Assembly (NCBI GenBank): GCA_004375715.1
Contig: SOKP01000253.1
Location: 16,573 to 80,572 of the forward strand
Source of the DNA: Promethearchaeota archaeon
Lineage (GTDB): Archaea; Asgardarchaeota; Lokiarchaeia; Sigyniarchaeales; SOKP01
Direction: 5' to 3'
Length of the DNA: 64,000 nt
Part shown: positions 1 to 64,000 of the stretch, in pieces
Layout: the number at the start of each line of letters is the position of its first letter
Numbering within the stretch: the stretch's first letter is position 1
Notes under the pieces: model-generated
Database searches by the model: none
Told to the model about the DNA's origin: nothing
What the model saw: only the letters and a program-made list of their open reading frames with translations
Translations under genes and position numbers: made by a program

Positions 1-1215
1 GAAACGGGTTACGATATCCTTTTCTTTTGGGTTGCAAAAGAAATGATGCTGGGAATCGAACTTACGGGACAAACACCATACCATACCGTCTATCTACACG
101 GTATGATCCGAGACGAAAAAGGACGAAAGATAAGCAAATCTATGGAAAATATTGATCAATACGATCCTCTAGTAATTATAAAAGATTATGGAGCTGATTC
201 TCTCCGTTATGTAATGATATCAAATAGTGTGCCAGGATTAGACACTAATTATGATCCCAAAAATATTGAGGTTGCTCATAAATATTGCAATAAAATCTGG
301 CAAGCGTCTCGTTATGTTTTAACCAACATTGCTTCAGATGAGATAGTTCCTAAAATAGAAGAGATCGATCTAAGCAAGCTAAAATTCCCCGATAAATGGA
401 TTCTTTCTCGATTAAACTCATTGATTAAAGATGTGCAATCTTACATGGATAACTATGATTACTTGCGGATGACAAGAGAAATAAAATCCTTTTTTTGGAG
501 TGAATTTTGCGATTGGTACATTGAAATGAGCAAAATTTTTCTCTACGATGAGAATTATTCCGATAAACATGTTCAAAAAGCGATACTCCTCCATGTATTA
601 GAAACATTCTATAAGTTACTACATCCTGTGATGCCGTTCATCACTGAAAAATTATGGCAATCTCTTCCAGATAACCTTAAAACAACTCCTACAATAATGT
701 ATGCTCCTTGGCCAACAGCACAAGAATCATTTATCGATCCAACCATCGAAGATAGTTTTCTCTTGATGGCAGATTTGGTTCGCGAGGTAAGATGGGTAAA
801 ACATGATTTTGGAATTCCCCTAAAAACTCTTGTCCCATTACAAATTTCAATTGAAACTGAAGTTCATCGAGAATTGTTTAAATTATGTAGGAATGAATTA
901 GTTAAAATGGCATTTATAGACGAAAATAAATTTATTATCGATAAAAATCTAGTTCCACCTCCTCATGCAGCTCGAATCGTGCTTAGGGGAATACCTGCAT
1001 TTGTTCCCTTGTCTGAATCTGATATCGAAAAGCATAAAGCAAGAATCCACACCTCGTTAGAAAAAGCCAAAAATGAGGCTGTTAAAATCGAAAAAAAACT
1101 GCAGAGTCAATTTTCAGAGCGAGCTCCAAAAGAATTAGTTGAAAAAGAAAGAAAAAATCTTGAAGAATTACGGATTAAAATTGAACAACTTGAAGATCAA
1201 TTAAAATTGCTCTAA
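1..1215 (+). CDS. valS: Valine--tRNA ligase, C-terminal part (5' end outside window)
   Basis: Frame 1 is open from base 1 (ETGYDILFFWVAKEMM...). The class-I KMSKS loop is present as GRKISKS. It is followed by a helical anticodon-binding region and a C-terminal coiled coil (KNLEELRIKIEQLEDQLKLL). The overall pattern fits ValRS better than Ile/LeuRS. Confidence 0.85.
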   Translation, partial: ETGYDILFFWVAKEMMLGIELTGQTPYHTVYLHGMIRDEKGRKISKSMENIDQYDPLVIIKDYGADSLRYVMISNSVPGLDTNYDPKNIEVAHKYCNKIWQASRYVLTNIASDEIVPKIEEIDLSKLKFPDKWILSRLNSLIKDVQSYMDNYDYLRMTREIKSFFWSEFCDWYIEMSKIFLYDENYSDKHVQKAILLHVLETFYKLLHPVMPFITEKLWQSLPDNLKTTPTIMYAPWPTAQESFIDPTIEDSFLLMADLVREVRWVKHDFGIPLKTLVPLQISIETEVHRELFKLCRNELVKMAFIDENKFIIDKNLVPPPHAARIVLRGIPAFVPLSESDIEKHKARIHTSLEKAKNEAVKIEKKLQSQFSERAPKELVEKERKNLEELRIKIEQLEDQLKLL

Positions 1216-2126
1216 TTTCTCTTATAAAAGGGTTGATCCTTGATATCTGGAATTTGTACTTGAGGAGCGTTTTCTCTTATATATTTAATAGATTTTATCG
1301 TATCAACTTGAGGTAATTCAAAGACAACAGGACCTTTAAATTTCTTCTGATGAATCAGATTTAGAAATTCCGGGGGAAAATTCTTTCCCGTCCCTAAAGC
1401 GGCATGATCGGAAAATAAATTCTCATCGTCGTAGTCTTGGAGATGAATTTCGGCTGTTATGTCCAAATATTTCTCCATAATTTCGAGGAGATCGTGCTTT
1501 CCTGAAAACCCACCAAGAACATGTGCAGTATCTATACATAGCTTTGTCTTCAATTTTTTAATGATTTTAATTGTAGCTTCAAGAGGAAATACAATATTTT
1601 CTATAGCGATTTTACTTCTTTTTATACCAGTCTCTTCTATGAATTTCTCAATGCTTTGTATAGCATTAACGCTGAATAATTCAGATGTAATTTGTTTAAT
1701 CTGAGGGCTTTCGATAAATCCCATAACGCTTGCAACGGTTTCACCAGTGGGATGCAAGACAAAGACATCTATATCGTCCTCTAATTCTATAATAGAATTG
1801 TAGGCATCTATTAAAGAATTAACACTTCCTTCACATATGAATCTATTTGGCCCCCCAAGATCTAAGCTTAAAAAAGGAAGATGTGCAGAATATGTGATGT
1901 CATATTCATTTTTGATTTCTTGTAATATTTTAATTTGATTACTATCCATTGTAATTGGAAAAATTTGAAACAAATCCAACTGGATCTCAAAATGTTGATA
2001 TCCTGCTGTTGCTGCGTTTTTAACGATATCAGAAAATTGGAAATCTGATAACCCCTTCAACCCTTTTTTAGCAAGGATTCCATCAATTAATAGATCATAA
2101 GTCAATGGTGAAATTCCAAATCTCAT
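1212..2126 (-). CDS. Sugar phosphate isomerase/epimerase-like TIM-barrel protein (xylose isomerase-like fold)
   Basis: 304-aa ORF with the spaced strand-end motifs of this fold (HFEIQLD, AHLPF, VLHP, IAIEN, DTAH, HLQD). The family call is by pattern only. Confidence 0.5.
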   Translation of the reverse strand: MRFGISPLTYDLLIDGILAKKGLKGLSDFQFSDIVKNAATAGYQHFEIQLDLFQIFPITMDSNQIKILQEIKNEYDITYSAHLPFLSLDLGGPNRFICEGSVNSLIDAYNSIIELEDDIDVFVLHPTGETVASVMGFIESPQIKQITSELFSVNAIQSIEKFIEETGIKRSKIAIENIVFPLEATIKIIKKLKTKLCIDTAHVLGGFSGKHDLLEIMEKYLDITAEIHLQDYDDENLFSDHAALGTGKNFPPEFLNLIHQKKFKGPVVFELPQVDTIKSIKYIRENAPQVQIPDIKDQPFYKRN

Positions 2127-2364
2127 ACTATAAAGTCAACAATATTGTACAATTTTATATAATTTTTTAAAAGGGACTTAATTTTTAAAGTTTAATTTCT
2201 TTTTTACATTTATGTCTAATCTGTCAAATTCTTACTCATTTTCATTATTAGCATAAATATTTAGTATAAAAAGGGAAATATTTAAAATAAGAAAAGTTGA
2301 ATAGTAGTAATCATAATTTTTTATAAAGAATTAAAAAATAAAAATATCTAAATATTAAATATTA

Positions 2365-3819
2365 GTGTTTTTTATGACTGAAAATGAAGAAGCTTCTTCA
2401 CGACATTCTTTTTTAACTTATCTATCTTTTGGTACGTACAATATCCTATGGACAATTCCAACAGCATCAATGAGTCTTTTCATGTTTTTTTTCTACCATA
2501 CAGTTGTGGGTCTTGAAGCAGGTTGGATCTTGACTGTCGTTTTTATAAACACAATATGGGCTGGTCTTAACGACCCTTTAATAGGGTGGTTAACCGATCG
2601 AAATTTTAAGTGGACAAGAAAATGGGGTCGACGCTTTCCGTGGATAGCAATCGCTTTTATACCGGAAGCATTGTCTCTAATCATGATATTTTCTCCTCCA
2701 GATCTACCAAAGAATATCGATAATGTACTAATAAATCCTTTACCAGTGATGCTTTGGCTTTTGCTCTCTCTGTTCGTGTTTGATTTATTTGCTACGCTTG
2801 TTGATGTTCATACAGCTATCCTTCGTGCAGATAAATTTCGAACAGAAGCAGAAAGGAGGAAAGGTGCAGGATCCTGGGGTTTCTTTGACATGATCGCACA
2901 AGTCCTTGGAATGATGCTTCCACCGCTTCTTTTGTTTTTTGGAGCAACAATTTTATCATACACCGTTATGGCAGCAATTATTGCTTTAATAGCGATAATC
3001 TTTGGTATATTATTCGTTTTGAAGGGTGCTCGGGAGGATAAAATCATTATTGATCGATATTACTCAAGAGACTATGAACGAGTGCATGTACTTAAAGGTG
3101 TATGGTTAGTTCTTAAACAGAAAAGTTTTATGGCTCTCTTTGCTCATTATGTTCTATGGCTCGCGGCTACTGCATCGATAATGACTGGAATGATAGCATA
3201 CTTAGTAACATTTATTTTCCAATCTAACGATCCGGATGCAATGATCCCATTTCTCGCACTATTTCTCTTGGGATCATTAATTTCTATCCCAGTTTGGCTC
3301 AAAATTCTTAAGAAAATGAAAAACAATAAGAAAACCTATATTATCGGAAGTCTTCTATTAGTTGTACTTACGGTGCCACTCACCTTTTTCCAAGGCGATA
3401 TTTCTTTAATGATTATCATATTTTTGGTGGGTTTTGGAAATGGATGCGTGTGGACTATTGGAATGCCAGTATTGTATTCGAACGCACAAGATGATTTTGT
3501 TGTGCGTACTGGGAAGAATCAAAAAGGTATCATGGTTGGTACTTGGGCGGTAATAGGACTCGCTACAGCTTTTATTGACGAAGCATTAATAACATTGGTA
3601 TTTGCTCTTACCGGATTTAATGCAGGAATAGAAGATTATGCCGCTTTAGTTGCTTCTGGAGCAGATGTAGTACTTGTTGAATGGGGAATTCGTTTCCTGC
3701 TAGGAGTTATCCCTGCGTTGCTCATCTTAACGGGTACTTTGATCTTTTGGAAATACTATCCGCTCACTCAAGAAAAAGTATTAGAAAACAAAGCTAAGCT
3801 ACTTGAACTTGGTTTTTAA
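2365..3819 (+). CDS. Glycoside-pentoside-hexuronide (GPH) family cation symporter (MFS superfamily)
   Basis: Polytopic 484-aa ORF with the GPH signature LNDPLIGWLTDRNFKWTRKWGRRFPW after TM2. The true start is probably the ATG at 2374. Confidence 0.8.
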   Translation: MFFMTENEEASSRHSFLTYLSFGTYNILWTIPTASMSLFMFFFYHTVVGLEAGWILTVVFINTIWAGLNDPLIGWLTDRNFKWTRKWGRRFPWIAIAFIPEALSLIMIFSPPDLPKNIDNVLINPLPVMLWLLLSLFVFDLFATLVDVHTAILRADKFRTEAERRKGAGSWGFFDMIAQVLGMMLPPLLLFFGATILSYTVMAAIIALIAIIFGILFVLKGAREDKIIIDRYYSRDYERVHVLKGVWLVLKQKSFMALFAHYVLWLAATASIMTGMIAYLVTFIFQSNDPDAMIPFLALFLLGSLISIPVWLKILKKMKNNKKTYIIGSLLLVVLTVPLTFFQGDISLMIIIFLVGFGNGCVWTIGMPVLYSNAQDDFVVRTGKNQKGIMVGTWAVIGLATAFIDEALITLVFALTGFNAGIEDYAALVASGADVVLVEWGIRFLLGVIPALLILTGTLIFWKYYPLTQEKVLENKAKLLELGF

Positions 3820-3824
3820 TTTAA

Positions 3825-3836
3825 TTTTTTTTTTTT
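3825..3836 (+). terminator. Oligo-T tract (T12) just after the GPH transporter stop
   Basis: A run of 12 T begins 6 nt after the stop at 3819. Archaeal RNA polymerase terminates at oligo-T tracts. Confidence 0.35.
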
Positions 3837-3857
3837 CTTTATTTTTTAAATACCTAT

Positions 3858-4991
3858 TTATAACTTTAAAGGATATTGCCCGTATTTTTTTACAGCTGAG
3901 ATCATCGTTAAAACATTTTCTAATTTACAAGAATTTGTAATATCCGTACAAGGACTCAATATATAACCCCCACCTTCACCAGCATCGCGAATACAGTTTT
4001 TTACCGCATTTACAACATCATCCTTCGTCCCGTAAGGCAACAATTGAGAAACATCAATATTCCCAATTAAGCATAATTTATCTCCATATGTTTCCTTCAA
4101 ATGTTTCAAATTCATGCCTGCCATTGGTTCTAAAGATTCAACAGCGCTGAAGCCTGCTTCAATCAGTCCTTCAAAATATGGTTCAGTAAACCCATCAGAG
4201 TGGAAGCACACATATTTACCCGCTTTTCTTAAAATCTGGACGGCTTGCTTATAAGCAGGAATAATGAGTTCTCGATGGTATTTTGGGTTTAGCATTGTAG
4301 TATTTTTCAAAGCAGTATCATCACACATAAAAAAGACATCAAAATCTGTCTCAGCGTTTAGTTTTGCTGCTGTAATTAGTTTTTTAGTCCTTAGCTCGAT
4401 ATAATGTTTAATTTTACTTTTGTTTTTTCGTATTAACTTAATTAATAGTCCTAACCCCAAACCCTCCCAAAGAGGCTCTAAAATTGGCTCAAGATGGCAA
4501 CAAGGTACAAATTCATCAGTTGGGAATTTTCTTAGTCGTTTATTAATGTTTCTAGCGAAATCCGGAGCTTCTTCCCATTCTACAGAGAAATACGTATCGT
4601 GAAAATAATCTGCTTTTTCTTCAGTATTCATATAATTTCCCATATAATAAGCATCCCCCATGTCCATATCTCTTTGTTTTAAGAAGATTCTACCATTATA
4701 ATCAATATATTTATTATTATCTGGTAATTTTGGTAAAGGATTTTCTTGCATGTGTTTCTGGGGAATGAATATTGGAAATGAGTCGAAACCCCATGACATA
4801 TCAAAACCAAGCTTAAACTCTAAATTATAGTCTCTATAAGAGAGCTTATATTTCCTCTCCCGACTGTAAGAATCCCCCCAATAGTTCAGGAGTTCTCGTT
4901 TAAATCCTGGCATGATAATTTGGCAAAATAGAGGTATTCGATCCGGTTCTTCGTGATTTAATGCTTGTAATATTCTCTCCCGAGCGTTCAT
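3858..4991 (-). CDS. Uroporphyrinogen decarboxylase (URO-D / MtaA-CmuA) family protein
   Basis: N-terminus MNARERILQALNHEEPDRIPLF is typical of the family. 377 aa with a TIM-barrel-like pattern. The position of the family's H-x-C zinc motif reads FHSDG (H-x-D). Confidence 0.7.
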   Translation of the reverse strand: MNARERILQALNHEEPDRIPLFCQIIMPGFKRELLNYWGDSYSRERKYKLSYRDYNLEFKLGFDMSWGFDSFPIFIPQKHMQENPLPKLPDNNKYIDYNGRIFLKQRDMDMGDAYYMGNYMNTEEKADYFHDTYFSVEWEEAPDFARNINKRLRKFPTDEFVPCCHLEPILEPLWEGLGLGLLIKLIRKNKSKIKHYIELRTKKLITAAKLNAETDFDVFFMCDDTALKNTTMLNPKYHRELIIPAYKQAVQILRKAGKYVCFHSDGFTEPYFEGLIEAGFSAVESLEPMAGMNLKHLKETYGDKLCLIGNIDVSQLLPYGTKDDVVNAVKNCIRDAGEGGGYILSPCTDITNSCKLENVLTMISAVKKYGQYPLKL

Positions 4992-5091
4992 GATTCCAAA
5001 CTCTCCAATAATTTACTATGGTATAAATTGTGAAAGAACTAAAGTTTATCCCTAAATTAAATTTATCAATCTTCCAATTCTAATAAATTAC

Positions 5092-5862
5092 ATGGTAGTA
5101 TTAATTGAGAAGAATTACCCTGTTTTTACTATTATCATTGATAATTTTGAAACTAAAAACGCTGTTGATGGTCCTACGGCTCGAGAACTAAGTTCTGCTT
5201 TTAGAACCTTCGAAACCGACGAAAAAGCTTTAGTTGCTGTGTTATGGGGTGCTAATGGGACTTTCTGTTCTGGTGCCAATTTAAAGGCGATCACTGAAGG
5301 ACGAGGAAATACAATAAAAAAAGAAGGAGATGGACCAATGGGTCCAACTCGTATGAAACTAAAAAAACCAGTTATTGCGGCTATAGCTGGCTTTGCCGTT
5401 GCTGGCGGTTTAGAACTTGCCTTGTGGTGCGATATGCGCGTAATTGAAAAGAATGCGATATTTGGGGTGTTTTGTCGTAGATTTGGAGTACCTCTTGTGG
5501 ATGGAGGTACGGTAAGATTGCCAAGGCTTATTGGTTTAAGTCGTGCTTTAGATATGATTCTAACTGGGAGGCCCGTAAATGCTGAGGAAGCTTTAACTTG
5601 GGGATTAGCTAATCGAGTAGTAGCTAATGGTCAGTCTAGAATAGAAGCAGAAAAGTTAGCACGGGAAATTGCTGCGTTTCCTCATAATTGCATGAAAAAT
5701 GACCGTCTTTCTGTTTATAGTCAAATGGGATTAAATATTGACGAGGCAATGATAAGCGAATTTGAATTTGGTTTAAAAACGCTTGAAAGCGGAGAATACT
5801 TGGAAGGAAGCAAAACTTTTATGAAAGGAAATGGAAAGCACGGTAATTTTAACAATATCTGA
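5092..5862 (+). CDS. Enoyl-CoA hydratase/isomerase (crotonase) family protein
   Basis: Oxyanion-hole segments FCSGANLKAI and KPVIAAIAGFAVAGGLELALWCDMRV, at typical crotonase length (256 aa). Confidence 0.85.
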   Translation: MVVLIEKNYPVFTIIIDNFETKNAVDGPTARELSSAFRTFETDEKALVAVLWGANGTFCSGANLKAITEGRGNTIKKEGDGPMGPTRMKLKKPVIAAIAGFAVAGGLELALWCDMRVIEKNAIFGVFCRRFGVPLVDGGTVRLPRLIGLSRALDMILTGRPVNAEEALTWGLANRVVANGQSRIEAEKLAREIAAFPHNCMKNDRLSVYSQMGLNIDEAMISEFEFGLKTLESGEYLEGSKTFMKGNGKHGNFNNI

Positions 5863-5892
5863 ATATAACTTTGTACTTAAAATGGTGATATA

Positions 5893-6312
5893 ATGATTGT
5901 ATTTGAAGAATTTAGAGTAAAAACCCCTGAAAGAGAAGTCTTACTTGAAATTACGAATGAAATTAAAAGAATTGTAAAAAATTCTAAGATCAACGAAGGA
6001 ACATGTTGCGTATTCGTACCTCACACTACTGCGGGAATAACTATAAATGAAAACGCAGATCGCTCCGTAATGAAAGATGTTGCTAATTATCTAAATAAGT
6101 TAATTCCTAAAGGTGGAGGATTAGGCTACAATTTTAAGCACAGCGAAGGAAATTCTGATGCTCATATCAAGTGTTTATTAACGGGAAATTCTATAGATGT
6201 ATTAATTCACGAGAGTAAATTAATGTTAGGAACATGGCAAGGCATTATGTTCGCAGAATATGATGGACCAAGAAATAGAAAGGTATTTGTTCAAATTACG
6301 GGAGAACCATAA
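5893..6312 (+). CDS. YjbQ/UPF0047 family protein (secondary thiamine-phosphate synthase-like)
   Basis: 139 aa with VPHTTAGITINENADRSVMKDV and NSDAHIKCLLTGNSIDV...GTWQGIMFAEYDGPRNRKV, the conserved YjbQ pattern. Confidence 0.8.
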   Translation: MIVFEEFRVKTPEREVLLEITNEIKRIVKNSKINEGTCCVFVPHTTAGITINENADRSVMKDVANYLNKLIPKGGGLGYNFKHSEGNSDAHIKCLLTGNSIDVLIHESKLMLGTWQGIMFAEYDGPRNRKVFVQITGEP

Positions 6313-6316
6313 ACAA

Positions 6317-7473
6317 TTAATATTTCTTATCGACTAAAAATCTAGTTATAATAAGAGATATTATCATCAAACCAAAAACTACATAAAAGGGAAACAAAAT
6401 TTCAATTTCACCTAAAGGACTCATGATCATTGGAGCAACTGCTCCGCAGAAAAACCCGATCGCATTATTAAATCCGATCCCCGAACCTTTTAACTTAGGT
6501 TGAATATCTTCAATTACTTCTAATAAAAGAGTGATGCCCGCGGGATCAAACAACGCTATACCTATTGCCAAGAAAGAAACGACAATAAAAAATACAGGTA
6601 GGTTCAAAACAAAATCTGCAAAAAAGAAGGAAATTCCAAAAAACATAACTATTATTTGTCCTAACATCATCAATCTTCGAGGACCATATCGATTTAATAA
6701 TTTACTGGAAATAAAAATGAAAACAACATAAATAGCCATTATAGCTAACATTAAATAACTTGAAGTTACCTCACCTAATCCAAAACCTTTTGTCTTGTTT
6801 TGTAAAACCCAAATTAAATAGGCAGTAATAAATCCAAATAAAAACCATCTCATACTATTTAATATTAGTGTAAAGATATATTGACGCTCTTTAAGGAGAA
6901 TCTTTATATTCTTCATGTTGAAATCCATATTCTTATCTTGATTCTCACTCTTCTCAGGTTTATTATCTTCTTTAAGAACGAAAAAAATGAACAATATACT
7001 AAAACAAATTAGGAATCCCGATATCAAGAAAATGCTCCTAAACCCAAAGAAACTCGCAAAAAAACCCCCTATTATGAATCCAAGAAAGAATCCCACATTC
7101 ATGTATAATGAATAATAGCCCATTCCCTTACTATGTTGATCTTTTTGGTAGATATCTCCAATTATTGCCTGCAAAATTGAGGTATAAGCACCTGCTCCTT
7201 GAATTGCTCTGTAGATTGCCAGTTGGATTATATCCTGAGCTGTAAAACATAAAAATGTTCCTAACAGATATATAAGCATTCCGAATAGGACTACTTTTCG
7301 CCGTCCTAATTTATCTGAGACTGCTCATAAGGATATTGTAAAATACTTTGAGTCACAGAAAAAATTCCAATTATTATTCCATAGGAAGTTAGAGAACCAC
7401 CAAGACTCTCAACAAATGAAGGCAAACCGATTTGGACTATGCTCATCCCCATACTTCTGAACGCTGTAGACAT
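6317..7473 (-). pseudogene. MFS transporter interrupted by a frameshift near 7306-7330
   Basis: C-terminal frame (6317..7324) reads AVSDKLGRRKVVLFGMLIY... preceded by an in-frame TGA (7325-7327). The N-terminal piece (7306..7473, MSTAFRSMGMSIVQIGLPSFVESLGGSLTSYGIIIGIFSVTQSILQYPYEQSQIN*) is in another frame. One extra G in CCTTATGAGCAG would restore QYPYGAVSDKLGRRK, the MFS motif A. TM1-like sequence continues upstream of the ATG with no start codon. Confidence 0.7.
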
Positions 7474-7650
7474 TAGAACTACGATTAATAAGTTTCTAGT
7501 ATGTCTGCCTAATCCTATATCTGAAGAAATTTTAGTCTCCTCTCGTATTTTCTAAATTTAATAAGGAAATTCGGTAACCAATATAAATTTATTTTTCCTA
7601 ACGTTTTGGAGTATGAACCTCACGTTCAATTAAAAAATTAAAATAAGTAA

Positions 7651-8733
7651 GTGATATTTTTCATGAAAATCGGAATGAATTCTTTAGCAAATTTGGCTCA
7701 AATAAGAAAAGATGTAAAAAGAAAACGAGTTTCTAGTTATGATAGAACGGGGTCGAACATGGATAATGTTCAATTAAAACCAAATGAAAGCTATCAAATA
7801 TGCGACATAACAGGAGCAGGTATTATCAAACATATCTGGATGACAATAGCTTCTTCTGACCCTAATTATCTACGAAAGTTGGTTCTGAGGATGTGGTGGG
7901 ATGACGAGGAACACCCTTCTGTTGAGGTCCCGATCGGAGACTTTTTTGGTGTTGGTCATGGCAAAACCGTTAATTTTTGGAGTCTTCCATTCTCTAACGG
8001 ACCTGAGGATGGTAAGGGTTTTAATTGTTTTTTTCCCATGCCTTTTGCTTCTCGAGCTAAGATCGAAGTAGAAAGCGAAGCAGATACTACCACCGTTTTA
8101 TATTTTTATATAGATTATGAAGAATACAGCAATATATCAAACGATCTCGGGAGATTTCATGCTTTCTGGAATCGGCAAAACCCATGTGATGGTAAACCCT
8201 ATGGTACGGGGAAAAAAGTAGAGCGTTTTATTAAAAAAAATCCTACACACGAGGGTGACTATTTAATTCTTGACGCAGAAGGAGAAGGACACTTTGTTGG
8301 GTGTAACTTGAATATCCATAATCTAATGACGCCCGAAAATACGGCAAAGAACGATCATTGGTGGCCTGGAGAAGGTGACGATTACATTACTATTGATGAC
8401 GAAGAAACAATTTTATATGGAACTGGGACAGAAGACTATTTCTGTGGCGCGTGGTGTCCTTCCCAATTCTATTGTTCCCCATATTTTGGAGTAACTATTC
8501 CTGGTGGTAGTAACTGGAGCGGTAAAATATCATATTATAGATACCACATTGAAGATCCAATTTATTTCCATAAAAATATAGTGGTAAAAATAGAGCATGG
8601 TCATGCAAATCAACGATCCGACGATTTTTCTTCAACAGCCTATTGGTATCAAGCAGAACCACATAAAAAGCAAAATTTTTTCCCAATGGAAGAACGATTA
8701 CCACGGGATGAACCTAATGAAATCGAGCTTTAA
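7651..8733 (+). CDS. DUF2961 / glycoside hydrolase family 172-like protein
   Basis: SSYDRTGSNMD ... GAGIIKHIWMT ... LVLRMWWDDEEHPSVEVPIGDFFGVGHG matches the DUF2961 (GH172) core as I know it. No signal peptide. The start may be the ATG at 7663. Confidence 0.75.
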   Translation: MIFFMKIGMNSLANLAQIRKDVKRKRVSSYDRTGSNMDNVQLKPNESYQICDITGAGIIKHIWMTIASSDPNYLRKLVLRMWWDDEEHPSVEVPIGDFFGVGHGKTVNFWSLPFSNGPEDGKGFNCFFPMPFASRAKIEVESEADTTTVLYFYIDYEEYSNISNDLGRFHAFWNRQNPCDGKPYGTGKKVERFIKKNPTHEGDYLILDAEGEGHFVGCNLNIHNLMTPENTAKNDHWWPGEGDDYITIDDEETILYGTGTEDYFCGAWCPSQFYCSPYFGVTIPGGSNWSGKISYYRYHIEDPIYFHKNIVVKIEHGHANQRSDDFSSTAYWYQAEPHKKQNFFPMEERLPRDEPNEIEL

Positions 8734-8760
8734 ATAACTCGGAACACTCTTTTTTTTATC

Positions 8761-10152
8761 TTATTCAATGTTTTTTAATTTATCCAAGCGCAACTTATGG
8801 AGAACCTTAAGTTGCTCTTGCTGCTCAGTAAATTTTTTGTAATTTAGCGGGTAAAATTTAAAAACTATTAAACCAAGTAGTAGCCCAAAAGCAGGTACTA
8901 AAGACATCGAAATTCTTAACCCAATTAAAGCCGATGGTGCTTGAGTTTCTAAATTAGGATCAAATCCGGTTAATAACTGAATGGTTATTAAAGCAAAAGC
9001 AGATAAAATCATTGATAGTCTAGCAATAAATGCTCCAATCCCACCAAATGTTGCTTCTCGTCTTTTTCCCGTTTTAATTTCGTCGTAATCAATTGCAGCG
9101 GATATCACAGGTTCGGTCATTAAAACTCCCGTTACCCCAAGCCCTGGGAAAATTCCAATAATAGTTAGGCTAATAAAATCTTCCGCTAAAAAGAAAGGTA
9201 TTATTCCTACACAGAATATAATCATCCCTAGGGATAAGCCAAATTTCGGCCCCTTTTTAGCGTAAACTTGCCACCATAATGGAAACGAAATTATTATTCC
9301 TAGTGCTACTCCAATCATTGCGAATCCTTCCATTCCTTCTTCTACTTTAAGTATGAATTTGGCATAAAGAGGAAGAATCATCATCATAAAACCGAAACAA
9401 AAGTCAATTAATGCATAAGTTACTGAAGCAATTATAAATGGTTTATTTAAGAACGATTCTTTAAAAGCTTTAATTATCGGGAGTGGCTCATCTATTTGAT
9501 ATTCTACTCTTTCTTTTGTTCCAAGAAGAGAAAGATACATAGTTATTGGTATTGTAATGCCCATTATTAATCCTGCTAATGCCCAACTACCAAAAGCAGC
9601 AGCAATCATAGATGGGATCATTACACCAATCATTGAGGAAAAAAAAGCTATGGAGTCTTTTATAGCAACTACAGAAGCTCTCTCCTTTTCCTCTTCGTAC
9701 ATTTCCGTATATAAAGCGTTCCATGCAGTCATAACGATCGTAAATCCTGTATCGAATAGAAAAAGCATTATTAATCCGTATACGAATACTCTATTTTTAT
9801 CGCTAAATGGAACCCACCATAAAGCAATAAAACCTATCGTCATTGGGATTGTACCGTAAATAATCCAAGGCACACGACGTCCTTTCTTAAGCTTTATTTT
9901 GTCCATATAATAACCAATGAGCGGATCGTTTATTGCATTCCAGATTCCATATAACATGAAGAGAATTCCAAATTCAATAAGAGATAATCCCGCGTATAGT
10001 GTGTAAAAAATTAGCAACCAGGATCCAACCATACTGTAGGGGAGTGCAGAAGGTACCGCTCCTAAAGAATATAGAAAATGTCCTCGTCGAGAGTGTGGGT
10101 CGATATTTAACGAATGATCCTTAGATTTTTTCATATTTAAAACCTTTTCCAT
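8761..10152 (-). CDS. GPH family cation symporter (MFS superfamily)
   Basis: Polytopic 463-aa ORF with INDPLIGYYMDKIKLKKGRRVPW, the same GPH signature as 2365..3819. Confidence 0.8.
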   Translation of the reverse strand: MEKVLNMKKSKDHSLNIDPHSRRGHFLYSLGAVPSALPYSMVGSWLLIFYTLYAGLSLIEFGILFMLYGIWNAINDPLIGYYMDKIKLKKGRRVPWIIYGTIPMTIGFIALWWVPFSDKNRVFVYGLIMLFLFDTGFTIVMTAWNALYTEMYEEEKERASVVAIKDSIAFFSSMIGVMIPSMIAAAFGSWALAGLIMGITIPITMYLSLLGTKERVEYQIDEPLPIIKAFKESFLNKPFIIASVTYALIDFCFGFMMMILPLYAKFILKVEEGMEGFAMIGVALGIIISFPLWWQVYAKKGPKFGLSLGMIIFCVGIIPFFLAEDFISLTIIGIFPGLGVTGVLMTEPVISAAIDYDEIKTGKRREATFGGIGAFIARLSMILSAFALITIQLLTGFDPNLETQAPSALIGLRISMSLVPAFGLLLGLIVFKFYPLNYKKFTEQQEQLKVLHKLRLDKLKNIE

Positions 10153-10238
10153 GCTAAAATATACTTTTTATTTTAAAAATGATTTTTTATATTTTAAAGT
10201 TTATGTCTTATTGTGTTGAAAGCTAAAAAGATTTAAAC

Positions 10239-11681
10239 TTATATATTTCTCTTTCTTTTCCAATCAGCATTGTCGCTCGTCCTTAAGTACCACCTAAGTA
10301 ATTGCTCTTTGAGATCAGTTTTTACCTTATCGTAAGCATAGATATCGATAAGGTTGCTCGCTTCGTTAGGATCGTACATAAGATCGTACAACTCTTCTTT
10401 TCCCTGATCACGAATAATGAGTTTCCATAATTTAGTCCTTATCATTGCAGAACGTGCAACAGTAGAGCTATCTTCTTTAGGTATATTCGTTTTATCGTAA
10501 TAAATTCCGATTCCTGGTAGTTCTGGACTCGTGATAACGGGTTCAAAACATTGTGGTTCGCGAGGATTATAACCTCCTTCTGCAAAGACCGCATTCCTGA
10601 TTTTTGTTAAATGACCTTGGAGAAAAGGGATTAAATTCTTACCAAAATGAGTATATTGAGTGTTAATTTGAGCGATGTGTAAGATCGTTGGAAAAATATC
10701 AATAGACTGGACGAGTTGGTCGTAAATCACATTTTTTCGTTCAATGCTTGGAATTTTTAGAATTAAGGGGATGTTAAGTAAACAATCTTGGAATGCGGTC
10801 GGCCATTTCTCTGTTAAACCATAATCCCCAAGAAAATCTCCATGGTCTGCAAAAAAGGCTATTACACTATTTTTGTAAGCCCCGTTTTCTTTTAATTGGT
10901 TTATTATCAAACCAAATTGGTGATCTACTCGAGAAACCATTCCATAATAAGTAGCAATAATTTCTTTAAAATCATCTTTATCCAAATTGTTCAAACCGTA
11001 CTTTTCATGAAATAAGCGCATAAATTCTGGCTTGTCATCCAATTTGGGCGGAATTGGTGCAGGTACTAAGTTTCGATCGTACATAGAAAAGTATGGTTCC
11101 TCAACCGTGTAAGGCGGATGAGGAAAGCTCAAGGCTATGTATAGGCAAAAGGGGTTCTTAAGATCTGAATTTAAATAGTCAACTGCCTTTTGAATAACAT
11201 GATAATCACTATCTTTTGATTCCTCTAGTGTTCTCTCACCATAATAAAAAGATTTTCTCAAAGGATGCTCTAAGGGATAGGGATTAGTTTTCCAAGCACC
11301 CATTTTCGTTCTTAACCTTTTCGTTACGCTTTGTTTAATAGCGTCTTTTCCAAAAAGATCGTTTCTTCCTACCCAAACGACCTCATATCCTTTGTCTTTT
11401 AAAAGTTTAAACAAATTATCTTCATGGGGTTGTAGCAATTGATAAAGACTTCTATGATTGTTGGAATGAACATATTGACCCGTAAACGTACAACATCTCG
11501 ATGGCCCACAGACAGGATTAACAGTGAAACAGTTCCTAAAAGCAACACCGTCTTTTGCAAATTGGTCAATATTTGGTGTTTCTATTATAGGGTTTATCTT
11601 ACCATTAAGAGAAACGCAGTCTCCTCTAAGTTCGTCAGCCACAAAAAATATGATATTTGGAAGAGATTTCTCGTATTCCAT
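10239..11681 (-). CDS. Type I sulfatase (formylglycine-dependent, Cys-type), apparently cytoplasmic
   Basis: PNIIFFVADELRGD metal-site N-terminus and the C-x-P-x-R core VCGPSRCCTFTGQY. 480 aa. It starts MEYEKSLPNII with no signal peptide or TM segment. Confidence 0.85.
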   Translation of the reverse strand: MEYEKSLPNIIFFVADELRGDCVSLNGKINPIIETPNIDQFAKDGVAFRNCFTVNPVCGPSRCCTFTGQYVHSNNHRSLYQLLQPHEDNLFKLLKDKGYEVVWVGRNDLFGKDAIKQSVTKRLRTKMGAWKTNPYPLEHPLRKSFYYGERTLEESKDSDYHVIQKAVDYLNSDLKNPFCLYIALSFPHPPYTVEEPYFSMYDRNLVPAPIPPKLDDKPEFMRLFHEKYGLNNLDKDDFKEIIATYYGMVSRVDHQFGLIINQLKENGAYKNSVIAFFADHGDFLGDYGLTEKWPTAFQDCLLNIPLILKIPSIERKNVIYDQLVQSIDIFPTILHIAQINTQYTHFGKNLIPFLQGHLTKIRNAVFAEGGYNPREPQCFEPVITSPELPGIGIYYDKTNIPKEDSSTVARSAMIRTKLWKLIIRDQGKEELYDLMYDPNEASNLIDIYAYDKVKTDLKEQLLRWYLRTSDNADWKRKRNI

Positions 11682-11813
11682 AATTAACTCAATATCATTA
11701 AGAGTTTAAAAATTTAATAATTAAGAAATGAATAACTATAGTAAAAGCAGTACTTTTACACGATCATAGTGGTTAAAAATCAAATAGAATAGCTATTAAA
11801 TGGTGTTAAAATC

Positions 11814-12974
11814 ATGAATTCGAGAGAGAGGGTAAATGTTACATTAAACCATAAAGAACCGGACAAAGTTCCGATTGATTTAGGGGGTAATCAATCAAGT
11901 ATCCACATCATAGCTTACAAAAAATTGCTTGAATACCTCGAAATTAAAGACAATAACATACAGTACGCAGATTTCGTTCAACAGATTGTGGCACCTTGCG
12001 AAGAAATTTTAGAAAGATTCCAAATTGATGTAAGATACATCCAACCTTTAGGAGGAATGATTAATGTTCAAGACATGAAACCAGAAGTCGAACAAAAATA
12101 TTTAGGCCAATACGACCAATTTGGCGTGTTTTGGGGAAATGACGCAAAAAAAAAGATAACTGATATTTTATATTACGATCCTGTTATTCATCCTTTTGCA
12201 GATTTTGACTCGGTAAGTGATGTAAAGAATTACGATTGGCCAGATGGGCTAGATAAAACTCCTTTTATTGGCTTGAAAGATTACGCAAGAAAATTACGCG
12301 AAAAAACAGATTTTGCCTTATCAACGCCTCCAGTGGGTTGCGTTTACGAATATTGCACTTTCTTATTCGGATTCACCAAAACACTAAGATATTTGAAGAC
12401 TAAACCAGAAATCATAGTTTCAGCTATGGAAGAGCTTTTAAAATATTGGACTAATTATGTTTCAACATTTCTAGACGAAGTAGGGAGCTATTTAGACGTA
12501 GTATGTATTAATGGTGACCTCGCAGAGCAAGCAGGACCCATTATGAGCGTTAAACTTTACGAGAACATGATTAAACCATTAGAACGGAAACTATCAGACA
12601 GGATCCATGAACTAGTAGATGCTAAAATAAACTACCATTCGTGTGGTGCAATCTCACAATTTATCCCTCACTTCGCAGAAATAGGATATGATATCGTTAA
12701 TCCAGTTCAAATCAGCGCTTATGATATGGAACCATGTTCTCTGAAAAAAAGATTTGGGAGTACAATGTCGTTCTGGGGAGGCTTATGTAACTCACAAAAA
12801 ACTTTACCCTTTGGAACTCCTGAACAAGTTAGAGAAGAAGTCAGAAGAAACTTCGAATGTTTGAAACCTGGAGGAGGTTTTGTAGCGTCTAACATTCATA
12901 ACATCACAGCTGAAGTCCCACCTCAAAATATAGTAGCAATGTTTGATGCAGCTAATGAGTTCGGAAATTATTAA
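11814..12974 (+). CDS. URO-D / MtaA-CmuA family protein with an H-x-C motif
   Basis: N-terminus MNSRERVNVTLNHKEPDKVPID. INYHSCGAISQF (H-x-C-G) plus a distal Cys (WGGLCNSQ) resemble the zinc site of corrinoid methyltransferases of this family. Confidence 0.7.
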   Translation: MNSRERVNVTLNHKEPDKVPIDLGGNQSSIHIIAYKKLLEYLEIKDNNIQYADFVQQIVAPCEEILERFQIDVRYIQPLGGMINVQDMKPEVEQKYLGQYDQFGVFWGNDAKKKITDILYYDPVIHPFADFDSVSDVKNYDWPDGLDKTPFIGLKDYARKLREKTDFALSTPPVGCVYEYCTFLFGFTKTLRYLKTKPEIIVSAMEELLKYWTNYVSTFLDEVGSYLDVVCINGDLAEQAGPIMSVKLYENMIKPLERKLSDRIHELVDAKINYHSCGAISQFIPHFAEIGYDIVNPVQISAYDMEPCSLKKRFGSTMSFWGGLCNSQKTLPFGTPEQVREEVRRNFECLKPGGGFVASNIHNITAEVPPQNIVAMFDAANEFGNY

Positions 12975-13018
12975 TAGAAGCTTTTTAAGCTAATAATTAA
13001 TTTCAATACAATAGAGTT

Positions 13019-13876
13019 ATGCAGTATAAAATTTTTGATGCACACCTTCATACATATGGCACTTTTCTCGCAAAAGATGACGATCTCATCTCATATTTGG
13101 ATAGACATAACGTCGAAAAGGCAATAATAACTACCGTCAATAGAGCAGCGAGTTCTAAAATTTACGCTAATGATGATAATGGAACCGGAGAAGAGGTGTC
13201 CGATGAAAATCGTGTTAAAAAAGCTTTTGAAAATTTGAGAAAAATGATGCCTAAAGATCAATTGGATCACCAAGATGTTATTAATATCTCAAATTTAGCT
13301 CCTGAAAGATTTGTTAAGTTCTTTTGGTTCAATCCTAAAATTGATCGGGATGATGTAGATAAAAATTATAGGATATTAGAAAACCATTTTAAGATGGGAT
13401 TTCATGGAGTAAAAATCCATTCCGGAATTCATCTAATTAAAATTCCGAGAGATATTATGTCTTTAGCTTCTTTCATGCAAGAATATAACAAGAACATTCC
13501 TTTATATATTCACTTCACACCGAAATTTTCAGTTTTTGGAGGGATTTCCTCGAAAGATCTTGCAAAATTAGCTCAAAGTTTTCCAAACTTAACTATCATT
13601 TTGGGGCATGCAGGATTAGCCATGGAGTTTGCTATCGATTTTGGATTGAGCTTAAAACAATACAAAAACATCTACTTTGAAACCTCATGTTCAATACCAT
13701 ACGCAATATTATCCTTAGTTAAGATGATTGGTCACAAAAGGCTTCTATTTGGCTCAGATGCGCCCGTCACGAATCCTCTTCAGCTTGAAATAGAAAAAAT
13801 AATGTGTTTGCCAATTAGGAGTGACCAAAAGCAAGATATTTTCTATAACAATACTAACAAGTTATTTTTAAATTAA
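13019..13876 (+). CDS. Amidohydrolase-2-like TIM-barrel metal-dependent hydrolase/decarboxylase
   Basis: IFDAHLHTYG (H-x-H), HGVKIHSG, ILGHAG and LFGSDAP are spaced as in the amidohydrolase superfamily. It starts 44 nt after the URO-D-like gene. Confidence 0.6.
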   Translation: MQYKIFDAHLHTYGTFLAKDDDLISYLDRHNVEKAIITTVNRAASSKIYANDDNGTGEEVSDENRVKKAFENLRKMMPKDQLDHQDVINISNLAPERFVKFFWFNPKIDRDDVDKNYRILENHFKMGFHGVKIHSGIHLIKIPRDIMSLASFMQEYNKNIPLYIHFTPKFSVFGGISSKDLAKLAQSFPNLTIILGHAGLAMEFAIDFGLSLKQYKNIYFETSCSIPYAILSLVKMIGHKRLLFGSDAPVTNPLQLEIEKIMCLPIRSDQKQDIFYNNTNKLFLN

Positions 13877-14088
13877 TGATACGAGTATTCACTAATTTTA
13901 TTTTTTTTAAGTAATCTTTCAGAAATTCTTCGGATTTTCGATCTATATTAATCAATTAATTAATACTTACTTGAATTTAATTGTCAAAAAATTACTAAAG
14001 GATTTAGTCAATTATTTTTGTTTTAATAATACATTATTTAAAGGTAATTGTGTAATTTAAAACTATACTTAAGATCAAATTATATCGA

Positions 14089-14643
14089 GTGTATACTGTG
14101 AAATATTTAGGGGATGATATCAACAACACAGATAATCCTAATTGGGATGTCATTGAAGTTTCAAAAGTTAACGACAAAATAATTATGAAGCTTTTAAATT
14201 ATCTGAAATATGATGTATCGGAAAAATTCTTTATTTCTTTTGAAAGTCTTTTGAAGTTGGGGAATAGAGTCCCAGAAGCAACGATCAGAAATATTGTTGA
14301 AGAATTGGACCACTCTCACGATTTTAAAAAAGAATTATTTCAGTTTATTCTCAATTTTATAAACAACGAAGCTGTGGAATATCATTTACTACCACAAATA
14401 TATAGTCCTGATTTTATCGTTAGAGCTCGAGCTATAATGAAAATTAAAGAGAATGACGATGTAAGATATATGAAATTCCTACTTCCTTTATTAGACGACC
14501 CAGATGATTCGGTAAGATGGAGTGTCATTAAATTTTTATCAAAACATGTCAAAAATCCCATAATTTATTCTGAATTGAAGAATCATTTAAATAAAGAGTT
14601 AAATCCGATTATATACGATAATCTAAAAGAAATTTTTGAGTAA
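14089..14643 (+). CDS. HEAT-repeat protein
   Basis: 184 aa, helical, with PBS-lyase-type HEAT units (LLPLLDDPDDSVRWSVIKFLSKH; SPDFIVRARAIMKI). GTG start, so the exact 5' end is uncertain. Confidence 0.45.
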   Translation: MYTVKYLGDDINNTDNPNWDVIEVSKVNDKIIMKLLNYLKYDVSEKFFISFESLLKLGNRVPEATIRNIVEELDHSHDFKKELFQFILNFINNEAVEYHLLPQIYSPDFIVRARAIMKIKENDDVRYMKFLLPLLDDPDDSVRWSVIKFLSKHVKNPIIYSELKNHLNKELNPIIYDNLKEIFE

Positions 14644-14852
14644 GATTAAAGCTTTTATAAATGATTCTTACTTCTTCCCTTTAATTTGTTCTTTTATATC
14701 TCATTTTAAACAAAAAGTAAAGAATTAAAAACACCATTTTTAATTATATATATAAATAGGTTTAACGACCCAAAATATGAAATTTTTAATAAAATCTAAC
14801 CATCACTTAAATTTAATTAATGTGGTTGATGGCATAAAAAAAGTTTACAAAG

Positions 14853-15392
14853 GTGTTTAAGATATCGTCATATGACTATACATTTAAAATTTTACTGCTC
14901 GGAGACGCATCTGTTGGTAAGACTTCTTTCACTAAACGATATTGTTACAATGTCTTTAATCCCAGCGAGCGATTAACTATTGGAGTTGATTTTCATGTTA
15001 AAACGATTGAGTTACAGGGAAAAAAGATAAAACTCCAAATCTGGGATGTTGGAGGCGAGGAACGTTTCAGGTTTTTATTACCAACATATTGTTTAGGTGC
15101 GAACGCTGCATTTCTACTATACGATGTGACACGGACTCAAACTCTTGACAATATCAGTGAATGGACAAATATTGTTCACCAGAAAGGCGGACTTATACCA
15201 ATTATGCTTGTTGGGTCTAAAATCGATCTTACCGATACTCCACGTGAAGTTTCGCGAGAATACGGGATACAAATTGCCGAAAAGAATAATATGGCATCAT
15301 TTGGTGAAATATCCAGCAAAACTGGTCAAAATGTAAATAAAACATTTGAGGTTTTAACAGAGCTGACATTAGAAAAAATTGTAAATAGGTAA
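14853..15392 (+). CDS. Rab-like small GTPase (Ras superfamily, eukaryotic-signature type)
   Basis: YDYTFKILLLGDASVGKT (G1), TIGVDF (switch I / RabF1), KLQIWDVGGEERFRF (G3 / RabF2-3), LLYDVT (RabF5), VGSKIDL (G4 variant), EISSKTG (G5). 179 aa with no C-terminal Cys. GTG start. Confidence 0.9.
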   Translation: MFKISSYDYTFKILLLGDASVGKTSFTKRYCYNVFNPSERLTIGVDFHVKTIELQGKKIKLQIWDVGGEERFRFLLPTYCLGANAAFLLYDVTRTQTLDNISEWTNIVHQKGGLIPIMLVGSKIDLTDTPREVSREYGIQIAEKNNMASFGEISSKTGQNVNKTFEVLTELTLEKIVNR

Positions 15393-15404
15393 ATAGGTGA
15401 TTGC

Positions 15405-16367
15405 ATGTCTGACCGTGAATTTTTAGCTCTCAGTTCTCTATTCGATGCAATAGGAATTATTGAAAAAGGCATTGAGAAAATATACCACTATTTACTTACA
15501 CATAAGAGAATTGACAACTTGACTGAAGTCAGCACGCAATTCAATTTGACCTTAAAAAGAGGATATAAAATTTGTGCGGTTTTGAACGATTTGGGATTAG
15601 TTCAAATATACGATCGCCCCATGAAAATTCACTTAACAACTCCACCTATATCCATATGGCAAACTATTCTTAACGAAAGAATTGAAGAATTGTCTCAACT
15701 GTTCCAAGAAAAAAAAGAGGAGGCAGAAAATGCGCTATCAGATTTTATTCAAAATTATAATTTGAGTGAACAGATAACTCAAGAGTTCGTAGAGTTCGTT
15801 AATTATAACCTAAAAAATATTGGAGAGACTTATCACTCATTTTTAGCCGAAAAAGAATGTAAAATTGCCATAGGAATCAGGTATGAAAACCAATTTAGTT
15901 CAGTTATTAAAAAATACGGGATTTCTAGTATTCCTGAAGATTTAAGTGAATCTATGCAATCGGGTATAACGAAAATTAAAGAAAACCTAATCAATATTGA
16001 TATCCAAGTAATCTTTAGCACGGAAGTAATAAAGGAATTATTAACTAGTGAAGAATTTCAACTGGTTTCCAATTATCTCAAACAATACGATTTATTTTTT
16101 AAAAATATCTCTGTTCGTGTTACAGAAGAGGATTTCAGTAATTTTAATTTAACGGATAGTGAATTGGTTCAACCAAGTTTTGATCCGACTAATAAATTGA
16201 TAGGAGCTTACATATCACGAAATACTAATATTTATCAAATTTTCAATGACAAATTTAGCGAATTGTACGAAAAAGGTATTCCATTAACACAATTTCTAAA
16301 AGAACAGAGCGATCTTAAAGAAGAATCTTATTCTAAAACGCAATTGTTTGGTTTGTGTTTGCTATAA
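15405..16367 (+). CDS. TrmB-like winged-helix protein (putative transcription regulator)
   Basis: It starts 12 nt after the GTPase stop, with GGTGA 4 nt upstream of the ATG. The N-terminus IGIIEKGIEKIYHYLLTHKRIDNLTEVSTQFNLTLKRGYKICAVLNDLGLVQIY follows the TrmB wHTH pattern. The C-terminal ~200 aa have an alternating alpha/beta pattern. The call is by pattern only. Confidence 0.5.
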   Translation: MSDREFLALSSLFDAIGIIEKGIEKIYHYLLTHKRIDNLTEVSTQFNLTLKRGYKICAVLNDLGLVQIYDRPMKIHLTTPPISIWQTILNERIEELSQLFQEKKEEAENALSDFIQNYNLSEQITQEFVEFVNYNLKNIGETYHSFLAEKECKIAIGIRYENQFSSVIKKYGISSIPEDLSESMQSGITKIKENLINIDIQVIFSTEVIKELLTSEEFQLVSNYLKQYDLFFKNISVRVTEEDFSNFNLTDSELVQPSFDPTNKLIGAYISRNTNIYQIFNDKFSELYEKGIPLTQFLKEQSDLKEESYSKTQLFGLCLL

Positions 16368-16428
16368 AAAAGAAATTATAAATTTCTTATATCAAAAATA
16401 AAAATAAAAAAAAATAGTTTAGAAATTC

Positions 16429-16887
16429 TTAATCATATCTTTTATATGTGAAAAGTAACCACAAAAATCCAAGTATCCCAACAATGAAGGCAACCAAAAC
16501 TATATAATTTGGCCAGTAACCAAGATCAAAGGGTGTACCAGATACCCATCCTATAACTGAGCTTACTCCAGTAAGTGCCATGAGAGAAAGAACTACTAAA
16601 CCTATTCCCATAGCATATTCTTCTTCTCTGAACATACCAATTCCCGCTACAAGACACCAGAACCCTAATGCTATTGAAATTAAACCTTGACTTCCGAAAA
16701 GTGTAAGAGCTGCCTCAAAATCAGTACTAGATGTGAAATCACTTAACCAAGAAGGAACCAAGCCTGGGATATTTGCCCAAGCCAAGAAGTCCATCACGCC
16801 TTTAAACAAGAAAAGTAGTCCTAGTACAATCATTAAAATGTTTAAAAGTTCGTTCGAATCTTTCTTCTTTACTTTTTTTTCACTCAT
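16429..16887 (-). CDS. Small integral membrane protein (about 4 TM helices), function unknown
   Basis: 152 aa with a Lys-rich N-terminus followed by four long hydrophobic segments. I recognise no family. Confidence 0.5.
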   Translation of the reverse strand: MSEKKVKKKDSNELLNILMIVLGLLFLFKGVMDFLAWANIPGLVPSWLSDFTSSTDFEAALTLFGSQGLISIALGFWCLVAGIGMFREEEYAMGIGLVVLSLMALTGVSSVIGWVSGTPFDLGYWPNYIVLVAFIVGILGFLWLLFTYKRYD

Positions 16888-17088
16888 TTTCTACTAAACC
16901 TTTTTATTTTTAATTAAAATTAGATGTTGAGTATGAAAATAACTTCTCAGATATATAAATTTAATTTATTGAGATTATAAATCTAATAATGAGTTCTTGC
17001 ATAATTCATTAGGATTAATTAAGTAAAATTATTTAAATTTTAAAGACAATTTAGTGTAAACTATTTAATTTCTCAGTTTTAGTTTAAA

Positions 17089-18075
17089 ATGGAAAAGTTC
17101 TTATCGCCAGAAACCATATTCTCTAACTTGAAAAATAAAGAAATTGATCGAAATATCGCTTATGATCAATTAATTTCTTTAATTGAAGGGAGCAATAATC
17201 CAAAAATTCGCTCTGAATCAATTTCCATTTTGAATCAACTAAAAATTCCCGATCCAAAGCTTTTCAAAATCATAGAAAGCTCAGTTTTATCAGATGAAAG
17301 TCCATATGTTAGAAGGTCTGCCGTAAACCTAATTGGTCATCAATTTTTAAAAGAAGGTTTAGACACGCTAACATGGGTGATCCAACATGAAAAATCACCA
17401 CTTGTAGTAAAAACAATTTTTGATCTGAACTTAGAACCTACTGACACGCGATTTAAATCACTGAATAAAGAGTTAACTGACTATTTAGCGAAAATTGCGT
17501 TAGAGTTAGGTATTATATCAAACGAGGCAAAGTTTATTTTAGATTTAGAAGCTAACTTCGCCCAAAACGAGGAGAATTCCGTCCTAGAGTTAAAATCATA
17601 TCAATTTTATGAAAAACTTAAAGATGTTAAACTTGGAGAATTTTGGTTAACAATAAAAGATAAACACATTGAGTCCTTAAGCTTTAATTATTTTAATTGG
17701 AGATACATGAAACGAAATCCTGGTCTATTTAATTCAATATCGAATTTACAGGATCCAATTGTATACTTAAATTTATTAGGAAAAATCCATTCAACTCATA
17801 ATAATAATTTCAGAATTCCTGAATCAATTTCACTACTTACAAAACTCAGAAAATTGAATCTAAGCAAAAATAACATTATTAAATTACCAAAATCTATGTT
17901 TTTGCTTACTAGCCTTAAATATTTAGATTTAAGTAATAACATGCTGGATGAAATACCCAAAGAAATTACGAATTTAAAATCTTTAACTACTTTAAGAATT
18001 CAAAATAATCAAATCAGTAAAATTCCTACAACCGTAAAAACCTATTTAGATAAGCTTAGCAATTATAAGATTTAG
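17089..18075 (+). CDS. HEAT-repeat plus leucine-rich-repeat (LRR) protein
   Basis: N-terminal HEAT units (NNPKIRSESISILNQL; LSDESPYVRRSAVNLIGHQF). C-terminal 23-residue LRRs (LTKLRKLNLSKNNIIKLPKSMFL / LTSLKYLDLSNNMLDEIPKEITN / LKSLTTLRIQNNQISKIPTTV). Confidence 0.75.
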   Translation: MEKFLSPETIFSNLKNKEIDRNIAYDQLISLIEGSNNPKIRSESISILNQLKIPDPKLFKIIESSVLSDESPYVRRSAVNLIGHQFLKEGLDTLTWVIQHEKSPLVVKTIFDLNLEPTDTRFKSLNKELTDYLAKIALELGIISNEAKFILDLEANFAQNEENSVLELKSYQFYEKLKDVKLGEFWLTIKDKHIESLSFNYFNWRYMKRNPGLFNSISNLQDPIVYLNLLGKIHSTHNNNFRIPESISLLTKLRKLNLSKNNIIKLPKSMFLLTSLKYLDLSNNMLDEIPKEITNLKSLTTLRIQNNQISKIPTTVKTYLDKLSNYKI

Positions 18076-18166
18076 ACCACTTTACATTTTTGTTAAAGGT
18101 AATTATTTAAGCAATAAAAATCAATTCTAATATCAATATTACAATTTAAGATGAAGGTGTAAAAAT

Positions 18167-19879
18167 TTGGAAGATAAAAAGAATGTTATAAGTGGTGGCG
18201 ATGTTCTTATCAAATCCTTACTTAAAGAAGATGTCAAATACTTATTTGGGATCATTGGTGGTCAGTTTTTAACTATGTTTGATGCAGTATACAAGTGGGG
18301 GCGCGAAAAGGGCATTAACACAATTATGTTTCGACACGAACAAGCAGCAGCACACGCAGCTGACGCTTGGGCAAGAGTAACTAATAAGCCGGGTATTTGT
18401 TTCGGAACTGTTGGTCCTGGTGCGACACAACTCGTTCCAGGTGTTGGTGCAGCATGGAGTGATAATATACCCCTGATAGTTATAGTACCTCAAGTGAATA
18501 GTAAATTTGCTGATTCTTTCACTCTGCAGGGAAATCTTGATCAAGTTACTATGTTTAAACCAATTACTAAGTATCAGAAATCTATTCGCACGATAGAAGA
18601 AATTCCAGATGCGGTCCAAAAAGTTTTTCGAGAGGCTACCAGTGGGCGACCAAGACCTGTGTTGTTAGAGATTTACGAAGATGCATTTCTCAGTCAGAAA
18701 GAAGAGAGTGAAATTCTCATAATGTCTCCCGACCAGTATCGTTGTATTGAGAAACCAGCTGTGAGTAATGAATTAATCCAAAAATCATTAGATTTGTTGT
18801 TAAAAGCTGAAAAGCCGTTAATCGTCTCTGGAGGTGGAGTTTCGAGGTCTGAAGGATGGGAAGAACTTCAAGAATTTGCTGAATATTTAAAAATTCCCGT
18901 TATGACAAGTATTATGGGTGTTGGAACCATCTCAAGTAAGTCAGAAAGTTTTATCGGAACAACAATAAATGGTCCGGGTTTAAAGGCAGGTCCCGAAGCA
19001 GATGTAGTTCTTGCTCTCGGATGTAAATTTTCGTATATCATGGGTCATGGACAAGAACCTTTTTGGAAAAATTCTCAAAAAATGATACAGGTAGATATTG
19101 ATCCGGGAATAATTGGAAGAGCCAAACCTATTACTTTAGGTGTGATAAGCGATTGCAGACAATTTTTAAAACAAATTCTCGAAATGGCTAAAAAGACTCA
19201 AAAAGTTGAAAAAAGCCCTTGGTTAGATGAACTCGTAGCTTTGAGAAAAACACAGATGGCTGGAATGATGAAAAAAGCAACAAAAGATAAAATCCCAATT
19301 TTGCCTCAAAGATTAGTCAAGGATGTCTTAGAATTCATGGATGAGGATGCGATATTCATTAACGACGGCGGGGACATAGCTTGTTATTCTATAGAGCAAA
19401 TAGATTATTATAAACCAAGACCACCGCTCTCATTCTTGCAGGCTGTTGGGATGGGACACCTGGGGACTTCAGTAGGGTACGGAATTGGAGCTAAGCTAGC
19501 AAAACCGGATAAACAAGTAATTTCAATATCCGGTGATGGCAGTTTTATGATGAATATTCAAGATTTAGAAACTGCTGTAAGATTAGGTCTAAGCAATCTA
19601 ATCTTTGTGATAGCAAATAATAGTGCTTGGGGAATGCTCAAATCAGGTCAAAAATTATTCGTAGATAAGCATTATATCGATGTAGAATTGCCCAACTTTG
19701 ATTTTGCCAAATGTGCTGAAGGATTTGGGTGTTATGGTGAGGTAGTGACAGATCCAAATGATATTAAACCGGCACTTGAAAGAGCTAAAAATTCCGGAAA
19801 ACCAGCAGTGATCGATGTTAAAACAGCTTGGACAATCCCAGATGCAACGAAACTTTTAGGAAGCATGGGAATACTTTAA
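18167..19879 (+). CDS. Thiamine-diphosphate-dependent enzyme (acetolactate synthase large subunit / 2-hydroxyacyl-CoA lyase superfamily)
   Basis: FRHEQAAAHAADAWARVTNKPGICFGTVGPGATQL in the N-terminal Pyr domain, and the TPP motif GDGSFMMNIQDLETAVRLGLSNLIFVIANNSAWG. TTG start. The subfamily cannot be resolved by eye. Confidence 0.85.
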   Translation: MEDKKNVISGGDVLIKSLLKEDVKYLFGIIGGQFLTMFDAVYKWGREKGINTIMFRHEQAAAHAADAWARVTNKPGICFGTVGPGATQLVPGVGAAWSDNIPLIVIVPQVNSKFADSFTLQGNLDQVTMFKPITKYQKSIRTIEEIPDAVQKVFREATSGRPRPVLLEIYEDAFLSQKEESEILIMSPDQYRCIEKPAVSNELIQKSLDLLLKAEKPLIVSGGGVSRSEGWEELQEFAEYLKIPVMTSIMGVGTISSKSESFIGTTINGPGLKAGPEADVVLALGCKFSYIMGHGQEPFWKNSQKMIQVDIDPGIIGRAKPITLGVISDCRQFLKQILEMAKKTQKVEKSPWLDELVALRKTQMAGMMKKATKDKIPILPQRLVKDVLEFMDEDAIFINDGGDIACYSIEQIDYYKPRPPLSFLQAVGMGHLGTSVGYGIGAKLAKPDKQVISISGDGSFMMNIQDLETAVRLGLSNLIFVIANNSAWGMLKSGQKLFVDKHYIDVELPNFDFAKCAEGFGCYGEVVTDPNDIKPALERAKNSGKPAVIDVKTAWTIPDATKLLGSMGIL

Positions 19880-19894
19880 TTATGGTGTATTATC

Positions 19895-20911
19895 GTGAAA
19901 GTTGCTATATTTGAGGGTAAAGAACAAATAGTAATTAAAGACGGTGTTAAACCTGAAATAAAATCGGATGAAGTATTAATTCAGGTTAAAAAAGTTGGAA
20001 TATGTGGATCAGATGTTGGATCCTATGAATCTGGAGGTCCATACTTACCTGGAAAAATAATTGGTCATGAATTTTCGGGAGAATTAGTTGAGATCGGTGA
20101 ATATGTCAAAAAATTAAAGGAAGGAATGAGGGTTACTGTCAATCCTCAAATTCCCTGCCATGAATGTTATTATTGCCTCCACGCTCAAGAGAACATGTGT
20201 AAACTCCAGAACTATTCATTGGGTACTACTGAAGATGGTGCTATGAGAGAATTTCTTAATGTTAAGGCAGAAAGAGTTCATGTTTTACCAGATAATGTAA
20301 CTTTTGAGGAAGGTGCTACAGTTGAACCACTCTCAGTAGCTGTTTATGCTGTAGAACAATCAGGATTTCAATTAGGTCAAAACGCAGCTATTATAGGCGC
20401 TGGACCTATAGGGTTGATGATAATTCAGGTATTAAGAAGCGCAGGTGCGAATAAAATTTATGTAATTGAGCCCGTAGAATCAAAACAAAAAATTGCTTTG
20501 GAAGTCGGGGCTGATAAAGTATTTTTGCCAAAAGCTTGGAATAAGATTGTTAGACTTACAGGTAAGTTGGGCCCAGATCATGTTTATGAATGTGTAGGTT
20601 TATCATCTACTTTCACTACATCATTACAATTAATAAAAAAAGGTGGAAATATTACCTTAATTGGCATGCATGCGAAAACACTTGAAATCAACAATATATT
20701 GCTAATGACAACTAATAACATTTCAGTAAGGGGAGTTTATGGATATAATCATGATATCTTCAAAACGGCCATAAATCTATATGCTCAGAAAAAGATAACT
20801 GTTGATCCGCTGATAACCAAGAGAATAAGATTGGAACAAGTTCCTGAGATGTTCAAAGTTTTAGGAAATCCTCCTCATGACGAATTAAAAGTAATTGTCG
20901 ATTTTGAATAA
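19895..20911 (+). CDS. Zinc-dependent alcohol/polyol dehydrogenase (MDR family)
   Basis: GICGSDV and GHEFSG catalytic-zinc ligands, the structural-zinc cluster CHECYYCLHAQENMC, and Rossmann IIGAGPIGL. It starts 15 nt after the TPP enzyme gene. Confidence 0.85.
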   Translation: MKVAIFEGKEQIVIKDGVKPEIKSDEVLIQVKKVGICGSDVGSYESGGPYLPGKIIGHEFSGELVEIGEYVKKLKEGMRVTVNPQIPCHECYYCLHAQENMCKLQNYSLGTTEDGAMREFLNVKAERVHVLPDNVTFEEGATVEPLSVAVYAVEQSGFQLGQNAAIIGAGPIGLMIIQVLRSAGANKIYVIEPVESKQKIALEVGADKVFLPKAWNKIVRLTGKLGPDHVYECVGLSSTFTTSLQLIKKGGNITLIGMHAKTLEINNILLMTTNNISVRGVYGYNHDIFKTAINLYAQKKITVDPLITKRIRLEQVPEMFKVLGNPPHDELKVIVDFE

Positions 20912-21057
20912 GTAGTAATTACAATTTTTTTTCTTTCTATAAATAGTATAACTTTATTGGGTTATAACCTAATGTCCATTCTAAACAAATTTAATTTCAT
21001 GAATTTGGTAAATATTTATAAATCCATGTAACAATAAATAAGATATTCACCAATTTT

Positions 21058-22821
21058 GTGAATAAAAATTACGAGGTTAATCTAATGGTAGATAAAACGA
21101 GTCCATATGATGCGAAAATATGGACAAAATCCTATGATGAACATGTTAAACCCAATTTAGAATATCCTAAAGGGAGCCTTGGTAAAATTTTTGATGATGC
21201 TATGAAAAAATATCCTGAAAGAATTGCTTGCTACTTTATGAAGCGGGATATGCCTTTCAAAGAATTGAGGGAATATACACACCGATTTGCGACCTTTTTA
21301 CAGCAAAATGGTTTAAAAAAAGGAGATCGCGTTGCTATAAATCTCGCTAACTGTCCTCAATATTTGGCTGCACACTTTGGAACAATTTTAGCGGGCGGAG
21401 TAGCATCGGGGTGTTCACCGCTTTTAAGCCCAACTGAAATTGCTTACCAAATAAACGATAGTGAAGCTAAATTTTTTGTTACTTTGGATAAAGTATATGA
21501 GAAAGTATTAATGAAAGTAATAGATAAGTTGCCAAATCTTAAATGCGTAATTACGACTAACATTTCTGATTACATGGGGCTTTCGAAACCTTTAGTATTT
21601 CTTGGTAAACTACTAGGTAAAATACCAAAAGGAAAAGTTGAACCTTATTCCGGAAAATTAATTATAGATTTCAAGGATGTGATGGAAACATCCATCGATT
21701 TACAGGATGTAGATATAGATGTGAAAAATGATCTTGCCCTACTTCAATATACCGGCGGAACTACAGGGTTACCTAAAGGTACAGAACTTACTCATGCTAA
21801 CGTAATTACTAACATAGTTCAAGTAGCAACCTGGTTAGATAGAAGGGAAGCAAAGGAAGGCGAAATCAATTTATCTGCTTTTCCACTCTTTCATTTAGCT
21901 GGTTTAGCTATGAGTATGATCACTTTATATACTTCTGGAGGTCAAATTCTAATCGCAGACCCTAGAGATACAGATCATATTATTGAAGAAATGATCGAAA
22001 AAAACCCAAAAATAATTGTGAACGTCCCAACCTTATTTTTATCAATGATGAACAACCCAAAATTAAAGGACGTACCAAAATCTACATTCAATAATATAGA
22101 TATGTATGTTTCTGGGGCGGCGCCTTTTCCCGCAGAAGCAATTAGGGATTTCGAAGAATCTATGCTTGGTACTAATAAGGTTTTAGAAGTTTATGGAATG
22201 ACTGAGACAAGTCCAATTCTCACTATGAATCCTTTTAAAGGGAAGAAGAAAGTCGGAACTGTAGGTTTACCCGTACCTGACACTGAGCTGAGACTTGTAG
22301 ATATTGAAACTGGAAAACAGGTAGAACTTGGACAACCAGGAGAAATTATTTGTAAAGGTCCTCAAGTTACAAGAGGTTACTTTAACAAGCCAGATGCAAA
22401 CGCAAAGACTATTATCGATGGATGGCTTCATACTGGTGATGTTGGTGTTATGGATGAGGATGGCTTCATAACGATTGTGGATCGAACTAAAGATATGTTA
22501 ATCGTAAGTGGGTATAAGGTTTATAGCGTTCATGTAGAAGATGTAATGACAAAACATCCAGATATAGAATTAGTAGCAATCATAGGTTTAAAAGATCCAG
22601 ACCGCCCTGGGAGCGAAATTGTTAAAGCAGTCGTTCAACTTAAGGAAGGAGTTCAACCAACTGAAAAAGTGCAAGAAAACTTAAAAAATTATACTGCTGA
22701 ACATCTCTCGAAATATGAAAATCCAAAACAATGGGAATTTAGAGAATCGCTTCCCCTAACAGCAGTAGGAAAGGTATTAAAAAGGGCTCTCCGAGAAGAA
22801 GAGATAAAAAGGAATAAATAA
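21058..22821 (+). CDS. Acyl-CoA ligase (AMP-forming, long/medium-chain type)
   Basis: AMP-binding motif LQYTGGTTGLPKG, plus GYFNKPDA...WLHTGDVG and IVDRTKDMLIVSGYKV. The start is possibly the ATG at 21085. Confidence 0.85.
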   Translation: MNKNYEVNLMVDKTSPYDAKIWTKSYDEHVKPNLEYPKGSLGKIFDDAMKKYPERIACYFMKRDMPFKELREYTHRFATFLQQNGLKKGDRVAINLANCPQYLAAHFGTILAGGVASGCSPLLSPTEIAYQINDSEAKFFVTLDKVYEKVLMKVIDKLPNLKCVITTNISDYMGLSKPLVFLGKLLGKIPKGKVEPYSGKLIIDFKDVMETSIDLQDVDIDVKNDLALLQYTGGTTGLPKGTELTHANVITNIVQVATWLDRREAKEGEINLSAFPLFHLAGLAMSMITLYTSGGQILIADPRDTDHIIEEMIEKNPKIIVNVPTLFLSMMNNPKLKDVPKSTFNNIDMYVSGAAPFPAEAIRDFEESMLGTNKVLEVYGMTETSPILTMNPFKGKKKVGTVGLPVPDTELRLVDIETGKQVELGQPGEIICKGPQVTRGYFNKPDANAKTIIDGWLHTGDVGVMDEDGFITIVDRTKDMLIVSGYKVYSVHVEDVMTKHPDIELVAIIGLKDPDRPGSEIVKAVVQLKEGVQPTEKVQENLKNYTAEHLSKYENPKQWEFRESLPLTAVGKVLKRALREEEIKRNK

Positions 22822-22825
22822 TTAA

Positions 22826-22835
22826 TTTTTTTTTT
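22826..22835 (+). terminator. Oligo-T tract (T10) after the acyl-CoA ligase gene
   Basis: T10 begins 5 nt after the stop at 22821. Confidence 0.35.
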
Positions 22836-22910
22836 CTCATTTTATAAACTTATTTTAAGGATTTTATCAAATACTATTCATAAATATAAATTTATTTCTA
22901 AATCAAAGAG

Positions 22911-24200
22911 TTGATAAAATTGGTTATTAAAAAAGGACAAGTTCAATGTATTAACGATGAAATTCTCGAAAAACTCTCGTTAAAAACCCGTAACAAGTTT
23001 TTAAATTACAATTTGATGAGTTTTTTAAAACCGAAGCACTTCAATTTCCTTAAACAAGCCCAAAAGTTTTTCGTAAAATTTGAAAAGGACAAAAACATAA
23101 CCCATAACGAAGATTTCTACGAATGGATACCCGAAATTGGCAAAAACGGGTATATTACTCGAATGCACAAATTTGATAATATTGGGTTAAACTTCGAGCC
23201 TTACGGGATGACTACTGAATTTATGAGAGTTTTAGCTATGGATTTCTTTGATCCACAGCTAACGATGGGCGCTGGAGCTACAGTTTTAGCCGTCAATCCA
23301 TTAATGCTTCATCATGAAAATGTTGATATTCGACTAAGAGCGTTAAAAGAACTAGTAATGGGAGAAAAAATAGGTTGTATATGTATTACTGAACCAGAAA
23401 GAGGTTCTGATGCAGTACATATGCTTACTACCTGTGAAGAACAAGGAGATGGCAGTTATATTCTCAATGGGGAAAAAATATATCAAACTAATGGTAGCAA
23501 AGCAGATTGGGCAGTAGTTTATGCTGTTACCGAAAAAAATAACGGGAACACGATGGCTCAATTTTTAGTTGATACTTCTTGGGATGGTTGGTCTCATGAG
23601 CGAGTAAACATTCCATGGACTCCGAGAATACACATAGGTAAAGAAACAATGGCAAATCTAAAAGTTCCATCTGAATGCGTACTAGGTAAACCCGGAGAAG
23701 GTAGATCACATTTATTCGAGGGGCTTAATCTAGAACGTTTGGGTATTGTTTGTTTAAATTTAGCTGAAGCATGGAACGCAGTCACTCACGCAGTAATATA
23801 CGCTAACATGAGAAAACAGTTTGATAAAGAAATCCTAAAATATCAAGGAGTGGGATTTCCTCTTTCTGACTTATGGGCACAAACAATGAGTATGACTTTA
23901 GCGTGCTTAAATATTTGTCAAACGATTGATGATAAGATGGAGCAATTAGGTACATTACCAAAAGAATTTAACTTAGCACTGGCCGCAACTGCATCCCAAA
24001 TGAAATTTCTTAGCACAAAACTATGTGAGCGAGTGGTTTATGAATGTGCTAATCTTATGGGCGGAGCTGGAGTCTGTGATAATACATTAATGCATGATCT
24101 TTTAGGAATTACTCGGATTCAAGAGATAGGTGGTGGAACAAGACAAATGCAGCAGTACATTATGAGTTTAAGTCTCAGAGCCTTATTTAAACTGCTGTAG
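22911..24200 (+). CDS. Acyl-CoA dehydrogenase family protein
   Basis: CICITEPERGSDA, YILNGEKIYQTNGS, GLNLERLG and RIQEIGGGTRQMQ match ACAD architecture. The likely true start is the ATG at 23016 (MSFLKPKHF...). Confidence 0.8.
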   Translation: MIKLVIKKGQVQCINDEILEKLSLKTRNKFLNYNLMSFLKPKHFNFLKQAQKFFVKFEKDKNITHNEDFYEWIPEIGKNGYITRMHKFDNIGLNFEPYGMTTEFMRVLAMDFFDPQLTMGAGATVLAVNPLMLHHENVDIRLRALKELVMGEKIGCICITEPERGSDAVHMLTTCEEQGDGSYILNGEKIYQTNGSKADWAVVYAVTEKNNGNTMAQFLVDTSWDGWSHERVNIPWTPRIHIGKETMANLKVPSECVLGKPGEGRSHLFEGLNLERLGIVCLNLAEAWNAVTHAVIYANMRKQFDKEILKYQGVGFPLSDLWAQTMSMTLACLNICQTIDDKMEQLGTLPKEFNLALAATASQMKFLSTKLCERVVYECANLMGGAGVCDNTLMHDLLGITRIQEIGGGTRQMQQYIMSLSLRALFKLL

Positions 24201-24248
24201 CGTCCCATTTCATCATTTCAATAGCAATAAATTTTATAATTTATAAGA

Positions 24249-24259
24249 TTTTTTTTTTT
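24249..24259 (+). terminator. Oligo-T tract (T11) downstream of the ACAD gene
   Basis: T11 lies 49 nt after the stop at 24200, at the end of the co-directional 18.2-24.2 kb gene string. Confidence 0.35.
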
Positions 24260-24621
24260 AACATTGATATTTTTTAACATGGTAAAATTTTCAACTTTAA
24301 TTTATGGTTTTTTCCCTATAAAATTTAACAAAGAAGAGCTACTTGTTGAAACAGCTTTTTTGGTAAATAGAAAATCTGGTACGCCATAAATACTCCTTAC
24401 TTGTTGTTCAAACTGAGATATTATGAACTTCTGGATATAAATATCTGCTCCAGCTCTTTGGTAGAAATGATAAGGAATAGTAATCAAGATTACAAAGTAT
24501 GAACTTGCCATTTTTCATCCTTGGAATTAGTCTTACCCTTGGATTTAGTATTGGGATTTTATATGTGTATTTTTCTGTAAAAAAGATTAAGACTAAAGAA
24601 ATAGATAAATAAATAAAAAAG

Positions 24622-25269
24622 TTATTGAGCAATAGACCAGACAATAAAAAGAACAAGAAGACAAAATGAAAGTATAAATAATAAAATAATAACAACTTTA
24701 AGGTAATTTTCCTCAGTCTTTTTTGCACTTGGGTGCTTAGATGGTATTATTCGGCTATTTAAATCGAATTTATTTAACGAAGTAAAGGATTCTAAAAAAT
24801 TATTCAATTGTTGCGCATAATCAACCGTAAATGGAGAGTCTCTTAGGGTTGAAAGATATTTTGGTTTTTGAGAAATAAATTCAAGGGCTAAAAAATTATA
24901 ATCTCCCGCTATAAAATCAATTACTTGCGTGTGAGGAATATTACGGATGAAAACATTAAACCTTTTGATATCTTGCAATTTAAATGATCTCCGGTAGATA
25001 CGTAATTTAGACCAAAATCTCTCATAAATTAAAATATTGTCAGCATTATCAATCTTAAAAATCAATTCAATATTTTTACATAATAAACCAAGAATAAAAG
25101 TTATGGTCACTAATGATCCCACAATTATATAATACCAAAACTCATGTCGTAAAAAAAAAGGAGGAAATACCAACATAATCATTGGTAGTAAAGACAATAG
25201 TAATATTACATACCAATATGTTTTAAGATGTATTTTTATTATTGGAAGATCCTCTTTTGATGAATCCAT
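24622..25269 (-). CDS. Hypothetical membrane protein
   Basis: 215 aa with two N-terminal TM segments, a soluble middle part and one C-terminal TM segment. No family recognised. Confidence 0.4.
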   Translation of the reverse strand: MDSSKEDLPIIKIHLKTYWYVILLLSLLPMIMLVFPPFFLRHEFWYYIIVGSLVTITFILGLLCKNIELIFKIDNADNILIYERFWSKLRIYRRSFKLQDIKRFNVFIRNIPHTQVIDFIAGDYNFLALEFISQKPKYLSTLRDSPFTVDYAQQLNNFLESFTSLNKFDLNSRIIPSKHPSAKKTEENYLKVVIILLFILSFCLLVLFIVWSIAQ

Positions 25270-25441
25270 ATTGAAGTCATTTTTGTCAATATTATTATCT
25301 TTCCTTAGATAAGTTTGCTCTGCATTTCTGACATTTAATTTTTTCTATTATTTCACTCATTTTATTTATCCTCTATGGTTTGGAATATCTTAGATATTTT
25401 TCTAATTATTATAAATAAGAGGAAAATATTCTTATACGAAA

Positions 25442-25660
25442 ATGTCATATAAATATCTGAATATGTCTTTAGAAAAAAAAATTTGGATTTTCTTAGGAGC
25501 TATTAGTTCCATAATTGGCTTTCTTGTTTTGTTATTATTAAATGTGACATTTGGAACTTATTCTGTCACAACTCCTTTATTTGCGCTTGTATATTCGCTT
25601 GCATACTTCATCACCTGGTCGCTTGTAGGACCTTACTTATTTCAGAAAAAAAATTTATGA
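25442..25660 (+). CDS. Hypothetical small membrane protein
   Basis: 72 aa with two hydrophobic helices and no recognisable RBS. Coding status is uncertain. Confidence 0.3.
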   Translation: MSYKYLNMSLEKKIWIFLGAISSIIGFLVLLLLNVTFGTYSVTTPLFALVYSLAYFITWSLVGPYLFQKKNL

Positions 25661-25802
25661 ATGATAATGAAGAGAATTCAAATAAATGATATTTATTTAA
25701 AATTTTTGGCGTAGGCTTATACTTAATAGTAATTAGTCGTTTTAAAATATTTGTTGTGTATAGCTTATTAAAAATAAAACATAAAATAAAGGAGGTTAGG
25801 AA

Positions 25803-25997
25803 ATGAAACATAATAAAAAAGTTTCTTTGGTTGGATTTGTAGCTCTTCCAACTGCTATCATTCTGGGGTTGATTTTCGATTTAATATTAGAAAGAGATCT
25901 ACTAGAGGGTCTTATTTTCTCAATATCATTTGGATTAGTATTTTCTATTACTTGGATGGTGATTACTACTATCAGGAATAGAAAAAAAGAAAATTAA
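25803..25997 (+). CDS. Hypothetical small membrane protein with a strong Shine-Dalgarno site
   Basis: 64 aa with two TM helices. AAGGAGGT sits about 6 nt upstream of the ATG. Confidence 0.4.
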   Translation: MKHNKKVSLVGFVALPTAIILGLIFDLILERDLLEGLIFSISFGLVFSITWMVITTIRNRKKEN

Positions 25998-26143
25998 ATT
26001 TTTATTATCAATGATTTTACTTTTTAAAGTTTTTTCTTTAACATAAAGCATCTCAGCTAAATCTTCGTTGGATTTAGTATTTAATACTTTATTTCGTTTC
26101 AATACTAATTTCTTTCTTTGCTAATGTTAAGACGTATCGATTT

Positions 26144-26449
26144 TTATTCTTCAATTTGATGGATGACATTTAATCCACCACTTTTAAATACAATAATATC
26201 TTGCGTTTTGTATTTATAATCTGCATCCATTTTTCGCACGAAAACATCTGTATTCGGTTTGATCCCAAGAACTCTAAATGCTATTAATCTTTTTACATTA
26301 TATTTAGCTTTTTCAAAGGAATTTTCTATGAAATCAGACTCTGAATTTACCTTTCCATATGAGATATTATTATTTATTTCTGGAAAATCAGGTATTTTTA
26401 ATTGTAGAATTCTGCTTTTGTTGAAAACAATTATAAATAAGTAAATCAA
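26144..26449 (-). CDS. Hypothetical protein (possibly a gene fragment)
   Basis: 101-aa ORF. The C-terminal DIIVFKSGGLNVIHQI faintly recalls signal-peptidase-type beta strands, but no catalytic motif is present. Confidence 0.25.
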   Translation of the reverse strand: MIYLFIIVFNKSRILQLKIPDFPEINNNISYGKVNSESDFIENSFEKAKYNVKRLIAFRVLGIKPNTDVFVRKMDADYKYKTQDIIVFKSGGLNVIHQIEE

Positions 26450-26489
26450 ACTCTGTATATATTCAAATTAAGGTATTTGAGTTTTAATT

Positions 26490-27317
26490 ATGAAAGTCGA
26501 AGATTTTCAAGATATTCTTTATGAGAAAGAAGAAAACGGGATTTGCACTATTACTTTTAATAGACCTGAAAGAAGAAATGCTCTATCATATGTAACCTTT
26601 TTAGAAATACGTACAGCATTAGATGATATGGAAAAAGATAAGAATGCTCGTGTTTTAATTATGACAGGCTCTCAGGAGGGTAGAGCATTTTCCTCGGGAG
26701 GATATTTTAACATGAAAATGGTGACTCAAATCCCCAAGGAGATAATGAAGGATATTGATTTGCTGGATATCGCTCAAAAAAAAACTTGCATGAAATTTTG
26801 GAATTTTAATAAACCTGTGATTGCCGCTATAAATGGGTTAGCTTTAGGGGCCGGTTTTACTATGCCTTTGGCAGGTGCTGATTTAATCTATATGGCTGAT
26901 GATCTTGAAACTTACTTAGGATTAATATTTGTTAAACGTGCAATAATACCTGAGTTTGGACTTTCTTTCTTACTTCCGTTTTATGTTGGATTTCAGAAAG
27001 CTAAGGAAATATTATACTTTGGCGAAAAAATCTATGCTAAAGAAGCCGAAAAATTAGGATTGATTAATAAATCAGTACCTCCTGAAGAATTGATGGCTGT
27101 TGTAAGAGAAAAAGCCTTAGGATTAATACCACCAAAAGGACCAAGTACTGCTTTAAAATTAATGAAGAAGACTATGCATGCCTACTTCAGAGACATATTA
27201 TCAACCACCCTAGATAAAGAAAATGAAGCTCTTCAAGCAGCATTTAAAACACACGATTTTAGGGAATCTACAAAGTCTTTAAGAGAAAAACGAGATCCCA
27301 CTTTTAAAGGAAAATGA
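26490..27317 (+). CDS. Enoyl-CoA hydratase/isomerase (crotonase) family protein
   Basis: ITFNRPERRNAL, FSSGGYF and KPVIAAINGLALGAGFTM are crotonase core motifs. Confidence 0.85.
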   Translation: MKVEDFQDILYEKEENGICTITFNRPERRNALSYVTFLEIRTALDDMEKDKNARVLIMTGSQEGRAFSSGGYFNMKMVTQIPKEIMKDIDLLDIAQKKTCMKFWNFNKPVIAAINGLALGAGFTMPLAGADLIYMADDLETYLGLIFVKRAIIPEFGLSFLLPFYVGFQKAKEILYFGEKIYAKEAEKLGLINKSVPPEELMAVVREKALGLIPPKGPSTALKLMKKTMHAYFRDILSTTLDKENEALQAAFKTHDFRESTKSLREKRDPTFKGK

Positions 27318-27360
27318 ATTTAATTAATATCACTACAAAGTAAGGATAATTTTAAATAAA

Positions 27361-28881
27361 ATGACAGATCAAAAAATCGGATTTGACAACGAGAAATATT
27401 TAAAAGAGCAATCAAAGAGCATCCTAGATCGAGCAGCTCAATTTGGGAATAAATTGTATATTGAATTTGGCGGAAAGCTTGTATATGATTATCACGCTTC
27501 ACGAGTTCTCCCTGGATTCGATCCAAATGTAAAAATGAAGCTACTAAAGGTGCTTAAGGATAAAATTGAAGTTATTATTTGTATCTACTCCGGAGATATT
27601 GAAAGAAGAAAGATACGAGCAGATTTTGGCATAACCTACGATATAAATGCAATGAAATTAATCGATGATCTTCGAGATGGAGAAATTAACGTAAGTGGGG
27701 TAGTAGTTACACGCTACAATGGACAACAAGTAGTAAAACAATTTATAAATAAACTAGAACGCCGTTATATTAAGGTTTATAGGCATAAATTGATTAGGGG
27801 ATATCCAACTAACATCGATTTAATCATAAGTGAAGAAGGGTATGGTACTAATCCTTACATCGAAACTTCCAAGCCGATAATAATAGTTGCTGCGCCCGGT
27901 CCTGGTAGCGGAAAACTGGCAACATGTCTTTCCCAAATATATCACGATCATACGAGGGGAATCGATGCCGGCTATGCTAAATTTGAGACATTTCCAATTT
28001 GGAATTTACCGTTAAAACATCCCGTAAATATGGCGTATGAATCTGCAACTGCTGACCTTGGTGATTTTAATCAAGTAGATCCTTTTCATCTTGAAGCTTA
28101 TAATATAAAGGCAGTTAACTATAACAGAGATGTAGAGATTTTTCCCGTGGTTAAGAAAATAATGCAGAGGATTATGGATAGTAGTTTAGTATATAAATCT
28201 CCCACAGATATGGGCGTTAACAGAGCAGGTTTTGCTATAATCAATGATGATATAGTGCAACAAGCCGCAAAACAGGAACTCATAAGAAGATATTTGAGGT
28301 ATAGCTGTGAATATATGATGGGTGTCTCAGAAAGGAAGACTGTTCAAAGAGCGGAGTTGTTGATGAAAGAACTGAATCTCACTGTACTCGATCGAGAAGT
28401 TGTAAATAAAGCTCGAGAAGCATCCATAGCAGCTGAAAATAAAGGGAAAGGGAACGAAGGTGTATTTGCTGGAGCTGCATTACAATTGGCCGATGGAAAA
28501 ATTATTACTGGTAGCAATTCTCCTTTGCTGCACGCGGCTTCAAGTTTAATCCTAAATACAATTAAAATATTGGCAGGTATTCCTAAAAATATACATCTTC
28601 TATCTCCCAATATTTTGGAATCCATTAGTTATTTAAAATCGGAAATTTTCAATAACAAACGATTGAGTCTTAATCTTGAAGAAACTCTAATCGCTTTAAG
28701 CATTAGTGCTGATTTCAACCATTCTACTAAGGTAGCCATAGATAAACTTAAAGAATTAAGCGGATGTGAAATGCACTCGACTCATATACCTACTCCCGGA
28801 GATGAAGCTGGTTTGAGACGATTAGGTCTTAATATAACATCTGATCCAAACTTTTCATCGAAAAGTCTATTTATAACCTAA
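27361..28881 (+). CDS. UPF0371 / DUF1846 family protein
   Basis: IGFDNEKYLKEQSKSILDR...KLYIEFGGKLVYDYHASRVLPGFDPNVKMKLL matches the conserved N-terminus of the UPF0371 family as I recall it. Length (506 aa) fits. Confidence 0.75.
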   Translation: MTDQKIGFDNEKYLKEQSKSILDRAAQFGNKLYIEFGGKLVYDYHASRVLPGFDPNVKMKLLKVLKDKIEVIICIYSGDIERRKIRADFGITYDINAMKLIDDLRDGEINVSGVVVTRYNGQQVVKQFINKLERRYIKVYRHKLIRGYPTNIDLIISEEGYGTNPYIETSKPIIIVAAPGPGSGKLATCLSQIYHDHTRGIDAGYAKFETFPIWNLPLKHPVNMAYESATADLGDFNQVDPFHLEAYNIKAVNYNRDVEIFPVVKKIMQRIMDSSLVYKSPTDMGVNRAGFAIINDDIVQQAAKQELIRRYLRYSCEYMMGVSERKTVQRAELLMKELNLTVLDREVVNKAREASIAAENKGKGNEGVFAGAALQLADGKIITGSNSPLLHAASSLILNTIKILAGIPKNIHLLSPNILESISYLKSEIFNNKRLSLNLEETLIALSISADFNHSTKVAIDKLKELSGCEMHSTHIPTPGDEAGLRRLGLNITSDPNFSSKSLFIT

Positions 28882-29507
28882 TCAGAAATCCTGAATATAT
28901 CTATGGTATATTTTTTTAATTGAACAATAGAATCTAACGAAATTAAATCTATTCTGTTTGGTAAATCAACTACATTTAATCTTCTAAACAATTTTTTTAA
29001 ACTCTTTTCGCTTTTATGATAAAGAACCGTGTAAATATTCGTATAAATCCTTAATATTTCTTCTTTTGAAAAGTATTTCCTCTCTTCAAAGGGACCAAAC
29101 ATTAAATACATTGGTACTTTTGGAAGCCATGGCCTCAAAGCTGGCTGGAAATATGGCACATCTATCTTTTTTTGATTAAGTCTATTATAAAAACGATATC
29201 GTGCAAAAATTTGTTCTCTGTCCTGATTATTATAGCGAGATAAATCATGTTTATCAATTTCGTAGAAAAAGCCGATTGGTTTCTCAGCATCAAATTTTTT
29301 AGCCAATTCTATAAAATATTCTTTAACTTCATTCACAAATATCGACCCTAATCCTTTATTCATATATTCTGGTTCAATTGCAAGATAGCTTCCAAAACAG
29401 AAATTAGATGGTATAATATAAACAATAATAGCAAAACCTAAGACTTTTGAAGGATCCTCAACATTTTTTATACCTAACATTATTATATAGGTCTTGTTAT
29501 AAGACAT
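28878..29507 (-). CDS. GNAT-like acetyltransferase, 5' region possibly disrupted
   Basis: YLAIEPEYMNKGLGSIFVNEV resembles the GNAT acetyl-CoA loop. The reading frame continues upstream of the ATG as QLYKNSFPPEEREPWYLLKRGLKRAGTSK, bounded by an in-frame TAA (29595-29597). Confidence 0.5.
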   Translation of the reverse strand: MSYNKTYIIMLGIKNVEDPSKVLGFAIIVYIIPSNFCFGSYLAIEPEYMNKGLGSIFVNEVKEYFIELAKKFDAEKPIGFFYEIDKHDLSRYNNQDREQIFARYRFYNRLNQKKIDVPYFQPALRPWLPKVPMYLMFGPFEERKYFSKEEILRIYTNIYTVLYHKSEKSLKKLFRRLNVVDLPNRIDLISLDSIVQLKKYTIDIFRISD

Positions 29508-29900
29508 TTTACTTGTACCAGCCCGTTTAAGCCCACGTTTTAATAAATACCACGGTTCCCTTTCTTCCGGTGGAAAACTGTTTTTATATAATTGTTAGGG
29601 TATATACATAATTTTAAAAATTAAAATTCAAAATTCATATATTTTCTTATTTAATTTATTTTCTAATCCCATTATTTCATTCTTTAATGTTATTTTTGGC
29701 TCAAAATGTTCCAATTCTTCAACTACCGTATTTAAGGCTTGAATATCATCAATGTCATCAATTTCCAATTCTTTAAAGGCTTGGAATATATTCTTTTCTG
29801 GTATATTTAATAAATCAATTTCAAGAGAATCAAGAAAAATTTTATAAATCTTAAAATCTTAAAAATACTTAATTTATACAAAATAGTAGGGTATAGAAAC

Positions 29901-30038
29901 AATGTCAAAATCAAAAAATATAGACAAGACTAGCAAAGGATTAATATTTGGTTCCGATAATCCGAATGCTATTGAAGTCAAGGATTTGAGAAAGACTTAT
30001 GCGGGCAAGAAAGCCATAGAGGAAGTGAAATCAAATAA
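29901..30038 (+). pseudogene. Remnant of an ABC-transporter ATPase N-terminus
   Basis: 45-aa ORF MSKSKNIDKTSKGLIFGSDNPNAIEVKDLRKTYGGQESHRGSEIK*. AIEVKDLRKTYGG is the usual lead-in to an ABC ATPase. The +1 frame continues KKAIEEV, but no Walker A follows. Confidence 0.35.
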
Positions 30039-30050
30039 GGAGGAATACTT

Positions 30051-30977
30051 ATGAAAGCGATTGTATGTCCAAAATACGGGCCTCCGGATGTTCTTCAGCT
30101 CAAAGAGGTAGAAAAACCTACTCCCAAGGACAATGAAGTACTCATCAAAATATTTGCAACAACAGTAACATCAGGAGACGTGAGAATTCGAAGTTTCACA
30201 GTCCCTTTCTGGCAAAGGCTCCCCGCGCGAATAATTTTAGGTATCAGAAAACCAAAAAGACCTATACTAGGGATGGATCTAGCCGGGGAAATTGAATCAG
30301 TAGGCAAAGATGTAAAACTATTTAGGAAAGGTGACCAGGTTTTTGCATCTGCCGGTTTTGGATTAGGTGCTCATGCCGAGTACATATGTCTGCCTGAAGA
30401 CGGGGTGGTGGCAATAAAACCGGCCAATATGACCCATGAGGAAGCCGCCGCCGTGCCTTTTGGGGCATTATCCGCATTGTTTTTCTTTAGAAAAGGAAAT
30501 ATTCAGAGCGGACAAAAAGTCCTTATCTATGGCGCTTCTGGAGCGGTAGGTACTTATGCGGTACAGCTTGCCAAGTACTTTGGGGCAGAAGTTACCGGGG
30601 TATGCAGTACCACGAATTTAGAATTAGTGAAATCTCTGGGAGCCGATAAGGTAATTGATTACACTAAAGAGAATTTTACAGAAAGAGGAGAGCTTTATGA
30701 TATCATCTTTGATGCCGTTGGAAAAATCTCGAAATCAAATTGTAAGAAAGCACTAACTCCGAACGGGACATACGTGTCAGTTAATAAGGGGTTAGCAAGC
30801 GATGATAGAACTGAAGATTTAATTTTCCTCAAAGAGCTTATTGAGGCGGGAAAGATAAAAGCGGTCATAGATAGACGCTATCCGTTGGAACAAATTGCCG
30901 AGGCTCATAGCTATGTTGATAAAGGGCACAAAAAGGGAAATGTAGTAATAACTGTGGTGCATAATAACAAAACCTAA
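30051..30977 (+). CDS. NAD(P)H:quinone oxidoreductase-like MDR protein (no zinc ligands)
   Basis: [25 protein letters not shown] and Rossmann [17 protein letters not shown]. It lacks the Cys/His zinc ligands of 19895..20911. AAGGAGG lies 7 nt upstream of the ATG. It is markedly GC-richer than its surroundings. Confidence 0.85.
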
Positions 30978-30995
30978 CAAAGCGTATGAAAGCAA

Positions 30996-31007
30996 TTTTT
31001 TTTTTTT
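30996..31007 (+). terminator. Oligo-T tract (T12) after the quinone-reductase-like gene
   Basis: T12 begins 19 nt after the stop at 30977. Confidence 0.35.
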
Positions 31008-31430
31008 ATTATAAATCCTTTTTTAAAGTTCACAACATTGTTTTCCAAATAATATTTGATTGTAAATCTCTATTAAAGTGTTCTACTCCTAAAATTCTAT
31101 AAGTAAAAAATTTTTTTGTTAATAAAAAAATAATTCTAAAAAATAGGGTTATAACCAAGAAATTTTAAATAATTTTTTTATACTTTTTAATTCTGATTTA
31201 TGTTTCTTGGGATATATTTCAAAAGTTACATACATGTTTAATTCTAATATTTATAACTAAATTAATATTCTATATTGAGAAATTATATAAATTGGAAATA
31301 TAAGGAAATTAGAGCAACAATCATTGAATAAGAGTTCAATTTATTTTATCATCTACTTTTGGAATTCTCTCGAAATTCTTATTAAATGTGTTTGATAGTT
31401 ACTATTTTTATAATGAAAACATAATTATTT

Positions 31431-33161
31431 TTGATACAATCAGAGAAGTGTAATATAAAATTGACAGATGCAAATAATGATAATACGCGATTTATATTCA
31501 TTACGGGAGGTGTAATGTCAGCCGTAGGAAAAGGTGTAGCTACAGCAAGTATAGGAAAAATACTCCAATTTCGGGGATTCAATATATCTGTTGTCAAGAT
31601 TGATCCTTACCTTAATGTCGATCCTGGAACGCTTAATCCTATAGAGCATGGTGAATGTTTTATTACAGAAGATATATGGGATTTTGTACCTGTACCTGGT
31701 TCAGATGAAAGATCATATAGAATCTCTGAAATAGACCAGGATTTTGGAACTTATTCTAGATTCCTTGGTATCGAGATGCATCCTTCTCATAATATTACCT
31801 CTGGGCAAATTTATCTTTCTACAATCTTAAGGGAACGGAAAGGTAAATTTTTAGGGAAAACAGTGCAATTAATCCCTCATGTTACTAATATAATTAAAGA
31901 AAGATTAATGGAAATATCTAGAAATGAAAACTTAGATGTTTTACTAATCGAGTGTGGGGGGACCGTAGGTGATTTAGAATCAAGTATATTTTTAGAAGCT
32001 TTTAGGCAAATTAAATTAGAATTTCCTAAACGTACTGCCTTAGTTCATGTAACTCTTGTCCCTTATTCTCGTGCAGTTGGTCAACAAAAATCTAAACCAA
32101 CGCAACACTCTGTCAAAATGCTTCAGAGTATGGGATTGCAACCAGATGTTATAATCGGTAGGAGTGAAAAACCGCTTGCTGATGATATAAAGTCAAAAAT
32201 TTCCCTTTATTCGAATGTTCCAGAAGCCGCAGTTATTTCAAATCCCGATTTAGAAGTTGTGTATGAGTTACCTTTATTATTTGAGGAACAAGGGCTCGCT
32301 GATTTTCTTTGTGAGTTAATAGATTTAAAAGCTAAGCTTGTATCATTCAGTGAGGTAAATAACTATTCCGAATGGTTGAAGATGGTTGAGATGTATAAAA
32401 ATGCTAACGAACGGGTGAAGATTGCAATGCCCGGTAAATATTTCAATATCTCTGATTCATATATATCGATAAATGACGCTTTAGATCACGCTGCGGCTCA
32501 TCAAGGTTATAAAGCTGAATTAAAAATGCTTAATATAACGGAAGAAACTAATATTTACGAAGAGTTGAAAGATTGTGACGGCATTTTATTAACTCCCGGT
32601 TTTGGAGGGCGTGCAGTTGAAGGTATGATAAAATCTGCGGAATACGCAATGGAAAACAAAGTTCCATTTCTGGGAATCTGTTTTGGAGCTCAATTATTCT
32701 TTGCGGCATTCTGTAGAAAATACCTTGGGCTTAAAGGAGCAAATTCATCGGAAATAGATCCTAATACTCCTTATCCTGTAGTGGATCTTTTATCCAGTCA
32801 AAAGGATGTTACGGAAAAGGGGGGGACAATGCGCTTAGGGGCTCAAAAAATTATTGTTAAAGAAAAAACAAAGCTCTATGATGCTTATCAGCAAAAGGAA
32901 GTTTATGAGCGGTTTAGACACAGGTATCATATCCAAGAGCGATATATTGACGAAAAAGCAAAAGAGAAGGGTTTGATTGTATCTAGTAGAGACGAAACTG
33001 GAAAAATCATTAACAGTATCGAATTAGATAGAGCAGATCATTGGATGATTGGAACGCAATTTCATCCAGAATTCAAATCTAGACCTTACGCTCCATCTAA
33101 GGTTTATTACGATTTTATTAAAGCTTGCACATCATATAAAAATAAACGAAAGTTGATTTAG
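31431..33161 (+). CDS. pyrG: CTP synthase
   Basis: FIFITGGVMSAVGKGVATASIG, KIDPYLNVDPGT, the glutaminase nucleophile GICFGAQL, RHRYHI and QFHPEF. TTG start; the true start may be the TTG at 31461. Confidence 0.9.
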   Translation: MIQSEKCNIKLTDANNDNTRFIFITGGVMSAVGKGVATASIGKILQFRGFNISVVKIDPYLNVDPGTLNPIEHGECFITEDIWDFVPVPGSDERSYRISEIDQDFGTYSRFLGIEMHPSHNITSGQIYLSTILRERKGKFLGKTVQLIPHVTNIIKERLMEISRNENLDVLLIECGGTVGDLESSIFLEAFRQIKLEFPKRTALVHVTLVPYSRAVGQQKSKPTQHSVKMLQSMGLQPDVIIGRSEKPLADDIKSKISLYSNVPEAAVISNPDLEVVYELPLLFEEQGLADFLCELIDLKAKLVSFSEVNNYSEWLKMVEMYKNANERVKIAMPGKYFNISDSYISINDALDHAAAHQGYKAELKMLNITEETNIYEELKDCDGILLTPGFGGRAVEGMIKSAEYAMENKVPFLGICFGAQLFFAAFCRKYLGLKGANSSEIDPNTPYPVVDLLSSQKDVTEKGGTMRLGAQKIIVKEKTKLYDAYQQKEVYERFRHRYHIQERYIDEKAKEKGLIVSSRDETGKIINSIELDRADHWMIGTQFHPEFKSRPYAPSKVYYDFIKACTSYKNKRKLI

Positions 33162-33466
33162 TCGCGAATTACTAACACAACTAAATCTTCTAAACTTTTA
33201 ATACCCCTTGGTTCAGTTTCGCTATAAGTAATATAATCGCTTTCACCTAATTCTACTTCTCCAGAAACAGTAGGAAAAATTGCCTTTCCTTTCAATACTA
33301 AGAAAACAACTGGATGCGACTCGTCGTGAGGTTCGATTTCTGAACCTTTTTTTAAAGAAATTCGCATCACCTTAAACTTCTCTGAAATGTAGATAGGATA
33401 TTTTGCAGGTCCATCTGGTATAAACTTCAGATTATCAAATATATTTTTTTGCTCTAAAATACTCAC
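33158..33466 (-). CDS. Cupin-domain protein
   Basis: 102 aa with GSEIEPHDESHPVVFLVLKGKAIF...GEVELGESDYI, a cupin two-motif pattern. GTG start. Confidence 0.6.
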   Translation of the reverse strand: MSILEQKNIFDNLKFIPDGPAKYPIYISEKFKVMRISLKKGSEIEPHDESHPVVFLVLKGKAIFPTVSGEVELGESDYITYSETEPRGIKSLEDLVVLVIRD

Positions 33467-33631
33467 CTTTTATGTTTAGTGTTAACCGTTAATTTTTTTT
33501 TATAATGTATTCGTTGTTTTAAAACTTCTTATTCAGAATTATAGGAAATAGGTAAGAACAAGAGAACAGTTCTATTCAATTGGGTTTTGATTTACTAACA
33601 ATTAAATTGGTATAAAAAAAGTAAGGAAATA

Positions 33632-35083
33632 CTATTCTGAATCAATATCGAGAATAGTTTTTACTAAATTCTTCTTTTCATCTAAATTTGCTTGTCTTGA
33701 TATCATAATCCTTTGCGCTTGTGGACTTCCTGCTCCGTGCATTGATTCGGTCCTATAACTAACAGAAGCCACGCCCATTGATAAATTTTCAATAAACCTT
33801 AGAACTTTATATCTATCTTCAGCGCATGTTTCTTCACATGTATTCAGATATTTTTCAATTAAATACCCAATTTCCTCCGATTTAAAGTCCGCTTCAGAGG
33901 GCATTGTACAAATTAGACCCCCAGCTAAATCTTCAGCAAGCCGCCCAATTTCATATGGAAAACGAGTAACATTTAGTTTGCATACATTTGCCAAAAGCAT
34001 ATCCATTTCAAAATTTCCTGCTTCCCGTTGGAACCCTAACGAACTGCAAGCAATACCACAACTATATAACGTTTCATTTAAATGAACCATTTCCACAATT
34101 TTATCTCGTATATGAGATGCCTTTTCGGTTCCATTATATTCAGTAATCAACGATGATGCACCGATGAGAACATCGCCTACTCCAACTTTACATCCGCCAT
34201 AAGACTGCCGATGGAAACCCGCAAACCTATTAACTAATTTACCCGTAAATTCTATTTCTCCCTTCATAAATATTTGATCATTTGGTATAAACACATTATC
34301 AAATATTACAAATATTTCTTGGCCACCATACTTGAAGTTTCCTATGTCTAATTTACCGGGTTCCATTTTTCTAGTGTCACACGACTGCCTGCCATAGACT
34401 AATGTTATTCCCTTCTCATTAGTATTAACCCCAAAACTTACAGCGTATTGTTCCTCACCGGGTCGTAAAGAAAGAGTAGGCATAATAATTGCTCTATGTG
34501 AGTTTAAATATCCCGTTTGATGGATTTTAGCTCCGCGAATAATTATTCCGTCATCATTTTCCTCGACAATATGTAAATAAGCGTCTGGGTCAGGTTGGTC
34601 TTTAGGTCTTTTGCTTCTATCTCCTTTAGTATCTGTCATAGCACCGCTCACCATCAAATCTTGAGACTGTACTTCAGTCCAATACTTTTTGAAGCGGTTA
34701 TGATAATCAGTTCCATTTTTTTTATCCATTTCATAGGTTATGCTATATAAAGCGTTAGCGGTGTCAAAACCTACACACCTTTGGAAACAACATGCTGTTT
34801 GTTGACCCAATAATCTCTGCATTTTTACCTTTTTAATTAAATCGTCAACAGATTGGTGAATATGGGTAAATCTATTAATGACTTCACCCATTAAATGAGA
34901 TGTTGTTGTCATTAAATCCTTATACTCGACTATCTGGGCTAGTTCATAGATTTTCATAACTGTATTTATCGATGGTTTAATGATTGGGTGGTTCCAAAAT
35001 TCCTCTACCTTTTCACCAAACATATAGAGATTTACAGGTCGTTGGATGCTTTTTAAATACTCTTCCGGAGTTTTTAAAGTCAA
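33632..35083 (-). CDS. abfD: 4-hydroxybutyryl-CoA dehydratase / vinylacetyl-CoA isomerase
   Basis: 483 aa. CFQRC (C-x3-C) and HRQSYGGC (H-x6-C) reproduce the spacing of the Cys99/Cys103 and His292/Cys299 [4Fe-4S] ligands of the Clostridium aminobutyricum enzyme. The N-terminus TPEEYLKSI...VNLYMFGEKV is typical of the family. Confidence 0.85.
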   Translation of the reverse strand: MTLKTPEEYLKSIQRPVNLYMFGEKVEEFWNHPIIKPSINTVMKIYELAQIVEYKDLMTTTSHLMGEVINRFTHIHQSVDDLIKKVKMQRLLGQQTACCFQRCVGFDTANALYSITYEMDKKNGTDYHNRFKKYWTEVQSQDLMVSGAMTDTKGDRSKRPKDQPDPDAYLHIVEENDDGIIIRGAKIHQTGYLNSHRAIIMPTLSLRPGEEQYAVSFGVNTNEKGITLVYGRQSCDTRKMEPGKLDIGNFKYGGQEIFVIFDNVFIPNDQIFMKGEIEFTGKLVNRFAGFHRQSYGGCKVGVGDVLIGASSLITEYNGTEKASHIRDKIVEMVHLNETLYSCGIACSSLGFQREAGNFEMDMLLANVCKLNVTRFPYEIGRLAEDLAGGLICTMPSEADFKSEEIGYLIEKYLNTCEETCAEDRYKVLRFIENLSMGVASVSYRTESMHGAGSPQAQRIMISRQANLDEKKNLVKTILDIDSE

Positions 35084-35202
35084 TTTTTTATTTCTCCTAT
35101 TTTTATTATAATTAGATCTATTTATCTTAGTTTTTAAAAAAAATTCTGATATTGGTTAACTTCAATACATGCCGTAGCGAGCCCGTAACATTTTGTTTTA
35201 AT

Positions 35203-35994
35203 TCATTTGCCAATAAATTCTGGTTCTTTTTTATCGTTAATAGCAAACACTCCAATTTTAAAATCTTGTGTTTTTGCTGATTTAATCTGCATTTGCCGTT
35301 CGTTTTCAAGATGATTTATTAGAGAACCACTTAGAGCATCAAAAAATAATTGTTTTGTACGCGCAAATGTTAGCGTAGGACCACTAGCAAGTTTGGATGC
35401 CATCTCGTTAGCTCTTTCTATTAATCTTTCTGGGTCAACAACTTCATTTACCAGCCCAAGTTTAAACATATCTTCTGCTGTATATGTGTCTCCAAAAAAG
35501 GCCATCTGAGTTGCTTGTTGCCATGTTAACTGGCGGCTAAGTAGTATAGTTCCAGCAAATCCGGGGATTAACGCAAGCTTACTAAACGATTGTTTGAATT
35601 TCGCTGTATTTGATGCTATAACTAAATCACAAGAGAGAGCAAGGTTCATTCCCGCTCCTACAGCCCATCCATTCACAGCTGCTATAATGGGTTTTGGATA
35701 CTGGCGCAAAATAAGTGCGATCTTATATAGATTTTTTAATAAATCATCCATGAATTCACCTGGTCTTCCCATTTCAATACTTTTCTTAAAAGCTTTTATG
35801 TCACCACCTGCAGAAAAAGCTTTACCAGAACCTGCGATTATCAAACACCTCACGTCTTCTTGATTCCGAATCTGTTCTAAAACTTCAAGCAACGCTTTAG
35901 CCATTTCTTGATTCAAAGGATTGTAATTTTCTGGATCGTTAAGAACAATTTTGGCAACTTTGTTATTTAATTCTAATTTTACTTTACTTTCCAT
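35203..35994 (-). CDS. Enoyl-CoA hydratase (crotonase)
   Basis: FSAGGDIKAF and KPIIAAVNGWAVGAGMNLALSCDL, 263 aa. Confidence 0.85.
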   Translation of the reverse strand: MESKVKLELNNKVAKIVLNDPENYNPLNQEMAKALLEVLEQIRNQEDVRCLIIAGSGKAFSAGGDIKAFKKSIEMGRPGEFMDDLLKNLYKIALILRQYPKPIIAAVNGWAVGAGMNLALSCDLVIASNTAKFKQSFSKLALIPGFAGTILLSRQLTWQQATQMAFFGDTYTAEDMFKLGLVNEVVDPERLIERANEMASKLASGPTLTFARTKQLFFDALSGSLINHLENERQMQIKSAKTQDFKIGVFAINDKKEPEFIGK

Positions 35995-36006
35995 TTAATT
36001 TCACCT

Positions 36007-37224
36007 TTATTTTCCCCACATTCTGACCATTTCTCTTGTGATAAGATATCTCATAATTTCTGATGTACCTGCTGATATTTGCCCGATTTTGGCATCTCTA
36101 TAATATCTTTCTAATGGGTATTCTTCAGAATATCCCAAACCACCAACAACCTGAACCGCTTCTTGTGTAATTCTTACAGTAGCATCTGCGATTCGAGTTT
36201 TAACAGCAGCAACGGAAGCTCTACAGTTATGTCCTTCATCAAGCATTCTAGCAATTTGAGCTATTGCCATCCTATTAAGTTCTATATCTATAAACATTTC
36301 ACTAAGTTTGAAAGAGATACCCTCAAAGGAATAGAGTGGTTTCTTGAATTGGATGCGTTTATGAGCGTACTTGTAAGCTACTTCAAAAGCACTTCGAGCA
36401 AGACCAAGGTATTGAGAAGCGGTAAATGTTCTCTCACCGTCAAGACCGAATAACAAAACATCCAAACCTTCGTTCTCTCTATGAAGTATATTTGCAGCTG
36501 GCACCTTACAGTCTGTAAATCGAAGATGAGAATTGGGCATCCCTCTACGTCCCATATGCTTATATTCCTTAATAACTTCAAATCCCGGAGTATCAGTTTC
36601 GAAAACAAATGCCGAAATCCCTTGATGTGCTTTCACTTGGTCGTTTGTTTTAGCGTATAAACAAATATAATCAGCTACGCTACCATTTGTTATGAAACAT
36701 TTTTCTCCATTAAGAACATAGTGATCACCTTCTCTCACTGCTTTTAATCTCATACCTCCTATTGCATCTGAGCCTCCTGTGGGTTCAGTGATGCCTATAG
36801 CACCTAATTTTGACCCATCAGCTATACCAGATAAGTACTTCTTTTTCTGTTCTTGAGTTCCAAATTCTATTACTGGACCAGCAAACAAACAGGAAGAGGC
36901 TCCGAAAATTCCCGCTAGAGCATAGCTAAAAGCAGTTAATTCTTCCCCTAAAATCGTGCGGTAAAGAATCCCTTTACCTTGACCTCCGGCTTCTTTTGGA
37001 ATGATCATATCAAGATATGGCATTTTTTTTAAAATTTTTACCGCTAATTTAATATCTCTATTTCTATCTATCTGTTCTGCATCTGGAGCGACGTATATTT
37101 CACACCATTCACGGACTTCCATTCTGAAATCGTTTTCTTCTTTCGAATAAAAATGTAACCGGTTTGGCATACAAGAGTATCCAAACTTTAATTTCAGATC
37201 TTCAAAATTTATGTGTGCTGACAT
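36007..37224 (-). CDS. Acyl-CoA dehydrogenase (short/branched-chain type)
   Basis: GAIGITEPTGGSDA, YVLNGEKCFITNGS, GLDGERTF and YYRDAKIGQISAGTSEIM. It starts 12 nt upstream of the crotonase gene on the same strand. Confidence 0.9.
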   Translation of the reverse strand: MSAHINFEDLKLKFGYSCMPNRLHFYSKEENDFRMEVREWCEIYVAPDAEQIDRNRDIKLAVKILKKMPYLDMIIPKEAGGQGKGILYRTILGEELTAFSYALAGIFGASSCLFAGPVIEFGTQEQKKKYLSGIADGSKLGAIGITEPTGGSDAIGGMRLKAVREGDHYVLNGEKCFITNGSVADYICLYAKTNDQVKAHQGISAFVFETDTPGFEVIKEYKHMGRRGMPNSHLRFTDCKVPAANILHRENEGLDVLLFGLDGERTFTASQYLGLARSAFEVAYKYAHKRIQFKKPLYSFEGISFKLSEMFIDIELNRMAIAQIARMLDEGHNCRASVAAVKTRIADATVRITQEAVQVVGGLGYSEEYPLERYYRDAKIGQISAGTSEIMRYLITREMVRMWGK

Positions 37225-37306
37225 AATTCAATTATTTCTCACTTTTTAATTTCTTTTATACATTTATCAGTTTTACTTATATCTTAAAGTTTAGACTAAA
37301 ATGGAT

Positions 37307-37966
37307 TTAAATACTCAATTTTCCTACTGGACAAGATTCAATGCATTTATTACACCAAATCACGGTATTTTCTGACAACTTTTTTAAATTCTCCATACAA
37401 TAATTATAACACAAACTTTTTCGATACTTTCCTCCTTCTAGGGCGCCAGCAGGGCAAGAATCAACGCAAATGTTGCAATTTTTACAATATTCACTTTCAT
37501 GAATAGGTTTACCATAAACTAATTTTGCTTTAGTTACCAAAGCCCTTAATCTTACTTGAGATCCAAAAGTTTTTGTAATAAGAAGATTATTTTTTCCAAT
37601 CGGGCCAATTCCAGCTAAAGCCGCAGCATCTTTTAAGTACAACCCTGGGATATAAGGGATAATTTTTGATTTGAACCCCTTTTTAGCTAAAAAACTCTTG
37701 ATTTGATGACATTGATATAACAAAATTGAATCAGTAAAATGATAACTTTTTCCTTTCTTTTCGTCTTTACTCCAAGCATCTAGACTAAGATCGTATAAAT
37801 GAAATCCAATTACAATTACAGATTTAGAATTTTTCAGATATGATTCAGGAACGTATTCCTTATCAAATTTACTAAATTTAGTAGGATCACCAAAACCTAC
37901 AAAATCTACACCTATTTTATCACAATGAGCATTAAGTTCATCTGTGAGTTCTTTTATTGTTACCAT
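37307..37966 (-). CDS. Fe-S protein with a 2x[4Fe-4S] ferredoxin domain (QueG/RdhA-like)
   Basis: CKNCNICVDSCP and a second cluster motif, CNKCIESCP, with upstream Cys residues. The N-terminal alpha/beta domain resembles the epoxyqueuosine-reductase N-terminus. Confidence 0.55.
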   Translation of the reverse strand: MVTIKELTDELNAHCDKIGVDFVGFGDPTKFSKFDKEYVPESYLKNSKSVIVIGFHLYDLSLDAWSKDEKKGKSYHFTDSILLYQCHQIKSFLAKKGFKSKIIPYIPGLYLKDAAALAGIGPIGKNNLLITKTFGSQVRLRALVTKAKLVYGKPIHESEYCKNCNICVDSCPAGALEGGKYRKSLCYNYCMENLKKLSENTVIWCNKCIESCPVGKLSI

Positions 37967-37992
37967 AATTCCGGGTTATTATTTGTTAATTT

Positions 37993-38994
37993 TTACTTAG
38001 GAGGAGATTGAAACATCTCATTTACAAATAAGTCTGGCTTAATGTTGCTAAAATCCTTCCACCATATATTTTTTTTCTTGAAATCATCATCATAATTGCT
38101 CGAGTCGATTATGGTTATGATTTTTTCTTCTATCAAACTTGAGGGATTTAAAATTGTTTTTTCATTTTCTTCTAAGTATTTTAAATTCAGCAGCATACAT
38201 TCTTGCAAATCATCATAGATCAATAAAGGGATGTATTTTTTTACTGTTCTCACTATTCCCTTTTTAGGAGTTGGATATTTTGGCCAATTATTACTGGAAT
38301 AATTAATTATTTCAATATCAATTAATTCTGGACGAGATTGGTGCTCTCTTACTTTTTTGAGTTTTTTATAGTAAGTTAAGTCTTTATTTTTGTACATTTT
38401 CACATTAGATTTCTCCCCATCTATCTCCATTAAAATTCTATTTTGTTCCATCCTTTTTTTACAGACATCCTCTAATATTTGGCAGTATTGGATTGCAGCA
38501 CTCACAAGATCATTACCCTGAATGTAGCTTTTAACCATTGTATGCAAATATGCTCTTAAAAAAGCGGAGAAATCTTCTTCCAGTCTATAAAGATTGCCAT
38601 ATAAGAATCTCGTTGCTTCCCACCACGATATCACCTTTTTACTTGATAAAGTTTTAAAAAATTGCTCTGAAGAACGAATTTCAGAGAAGTAAATTAAATT
38701 TTTTATACCATAGGAAAGAAAATGATGAGGGTTAATAACAGCAAGCTGGTCTTCTGAAATTTGAAAAGAAATGGTTTCCCTAGGACGAATAATCACTGAG
38801 TTTTCACCATTAAATACGCGATCGACACGCATAGGAATTGGAATAATCGGATTTTTTTCAATTATTTTTACAAGGGAATATAAGTTCGGATTTTTAATTA
38901 AGGATGTATCAAAAGGAAAAATCTCGATATAAAAGAAAAACGGTGCGGCGTCAGATTTATAGGTTTTAAAACCTAATTGAGTTTTCTTAAACAA
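37993..38994 (-). CDS. Hypothetical protein
   Basis: 333-aa soluble ORF lying 18 nt downstream of the CPBP-like gene on the same strand. No family recognised. Confidence 0.4.
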   Translation of the reverse strand: MFKKTQLGFKTYKSDAAPFFFYIEIFPFDTSLIKNPNLYSLVKIIEKNPIIPIPMRVDRVFNGENSVIIRPRETISFQISEDQLAVINPHHFLSYGIKNLIYFSEIRSSEQFFKTLSSKKVISWWEATRFLYGNLYRLEEDFSAFLRAYLHTMVKSYIQGNDLVSAAIQYCQILEDVCKKRMEQNRILMEIDGEKSNVKMYKNKDLTYYKKLKKVREHQSRPELIDIEIINYSSNNWPKYPTPKKGIVRTVKKYIPLLIYDDLQECMLLNLKYLEENEKTILNPSSLIEEKIITIIDSSNYDDDFKKKNIWWKDFSNIKPDLFVNEMFQSPPK

Positions 38995-39012
38995 TTACAT
39001 CACACTTTTTAT

Positions 39013-40053
39013 CTAAACGGTAATTAACATTCCAAAAAGAAAAAATAAAAATGCTAAAAATATATCAAAAAGAATGCGAAATATCCTGTCTCCTGATGAT
39101 TCTTCTAACTTATTATCAATTCTTAAATAAGATTTTATCATATTTATTCCAATTTGTAAACTCTCCTTAACTCTCGAAAATTGTAATATAAGGAAAATTA
39201 AGCTAATTACTAATAAAAAACCGTAGATAATAATTAATGGCAGAACCAAATTACCACCTCTCAAAAAATCCCAAACTATCACGCTCGAAAGAATTGAGTC
39301 AAATGTTTTTGCAATGATTAGTGGGAGTATCCATTTTCTTCTTATTATCGTCAAAGAGAATACAAGACCTATTATAAACGATTTAATGAACCAGAGGACA
39401 ATAAAATAGGGACTAACTATAAAAAAGAGGGGATTTATAAAAATCTCTACAAAGGCAAAGCAAAAAGTTGATATCATTACCGCTGATACTTTGTTAAAAT
39501 GTTCACTTCCTCGTTTTGCTATTAAACCTCTGAAAACGGTTTCTTCTGAAAATGATATACATATTCGAATAATAATTGTGATAAATATAAATAGCATAAA
39601 ATTGTCGTCGTTTACAAAAGCTAATGAAAAAGCACGAAAGGGCATTGTCTCGGGTAAACCAATTGAAAATACAAATTCTAGAGGGATCAATATTAGGAAG
39701 AACAATAAGGAACTATAAAGGAGTTGGTACTTATAGTTTTTCTTCGTCATCTTATAAAGTCTTAAATAACCAAGATGAGGCGCTAATTCTTTTTCAACAC
39801 GCTGTGAATTTTTAGCTTTAATTCTATTAGAAATAAATAGAACAAAAATTACTGCTAAAAATATCACTAAAGCCCTAATAAGGTAAAAAAGCATTTTGAA
39901 TAACGGTGAAGTTTTATTTGCTAATGCAATCCATTCTAAGATTGAAAACAGAAAAATAAGTAAGAATATAGGAACGACTTCATAGAAGAGAAATTTAAAG
40001 CGTTTTGAAGCTATATTTCTTCGATTATATGATATTATTCTGCCCATAAACAT
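39013..40053 (-). CDS. CPBP (CAAX protease/Abi)-like polytopic membrane protein, possibly degenerate
   Basis: About 8 TM segments with the E-E-x-x-x-R motif (SEETVFRGLI). I could not find the two His-containing CPBP motifs downstream. Confidence 0.45.
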   Translation of the reverse strand: MFMGRIISYNRRNIASKRFKFLFYEVVPIFLLIFLFSILEWIALANKTSPLFKMLFYLIRALVIFLAVIFVLFISNRIKAKNSQRVEKELAPHLGYLRLYKMTKKNYKYQLLYSSLLFFLILIPLEFVFSIGLPETMPFRAFSLAFVNDDNFMLFIFITIIIRICISFSEETVFRGLIAKRGSEHFNKVSAVMISTFCFAFVEIFINPLFFIVSPYFIVLWFIKSFIIGLVFSLTIIRRKWILPLIIAKTFDSILSSVIVWDFLRGGNLVLPLIIIYGFLLVISLIFLILQFSRVKESLQIGINMIKSYLRIDNKLEESSGDRIFRILFDIFLAFLFFLFGMLITV

Positions 40054-40139
40054 CCATCATTTTAACAACATAAATTAAACATAAATAAATGAGTATTACT
40101 TAAGAATTTTTCAAGTTCAATTTTTTCTGATTTCAAATA

Positions 40140-41801
40140 TCAATTCTTTGTATAGAGCTCTCTATATTCTATTCTTATCATTTTTTTATCAAGTTTCCCT
40201 ACACTTGTTCTAGGGATTTTATTGACAAATAAAATCTCGTCAGGTATCTGCCACTTTGCAAACGATTTTGAAAGATGTTCACGAATTTGCTCTTTAGTAG
40301 TGAATTTAAAATCTTCACGTAAAACTATCAAAGCTAAAGGTCGTTCGTCCCATTTAGGATGAAAAATTCCAACAACAGCTGCTTCAAGAACACTAGAGTG
40401 TGACATTAAAGAGTTTTCCATATCTATTGAACTAATCCACTCCCCACCACTTTTTATTACATCTTTTAATCTATCGGTTATTTTAAGATAACCTTCAGAA
40501 TCAAGATACCCTGCGTCACCTGTCCGAAAATAGCCACTTTCTGTGAAACTTTCTTCCGTTTGAGGATCATTGAAATAATTTTCAGTAACCCAAGGACCTT
40601 TTAATAGAATCTCTCCCGACGATTTCCCGTCGTGAGGGAGCTCTATACCATTTTTATCAATTATCTTAATATCTAATCCTGAAACAATAATACCCTGTTT
40701 TTTCTTAAGATTCCAAAGTTCTTCTTCAGATAGCTCTTTTTCAAGCCACGGTTTGAGAGTGTTTAAAGTCGTAATTGCCATTGTTTCTGTGGAACCATAA
40801 GAGTGAATTATTTCTGCTCGTGTTTCGTCCCAAAAACCACGCATTAATGCAATAGGGGGTTCTGAACCTCCGCAAATTAAACGAGCACCTGTTAGGTCAG
40901 GTTTTTGTTTCATTTTCCTAATAATTTCTAGCATCGCCATGAATACTGCAGGAACAGCAGCAGAAACAGTAACTTTTTCTTGAACCAAGATATTTGTGAG
41001 TTCTTTAAGATCGTTCATATTCCAATTACCCGCAAATATTAATTTAGCACCGCCATAAATTGCAGCTAGAGGTTTAGACCATCCGAGGACGTGGAACATT
41101 GGCACTAATTGAAAAATTACATCATTTACATTCATTGAAAACTGCGCTGCAAACATCAACGCTTGTAAATATACATTACGATGTGAATAATAAACACCCT
41201 TAGGTTTACCGGTAGTTCCTGTTGTATAGCAAGCCGCATATACTGAATTTTCATCTAGATTCGGCCAATCGTAATTAAATAATGCTTTACTCAGGAGATC
41301 TTCATATAAATATATAGGTTTGAGTATTGTTTCTATTTCGCTTAGGTGCTTGTCAGTTATAATTATATAGCCTATTAATCCTTTACATAAGGGGATAATA
41401 GATTCAACCACTTTAATTAGATCTTCATCTACGATAATATATTTGATCCCTGAATGATTTATTACATAGGCTAAATCTTGTGGGGCAAGTCGCAGATTCA
41501 AAGATACCATTACTGCACCCATTCCAGGTAAACCAAAATATATCTCAAAATGCTGACAGGTATTCCATGCTATAACACCTATCCTATCTCCGACTTTAAT
41601 TCCAATAGATTCCAATGAATTTGCTAATCGTTGCATTCTCTTATAAGCATCTGAATAAGTATATCGAAATAGAGTTCCATCAAGATTTCTACTCACTATT
41701 TCCTGTCTGCTGTAATTCCTAACAGCATGTTTTATAAGATTAATTACATTAAGCTGATAATTAACATTTAAATCGGCTTGAAATCCCTTTATAACTTTCA
41801 T
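40140..41801 (-). CDS. Acyl-CoA synthetase (AMP-forming)
   Basis: ACYTTGTTGKPKG, HSYGSTET, YFRTGDAGYLD and ITDRLKDVIKSGGEWIS. Confidence 0.85.
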   Translation of the reverse strand: MKVIKGFQADLNVNYQLNVINLIKHAVRNYSRQEIVSRNLDGTLFRYTYSDAYKRMQRLANSLESIGIKVGDRIGVIAWNTCQHFEIYFGLPGMGAVMVSLNLRLAPQDLAYVINHSGIKYIIVDEDLIKVVESIIPLCKGLIGYIIITDKHLSEIETILKPIYLYEDLLSKALFNYDWPNLDENSVYAACYTTGTTGKPKGVYYSHRNVYLQALMFAAQFSMNVNDVIFQLVPMFHVLGWSKPLAAIYGGAKLIFAGNWNMNDLKELTNILVQEKVTVSAAVPAVFMAMLEIIRKMKQKPDLTGARLICGGSEPPIALMRGFWDETRAEIIHSYGSTETMAITTLNTLKPWLEKELSEEELWNLKKKQGIIVSGLDIKIIDKNGIELPHDGKSSGEILLKGPWVTENYFNDPQTEESFTESGYFRTGDAGYLDSEGYLKITDRLKDVIKSGGEWISSIDMENSLMSHSSVLEAAVVGIFHPKWDERPLALIVLREDFKFTTKEQIREHLSKSFAKWQIPDEILFVNKIPRTSVGKLDKKMIRIEYRELYTKN

Positions 41802-42027
41802 AGATTATCATCAATTGTAGTTAGTATTGCCTTATATTCATTTAAACGAACTTCTTTTCATTAAGTGATATTTAAACATTGTTCCTTAAAATTATCTATG
41901 CTGATTTTTAATTTAATATAAAGTGAAACTAAATACCCTATACCTATTTTTAATGAAAGATTGAGCTAATGTAATTAATTATTTATCCCATTAATAATAA
42001 GCTTAAAAAAACGTTCTAGTTATCTAT

Positions 42028-43200
42028 ATGTTAAGAATACAAAAGAAGATAAATATATTTTTGTCGATGCTGTACAAGAAAGAAAGACCAGCTATTTTAA
42101 TGCTTAAAGATGGCCGTTATTTCGAAGGGATTGGGTTTGGAGCGACTAAAAAAATATGCGGAGAAATTGTATTCACGACAATTACGGGTGCGGGATATAA
42201 TGAAACGCTAACTGATCCTTCATATAAGGGACAAATAGTAGTTATGACCCATCCTTTGGTTGGAAATTACGGCGTTCCTGCTTGGGAAAAAGATTCACAC
42301 GGAATTCACAAATACTTCGAATCAGATTCGATAAAAGTAAGTGGATTTGTCGTTAACGAATGTTGTAAAAATCCTAGCCACTACGAAAGTGTTAAAACTT
42401 TAAATGAATTTCTTTTAGAAGAAAATATTCCTGGAATCGAATGGATAGACACTAGAGCAATTACAAAAATTTTAAGGGAAGAAGGAGTGCAATTAGGATT
42501 GCTTGCAGTTTTTAACCCTGGAGAATCTCCTAACTTAAAAGAATTGAGAGAAGAAGTCATAAAAGTGGAAGATCCAAACCTTAGACATTTAGCAAGCGAG
42601 GTATCTACTAAAGAAGTTAAAACATTTACACCCCTAAATCCTAAAGGAAAAGTTGTGATAATAGATTTAGGAGTAAAAAATAATATCTTAAGAAATTTCT
42701 TACAGAGAAAAATCGAAATAATTTTAGTACCGTATAATTATTCGTTTGAAACGATAATGTCTTACAAACCAAATGGAGTATTTATTTCCAATGGTCCCGG
42801 AGATCCTGCTAAATATAAAAAAGCTATTGAAGTTGCTCGCAAATTAATAATAAATAGCGTGCCAACAATGGGAATTTGTTTAGGAAACCAAATTATAGCT
42901 TTAGGTGCTGGTGGTTCCTCATATAAATTGAAGTACGGACATAGAGGTGGAAACAAAACCGTAATAAATCCCAAAACAAAGCGATGTTATATTACTTCCC
43001 AAAACCATGGATTTTGCGTAAAAGATTTTGAAAGTGAAGGTTTTACTGAATTTTTAACAAACATAGATGATAATTCAAATGAAGGTTTGATTCATGAGAG
43101 CAAACCTATTTTTGCTGTTCAATTTCACCCTGAAGGTTCTCCCGGCCCTTTAGACTCATTATATCTGTTTGATAAATTTATTGATATTATGGAGCTGTGA
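42028..43200 (+). CDS. carA: Carbamoyl-phosphate synthase small (glutaminase) subunit
   Basis: AILMLKDGRYFEGIGFGA, the nucleophile GICLGNQ, and QFHPEGSPGP. The probable true start is the ATG at 42067. Confidence 0.9.
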   Translation: MLRIQKKINIFLSMLYKKERPAILMLKDGRYFEGIGFGATKKICGEIVFTTITGAGYNETLTDPSYKGQIVVMTHPLVGNYGVPAWEKDSHGIHKYFESDSIKVSGFVVNECCKNPSHYESVKTLNEFLLEENIPGIEWIDTRAITKILREEGVQLGLLAVFNPGESPNLKELREEVIKVEDPNLRHLASEVSTKEVKTFTPLNPKGKVVIIDLGVKNNILRNFLQRKIEIILVPYNYSFETIMSYKPNGVFISNGPGDPAKYKKAIEVARKLIINSVPTMGICLGNQIIALGAGGSSYKLKYGHRGGNKTVINPKTKRCYITSQNHGFCVKDFESEGFTEFLTNIDDNSNEGLIHESKPIFAVQFHPEGSPGPLDSLYLFDKFIDIMEL

Positions 43201-43204
43201 TATC

Positions 43205-46200
43205 ATGCCATTAGATAAATCGATTAAAAAAGCATTAGTATTAGGCTCTGGTGGAATACGAATTGGTCAAGCTGGAGAGTTTGATTATTCTGGAAGTCAA
43301 GTTCTTAAAGCCTTGAAAGAAGAGGGTATTACAACAATACTTATCAATCCAAATATTGCGACTATCCAAACTGACCCTGAATTATCAGATCAGGTTTACT
43401 TACTACCGGTTAATGTTAAATATGTGGAGGAAGTGATAAAGAAAGAGAAACCAGATGGCATTCTATTGGCGTTTGGAGGACAAACTGCTTTAAATGTCGG
43501 AGTGGAGCTAAAAGAGCAAGGAATATTAGAAAAATACAATATACGTGTTCTTGGTACGCCAATAGAAGCGATTGAGGTTACAGAAGATCGAGAATTATTC
43601 GTAAAAGCTATGAATGAAGCAGATGCAAAAGTGTGCCGAAGTAAAGCGGTAACATCATATAAAGAGGCGATTAAAGCAGCTCAAGAATTTGGTTTTCCTT
43701 TAATGCTTAGAGTTGCTTACACATTAGGTGGTAGAGGTTCAGGTATCATTGATAATATGAAAGATTTTGAAAGGATGGCAAAAAAAGGGTTAGCCCAATC
43801 AAGGATTAACCAAATCTTAATCGAGGAATCCATAAGGGGTTGGAAAGAAGTTGAATATGAAGTTGTACGAGATTCTGCTAATAATTGCTTTATAAACTGT
43901 AACATGGAAAATTTCGATCCTGTGGGAATCCATACGGGAGAGAGTATAGTAGTAGCACCGAGTCAAACGTTAACTAACGAAGAATACCACATGCTTCGGT
44001 CTGCTTCAATTCGAGTTATTAGGGGTCTTGGGATTATCGGTGAATGCAACATTCAATACGCATTAAATCCTTTTTCAAAAGAATTCCGAGTTATTGAAGT
44101 TAATGCACGCCTTTCAAGATCGTCAGCATTAGCCTCGAAAGCTACTGGATACCCATTGGCGTATATTGCTGCTAAATTAGCAATTGGATATACTTTACCG
44201 GAGTTGAAAAATAAGATTACTGGCATTACTACTGCTTGCTTTGAACCTGCACTAGATTATTTGGTTCTTAAAATTCCACGATGGGATTTAACAAAATTTC
44301 AAAAAGTTGATAGACGCATTGGAAGTCAGATGAAATCTGTTGGTGAAGTAATGGCAATAGGGAGAACATTTGAAGAAGTTCTCCAAAAAGCGGTAAGAAT
44401 GTTAGACATCGGCATGAAGGGGTTAGTAGCGAATAATTTAGAAGATATTGAAGATCTAAGCGAGTTAAAATATGCGTTAAGAAACCCAACTGACTTAAGG
44501 CTCTTCAGAATTGCTGAGGCAATCAAAAAAGGCATATCAATTGATGAAATATATCGTTTATCAAGAGTAGATAAGTGGTTTTTGTATAAATTGAAAAATA
44601 TTGTAGACCTTAACCGTCAAATTCAAGACATTGAATTGCTCGAATCAGATGATAGCGAGAAAAAATACTGGTTAGAAAGAGCGAAAAGATATGGGTTTTC
44701 AGATGGACAGATTGCTAAAATAATGGGTGTCAATTCGATTTTTATTCGACAGATGAGAAGAAGATTAAAAATTCAACCTTATGTTAAAAGGATTGATACT
44801 TTAGCAGCAGAATGGCCAGCCGTAACGAATTATCTTTATCTAACTTATAGTGCTTCTGAACACGACATTGATTTTGAAAGCGAATATAAATCTAACATTT
44901 CAAAAGTAATAGTATTGGGCTCAGGAACTTATCGTATTGGTGCTTCAGTCGAATTTGATTGGGGATCCGTCAATTGTTTGTGGGGGTTAAAAAAGCTAGG
45001 AATCGATCAGGCAATAATGATAAATTATAATCCAGAGACAGTATCGACTGATTACGATATTTCCGATAAGCTTTATTTTGAAGAATTATCTGGAGAGAGA
45101 GTTTTGGACATTTGCGAGCTTGAAAAAGCTGATGGTATAGTAGTTTCTGCGGGAGGGCAAATAGCAAATAACTTGGCCGCTAAATTTTCTAAGTATTCAG
45201 ATTTTTTTAGAAAGACAAGCATAAAAATTCTCGGTACTCACGGAACGCGCATAGATATGGCAGAAAATAGGAGCAAGTTCAGTACTTTATTAGATCAATT
45301 ATGTATTAAGCAACCGGAATGGAATGCTTTGACTACCAAAGAAGGAGCCATTGAATTTGCTCAGAAAGTTGGTTATCCTATATTAGTTAGGCCTTCATAC
45401 GTATTAAGTGGCGCCGCTATGAGGGTTTCCTATGACGAAAAGACGCTTCTAGATACCTTAGACCTCGCAGCATCTATATCGAGCGAATACCCCGTTGTTA
45501 TAACTAAATTTTTTATAAACGCCCGAGAAATAGAATGTGATGGCGTATGCGATGGTGAAAATGTGCTTATTGGTGCAATTGTAGAACATATTGAGAATGC
45601 TGGTATTCATAGTGGAGATGCAACTATGGCAATACCACCTCAAACGGTCTCCAACGAAGTTACATTAAAAATTGAAGAATATACTAAAAAAATCGCTCTT
45701 GCCTTAAAAATTCACGGTCCTTTTAATGTTCAATATCTTGTTAAAAATAATGAAGTTTATGTTATTGAGTGTAACCTGCGCTCAAGTCGAAGCATGCCCT
45801 ATGTTTCCAAATCTCGGGGTATTAATTTAATGAGACTTGCGGCTGAAGTTATTATGGGTGGTAAAATACCAAAAAGGCTAATGAATCTTCCTTTGGGGAA
45901 CTACGTTTCGGTTAAGGCGCCAATGTTTTCTTTCATGAGGCTTGATAAAGCAGATCCCGTTCTTGGCGTAGAAATGAGTTCTACGGGAGAAGTAGCATGT
46001 ATAGGTGAAAACTTTCCTGATGCCCTTATGAAATCGTTAGAGGCTGCTGATATGGATGTTCCAATTGAAGGAGGAAATATCTTAATTTCTGTAGGTGGAG
46101 ATAAATTAAAATCCGAAGTAATTCCCTTAGCAAGAGAGATAAGTAAGCTAGGATTTACGATATTTGCTACAGAAGATACCAAAAATGCTTTAACAAGGAA

Positions 46201-46516
46201 TAACATAAATGCTGTAAAACTTTATAAGGTTCACGAATATGGATTGGAGCCTAATATTATGCAATGTCTGCAAGATGGGCGCATAGACATGGTAATAAAC
46301 ATTCCAATGCCAACCACAGTAGAAGAGAAATTTAAAACCATAATGGAGGACGAATACAAAATTAGACGCATGGCTGTAGATTATAATATTCCTGTGATAA
46401 TTAATCTACAATTAGCAAAAGCTGTAATCGACGCTATAAAAAATATGCGTGAAAAAAAAATTGAAATAAAATCGCTTAATGAATACCATCAAACACTAAA
46501 AGAAGTTTATTGGTAA
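43205..46516 (+). CDS. carB: Carbamoyl-phosphate synthase large subunit
   Basis: MPLDKSIKKALVLGSGGIRIGQAGEFDYSGSQ and the second half VIVLGSGTYRIGASVEFDW (duplicated ATP-grasp), with a C-terminal MGS-like domain. The ATG at 43205 is preferred over the track start at 43169. Confidence 0.95.
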   Translation: MPLDKSIKKALVLGSGGIRIGQAGEFDYSGSQVLKALKEEGITTILINPNIATIQTDPELSDQVYLLPVNVKYVEEVIKKEKPDGILLAFGGQTALNVGVELKEQGILEKYNIRVLGTPIEAIEVTEDRELFVKAMNEADAKVCRSKAVTSYKEAIKAAQEFGFPLMLRVAYTLGGRGSGIIDNMKDFERMAKKGLAQSRINQILIEESIRGWKEVEYEVVRDSANNCFINCNMENFDPVGIHTGESIVVAPSQTLTNEEYHMLRSASIRVIRGLGIIGECNIQYALNPFSKEFRVIEVNARLSRSSALASKATGYPLAYIAAKLAIGYTLPELKNKITGITTACFEPALDYLVLKIPRWDLTKFQKVDRRIGSQMKSVGEVMAIGRTFEEVLQKAVRMLDIGMKGLVANNLEDIEDLSELKYALRNPTDLRLFRIAEAIKKGISIDEIYRLSRVDKWFLYKLKNIVDLNRQIQDIELLESDDSEKKYWLERAKRYGFSDGQIAKIMGVNSIFIRQMRRRLKIQPYVKRIDTLAAEWPAVTNYLYLTYSASEHDIDFESEYKSNISKVIVLGSGTYRIGASVEFDWGSVNCLWGLKKLGIDQAIMINYNPETVSTDYDISDKLYFEELSGERVLDICELEKADGIVVSAGGQIANNLAAKFSKYSDFFRKTSIKILGTHGTRIDMAENRSKFSTLLDQLCIKQPEWNALTTKEGAIEFAQKVGYPILVRPSYVLSGAAMRVSYDEKTLLDTLDLAASISSEYPVVITKFFINAREIECDGVCDGENVLIGAIVEHIENAGIHSGDATMAIPPQTVSNEVTLKIEEYTKKIALALKIHGPFNVQYLVKNNEVYVIECNLRSSRSMPYVSKSRGINLMRLAAEVIMGGKIPKRLMNLPLGNYVSVKAPMFSFMRLDKADPVLGVEMSSTGEVACIGENFPDALMKSLEAADMDVPIEGGNILISVGGDKLKSEVIPLAREISKLGFTIFATEDTKNALTRNNINAVKLYKVHEYGLEPNIMQCLQDGRIDMVINIPMPTTVEEKFKTIMEDEYKIRRMAVDYNIPVIINLQLAKAVIDAIKNMREKKIEIKSLNEYHQTLKEVYW

Positions 46517-46543
46517 AATAAAAAAATCTAATTATTTGAATCG

Positions 46544-47038
46544 TTATATTAGCGATTTTATTGTAAAATCTGTTTTAAATTTTTTAATTAAAATTTTTAA
46601 CATTTCTTTTTTTGATTTCATTTTACCGTCATAAAAAATTTTGAACATTTTTTGTTGCGGAGAGTATTCTATAGGATATTTAGAGCGATTGATATCGAAA
46701 TAGAGCTCTAAATCTTCATAAATTCTTTTTATTATATATGTCCGATTTTCTATTGGTATAGGATTTAAAATTTCGAATTCTAAACCTTTTTTCTTTAAAA
46801 GATTCTCTAAAAAATGTTTTTCTTTCCTACTTAACCTTATTAACCTAAATTTCCTAAAATACCCTATTATCCACCAGCTAAAAGCATAAAGCAAAATCAT
46901 CCATAAGGAAGTAATATAAGCGGTTATTGGTGCACCCAAATTGTATAAGAGCCAGCTAAATACGCCAAGGAAGAATCCAATAAAAAGATAAGATGTTTTC
47001 CTACCTATATTCTTAAACCATTTTTTCGATCTTTCCAT
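46544..47038 (-). CDS. Hypothetical membrane protein
   Basis: 164 aa with two TM helices followed by a Lys-rich soluble tail. It lies inside the segment bracketed by the two carB 3' copies. Confidence 0.4.
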   Translation of the reverse strand: MERSKKWFKNIGRKTSYLFIGFFLGVFSWLLYNLGAPITAYITSLWMILLYAFSWWIIGYFRKFRLIRLSRKEKHFLENLLKKKGLEFEILNPIPIENRTYIIKRIYEDLELYFDINRSKYPIEYSPQQKMFKIFYDGKMKSKKEMLKILIKKFKTDFTIKSLI

Positions 47039-47185
47039 TAATGAGTTCCCTCTATTTGTCGTTCTATAAATTTCAAATTTAAGTTTAAATTTTTTTACCA
47101 GCTTTTTAACTAATATTATATTGGTTTTCTAATATTTTTTAATTTTAATAAACCAAATTATTTATTTGTTAACCAAAAATGAAAC

Positions 47186-47434
47186 TTAAGTGTGTTTTTT
47201 TCCTCTCGATTTAGGGTATCTTATAATTCCACCTACAAACAATGGAGCAGCCCACATTATACTAAATAGTATACCGTATAAAAAAGCAATTATCATAGGG
47301 TCTCCTTGATTAATTGAAATTAGACTTCTGGATAACCCCGTAAACAAACCAATAAGGGTTCCCATGATGAAACACCCTTTTCTTGTATTACCTCCATGGT
47401 ATAATTTTTTAAACCAGATAGCTAACCTCTTCAT
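47186..47434 (-). CDS. Hypothetical small membrane protein
   Basis: 82 aa with two TM helices. Confidence 0.35.
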   Translation of the reverse strand: MKRLAIWFKKLYHGGNTRKGCFIMGTLIGLFTGLSRSLISINQGDPMIIAFLYGILFSIMWAAPLFVGGIIRYPKSRGKKHT

Positions 47435-47508
47435 TCTTAGATTTTTATCCTCTTTATTCTATAAAGATATAATTTTTAATTAAAAGGTGCATGGTTAATT
47501 TTTTTCTC

Positions 47509-48522
47509 TCAAGCTTTAAAATCAAGAGGTTCTCCACAGTTCGGACAAAATTTAAATTTGACTCCCATATGATACCCACAAACGGGACAATATAAGCCAG
47601 AATCGACATGTTCTGGTTGAACTTGAACCTCTTCTGTTCTATTTGACTCAGTTAGCACTTGATAATAGCCTCGTCGGTATCCTAAATCGAATCTTACTTT
47701 TAACGATGTGAAAAGAGTGGTCAATAAACATATAAAAAGTGGTCCAAGAATGATTCTTACTACATTATTCAATAACTCATTCAAAAATAGCATATCATAT
47801 CTCCTGCTTGCTGGGTCGTACCACGAGGCTAATGTAAAGGCGTCCACATGCCATATAAGGTTTAAGAACAAACCGTAAATCATATTAATAACAATGATAA
47901 TTAAAGAGCTGATAACAACAACTCCAATGATTTTCCAAAATGCTCCTTTAGTAATTAATCTTGCTTGTTTGAGAGGTTTTTCTATGTTTTCAAATTGATA
48001 AGTGAATACTGAACAAATATAAAGTCCGTAAATTATAATTCCAGGAATCAATAAAAACAAGAACCCAAGTGGAACTCCAAGACCAAGAATAGTAAGGACT
48101 ACAAATAATTTGGAATTAAATGATTTCTTTATATCTTGAACGAAATCAGTATCTAAGTTTAAGTACTTCTTGTAGAGGTAAATACTCACGGAACTCATAG
48201 CTAAGGTTGTAAAAAAAGCGTAAATAATACTATCTATAAAGATAACGATAAGACCAAATAGTAAAAAACTTATGAGTTGAGCTATATCAGCTTCCGTCAA
48301 GTTTGAAGGATAAGTCGCACCAATTATATTTCCGAGAACAGAACCTTGCCAATTCAGATCTGCGAGTAAAAAAATCTTTAAAAGCAAATAAATTACATAA
48401 AAAAGGGTAAGCGGTACGATAATTTTTGGCCAGTTTTTTTTAAATAAGCGAAAACCATCGGAAATGGATTCACCATAACTTTTTTTTGCTATTCTTGTTA
48501 ATTCTTGAGATTCGCGCGACAT
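47509..48522 (-). CDS. Polytopic membrane protein with a C-terminal zinc ribbon
   Basis: 337 aa with about 6 TM segments. The C-terminus is CPVCGYHMGVKFKFCPNCGEPL (C-x2-C ... C-x2-C). Confidence 0.5.
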   Translation of the reverse strand: MSRESQELTRIAKKSYGESISDGFRLFKKNWPKIIVPLTLFYVIYLLLKIFLLADLNWQGSVLGNIIGATYPSNLTEADIAQLISFLLFGLIVIFIDSIIYAFFTTLAMSSVSIYLYKKYLNLDTDFVQDIKKSFNSKLFVVLTILGLGVPLGFLFLLIPGIIIYGLYICSVFTYQFENIEKPLKQARLITKGAFWKIIGVVVISSLIIIVINMIYGLFLNLIWHVDAFTLASWYDPASRRYDMLFLNELLNNVVRIILGPLFICLLTTLFTSLKVRFDLGYRRGYYQVLTESNRTEEVQVQPEHVDSGLYCPVCGYHMGVKFKFCPNCGEPLDFKA

Positions 48523-48611
48523 ATTTTTATTATTTATATGTGAGTAAGGACCATTTAATAAGATTCAAAGTGAGTTAATAAATATTGTTATAATTTGATT
48601 CTGAATTCTAA

Positions 48612-48832
48612 ATTAATATTCCTTTGCCAACAACAGTCAAAGAGAAATGTAAAAAAATAATGGAAGACGAATATAAAATTAGACGCATGGCAGTAGATTA
48701 TAATATTCCTGCTATAATTAATCTTCAATTAGCAAAAGTAGTTATTGATGCGATTAAAATTACCCGCCAATAGAAAGTAGAAATTAAATCACTTACGAAT
48801 ATCATCAAATACTAAAATAAGTTTATTGGTAA
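48612..48832 (+). pseudogene. Decayed second copy of the last ~73 codons of carB
   Basis: It aligns codon-for-codon with 46295..46516 (INIPLPTTVKEKCKKIMEDEYKIRRMAVDYNIPAIINLQLAKVVIDAIK versus INIPMPTTVEEKFKTIMEDEYKIRRMAVDYNIPVIINLQLAKAVIDAIK). After that it carries an in-frame TAG and a 1-nt deletion. By hand I count about 39 differences over 222 positions. Confidence 0.8.
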
Positions 48833-48867
48833 AATAATAGAAAATAAAAAAAATTGGATTTAATTTT

Positions 48868-49893
48868 CTACTGTATTTTATTTAATTTTACGAAGAGAAG
48901 GGGTGCTAAATATCCTAGAACAAAACCAACGATGGCATACCTAGCAAACCTGTAGAAGACCGAGTCGAATAACCCTCTTATTGCTTCAAGAGCAAAGTAA
49001 ACTACAAATAAAATTACCAATCCAATTACTAGATTTATAATTTTCCATTTCATGTCAAGTTTACTTGGTTCATATTTAACATACTCGTTTTCAAGAACAT
49101 ATGCGATTCCAAATCCTAACAATACTCCACCAACTAGAGAAAAACTCCCAGTATCAGTGAAAGCGACAGGAGTTGGCAAGAGATCTGTTCCTGAAGTGGG
49201 AAACAAAAATATGCCTAATAAGAAGAGTACTAAAGATACAACAACAATAACTATCAACTTAATTGGTAGGTTTAAAGCGTTAAATTTTTCCGTGCCATAT
49301 GGTTCTAAATACGTAAAAAGCAAGAGTACGATTAGCCCTATTGAAAATCCTCCTATCACATCTTGTAGGTCATGAACACCAACGATCATTCTTGATATTG
49401 CAACTAGAAACATTATAATTCCCAAGATTATAACAATATAAAGCCTCTTTCGAAAATCATATCCGATATAACCCCATGTTCCTACGGCAGATTGAGTATG
49501 CCCAGATGGAAACCCATAAGATGTTTCTTCTAATCCCGCAGGGTTATCCACTGTGACTTCTCCACCAACATTAGTTGCGGGTCGTGGATCCATAAAAATA
49601 TCCTTAAAAAATTCGTTTAAATAAACAGTGAATACAAGACTCAAAGCTAAATTTTTGGCAAACCTCTTATCATATATAATATAGAAAACAGCCACCATCA
49701 CGATAAACACAATAGGCTCTCCAAGATAGGTTATTGCCTTAAAGATTGAACGTATTGTCGAGGAAGAACTATAGAAAGCTTCATTAAGCCCCAAGCCCAG
49801 AAGAATCAATCCCAATACTAGCACAACTACGAATATAACGCTGACAGTAATCAATTCATTTTTATTAAGGTTTTTATTATTCTCTGACATCAA
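48868..49893 (-). CDS. PAP2-family membrane phosphatase
   Basis: KDIFMDPRP (K-x6-R-P), FPSGHT (P-S-G-H) and SRMIVGVHDLQDVIGG (S-R-x5-H-x3-D), with multiple TM helices. Confidence 0.8.
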   Translation of the reverse strand: MMSENNKNLNKNELITVSVIFVVVLVLGLILLGLGLNEAFYSSSSTIRSIFKAITYLGEPIVFIVMVAVFYIIYDKRFAKNLALSLVFTVYLNEFFKDIFMDPRPATNVGGEVTVDNPAGLEETSYGFPSGHTQSAVGTWGYIGYDFRKRLYIVIILGIIMFLVAISRMIVGVHDLQDVIGGFSIGLIVLLLFTYLEPYGTEKFNALNLPIKLIVIVVVSLVLFLLGIFLFPTSGTDLLPTPVAFTDTGSFSLVGGVLLGFGIAYVLENEYVKYEPSKLDMKWKIINLVIGLVILFVVYFALEAIRGLFDSVFYRFARYAIVGFVLGYLAPLLFVKLNKIQ

Positions 49894-50104
49894 AAATCAC
49901 CAATGTTATTTTGGTGAAAAGTAATTCGATTTAATAGTTAATAAATCTTTTGTATAAAATTGCCGGTAAACTTTTGATTTTACCGTTAATAAAAACTATG
50001 AAAAATAATAAATAGTAATTAAATTTTGCTTTAAATAGCATTCTAAAAGTGAGATATAACATTAACTATCGGGTGTCAAACAGATTTACTATCGAGGATA
50101 CATT

Positions 50105-50371
50105 TTGGTTCGTTTGAAGATTATCGGAACTCAGTGGAAGATCGTAGAGAAATTGAAAGGTTTGAAACCCGAAGAAGATCAAGATTGGAAGATTACTTAT
50201 GTATCACCTACATACGGTGGATGGGATTTAATTATAGAGTGTGTATTTAATAATCTTGAAGATTTGGATGAAATCGTATCATTTTGCCGGGAGGATACTG
50301 ATTTAAAAGATTGGATCGATGCTACCACGACCCTTATCAGCACAAAAAAAAGTTTCAATCTCGAAAATTGA
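50105..50371 (+). CDS. Stand-alone Lrp/AsnC-type ligand-binding (RAM) domain-like protein
   Basis: 88 aa. YVSPTYGGWDLIIECVFNNLEDLDEIV...WIDATTTLI follows the RAM-domain beta-alpha-beta-beta-alpha-beta pattern. TTG start with GAGGA upstream. Confidence 0.4.
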   Translation: MVRLKIIGTQWKIVEKLKGLKPEEDQDWKITYVSPTYGGWDLIIECVFNNLEDLDEIVSFCREDTDLKDWIDATTTLISTKKSFNLEN

Positions 50372-50377
50372 TTCTTC

Positions 50378-51376
50378 TCAAATCAAATTATTTATAATAA
50401 TTTCTGAAATATCTGATGAGTATTCACCCGTTCTCCTTATACTCTCAATAATAAAACCTATTTCTACAAGGTATTCCGAATTAGGGCTGATTTTAATGGT
50501 GTTACACGCTTTTGTTAATTTTTTTATCGATTCAATATTTTCATTCGCCAAATTTAAATCTTTTTGGAGCCAGGCATCCAAACTCATATTTAGTAATTCT
50601 AACGAGATTTCACTTGCTTTCATAATGTTATTGTATAATTCCTTATCGATTTTTTGATAATCTATTAGAATTACATTTTTTGCAATTTTTACGGCGTGAT
50701 CACCTATTCTTTCTAAAAATCTGCTTATAAATTTGTAATTACTCGCATCCTCTAAGGTAATATCTAATTTTTGGCATAAAATTATATCTCGTAATACAAT
50801 GTGAGCTTGACGCTCAACTAACCAATTTAATCTATCAATATCATCGTCACTTTCAATTACTTTTTCCGCAAGGCTTTTATTTCCCGTCTCAAGAGCTTTC
50901 AGTGCGTCTTCGTGCATACTATTAGCTAAAATATACATTCTTTTTATGGTCTTCTCAAACGGCATTTCTTTTGGGTCGAGTAAATCTTTAATTATAATAA
51001 TGTTATCTGATTCTTCCATAATTTCAGTACCTATAGTAATCTTACTGAAATTTCTTACTGTATCTCTTATAATTGACTCGAATTTTTTACTAGATTTCAC
51101 TTCTATAATGTTATACCCCATAATATAAGCGCCTATTAAGAGTCTGAATAAAAAATCTGGATCCTTAATCTCATCAATGTCAAACTTCTTTTCTTTTATA
51201 GATTTCTCTGAACTTATGTAAGGAGTAATAAGCAAATTACCATCTGGTTGTGACAAGATACCGATTGTATCTTTAACCTGAATTCCGTGCTTATTGATCC
51301 ATTCTTTTGGTAGACTAATGATATAAGTAGAGCCACCTGTTTTCTGAACTTTTCTTGTTTCAATATTGAATGACAT
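50378..51376 (-). CDS. AbrB/SpoVT-domain plus PhoU-domain regulator (archaeal phosphate-uptake-regulator type)
   Basis: N-terminus RKVQKTGGSTYIISLPKEWINKHGIQVKDTIGI (AbrB-like swapped hairpin), followed by two PhoU-like helical repeats (ERIGDHAVKIAKN). Confidence 0.8.
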   Translation of the reverse strand: MSFNIETRKVQKTGGSTYIISLPKEWINKHGIQVKDTIGILSQPDGNLLITPYISSEKSIKEKKFDIDEIKDPDFLFRLLIGAYIMGYNIIEVKSSKKFESIIRDTVRNFSKITIGTEIMEESDNIIIIKDLLDPKEMPFEKTIKRMYILANSMHEDALKALETGNKSLAEKVIESDDDIDRLNWLVERQAHIVLRDIILCQKLDITLEDASNYKFISRFLERIGDHAVKIAKNVILIDYQKIDKELYNNIMKASEISLELLNMSLDAWLQKDLNLANENIESIKKLTKACNTIKISPNSEYLVEIGFIIESIRRTGEYSSDISEIIINNLI

Positions 51377-51533
51377 AACTTTTTCTTCTCATTTAAATTT
51401 ATAATTTATATATAGAATTCTCTTATTATATATATTTTCTCTATATTCTATATATAAGTCGAAATATTAAAAGTCTCTTCTTGAAGACTTCATTATTTAA
51501 TACTAGTGTTTAAGATACCTTTATATAACTAGA

Positions 51534-51779
51534 ATGTATCTTTTTTTTTATATAAAGAAAAGATCAATGAATCCTATTAAAATGGAAAACAAATACAAAT
51601 TCTGTCCTAGATGTAAGAGCAACAAAATAATAGATATGGGCGATACCATCGACTGCCCGGAATGCAGATTAGAATTTGAAAAAATTGATATAAAAACCCT
51701 CGAATCTAATCAAATTCTAGCGATTTCAGAAAAACTCGAGTTTGTAAGAAGTATTAAGAATAACCATAGTGAAAACTAA
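51534..51779 (+). CDS. Small zinc-ribbon protein
   Basis: CPRCKSNKIIDMGDTIDCPECRLEF (C-x2-C-x13-C-x2-C). The start is probably an internal ATG (51567 or 51582). Confidence 0.4.
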   Translation: MYLFFYIKKRSMNPIKMENKYKFCPRCKSNKIIDMGDTIDCPECRLEFEKIDIKTLESNQILAISEKLEFVRSIKNNHSEN

Positions 51780-51940
51780 TTTTATTCTTCGAATAACTTT
51801 TCTTGTTTAAAGAAAGGGTCGTATCGACATTCTGTACTTATAGATCATAGATAAAAAATCTATTAATGAATGATGACTTTTGTTTTTTATAGCTTATAAT
51901 TAGATTTAATCTATTTTTTAATAATAATTTCTAACTCATT

Positions 51941-53776
51941 ATGGTATTTAATAAGAAAGAATTAACTGCTGAACCCGTGGTAGAGTTTTCTCCGGGTAAA
52001 GATCCGTACATAAAGTCGCGGAAGAAGGGGGCTACTAGATGGATTTTAGCTCATTTATTTCACGGCTCTAACAAGTTTTTCATAATAATTATAATTTTTA
52101 CAATTATCCTTTCTGCTAATTTATCCTCTATTATATATATTATAATAGGCCAAACAATATCAGCATTGTTGAGTGGATTAACTGCATTATTAGGAAATTA
52201 CATTTTAAGTTTATTTATATTAGGGATAACGGGTCCTATATTGAGAATTGTAAGCCGAATGTTAATAGAGACCTTAGCGCAGAGGACAGAGAGGGACGCG
52301 CGAAAAGAGTTTTTTACAAATCTATTAGGAAAAAGTCAATCTTTTCACGAGCAAATGAAAATTGGAGAGTTAATGGCAAGAGTAACTGATGATGTACGGA
52401 TGTTGAATTTCTTGATTAGCCCTGCTCTCTCATTAATAGTAGAATCATTTACTTATTTATTTATTCCAGTTATATACATCATTTTATATTACCCTTTTCA
52501 GTTAATAATTGAACCTATATTCTTTTCTATTTCATTTCTTATCTTATTAAGGTCATATTCACGCAAAATTGGACCTATAACGGGCCGTTTAAGGGGAAAT
52601 TTTGGTTCAATGACTGCTACTTTAAGCGAGACCTTATCGGGTATTGAAGTAGTAAAAGCTACAGTCCAAGAAGAAAAAGAGATGAAAAAGTATTATAAAC
52701 ACGCTAAAAATTATAAAGAAGCGTTTATCGAGCGAGGAAAGTTACAAGCAAAGTATCTTCCGATTTTGGTTTTGGCATTAGTTATAACTGCTGGTTTTAC
52801 GCATAGTGTTGTGTTATTTAATAACGGACTGATGAATATAGGGCAAATAATTGCTTTTTTAGGAATTTTGGGATTGTTACGTTTTCCTACAAACATTTCC
52901 ATGTTTGTTTTTGCTATCTTTCGTTTAGCTGGATCAAGTGCTGATAGACTACTTGAATTAATGAATAAAAAGACTGAGATTAACGAAAACAAAGAAGGCA
53001 AAGAAATTGTTTTCGAGGGAAATATCACATTTGAGAATGTAGAATTTATTTATCCTGGTAGTAAAACACCGGTGTTAAAAGATATTTCCTTTGAAGTTCA
53101 AGCTGGACAAACCGTTGCCATAGTCGGCACAACTGGATCTGGAAAAACTACCCTAACTAAATTAATTTCACGGCTCTACGATGTTTCTAACGGTAGAATA
53201 TTAGTTGATGGAAATGATATTCGGGATTACTCCTTACAATCTTTACGAGATCAAATTTCTTATATTGAACAAGATGTATTCTTATTCTCTACTACTATTT
53301 TTGATAATATCTCTTTTGGACGAGTAAGTTCATTGGAGCAAGTTATTAACGTAGCTCAACAAGCACAAGTTCATGATTTTATCAGTGAGTTGCCTGAAGA
53401 ATATCAATCGAAGGTAGGAGAAAGAGGGGTTCAACTTAGTGGGGGAGAAAGACAAAGAATTGCAATCGCACGAGCTTTTTTATCAGATCCTCGTATTCTT
53501 ATTTTAGACGATTCAACTTCCGCTATTGACTCTAACACAGAGGACAAAATTCAGTTTGCAATTAAAAACATTCTTAAAAATCGCACTACAATTTTAATAA
53601 CTCACCGATTATCACAAATTAGGTGGGCAGATTTAATTTTAGTTTTAAAAAATGGTGAAATAGTTGCTAAAGGGAACCATGAAGAATTATTAAAGACATC
53701 TGAAGAATATCGCAAAATTTTCGTGAAGAAATTCGATATCGAAGAAGATCAATTGCTTAAGGAGGTGAGAAAATAG
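51941..53776 (+). CDS. ABC exporter half-transporter (TMD-NBD), subunit with a degenerate Walker-B glutamate
   Basis: Six N-terminal TM helices. Walker A GTTGSGKTT, signature LSGGERQR, Walker B ILILDDSTSAID (Asp where the catalytic Glu is expected). Confidence 0.9.
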   Translation: MVFNKKELTAEPVVEFSPGKDPYIKSRKKGATRWILAHLFHGSNKFFIIIIIFTIILSANLSSIIYIIIGQTISALLSGLTALLGNYILSLFILGITGPILRIVSRMLIETLAQRTERDARKEFFTNLLGKSQSFHEQMKIGELMARVTDDVRMLNFLISPALSLIVESFTYLFIPVIYIILYYPFQLIIEPIFFSISFLILLRSYSRKIGPITGRLRGNFGSMTATLSETLSGIEVVKATVQEEKEMKKYYKHAKNYKEAFIERGKLQAKYLPILVLALVITAGFTHSVVLFNNGLMNIGQIIAFLGILGLLRFPTNISMFVFAIFRLAGSSADRLLELMNKKTEINENKEGKEIVFEGNITFENVEFIYPGSKTPVLKDISFEVQAGQTVAIVGTTGSGKTTLTKLISRLYDVSNGRILVDGNDIRDYSLQSLRDQISYIEQDVFLFSTTIFDNISFGRVSSLEQVINVAQQAQVHDFISELPEEYQSKVGERGVQLSGGERQRIAIARAFLSDPRILILDDSTSAIDSNTEDKIQFAIKNILKNRTTILITHRLSQIRWADLILVLKNGEIVAKGNHEELLKTSEEYRKIFVKKFDIEEDQLLKEVRK

Positions 53777-53777
53777 T

Positions 53778-55577
53778 TTGTGGGTAGGTCTTGAAGCAGA
53801 AGAATACGATCGAAAATATCAAGATAAAGACTTACTGAAACGAATTATATCTTACTTCTCACCTTATAAACGAGCAATGATTCTTGTTATATTCTTTCTT
53901 TCAATCTCGTCGCTTACTACCGCTTTTCAACCGATTATCACTTCTATAATTATTAGTAATTTAGAAACTTCTCCAGATTTAATTTTTATTTTATTTTTAA
54001 TCTTGATCATTTTTATCTTTAACATTTCAAGCTGGGTTTTTAATTATATTAGACAAATATATTCTACTCGAGTAATTGGAAGTGTAGTGCTAGATATAAG
54101 AAAGGACGCTCATAAATCAGTCGTAAATCACGATTTGTCTTTCTTTGATAAAAATCCCATAGGAAAAATAGTTTCAAGAATCAACACTGACTCAAGGGAC
54201 TTCGGAGAGACAGTTGAATTGTCAATTGAGGTAATTTCCTCTGTTGTCGTCTTAACGATTTTAATCATTGTGATGTTTACTGTGGATGTGGTGCTAACAT
54301 TCGTTCTTCTTATATCCCTCCCGTTATTTTTTGTAGCAGCGATGTCATTTAGGAAATTTGCGAGAAAGATGACTCTTCTTGGACAACGTGCCTTAGCTTC
54401 AGTAAACGCGTATACAAAAGAAAGCTTTTCTGGTATCCAAATTGCAAAAACCTTTAGGCGAGAAAAAAAGGTTTATGATGACTTCCTTCAAGTGAATAAC
54501 CAATCGTATAAGGTGAATTTAAAAAGAGCGTTCTTGTTGAATGCTATCTTTCCTACTCTTGGTTTAATTCAAGGTTTTGTCACGATGTTGTTAATTTTAA
54601 TGGGAAGTATCTTGGTAACCGAAGGATTTGTTGGAGTAGGAGAACTAGTTCTCTTCATTCAAAGCATATCTCTATTATTTTTTCCCTTACTCATTATAGC
54701 ATCTTTCTGGCCTATGTTTCAAACTGGTATGGCAGCTTCGGAGAGAATTTTTGCAATAATAGATACACTGCCTCTTGTTATTCAGACGAATAACATAAAA
54801 CCTTCTAAATTGAAGGGTGAAATAGAGTTCAAAAATTTAACATTTCAATACGATAAGGGTAGATTAATCTTCGATAATTTTTCACTTAAGGTTAATCCAG
54901 GAGAGTCTATAGCTCTTGTAGGGCATACCGGAGCAGGTAAATCAAGTATCGCAAAACTTATTGCCCGATTTTATGAATTTCAAAGTGGAGATATCTTAGT
55001 TGATGGGAAAAGCATAAGAGAATACGATCTTACGGAATATAGAAAACATATCGGTATAATCCCGCAAACTCCATTCTTATGGGCGGATACTGTTGAAAAT
55101 AATATCAAATATGGGGATGAAAACGCTTCAATGGAGGATGTAATGCACGCATTGGAAATTAGTGGCGGGTCTGAGTGGGTTAAAAACCTTCCTGAAGGAT
55201 TAAAAACAAATGTTCGTGAAAGAGGCTCTCTTCTCTCAATGGGGCAGCGTCAATTAGTTGTTTTTGCTCGAGTTTTGTTAGAAAACCCTTCAATTCTAAT
55301 TTTAGACGAAGCAACCGCTTCAGTAGACCCTTTTACAGAAACCCAAATTCAAGATGCCCTCGAAAAAACAATCAAAGGGCGATCATCTATAATTATTGCC
55401 CATCGTTTATGGACCGTTAGACGCGTGGATAGGATTATTGTTCTGGATCACGGTAAAATCATGGAGGAAGGAAATCACGAGGAATTAATGAAACGAGGCG
55501 GTACTTACGCCAATTTATATAATACTTATTTCCGACACCAATCCTTAGAGTATATTGAAAAGATGGGAAAAAATTAA
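53778..55577 (+). CDS. ABC exporter half-transporter (TMD-NBD), subunit with a non-canonical signature motif
   Basis: TTG start 1 nt after the preceding stop, with GGAGGTGA 9 nt upstream. Walker A GHTGAGKSS, signature LSMGQRQ (not LSGGQ), Walker B ILILDEATASVD. Confidence 0.9.
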   Translation: MWVGLEAEEYDRKYQDKDLLKRIISYFSPYKRAMILVIFFLSISSLTTAFQPIITSIIISNLETSPDLIFILFLILIIFIFNISSWVFNYIRQIYSTRVIGSVVLDIRKDAHKSVVNHDLSFFDKNPIGKIVSRINTDSRDFGETVELSIEVISSVVVLTILIIVMFTVDVVLTFVLLISLPLFFVAAMSFRKFARKMTLLGQRALASVNAYTKESFSGIQIAKTFRREKKVYDDFLQVNNQSYKVNLKRAFLLNAIFPTLGLIQGFVTMLLILMGSILVTEGFVGVGELVLFIQSISLLFFPLLIIASFWPMFQTGMAASERIFAIIDTLPLVIQTNNIKPSKLKGEIEFKNLTFQYDKGRLIFDNFSLKVNPGESIALVGHTGAGKSSIAKLIARFYEFQSGDILVDGKSIREYDLTEYRKHIGIIPQTPFLWADTVENNIKYGDENASMEDVMHALEISGGSEWVKNLPEGLKTNVRERGSLLSMGQRQLVVFARVLLENPSILILDEATASVDPFTETQIQDALEKTIKGRSSIIIAHRLWTVRRVDRIIVLDHGKIMEEGNHEELMKRGGTYANLYNTYFRHQSLEYIEKMGKN

Positions 55578-55649
55578 GCTAAGGATATCATTAAATTTCA
55601 TTAAAAATGCATTCTTAGAAAAAATAATAAGAAAATTGAATAAAAAAAG

Positions 55650-57014
55650 CTATAGACGAGTAATGTATCTATTTCTTTCCCATTCAGAGACAACTAATCT
55701 ATAAGCGTCATTCTCTTCCAATTTTGCGTAATAAAAGTTTTTAAATGGTTGCTCCCCGAAGATTTCCTTCATCAATTCAGAATTCTTGAATTCCTTCAGT
55801 GCTTCCATTAAGCTACCTGGTAAAGCGTTAATTCCCTCCTTTTCCATTTCTTTTGAGGTTAGATTATACACATTTCGATCGGTAGGCTCGTAAAGTTCAA
55901 GGTCTTTAGATAAAATCCCATATAAACCCGTACTCAAAAGAACAGCAAACTGTAAGTATGGATTACCCGCAGGATCTGGGCAACGAATCTCACATCTGGC
56001 AGCACTTGGTTTTCCATTAAAGTCTGGAACCCGAATTAATGGGGACCTATTGCGAAAACCCCATGCTATATACACGGGAGCTTCGTATCCCGGTACTAAT
56101 CTTTTGTATGAGTTTGGCCAACTACTTAAAACAGCACACATAGCTTTAGCATGGTGCAATTGACCCGCAATCCATTTTTTCATCGTCTGCGATATATAAG
56201 CTGGATCTGATTCGTCATAAAATACATTTTTTCCATCTTTCCAAAGGCTCTGATGACAGTGCATTCCGGAACCGTTTATCCCATCAAAGGGTTTGGGCAT
56301 GAAGGTTGCTGTCATATTATTTTGAGCTGCCACAATTTTAATTATCGTTTTTATCGTAATTGTATTGTCCGCACTTACAACTGCTTTATCGTAGCGAAAA
56401 TCAACTTCGTGCTGACCAAAAGCCACCTCGTGATGAAGTTTCTCAATTTCTATTCCCATTTTGTCGCAATATTCCGCAATCGTGTAGCGCATGCGTTCGT
56501 TAATATCGTAGGGATCGTAATCGAAATATCCTCTCATATCAGATGGTTTGAAGGTAGCCTGCTTATGTTCTTGATTTAACATAAAAAATTCCATCTCAGG
56601 AGCACAAATATATTCAAATCCATGCTGTTTCGCTTTTTTAACTGCTTTCTGGAGTATGTAGCGCGGGTCCCCCTCGTATCGCTCACCCTCAGGTGAATAA
56701 ATATCACAAATTACTCTGGCTGCTCGATTGTTTGTCTCACTGTTACGCCATGGCAACACGTAAAAAGTGCTTGGATCAGGCAACGCAACTTTATCAGACT
56801 CCTCAATCGCTCCATACCCCGTTATAGAACTTCCATCAAAAGCTTCGCCTATTTCAAAACATTCTTCAATTCGCTTAGAATTAATTTCAAAGGATTTAAT
56901 TAACCCATGAATATCTGTAAATTGAAGGTATATAAACTTAATATCCTCCTCTTTAACCTGCTCGATTACATCCTCACATAACCCTTTCCGATTTGGATCT
57001 CCCTTTTCAATCAT
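55650..57014 (-). CDS. glnA: Glutamine synthetase, type I
   Basis: IKFIYLQFTDIHG, FDGSSITGY, NGSGMHCHQSLW, and SYKRLVPGYEAP...NRSPLIRVP. Confidence 0.95.
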   Translation of the reverse strand: MIEKGDPNRKGLCEDVIEQVKEEDIKFIYLQFTDIHGLIKSFEINSKRIEECFEIGEAFDGSSITGYGAIEESDKVALPDPSTFYVLPWRNSETNNRAARVICDIYSPEGERYEGDPRYILQKAVKKAKQHGFEYICAPEMEFFMLNQEHKQATFKPSDMRGYFDYDPYDINERMRYTIAEYCDKMGIEIEKLHHEVAFGQHEVDFRYDKAVVSADNTITIKTIIKIVAAQNNMTATFMPKPFDGINGSGMHCHQSLWKDGKNVFYDESDPAYISQTMKKWIAGQLHHAKAMCAVLSSWPNSYKRLVPGYEAPVYIAWGFRNRSPLIRVPDFNGKPSAARCEIRCPDPAGNPYLQFAVLLSTGLYGILSKDLELYEPTDRNVYNLTSKEMEKEGINALPGSLMEALKEFKNSELMKEIFGEQPFKNFYYAKLEENDAYRLVVSEWERNRYITRL

Positions 57015-57065
57015 TTTTTATCTCTTTATAGTTTTAACTTTTTTTATTATTTATAGTAAAAACAA

Positions 57066-57100
57066 AATCCCATTTCAAGATTATAAATAAAATTGGGATT
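57066..57100 (-). promoter_or_regulatory. Inverted repeat AATCCCA-N21-TGGGATT flanking a TATA-like element upstream of glnA
   Basis: The 7-bp arms at 57066-57072 and 57094-57100 enclose TTATAAATAAAA, 52-86 nt upstream of the glnA ATG. This is a candidate operator/promoter and is not validated. Confidence 0.3.
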
Positions 57101-57131
57101 GGAAATATATAAATTTTTTTATGCAACCGAC

Positions 57132-57207
57132 AAAAAACTATCACGCAGCATAAAAAAAAATGAAAAAACTATCACCTAGCATAAAAAAAAATGAGAAAAC
57201 TATATCG
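57132..57207. repeat. Tandem 31-bp direct repeat (two full copies plus a partial third)
   Basis: 57132-57162 AAAAAACTATCACGCAGCATAAAAAAAAATG and 57163-57193 AAAAAACTATCACCTAGCATAAAAAAAAATG differ at 2 positions. A third, degenerate unit starts AGAAAACTATATCG at 57194. Confidence 0.8.
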
Positions 57208-57325
57208 AATAATTTAATATAAAAATAATTGAATTTTTTTAAGCATTCAATGAAAGAATTAATTGAATCTATAATAACCGGATTTGGTTGCTCAAACTTA
57301 AATATATCTAGAGATTTTAACACTT

Positions 57326-57649
57326 TTAAATTTGTAATACATCAAGGAAATGCTTCAATTTTCTTTTGGACGATATGTACTTCCACAGATAACCTATCAA
57401 GAATATGCCCGTAAAGCAGCTAAAAAGCAACAATAAAATTTTGTAAAATGAGATCAATAATGGGCTACGGTAGCTCCCAAAAATCCAAGATAAATGTAGA
57501 AAAACATCATAAGGGTAAAAAGATAAGCCAAATAGAGCATATAATGCCAGAGTAAACGCGAAACCTAAAATTATTGCATTTTTTTTAGCCAACTTCTTTA
57601 TTTCTTCCAATGAGATGTAATATTTACTTATTTCCTTTTTCATTACCAT
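57326..57649 (-). CDS. Hypothetical membrane protein
   Basis: 107 aa with two or three hydrophobic helices. No family recognised. Confidence 0.35.
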   Translation of the reverse strand: MVMKKEISKYYISLEEIKKLAKKNAIILGFAFTLALYALFGLSFYPYDVFLHLSWIFGSYRSPLLISFYKILLLLFSCFTGIFLIGYLWKYISSKRKLKHFLDVLQI

Positions 57650-57841
57650 AAATCATCAAATCTCCTTATTTTCGAAAAAGTTTTTTTAATCAAAATTTAA
57701 TTTGAGATCAGACAAAAATTTACTACTTTTATCTTTCCTTACAGTATTTATTTTTACGTAAATATTTAAACATTCCCTCTTAACCGAATCACTATTGCGG
57801 ATTTACTTCGTTTTTACATTAGGAAGTTATATCAAATATAA

Positions 57842-58264
57842 TTATTCGATAATTCTTGAGATCCTGGAGAGGGGATGTCCCTTAGCTTTCATTTCTAACT
57901 CATTAAACCATCCAAAAGGAAGGCGGAGCACTGAATAATCCTTTAATTTTAGGTTCGATTCGATTCTTTTAAAAGACATGAAAGCAAATTCTAAAGTGCT
58001 AAGTTGGCCAAAAAGATGAGCAAACGGTACAATCACGATATTTGATATTTTTAGTTGTACTGTAATTTTTTCAATTTCAGCAATCCCTCTTTTTAAAAAC
58101 TCTGGGTTTTCCTCGTCTCGTTTCTCTATGGTAATAAAAAGAACTAATGCGTTTTTGATTTGAGCTTCTCTATTGTTTTCCGTAATTTCTTCAATAACTT
58201 TCGAACGACCTTTTTTGGTTACTTTGTATCGGAAATAATCAACGTGAAACGATAAGAATCTCAT
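57842..58264 (-). CDS. Free-standing archaeal ThrRS editing-domain-like protein (tRNA-Thr_ED / DTD-like fold)
   Basis: MRFLSFHVDYFRYKV..., LVLFITIEKRDEENPE, IVPFAHLFGQLS and KGHPLSRISRIIE parallel the N-terminal editing domain of Pyrococcus-type ThrRS (MR.LLIHSDY.EYEV ... PFAHLS ... KGHPLSE) as I recall it. It is only 140 aa with nothing fused. Confidence 0.7.
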   Translation of the reverse strand: MRFLSFHVDYFRYKVTKKGRSKVIEEITENNREAQIKNALVLFITIEKRDEENPEFLKRGIAEIEKITVQLKISNIVIVPFAHLFGQLSTLEFAFMSFKRIESNLKLKDYSVLRLPFGWFNELEMKAKGHPLSRISRIIE

Positions 58265-58363
58265 TTTTCTTCCAAACTTTTAATATTTAAACTAATAACT
58301 CATTTTGTTAAATTAGTTAAATGTTTCATAAAAACTCTTTTAAAGCTTATAACTATCGAAATC

Positions 58364-59395
58364 CTATATCGAAATCTCTCTTTTCTTCAATTTATATATA
58401 CCTAACGCTAAAAGTAAAACAGCTATAATGATCCAAATTAATAATGAGAAAATAGGTAAATAATAATTTGTTTTTTCTAAGCCACCAAGATCTATTCTCT
58501 GGTCAGGATCTATTATATTTGTAAATTTATATACTCCCGTTAACAGTGCGAATAAGTTTTGCCAACTTATTGAGGGAGGAACTGCATTAAAAGTTTCCAT
58601 AAAAAATATAAAAACATTTCCTAAATGATATCCAAGATCAAAATGGTATAATTGGAGATCTTCGTAGAAACCACCTACTATTGTCCTAAGAAATTGGAAG
58701 GCAACAAAAGATACTATAATAATTAAGATTATTACGACAGATACAGTTTTGGATTTTTTTAAAATTGAAGATAAAGCCATTGTGATACTAGTAAATAGAA
58801 ATAGAATAAAAAGACTATATAAGTACAAGGCTGTTAAAAAGGGGATTAGACTGATAAAATGATCGATGTTTCCTGAATTAATAAGTACGGTAATCCATCC
58901 TATTGAAAAAATTGCAATAAAACTTAGAACCATTCCAAGTAGAAAAACAGCTAAATATTTTCCTAAAAATATTCTCGTACGAGTAATTGGTTTACTAATT
59001 AGAATAAGCATCGTACCAGTTTTTATTTCTTCAGCAATAAGAGGTGCACCAGAAGTTCCAATAACTATTGTAAAAACGATTCCTAAAGTCCAAAAAAAAA
59101 CAGGAAACACAAGAGAGAAGCTATTAACTGTAGCTGCATGGTGAGGAGACACGAGTCCAAAATCTATTGCAGGAGGTATCAATTGAAAGAGAAGTGGGAC
59201 GACTAACATAATAGGAATTACAATTAATCCTTTTTTCAGTGATGAAATATCTCTATACGTCTTTTTAATGATTATATCCGTTTTTTTAAAAATGTTCTCA
59301 GATAACCAAGCATTAACAGGTAAAATTTTTTTTTCCTTAAATGCACTACTTCTAGCTCTTATATCCCTAATTGTTTTAACGCTGAGCTTTTTCAT
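58364..59395 (-). CDS. ABC-2-type transporter permease
   Basis: 343 aa with one N-terminal TM helix, a loop, and then about 5 TM helices. Its start overlaps the stop of the upstream ABC ATPase by 4 nt. Confidence 0.6.
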   Translation of the reverse strand: MKKLSVKTIRDIRARSSAFKEKKILPVNAWLSENIFKKTDIIIKKTYRDISSLKKGLIVIPIMLVVPLLFQLIPPAIDFGLVSPHHAATVNSFSLVFPVFFWTLGIVFTIVIGTSGAPLIAEEIKTGTMLILISKPITRTRIFLGKYLAVFLLGMVLSFIAIFSIGWITVLINSGNIDHFISLIPFLTALYLYSLFILFLFTSITMALSSILKKSKTVSVVIILIIIVSFVAFQFLRTIVGGFYEDLQLYHFDLGYHLGNVFIFFMETFNAVPPSISWQNLFALLTGVYKFTNIIDPDQRIDLGGLEKTNYYLPIFSLLIWIIIAVLLLALGIYKLKKREISI

Positions 59396-60357
59396 TTTTT
59401 CTCGCTCTCCTTTTCTGACATGATTTCCATAAAAATATCTTGTAAAGATCGTTCTTGTAGATGGAAACCAAACAAAGTTGTATTGTGTTCAATTAATAAA
59501 TGTGGAAGAGTTTCTCGAAGCTTTTTCAGATCTTTTGGTATTATATGAATTTTTCCGTCTAATTCATCTATTCGTACTTTTGAAACGAAATTTTGCATTT
59601 TTAATACCTCTAAGAACTTAGCGTTCATGTTTGTATCTAAAACATGTAAATTTCTAATGAACCTTTTTTTTATGTTACTTATAGAATCAAATATTACAAT
59701 CTCGCCGTGATTTATCATTACAACATCTTCACACATTTGTTCTATTTCAGATAAAATATGACTTGAAACGAAAACACTCATATTTTCCGATAATTCTTTA
59801 ATTTTTCTGATTACATCTGCTCTCCCTATAGGGTCTAAATTTGCAGTCGGTTCATCTAATAATAGAACTTTTGGTTCATGGATTAATGCAGCAGCAATAG
59901 CAATTTTCTGTTTTTCTCCTCCCGAATATGTTTCAATGTTTCTATTTCTAGCTTCAAAGAGATTAAAAGAATCTAATAATTCTTGTGCTTTTCTTTTGGC
60001 ATTTATTCTTTGCAATCCTCCCAATTGTCCTAAATAAATGAGGTATTCTTCACCAGTCATATCATCATAAAAGACAGGATCTTGAGGTATAAATCCAATT
60101 AATTGTTTAGCTGCTACAGTTCCTGCAGTCTCATTTCGTATTTTTGCTTTACCTTCTGTTATTGATATCGCTCCTATTAACATATTGAGTGTTGTCGTTT
60201 TTCCAGCCCCATTTGGACCTAAGAATCCATGAATTCCTGGTTTAATACGAAGATTAATGTTTGAAACTGCTTTTAAAGCTTCTTCGCCTTTCCCATAGAC
60301 TTTCGTTAGATTTTCAGTCCAAATTTCATATTGATGTATAGAATCCTTTTTTATCAT
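59392..60357 (-). CDS. ABC transporter ATP-binding protein (ABC-2/CcmA-like)
   Basis: Walker A GPNGAGKTT, signature YSGGEKQKIA, Walker B LLLDEPTANLD, H-loop SSHIL. Confidence 0.9.
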   Translation of the reverse strand: MIKKDSIHQYEIWTENLTKVYGKGEEALKAVSNINLRIKPGIHGFLGPNGAGKTTTLNMLIGAISITEGKAKIRNETAGTVAAKQLIGFIPQDPVFYDDMTGEEYLIYLGQLGGLQRINAKRKAQELLDSFNLFEARNRNIETYSGGEKQKIAIAAALIHEPKVLLLDEPTANLDPIGRADVIRKIKELSENMSVFVSSHILSEIEQMCEDVVMINHGEIVIFDSISNIKKRFIRNLHVLDTNMNAKFLEVLKMQNFVSKVRIDELDGKIHIIPKDLKKLRETLPHLLIEHNTTLFGFHLQERSLQDIFMEIMSEKESEKK

Positions 60358-60377
60358 TTACCTCTTATCTCCTTTCT

Positions 60378-63300
60378 TTATTTTCTTTCAATTAAAATCA
60401 TCTCTCTTCGCCTTTTGTTGTATCTTCTATAAAAAATATAAATACTTGCTATAGCTCCTAAAATGACAAAAGTTAAAATTAATTGAAGTTGATTAGGTGG
60501 AACTAATACTCTAATACTATTAATTGTTGATATTAATCCGCTTTTATCGTGCATAATAATATTGATATCTTTCCAACCTGAACTTAGTGAAACACGAATA
60601 TTTTTTTTTGTTACAAGACCTTGACTTACACCATTTACGGTCACTTCAAAATAATCATAATTTGCGTCTGTATCCCATTCAATTTCAAAATTATGGGAAT
60701 CGGTCTTTGCTAAATCAGTAGGTGATAATATCTGAACCGAAAACTGTGAATTAATACAATATAAGATATCTTTACTTACAACCAAGATCTCATTTTTATT
60801 ATCTTCGTTTAAATCTAAGAGAGGAACGATTGAAGTTACATCCAAATTAAATCTATACAAAAATTTTCGCTTCATTACATCTAAAATTTCAAAAGTTGGA
60901 AATTGAGAGTAACTTCCCCAACCATATTCATCAGTTGATTTAATAAATAAATCACGGTCTATTAAAATTTCATTATAATTATCACCATTGATATCCCCTA
61001 TATTTTCGAAATTTCGAACAAATTCATAACTGGGATATGAAAAAACATTTAAACACTCAAAAGATTCAAGATTCCATCTAAATTGTGTTAGTTCAATTCC
61101 TTCATTCTCGTTGCTATTGTATACATCGTAAAATTGTATTCGACATCCTTTACAATCCCAACCTTGAGACTGAAATCCAATTATTGCATCTGAAATCCCA
61201 TCATTAGTAATATCTCCTATAGAAGAAAAAGGCATTAAGAGTTTACTAGAATACTCTGCCTCATAATCCCGATATGTATTTTGAAAAGTTTCTTTAAATA
61301 AAACGATTGGATTTGAATCCCCAGAATTTCCGCTATAGACTCTCACTTCAAGTCTAGGATTATAATATCCATTGGATTGAGAACTCGGTCTATATATACC
61401 TACATGATCTAAAAAAGTATCTCCATTAAAATCCTCATAAGAGGTTAGTAGTTTAAATCCAAACCCTTCTAAGCTAAAATCTATGTTTCCAACAGTTATA
61501 CTTGAATAATAGTCCATTGATTGAAGTCTATATGTGGGAATTTTACTTATGGTAGACTGGTTATTAATATCTACTATTCGGATATCGGTAAGTGCTATGT
61601 CTCCCATCTCAGAATATGCATACTCTCCTAAAATTATTCCTATTTTTCCATCAATGGATATAATTGTTTTTCCTGGAAGTTCGAAATAGTTGGAGCCGTA
61701 GCTATCTAAATAAGGAAAAGATGGGATTATTTCCCATTTGTAATCAATAGCTACTCTTGAATCTGTATAATTATCAAAATAAGAGATTGAGGAGTCCCAA
61801 TATGGATTCTCGATTAATTTATGAGAACAATTATATTTGTCTCCAAATTGAAAAATTCCACTGATTAACCAACTATTTACACTATCATTTATTGGAATAA
61901 TTCTTACATTCTGATATGGAATAATAGTCTTATTAAGACTCCATTTATCAAAGACTAAATTATTTTTAATGTCAAAAAGACGTATTCTTGAACTCCAAGC
62001 ATCGTCTGGATTTTCATTGAAACCTTCCCTTCCAATAACAGCAATAACATCTAAGTAATTGTCTCCAGTTCCATTAATTGTTTCAAAACTTTGAATTTCT
62101 AAGTCTAATAAATTCGCATCATTAAACTCACTTTCCCATTCATTAACAGAATATTTCCATATATAAAATGGGTCATATTGATTATCAAATAAGCCCCAAT
62201 AAAAAGCTCCTAACCCAAAATTATCAATTATTAAATTAAAAGGAATTAGTTCATTTGAAACGCTTATTCGAATTTTTATTTCCTTATTTGAATTTATAAA
62301 ATTTGATAAAGTAGTTTTATTTTCATGATCAAATTCTAAACATGGATACGAATCTTTAGTTCCACGAGTGATGATCCACATAAGATCATCTTGATAACTA
62401 GTATTATTTAATGGATAATATGTATAGTTAGTTCTCGGATTTTTAAAACCCCCCTTTAAATCAGGATAAGTATGATTATTCCACATTGCGGTCTGATTAT
62501 CCCAATTGCATATAACCCATTTATCATTCGTGGCATCAAAAATCTCATATGTAAAATTATACCCGTTAGAAGATGATGTATTTACCATTAATTTGGTTTG
62601 CATTTTTAAAGCTGAGAATCTTTCTATTTGAGAAAGGGGGTATTCCATCCCTCCTAGTAATTCATCTTCTAAGAAATTCAATGGGATAATCATATCCACT
62701 ACAGCCTTCCAGGATCCAGAATCTTGTGCTGCCTTTATAGTATAGTTCCCAAATGAATAAATATAATCTACTGTTAATTTATCGATTACAAGTATAAATG
62801 CTGATGTATTAACTGCTTCTAATTTGATTTTTACTAGTTTTTGGTCTCCTAGTGTTAAATCTTCTAGATTACCCAGAACTTTTGTCATATTTGTGGATAT
62901 CTCCGTGCTATTTATTGTTGGAGTACTGATTTTTTTCCAATAACCACTATTAGAGAAGTTGAAAATATACATGTCAATTTGTTCAATAACATTATTTGAT
63001 AAAAATCCTTGATAATCCACAACAAGTTTTTGTAGCTCACTATTGATAGACTTAGATAGATTAAACGATAATTCTACACTGATCTTATCTTTTCCGGCTG
63101 TTGGTAAAGAATTTAAAACCCAATATTGGTTATCTCCACTTTCAACGCTACCAACAGATGTACTATTAGAAGTTGTGCCAATCTTAAGTGTTTTTGTTGA
63201 ATCTGATGAATTATAAGATGCATAAGTATAGTCTGAATTTTGGTTTCCCCATAAATCAAATTCCCTACTGGTAGAAGTTCCATTGATAAGTTCAATACTT

Positions 63301-64000
63301 TCTGTATGTAATAATGAAGAGATATCCCAAACTTCGTCCCAATCTATAGTATAACTGTTATGCCAGCTATCGTCGATTTCATTATTTATTCTATTATGAA
63401 TCTGAAAATCTCCAGAATCCATAGGAGCTATTGGATTTTCATAACTCCCTTCATATTCAAAATGTCTATAGAACTTATAAGGGAAGTCTATTAAGGAAGT
63501 ATTCCAAAGTATATTCCCAGTTAATCCGTTTATAACCAAGAATTTTGTATATTTACATAACAAGGATTTGTAAATTTTTTCTGCCATACTTGATTTAATG
63601 CTCTCTTGACTTGAGAGATCCTTAATGATTTGTATTATATCTGGTGGTAGCGTTGAAGGAATAACCCAAGAAGCATAATCATCAACACTATCATCATTAA
63701 TATCTCCTATCTTCTTTATATCTCTTAAACCCTCGTAATATTGAAGTGCTGAGATATCAAAATCCCAGATTATTTCACCATTTTTTCCATCAACCGAGTA
63801 TAACTCCTTTATAATTGTTTGTTCTCCATTAATTTCTGATTGGCTCCATTCCGGTTCAAAGCTACTTATTTTTTCTACTAAAAAATCATTGAATCCATTA
63901 TTATTTAAATCTTCAATCTCTATTACTTCTGTATCAAAATCCTCATTAGTTCTTACCCATATAATTTCATCGTTTTTGCAATCAATACATAAATAACGTC
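60378..64000 (-). CDS. Very large C-terminally anchored surface protein with FG-GAP/integrin-alpha-like calcium-loop repeats (5' end outside window)
   Basis: The reading frame has no stop from 63588 to the window edge, so the protein exceeds 1,200 aa. It has repeated D-x-N/D-x-D/N-G loops (GDITNDGISDAIIG, GDINGDNYNEILI, DLNEDNKNEILVV, DFNGDTFLDHVGI, DLNNNGFNDFLV, GDINDDSVDDYASWVI), very many N-x-S/T sequons, and a C-terminal TM helix LILTFVILGAIASIYIFY followed by RRYNKRRREM. Confidence 0.75.
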   Translation of the reverse strand, partial: RYLCIDCKNDEIIWVRTNEDFDTEVIEIEDLNNNGFNDFLVEKISSFEPEWSQSEINGEQTIIKELYSVDGKNGEIIWDFDISALQYYEGLRDIKKIGDINDDSVDDYASWVIPSTLPPDIIQIIKDLSSQESIKSSMAEKIYKSLLCKYTKFLVINGLTGNILWNTSLIDFPYKFYRHFEYEGSYENPIAPMDSGDFQIHNRINNEIDDSWHNSYTIDWDEVWDISSLLHTESIELINGTSTSREFDLWGNQNSDYTYASYNSSDSTKTLKIGTTSNSTSVGSVESGDNQYWVLNSLPTAGKDKISVELSFNLSKSINSELQKLVVDYQGFLSNNVIEQIDMYIFNFSNSGYWKKISTPTINSTEISTNMTKVLGNLEDLTLGDQKLVKIKLEAVNTSAFILVIDKLTVDYIYSFGNYTIKAAQDSGSWKAVVDMIIPLNFLEDELLGGMEYPLSQIERFSALKMQTKLMVNTSSSNGYNFTYEIFDATNDKWVICNWDNQTAMWNNHTYPDLKGGFKNPRTNYTYYPLNNTSYQDDLMWIITRGTKDSYPCLEFDHENKTTLSNFINSNKEIKIRISVSNELIPFNLIIDNFGLGAFYWGLFDNQYDPFYIWKYSVNEWESEFNDANLLDLEIQSFETINGTGDNYLDVIAVIGREGFNENPDDAWSSRIRLFDIKNNLVFDKWSLNKTIIPYQNVRIIPINDSVNSWLISGIFQFGDKYNCSHKLIENPYWDSSISYFDNYTDSRVAIDYKWEIIPSFPYLDSYGSNYFELPGKTIISIDGKIGIILGEYAYSEMGDIALTDIRIVDINNQSTISKIPTYRLQSMDYYSSITVGNIDFSLEGFGFKLLTSYEDFNGDTFLDHVGIYRPSSQSNGYYNPRLEVRVYSGNSGDSNPIVLFKETFQNTYRDYEAEYSSKLLMPFSSIGDITNDGISDAIIGFQSQGWDCKGCRIQFYDVYNSNENEGIELTQFRWNLESFECLNVFSYPSYEFVRNFENIGDINGDNYNEILIDRDLFIKSTDEYGWGSYSQFPTFEILDVMKRKFLYRFNLDVTSIVPLLDLNEDNKNEILVVSKDILYCINSQFSVQILSPTDLAKTDSHNFEIEWDTDANYDYFEVTVNGVSQGLVTKKNIRVSLSSGWKDINIIMHDKSGLISTINSIRVLVPPNQLQLILTFVILGAIASIYIFYRRYNKRRREMILIERK

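Follow-up and report, generated by a model that had tools for sequence, protein, structure and literature searches.

The window, by which we mean the whole 64-kb stretch of DNA analysed here, contains just one small-GTPase gene, and this is followed on the same strand by an open reading frame of 320 amino acids whose modelled product resembles the archaeal protein TrmBL2. The two genes and the elements around them are the following:

14089..14643, + strand: gene of a 184-aa HEAT-repeat protein (Pfam HEAT_2, E 1.3e-7), a third, less tightly linked gene of the neighbourhood
14711..14779, + strand: conserved blocks in the intergenic region 5' of the GTPase gene, a candidate promoter or operator, comprising AAAAAGTAAAGAATTAAAAA (14711-14731), the AT-rich, TATA-like ATTTTTAATTATATATATAAATAG (14736-14759) and TTAACGACCCAAAATATG (14762-14779)
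14824..14855, + strand: BRE/TATA-like GGTTGATGG-CATAAAAAAA (14824-14842), then the SD-like AAAGGTG (14849-14855)
14862..15392, + strand: Rab-like small GTPase gene, probable start ATA at 14862, stop TAA at 15390-15392
15393..15404, + strand: 12-nt junction ATAGGTGATTGC, with the SD-like GGTGAT at 15396-15401
15405..16367, + strand: whole coding sequence of the 320-aa TrmBL2-like protein, assigned from fold and homologues
17089..18075, + strand: gene of a 328-aa protein with HEAT and leucine-rich repeats (Pfam LRR_8, 6e-12; HEAT_2, 1.4e-5)

As a mechanical ORF, the GTPase gene spans 14853-15392 of the + strand with a GTG start, and in the window this GTG sits within the SD-like AAGGTG. Comparison of 68 distinct orthologous loci placed the start of the orthologues 3 codons 5' of the conserved Tyr of YDYTFK, where the codons ATG (36 loci), ATT (14), ATA (4), TTG (3), GTG (2) and ATC (1) were found. 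Since the orthologues start at the same position before YDYTFK, the true start in the window is probably the near-cognate ATA at 14862-14864. The product matches Pfam Ras (PF00071) with an E value of 9.4e-44 and 149 bits against a gathering score of 21.6, Roc and Arf match as well, and TIGR00231 is reached with 86 bits against a cut-off of 42.5. The closest solved structures in the PDB are Rab10, Rab8 and Sec4 (E about 1e-37). Judged from these matches, the GTPase is Rab-like. It belongs to a distinct orthogroup.

The window protein carries G1 (GDASVGKT) and G3 (DVGG), and G1, G2 (with its Thr within RLTIGVDF), G3 and G5 (SSK/SAK) are all kept in the GTPase orthologues. At the G4 [NT]KxD position the window GTPase has SKID and the orthologues have NKxD, SKxD or AKxD, with the Lys and the Asp kept. 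A Glu stands in place of the catalytic Gln after DxxG in 77 of 77 GTPase orthologues and also in the distant partners (WDxGGE). The C-terminal Cys prenylation motif of eukaryotic Rab is absent from the window GTPase, which ends in ...LEKIVNR, and 0 orthologues have a C-terminal Cys. The switch II segment KLQIWDxGGExRFRFLLPTYCLG, with GGE-RFRFLLPTYCLG as its invariant form, is unchanged in every GTPase paired with a member of the TrmB-like family, although overall identity falls to about 50%, and such an invariant switch II/alpha2 segment is as would be expected for a conserved partner surface.

Searches of Pfam, NCBIfam and PDB sequences with the 320-aa protein returned no significant match. 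Homologues number 519 at E<=1e-3, and their named sources are all Asgard except one MAG labelled Nanopelagicaceae bacterium, which is probably mis-binned; among 1.84 billion representative proteins the family makes up just 55 clusters at 50% identity. AlphaFold modelling from a deep alignment of 48 sequences gave a pLDDT of 90.4, superseding an earlier model from 14 close sequences (pLDDT 69). With this model, Foldseek placed TrmBL2 chains at ranks 1-8 in the PDB (E 8.6e-13 to 4e-10), aligned over the full length with about 300 columns, and the TrmB sugar-binding (effector) domain 2f5t also matched (E 7.8e-4). The model thus supports a TrmB-type/TrmBL2 architecture. A sequence-only reading of the locus, which quoted a peptide corresponding to residues 16-69, had described a TrmB-like winged-helix protein; the architecture holds in the Foldseek match of the model to TrmBL2 (E 8.6e-13), and a winged-helix, TrmB-like fold is indeed found, but no family member reaches the Pfam TrmB gathering score.

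The TrmB DNA-binding profile PF01978 gave no match at E<=1 for the window protein and sub-threshold matches for 15 of 27 family members (best 22.7 bits against a cut-off of 25.6), and the TrmB effector domain PF11495 matched neither the window protein nor the family members. PF21806 (DUF6879) matched 13 of 27 members at E<=1 and not the window protein; the distant members P0200 and P0172 reached 29.1 and 30.5 bits against 23.9, in residues 223-298 and over the last 60-75 model positions only. PF02319 (E2F_TDP) matched 13 of 27 members weakly (best 23.3 bits against a gathering score of 25.7), and the family profile gave weak PDB matches to E2F8 (E 0.009) and, over the QPSFDP motif, to Legionella lpg1496 (E 0.1). 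An E2F/DP winged helix was rejected, as the scores lie below gathering and the motif is KRxYK instead of RRxYD. In JGI annotation some family members bear the label 'sugar-specific transcriptional regulator TrmB'.

Along the 320-aa protein we distinguished four parts:

15471..15635, + strand: winged helix-turn-helix, residues 23-77, with recognition helix LKRGYKICAVLNDL and wing YDRPMK
15645..15755, + strand: long helix, residues 81-117, which occupies the place of the dimerisation coiled coil in TrmB
15789..16274, + strand: PLD-like alpha/beta domain, residues 129-290, assigned with Foldseek
16335..16364, + strand: hydrophobic C-terminal helix ending in LCLL, residues 311-320 (helix 311-319 in the model)

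In the model, the winged helix consists of helices 23-33, 39-45 and 50-62 and strands 66-69 and 74-77. Residues K51, R52, Y54, K55, R71, P72, M73 and K74 are invariant or nearly so, the Helarchaeota outgroup included. The recognition helix holds an invariant Tyr, Y54, which by position only may correspond to Y50 of TrmB and TrmBL2, and the residue after it is Lys here and Asp in those proteins. From the modelled fold and the conserved basic residues we infer that the TrmB-like protein binds DNA. The full-length Foldseek alignments to TrmBL2 include helix 81-117, which would mediate dimerisation, and the role of this long helix in TrmB has been described (PMC4158304).

The most conserved motif of the protein, FSNFxLTDxELIQPSFDPTNKLIGAYISRN (residues 244-273, nt 16134-16223), lies within the PLD-like domain. 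This domain matches Zucchini (4gem, E 2.1e-5), NucT (6ehi, 5.2e-5) and Nuc (1byr, 1.9e-4), and PLDs are matched too, in the range 2e-5 to 7e-4. We looked for HxK(x)4D(x)6GSxN in the motif region FSNFNLTDSELVQPSFDP and found no His in the motif and no Lys at the HxK positions: counted from D251, a positional and not a structural alignment, F244 and N246 occupy these positions. Across the family no invariant His occurs anywhere in the PLD-like domain. An active PLD nuclease was rejected on account of the missing HxK motif, and the domain is predicted to be catalytically dead. Beyond residue 273 the model contains helices only and lacks the second, sugar-binding subdomain of TrmB, so something other than sugar must act on the C-terminal domain. 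The sequence-only reading had seen in this part an alpha/beta effector domain of TrmB-like size and had noted that TrmB regulators sense a small molecule with their C-terminal domain; with a PLD-like domain devoid of catalytic His and Lys, followed by helices, ligand sensing is an assumption. The hydrophobic tail is preserved throughout the TrmB-like family, and in the close clade LCLL hardly varies: L317, L319 and L320 are invariant and C318 is present in at least 90%.

The junction between the two genes is also conserved. In the window both ORFs share one common reading frame, and GGTGA (15396-15400) is followed by TTGC (4 nt) and then by the ATG at 15405; the positions that had been reported for the TAA (15390-15392), the 12-nt spacer, the GGTGA and the ATG are all correct. 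In related loci, AGGTGAT-N3-ATG is kept in 110 of 111 distinct junction sequences, with AGGTGAT 9-10 nt 5' of the ATG. From the GTPase stop to the ATG the gap is most often 4 nt (61/86 and 53/73 loci), with the TGA stop lying within the AGGTGAT motif. Conservation of this kind indicates that the junction sequence is under selection. Co-transcription and translational coupling of the two genes, as originally proposed, are strongly supported by the commonest gap of 4 nt and by the conserved AGGTGAT, which usually includes the stop codon.

Starting from the TrmB-like side, an orthologous GTPase gene (E<=1e-81) was found directly upstream in 78 of 78 species-representative Asgard loci, a count of the species-level loci that have upstream DNA. 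The reverse search, from the GTPase alone, recovered the pair in 73 of 76 metagenome loci, and the adjacency is therefore clearly not unique to this genome; uniqueness was an outcome that the sequence-only reading had named as counting against it. All 3 exceptions among the metagenome loci are paralogous GTPases, 2 of them fused to an unrelated Zn-ribbon domain. The long ORFs L166 and L170 are such paralogous GTPases with a Zn-ribbon fusion and no informative Pfam match; they were considered as GTPase/TrmB-like fusions and rejected, the fused part being the unrelated Zn-ribbon domain. No GTPase/TrmB-like fusion protein occurs among the 1.84 billion representative proteins.

The pair outlasts its surroundings. 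With the TrmB-like protein down to about 30% identity, it is retained in 5 of 5 cases in unrelated neighbourhoods: Promethearchaeum syntrophicum MK-D1 (DSAG12_02406 with the GTPase gene directly upstream), Lokiarchaeum ossiferum (NEF87_004816, likewise) and three metagenome contigs. At loci L172-L174 the surroundings are entirely different from those of the window and the GTPase is still present. Insertions and rearrangements occur on both flanks of the pair and never between the two genes, and the arrangement is far beyond chance; gene order, coupling signals, folds and strict co-occurrence in both directions are what the sequences and the model show. The GTPase link is a derived feature of this clade, since the two outermost, Helarchaeota members of the TrmB-like family have no GTPase. 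Mirror-tree comparison of the GTPase with the TrmB-like protein gave r 0.86 and partial r 0.50, not above control neighbour pairs (0.16-0.66), and we dropped this distance-matrix correlation as evidence of co-evolution, as it does no better than unrelated neighbours and shows only shared phylogeny.

Alignment of 49 upstream regions showed that the intergenic blocks upstream of the GTPase gene are conserved while their flanks diverge, a pattern that suggests a promoter or an operator. The 17-mer AAGTAAAGAATTAAAAA has one occurrence in the 64-kb window at 0-2 mismatches. Nearer the gene, the upstream regions have a TTGAGGTAT(A/T)AA-type motif and AAAGGTG in common, and 14824-14842 we take to be a putative BRE/TATA promoter from the archaeal consensus. 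A search for inverted repeats or an RNA hairpin upstream of the GTPase gene yielded short AT-rich inverted repeats only, and a CCATCA...TGATGG repeat was rejected as an operator because it is not consistently kept in relatives. Further out, among the 52 species loci whose upstream DNA extends for at least 5.5 kb, 51 have an upstream HEAT homologue on the same strand, 31 of them within 1.5 kb and 20 at a greater distance; in MK-D1 and L. ossiferum, HEAT_2 genes lie 1.8-2.6 kb upstream of the pair. Other clades have genes inserted between HEAT and GTPase, and these have no Pfam matches. Downstream, a homologue of the 328-aa HEAT/LRR gene occurs in 30 of 56 species loci, and in MK-D1 too an LRR gene lies beside the pair; its product is possibly an accessory protein with a weak link to the pair.

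The reading that we tentatively prefer, at a little short of an even chance, is that of a co-translated, Asgard-specific two-gene module in which the GTPase and the TrmBL2-like protein act as a complex and the nucleotide state alters DNA binding. The two proteins would be produced together, and the GTPase would dock on the TrmB-like protein through its switch regions; the most likely docking surface is the side of the PLD-like domain that carries the conserved pseudo-active site. Whether GTP or GDP is bound would then change how the TrmB-like protein binds or coats DNA, and through this transcription or local chromatin, and the TrmB-like protein may in turn assist GTP hydrolysis or nucleotide exchange. 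Operon partnership does not require physical contact; both the contact between the two proteins and the direction of signal flow are what we infer for this module.

Regulators are often encoded next to their targets, and the TrmB-like protein might instead be an ordinary local transcription factor for its own operon, perhaps also for nearby carbohydrate genes, which responds to a small-molecule signal and merely regulates the GTPase gene without contact between the products. We regard this as unlikely, though deserving real weight. The conserved element upstream of the GTPase gene, which is specific to this locus, is consistent with it, but no other gene of the window is preceded by a copy of the upstream 17-mer. 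The JGI label fits as well, and sugar-related neighbours, typical targets of TrmB regulators (PMC4158304), are found in the window and in many related loci (an MFS_2 sugar transporter and a sulfatase, with GH5 or GH172 in relatives). However, the sugar-binding subdomain is missing and the sugar genes are not conserved neighbours, differing entirely in MK-D1, L. ossiferum and L172-L174 while the GTPase stays. A position that is always downstream of, and coupled to, one GTPase orthogroup in >150 loci would also be unusual for a simple cis-regulator.

Rather improbable, in our judgement, is a TrmB-like protein that works solely on the GTPase, as its regulator or effector (a GAP, a GEF or a scaffold), and does not bind DNA in the cell, its winged helix binding protein and its C-terminal helix providing assembly or membrane contact. 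Winged helices do bind other proteins in ESCRT-II and cullins, and a GTPase with an invariant Glu for the catalytic Gln may need a partner for hydrolysis, by analogy with Rap and RapGAP. The conserved hydrophobic C-terminus ending in LCLL points the same way, as does the report that MK-D1 GTPase genes generally lie outside operons with roadblock, longin or TRAPPC3 genes, which makes it hard to match single GTPases to GAPs or GEFs in that organism (Tran et al. 2024). Yet the basic residues that DNA binders typically have in the recognition helix and the wing are retained, and they are equally conserved in the GTPase-less Helarchaeota outgroup; the nearest structure, TrmBL2, is a bona fide DNA-binding protein; and no known GAP or GEF fold is matched. 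That the adjacency is inherited gene order without further functional meaning is scarcely credible: much of the window's wider neighbourhood (Amidohydro_2, HEAT, LRR, TPP enzyme, ADH) is also syntenic in closer genomes and the mirror-tree signal reflects shared phylogeny only, but insertions and rearrangements spare the space between the two genes alone, the pair persists in wholly different contexts at about 30% identity, and selection acts on the junction sequence itself.

Several known systems share parts of the preferred GTPase/TrmBL2-like module. TrmBL2 (TK0471 / PF0496), a chromatin protein and global repressor of Thermococcales, is the best full-length structural match and has the same winged helix, long helix and PLD-like C-terminal domain without a sugar-binding subdomain (PMC4158304). 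The window protein differs from it in sequence (about 15% identity), in its length, with about 60 more residues and additional C-terminal helices, in its GTPase partner, none being reported for TrmBL2 in the review PMC4158304, and in its distribution, TrmBL2 being euryarchaeal and the 320-aa family Asgard. TrmB and TrmBL1 (PF01978 + PF11495) share the N-terminal winged helix, the long helix and the PLD-like fold of the first effector subdomain, whereas their second, sugar-binding subdomain and the PF11495 match are both missing here. Among bacterial systems, group 3 MglA of beta/gamma-proteobacteria is a Ras-superfamily GTPase in a conserved neighbourhood with a predicted winged-helix DNA-binding protein, and its authors proposed a role in transcription regulation (Wuichet & Sogaard-Andersen 2014, PMC4316618). 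There, in what is itself a prediction, the partner is receiver-like with a winged helix and MglB (roadblock) GAPs occur; here the GTPase is Rab-like and not of the MglA family, the partner is TrmB-like and MglB is absent. The ArvA-ArvB-ArvC operon of Euryarchaeota, which drives extracellular vesicle formation (PMC10927574), and the actinobacterial conservon CvnA-D likewise join a small GTPase to dedicated partners in a conserved operon, but these are DUF2073 and Zn-ribbon proteins, or a histidine kinase and roadblock, and none is TrmB-like.

Literature searches with the locus tags, with DUF6879 and with Asgard, GTPase and TrmB combined found no description of the pair, and the main text of the MK-D1 proteomics paper lists a GTPase and a TrmB protein other than those of the pair. 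The statement of the sequence-only reading that it knew of no described pairing of this kind should be toned down in view of the bacterial precedent predicted in 2014 (PMC4316618). Asgard archaea are the closest known prokaryotic relatives of eukaryotes and have many eukaryote-like small GTPases, whose partners are almost unknown because the genes generally lie outside roadblock, longin or TRAPPC3 operons (Tran et al. 2024, for MK-D1). The present locus is an exception, with one GTPase orthogroup locked to one partner in >150 loci and that partner predicted to fold like a DNA-binding chromatin protein, and the conserved pair suggests that a GTPase switch is linked to DNA in a way not described before. 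If the proteins interact, a prokaryotic Ras-superfamily switch would be wired directly to DNA or chromatin, which would offer a concrete entry point to the regulation of Asgard GTPases. The hypothesis is testable with recombinant proteins because both of the cultured species examined, MK-D1 and L. ossiferum, have the pair.

Eukaryotes couple the state of a GTPase to DNA-associated proteins in the cases of the Rag GTPases, which bind TFEB, and Ran, which works with chromatin-bound RCC1; the partners are not homologous to those described here, and the likeness would be one of logic only. As a long shot, the locus could represent a primitive chromatin-anchored GTPase cycle with Ran-like logic, in which the DNA-bound TrmBL2-like protein would be the exchange factor or effector and the HEAT and LRR neighbours would be karyopherin-like and RanGAP-like. 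We keep this reading in consideration because 51 of the 52 loci, as well as MK-D1 and L. ossiferum, have HEAT genes near the pair, and about half of the loci have LRR genes. In such a cycle, the TrmBL2-like protein would be analogous to RCC1 in role and not in ancestry.

The Rab-like GTPase gene and the TrmB-like gene directly downstream lie exactly where the sequence-only reading had placed them, with the GTPase TAA at 15390-15392, GGTGA at 15396-15400 and the 320-aa ORF running from its ATG at 15405 to 16367. Its product is 100% identical to NCBI E3J90_11315 ('Promethearchaeota archaeon'), and the window (32.8% G+C) matches an Asgard metagenome-assembled genome. The two ORFs share a reading frame, by chance, and are separated by a short spacer:

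15393-15404, + strand: spacer from GTPase stop to ATG, ATAGGTGATTGC, containing the GGTGA

Across loci, the stop of the GTPase is most often 4 nt away from the TrmB-like ATG (61/86 and 53/73 loci in two locus sets), and an SD-like AGGTGAT lies 9-10 nt 5' of this ATG in 110 of the 111 distinct junction sequences. Where the gap is 4 nt, the TGA stop of the GTPase falls within the motif; in the window the stop is displaced 6 nt upstream and the motif is retained. The conserved motif, the short gap and the embedded stop provide strong sequence evidence that the pair would be co-transcribed and its translation coupled, bearing out at this level what had been proposed from the window.

The sequence-only reading had named an adjacency unique to this genome as an outcome that would count against it, which is not what we found. 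Starting from the TrmB-like protein and scanning a single genome for each species, we obtained 80 Asgard loci (51-95% identity); 78 of them include upstream DNA, and in every one of the 78 a GTPase orthologue (E ≤ 1e-81) on the same strand ended a few bases 5' of the TrmB-like ATG. A metagenome scan from the GTPase alone gave 80 loci with the TrmB-like gene directly downstream in 73; the other 7 comprised 4 without room for a downstream gene and 3 paralogous GTPases, two of these being fused to an unrelated Zn-ribbon domain and having a damaged P-loop. Among members at ~30% identity, the GTPase was directly upstream in 5/5 checked singly, namely MK-D1 (Promethearchaeum syntrophicum; DSAG12_02406), Lokiarchaeum ossiferum (NEF87_004816) and three metagenome contigs, and the remaining neighbours at these loci are entirely different. 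The pairing is conserved in both directions and independently of wider gene order. There is no GTPase near the two outermost members (Helarchaeota, ~19% identity), so the GTPase link is a derived trait of the paired clade, and no GTPase/TrmB-like fusion protein was found among 1.84 billion representatives. We regard the pair as solidly real; it is found widely among Asgard archaea, and two species in culture offer a direct way of testing it.

By Pfam the GTPase belongs to the Ras family (E 9.4e-44; Roc and Arf give secondary matches), and its closest solved structures are Rab10, Rab8 and Sec4 (E ~1e-37). Motifs G1 (GDASVGKT), G3 (DVGG) and G5 are all intact, as is the Thr of switch I. In G4 the window has SKID and orthologues have N/S/A-KxD, a variation on the Rab pattern. 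The protein further departs from that pattern in carrying Glu after DxxG in place of the catalytic Gln and in lacking, as do its orthologues, a C-terminal Cys motif. The segment KLQIWDxGGExRFRFLLPTYCLG is invariant bar two positions in 77 distinct orthologues and in the partners of more distant TrmB-like family members, a constancy that holds with overall GTPase identity down to ~50%; it sets the partner GTPases apart as an orthogroup of their own and has the look of a surface conserved for contact with a partner.

Translation of the GTPase seems, in one clade, to begin at a near-cognate codon. At the start position, 3 codons 5' of a conserved Tyr, the distinct loci L001-L090 of our scans carry ATG (36), TTG (3), GTG (2), ATT (14), ATA (4) or ATC (1), the window being one of the ATA loci (14862-14864), and at 15 loci the interval from the upstream stop to the conserved GTPase N-terminus is free of ATG, GTG and TTG. 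AAAGGTG lies 6-8 nt 5' of this position (region 14849-14873 in the window, and at orthologous loci), and gene callers have shortened such genes, to 104 aa or 166 aa in L005 and L001. Two GTPase paralogues (L166:528-1910 and L170:3944-5392), with further GTPase genes close by, have a G domain ~80% identical, a P-loop Gly replaced by Glu (GDDSVEKT) and a fused C-terminal domain of ~280 aa, which has no Pfam match and ends in a CxxC...CxxC zinc ribbon.

Searched alone, the 320-aa protein gave nothing significant against Pfam, NCBIfam or PDB sequences. We found 519 homologues among 5.8 billion sequences and 55 clusters at 50% identity in a search of 1.84 billion representatives, with no ordinary TrmB protein among these clusters. 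The family is a small one, in essence restricted to Asgard: source names are all Asgard bar one MAG labelled Nanopelagicaceae bacterium, which is probably mis-binned. A contig entered under the name 'Candidatus Nanopelagicaceae bacterium' (L010, DATKTW010000132.1), bearing the pair at 93% identity, probably belongs to an Asgard genome and was mis-binned. Given 14 close sequences, AlphaFold first yielded a mediocre model (pLDDT 69); a second, from a 48-sequence alignment including members at ~30% identity, reached pLDDT 90.4 and comprises the following parts of the 320-aa protein:

residues 23-77: winged helix-turn-helix
residues 81-117: 37-residue helix
residues 129-290: alpha/beta domain
after the alpha/beta domain: C-terminal helices

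Foldseek against the PDB placed TrmBL2 chains at ranks 1-8 (E 8.6e-13 to 4e-10, ~300 aligned columns), followed by the PLD-fold nucleases Zucchini, NucT and Nuc (E 2e-5 to 2e-4), and matched the TrmB sugar-binding domain 2f5t at E 7.8e-4. Pfam TrmB gave sub-threshold matches in 15/27 family members (best 22.7 bits vs a cut-off of 25.6), and DUF6879 matched 13/27, in two cases above threshold, along the final portion of the PLD-like domain. The second subdomain of TrmB is missing from the model, which has only helices beyond the PLD-like domain; this subdomain carries most of the sugar-binding residues and is likewise absent from TrmBL2 (PMC4158304). The earlier description as TrmB-like is therefore right for the fold, whereas its ligand-sensing part is unsupported. 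The predicted fold resembles that of TrmBL2, a chromatin protein and global repressor of Thermococcales, like which the protein may also work; unlike the sugar-sensing regulator TrmB, it lies below the sequence-level membership threshold and is without a sugar sensor.

The top conserved motif of the family, FSNFxLTDxELIQPSFDPTNKLIGAYISRN (16134-16223), sits at the place of the PLD HKD motif, with Phe and Asn at the His and Lys positions counted from D251 (a positional mapping, not a structural superposition), and we read the alpha/beta domain as a putative dead PLD-like module. A profile search aligned LiQPSFDPxNkLxGxfiSRxxEI with the Legionella effector lpg1496 (PDB 5bty/5btz; LIKPSKYPDNKLGCYISKNKEI) at E 0.1. 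The basic residues of the recognition helix and wing are invariant in the family. This region, LKRGYKICAVLNDLGLVQIYDRPMKI (15552-15635, residues 50-77), resembles the E2F/DP winged helix (RRxYD...NVLEG.GLI); PF02319 matched 13/27 members weakly and below threshold (best E 5.2e-5) and the family profile matched human E2F8 (4yo2) at E 0.009, a resemblance that may be common to winged helices in general or may hint at where E2F/DP came from. The C-terminus LCLL (16335-16364) is near-invariant among close relatives (all three Leu without exception, Cys in at least 90%) and is ruled out as a CaaX box, its Cys being at -3; the hydrophobic last helix is retained throughout the family.

The reading that we find best supported, though we give it somewhat less than an even chance, is that the pair forms a co-made module of GTPase and DNA-binding protein. 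The two proteins would be made together and contact each other, the TrmBL2-like protein would dimerise and bind DNA, and the nucleotide state of the GTPase would control it, or the reverse. The observed basis consists of the coupling signals, the folds, the strict co-occurrence, the invariant switch II, the invariant basic residues and the missing sugar-binding subdomain; beyond this we propose, as the core of the reading, that the two proteins are linked physically and functionally. The TrmB-like protein might instead be an ordinary transcription factor that controls its own operon, the GTPase being cargo, which we consider unlikely, or a GAP, GEF or scaffold that does not bind DNA, which strikes us as improbable, and there is very little chance that the pairing is meaningless synteny. 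A mirror-tree test did not discriminate among the module and these rivals.

Small GTPases in conserved operons with dedicated partners are already known from ArvABC of Euryarchaeota (PMC10927574) and from the conservon and MglA/MglB (PMC4316618), and GTPase genes of MK-D1 are generally not in operons with roadblock, longin or TRAPPC3 genes (Tran et al. 2024). We found no description of the Asgard pair in the searchable literature. The earlier statement that no such pairing was known calls for softening, a GTPase with a winged-helix protein having been predicted in group 3 MglA systems (PMC4316618).

Upstream of the pair and on its strand, 51/52 loci carry a HEAT-repeat gene (184 aa), adjacent or with a 2-3 kb insert between; MK-D1 and L. 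ossiferum likewise have HEAT_2 genes alongside the pair. Downstream, about half of the loci have an LRR protein gene and slightly under half a small membrane protein gene. Further genes flank the pair in the window:

8761-13876 and 18167-22821: MFS_2 sugar transporter, sulfatase, URO-D-like, Amidohydro_2, TPP enzyme, Zn-ADH (Zn-dependent dehydrogenase), AMP-binding ligase

These metabolic genes have the appearance of a set for using carbohydrates and organic acids, to which related loci add GH5 cellulase, GH172 and HpaB; the synteny is limited to closer genomes. Nothing convincing in the way of a palindrome or RNA hairpin was seen in the upstream region, and an alignment of 49 such regions revealed the following conserved elements:

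14711-14731: block AAAAAGTAAAGAATTAAAAA, 17-20 nt, ~130 nt 5' of the GTPase start, in most of the 49 regions
upstream of the GTPase: AT-rich TATA-like stretch
upstream of the GTPase: block TTAAGACCCAAAAT
~35 nt 5' of the start: GGTTGAGG-TATAAA motif

We infer that these blocks may be candidate promoter or operator elements; the first occurs only once in the 64-kb window, with up to 2 mismatches allowed.
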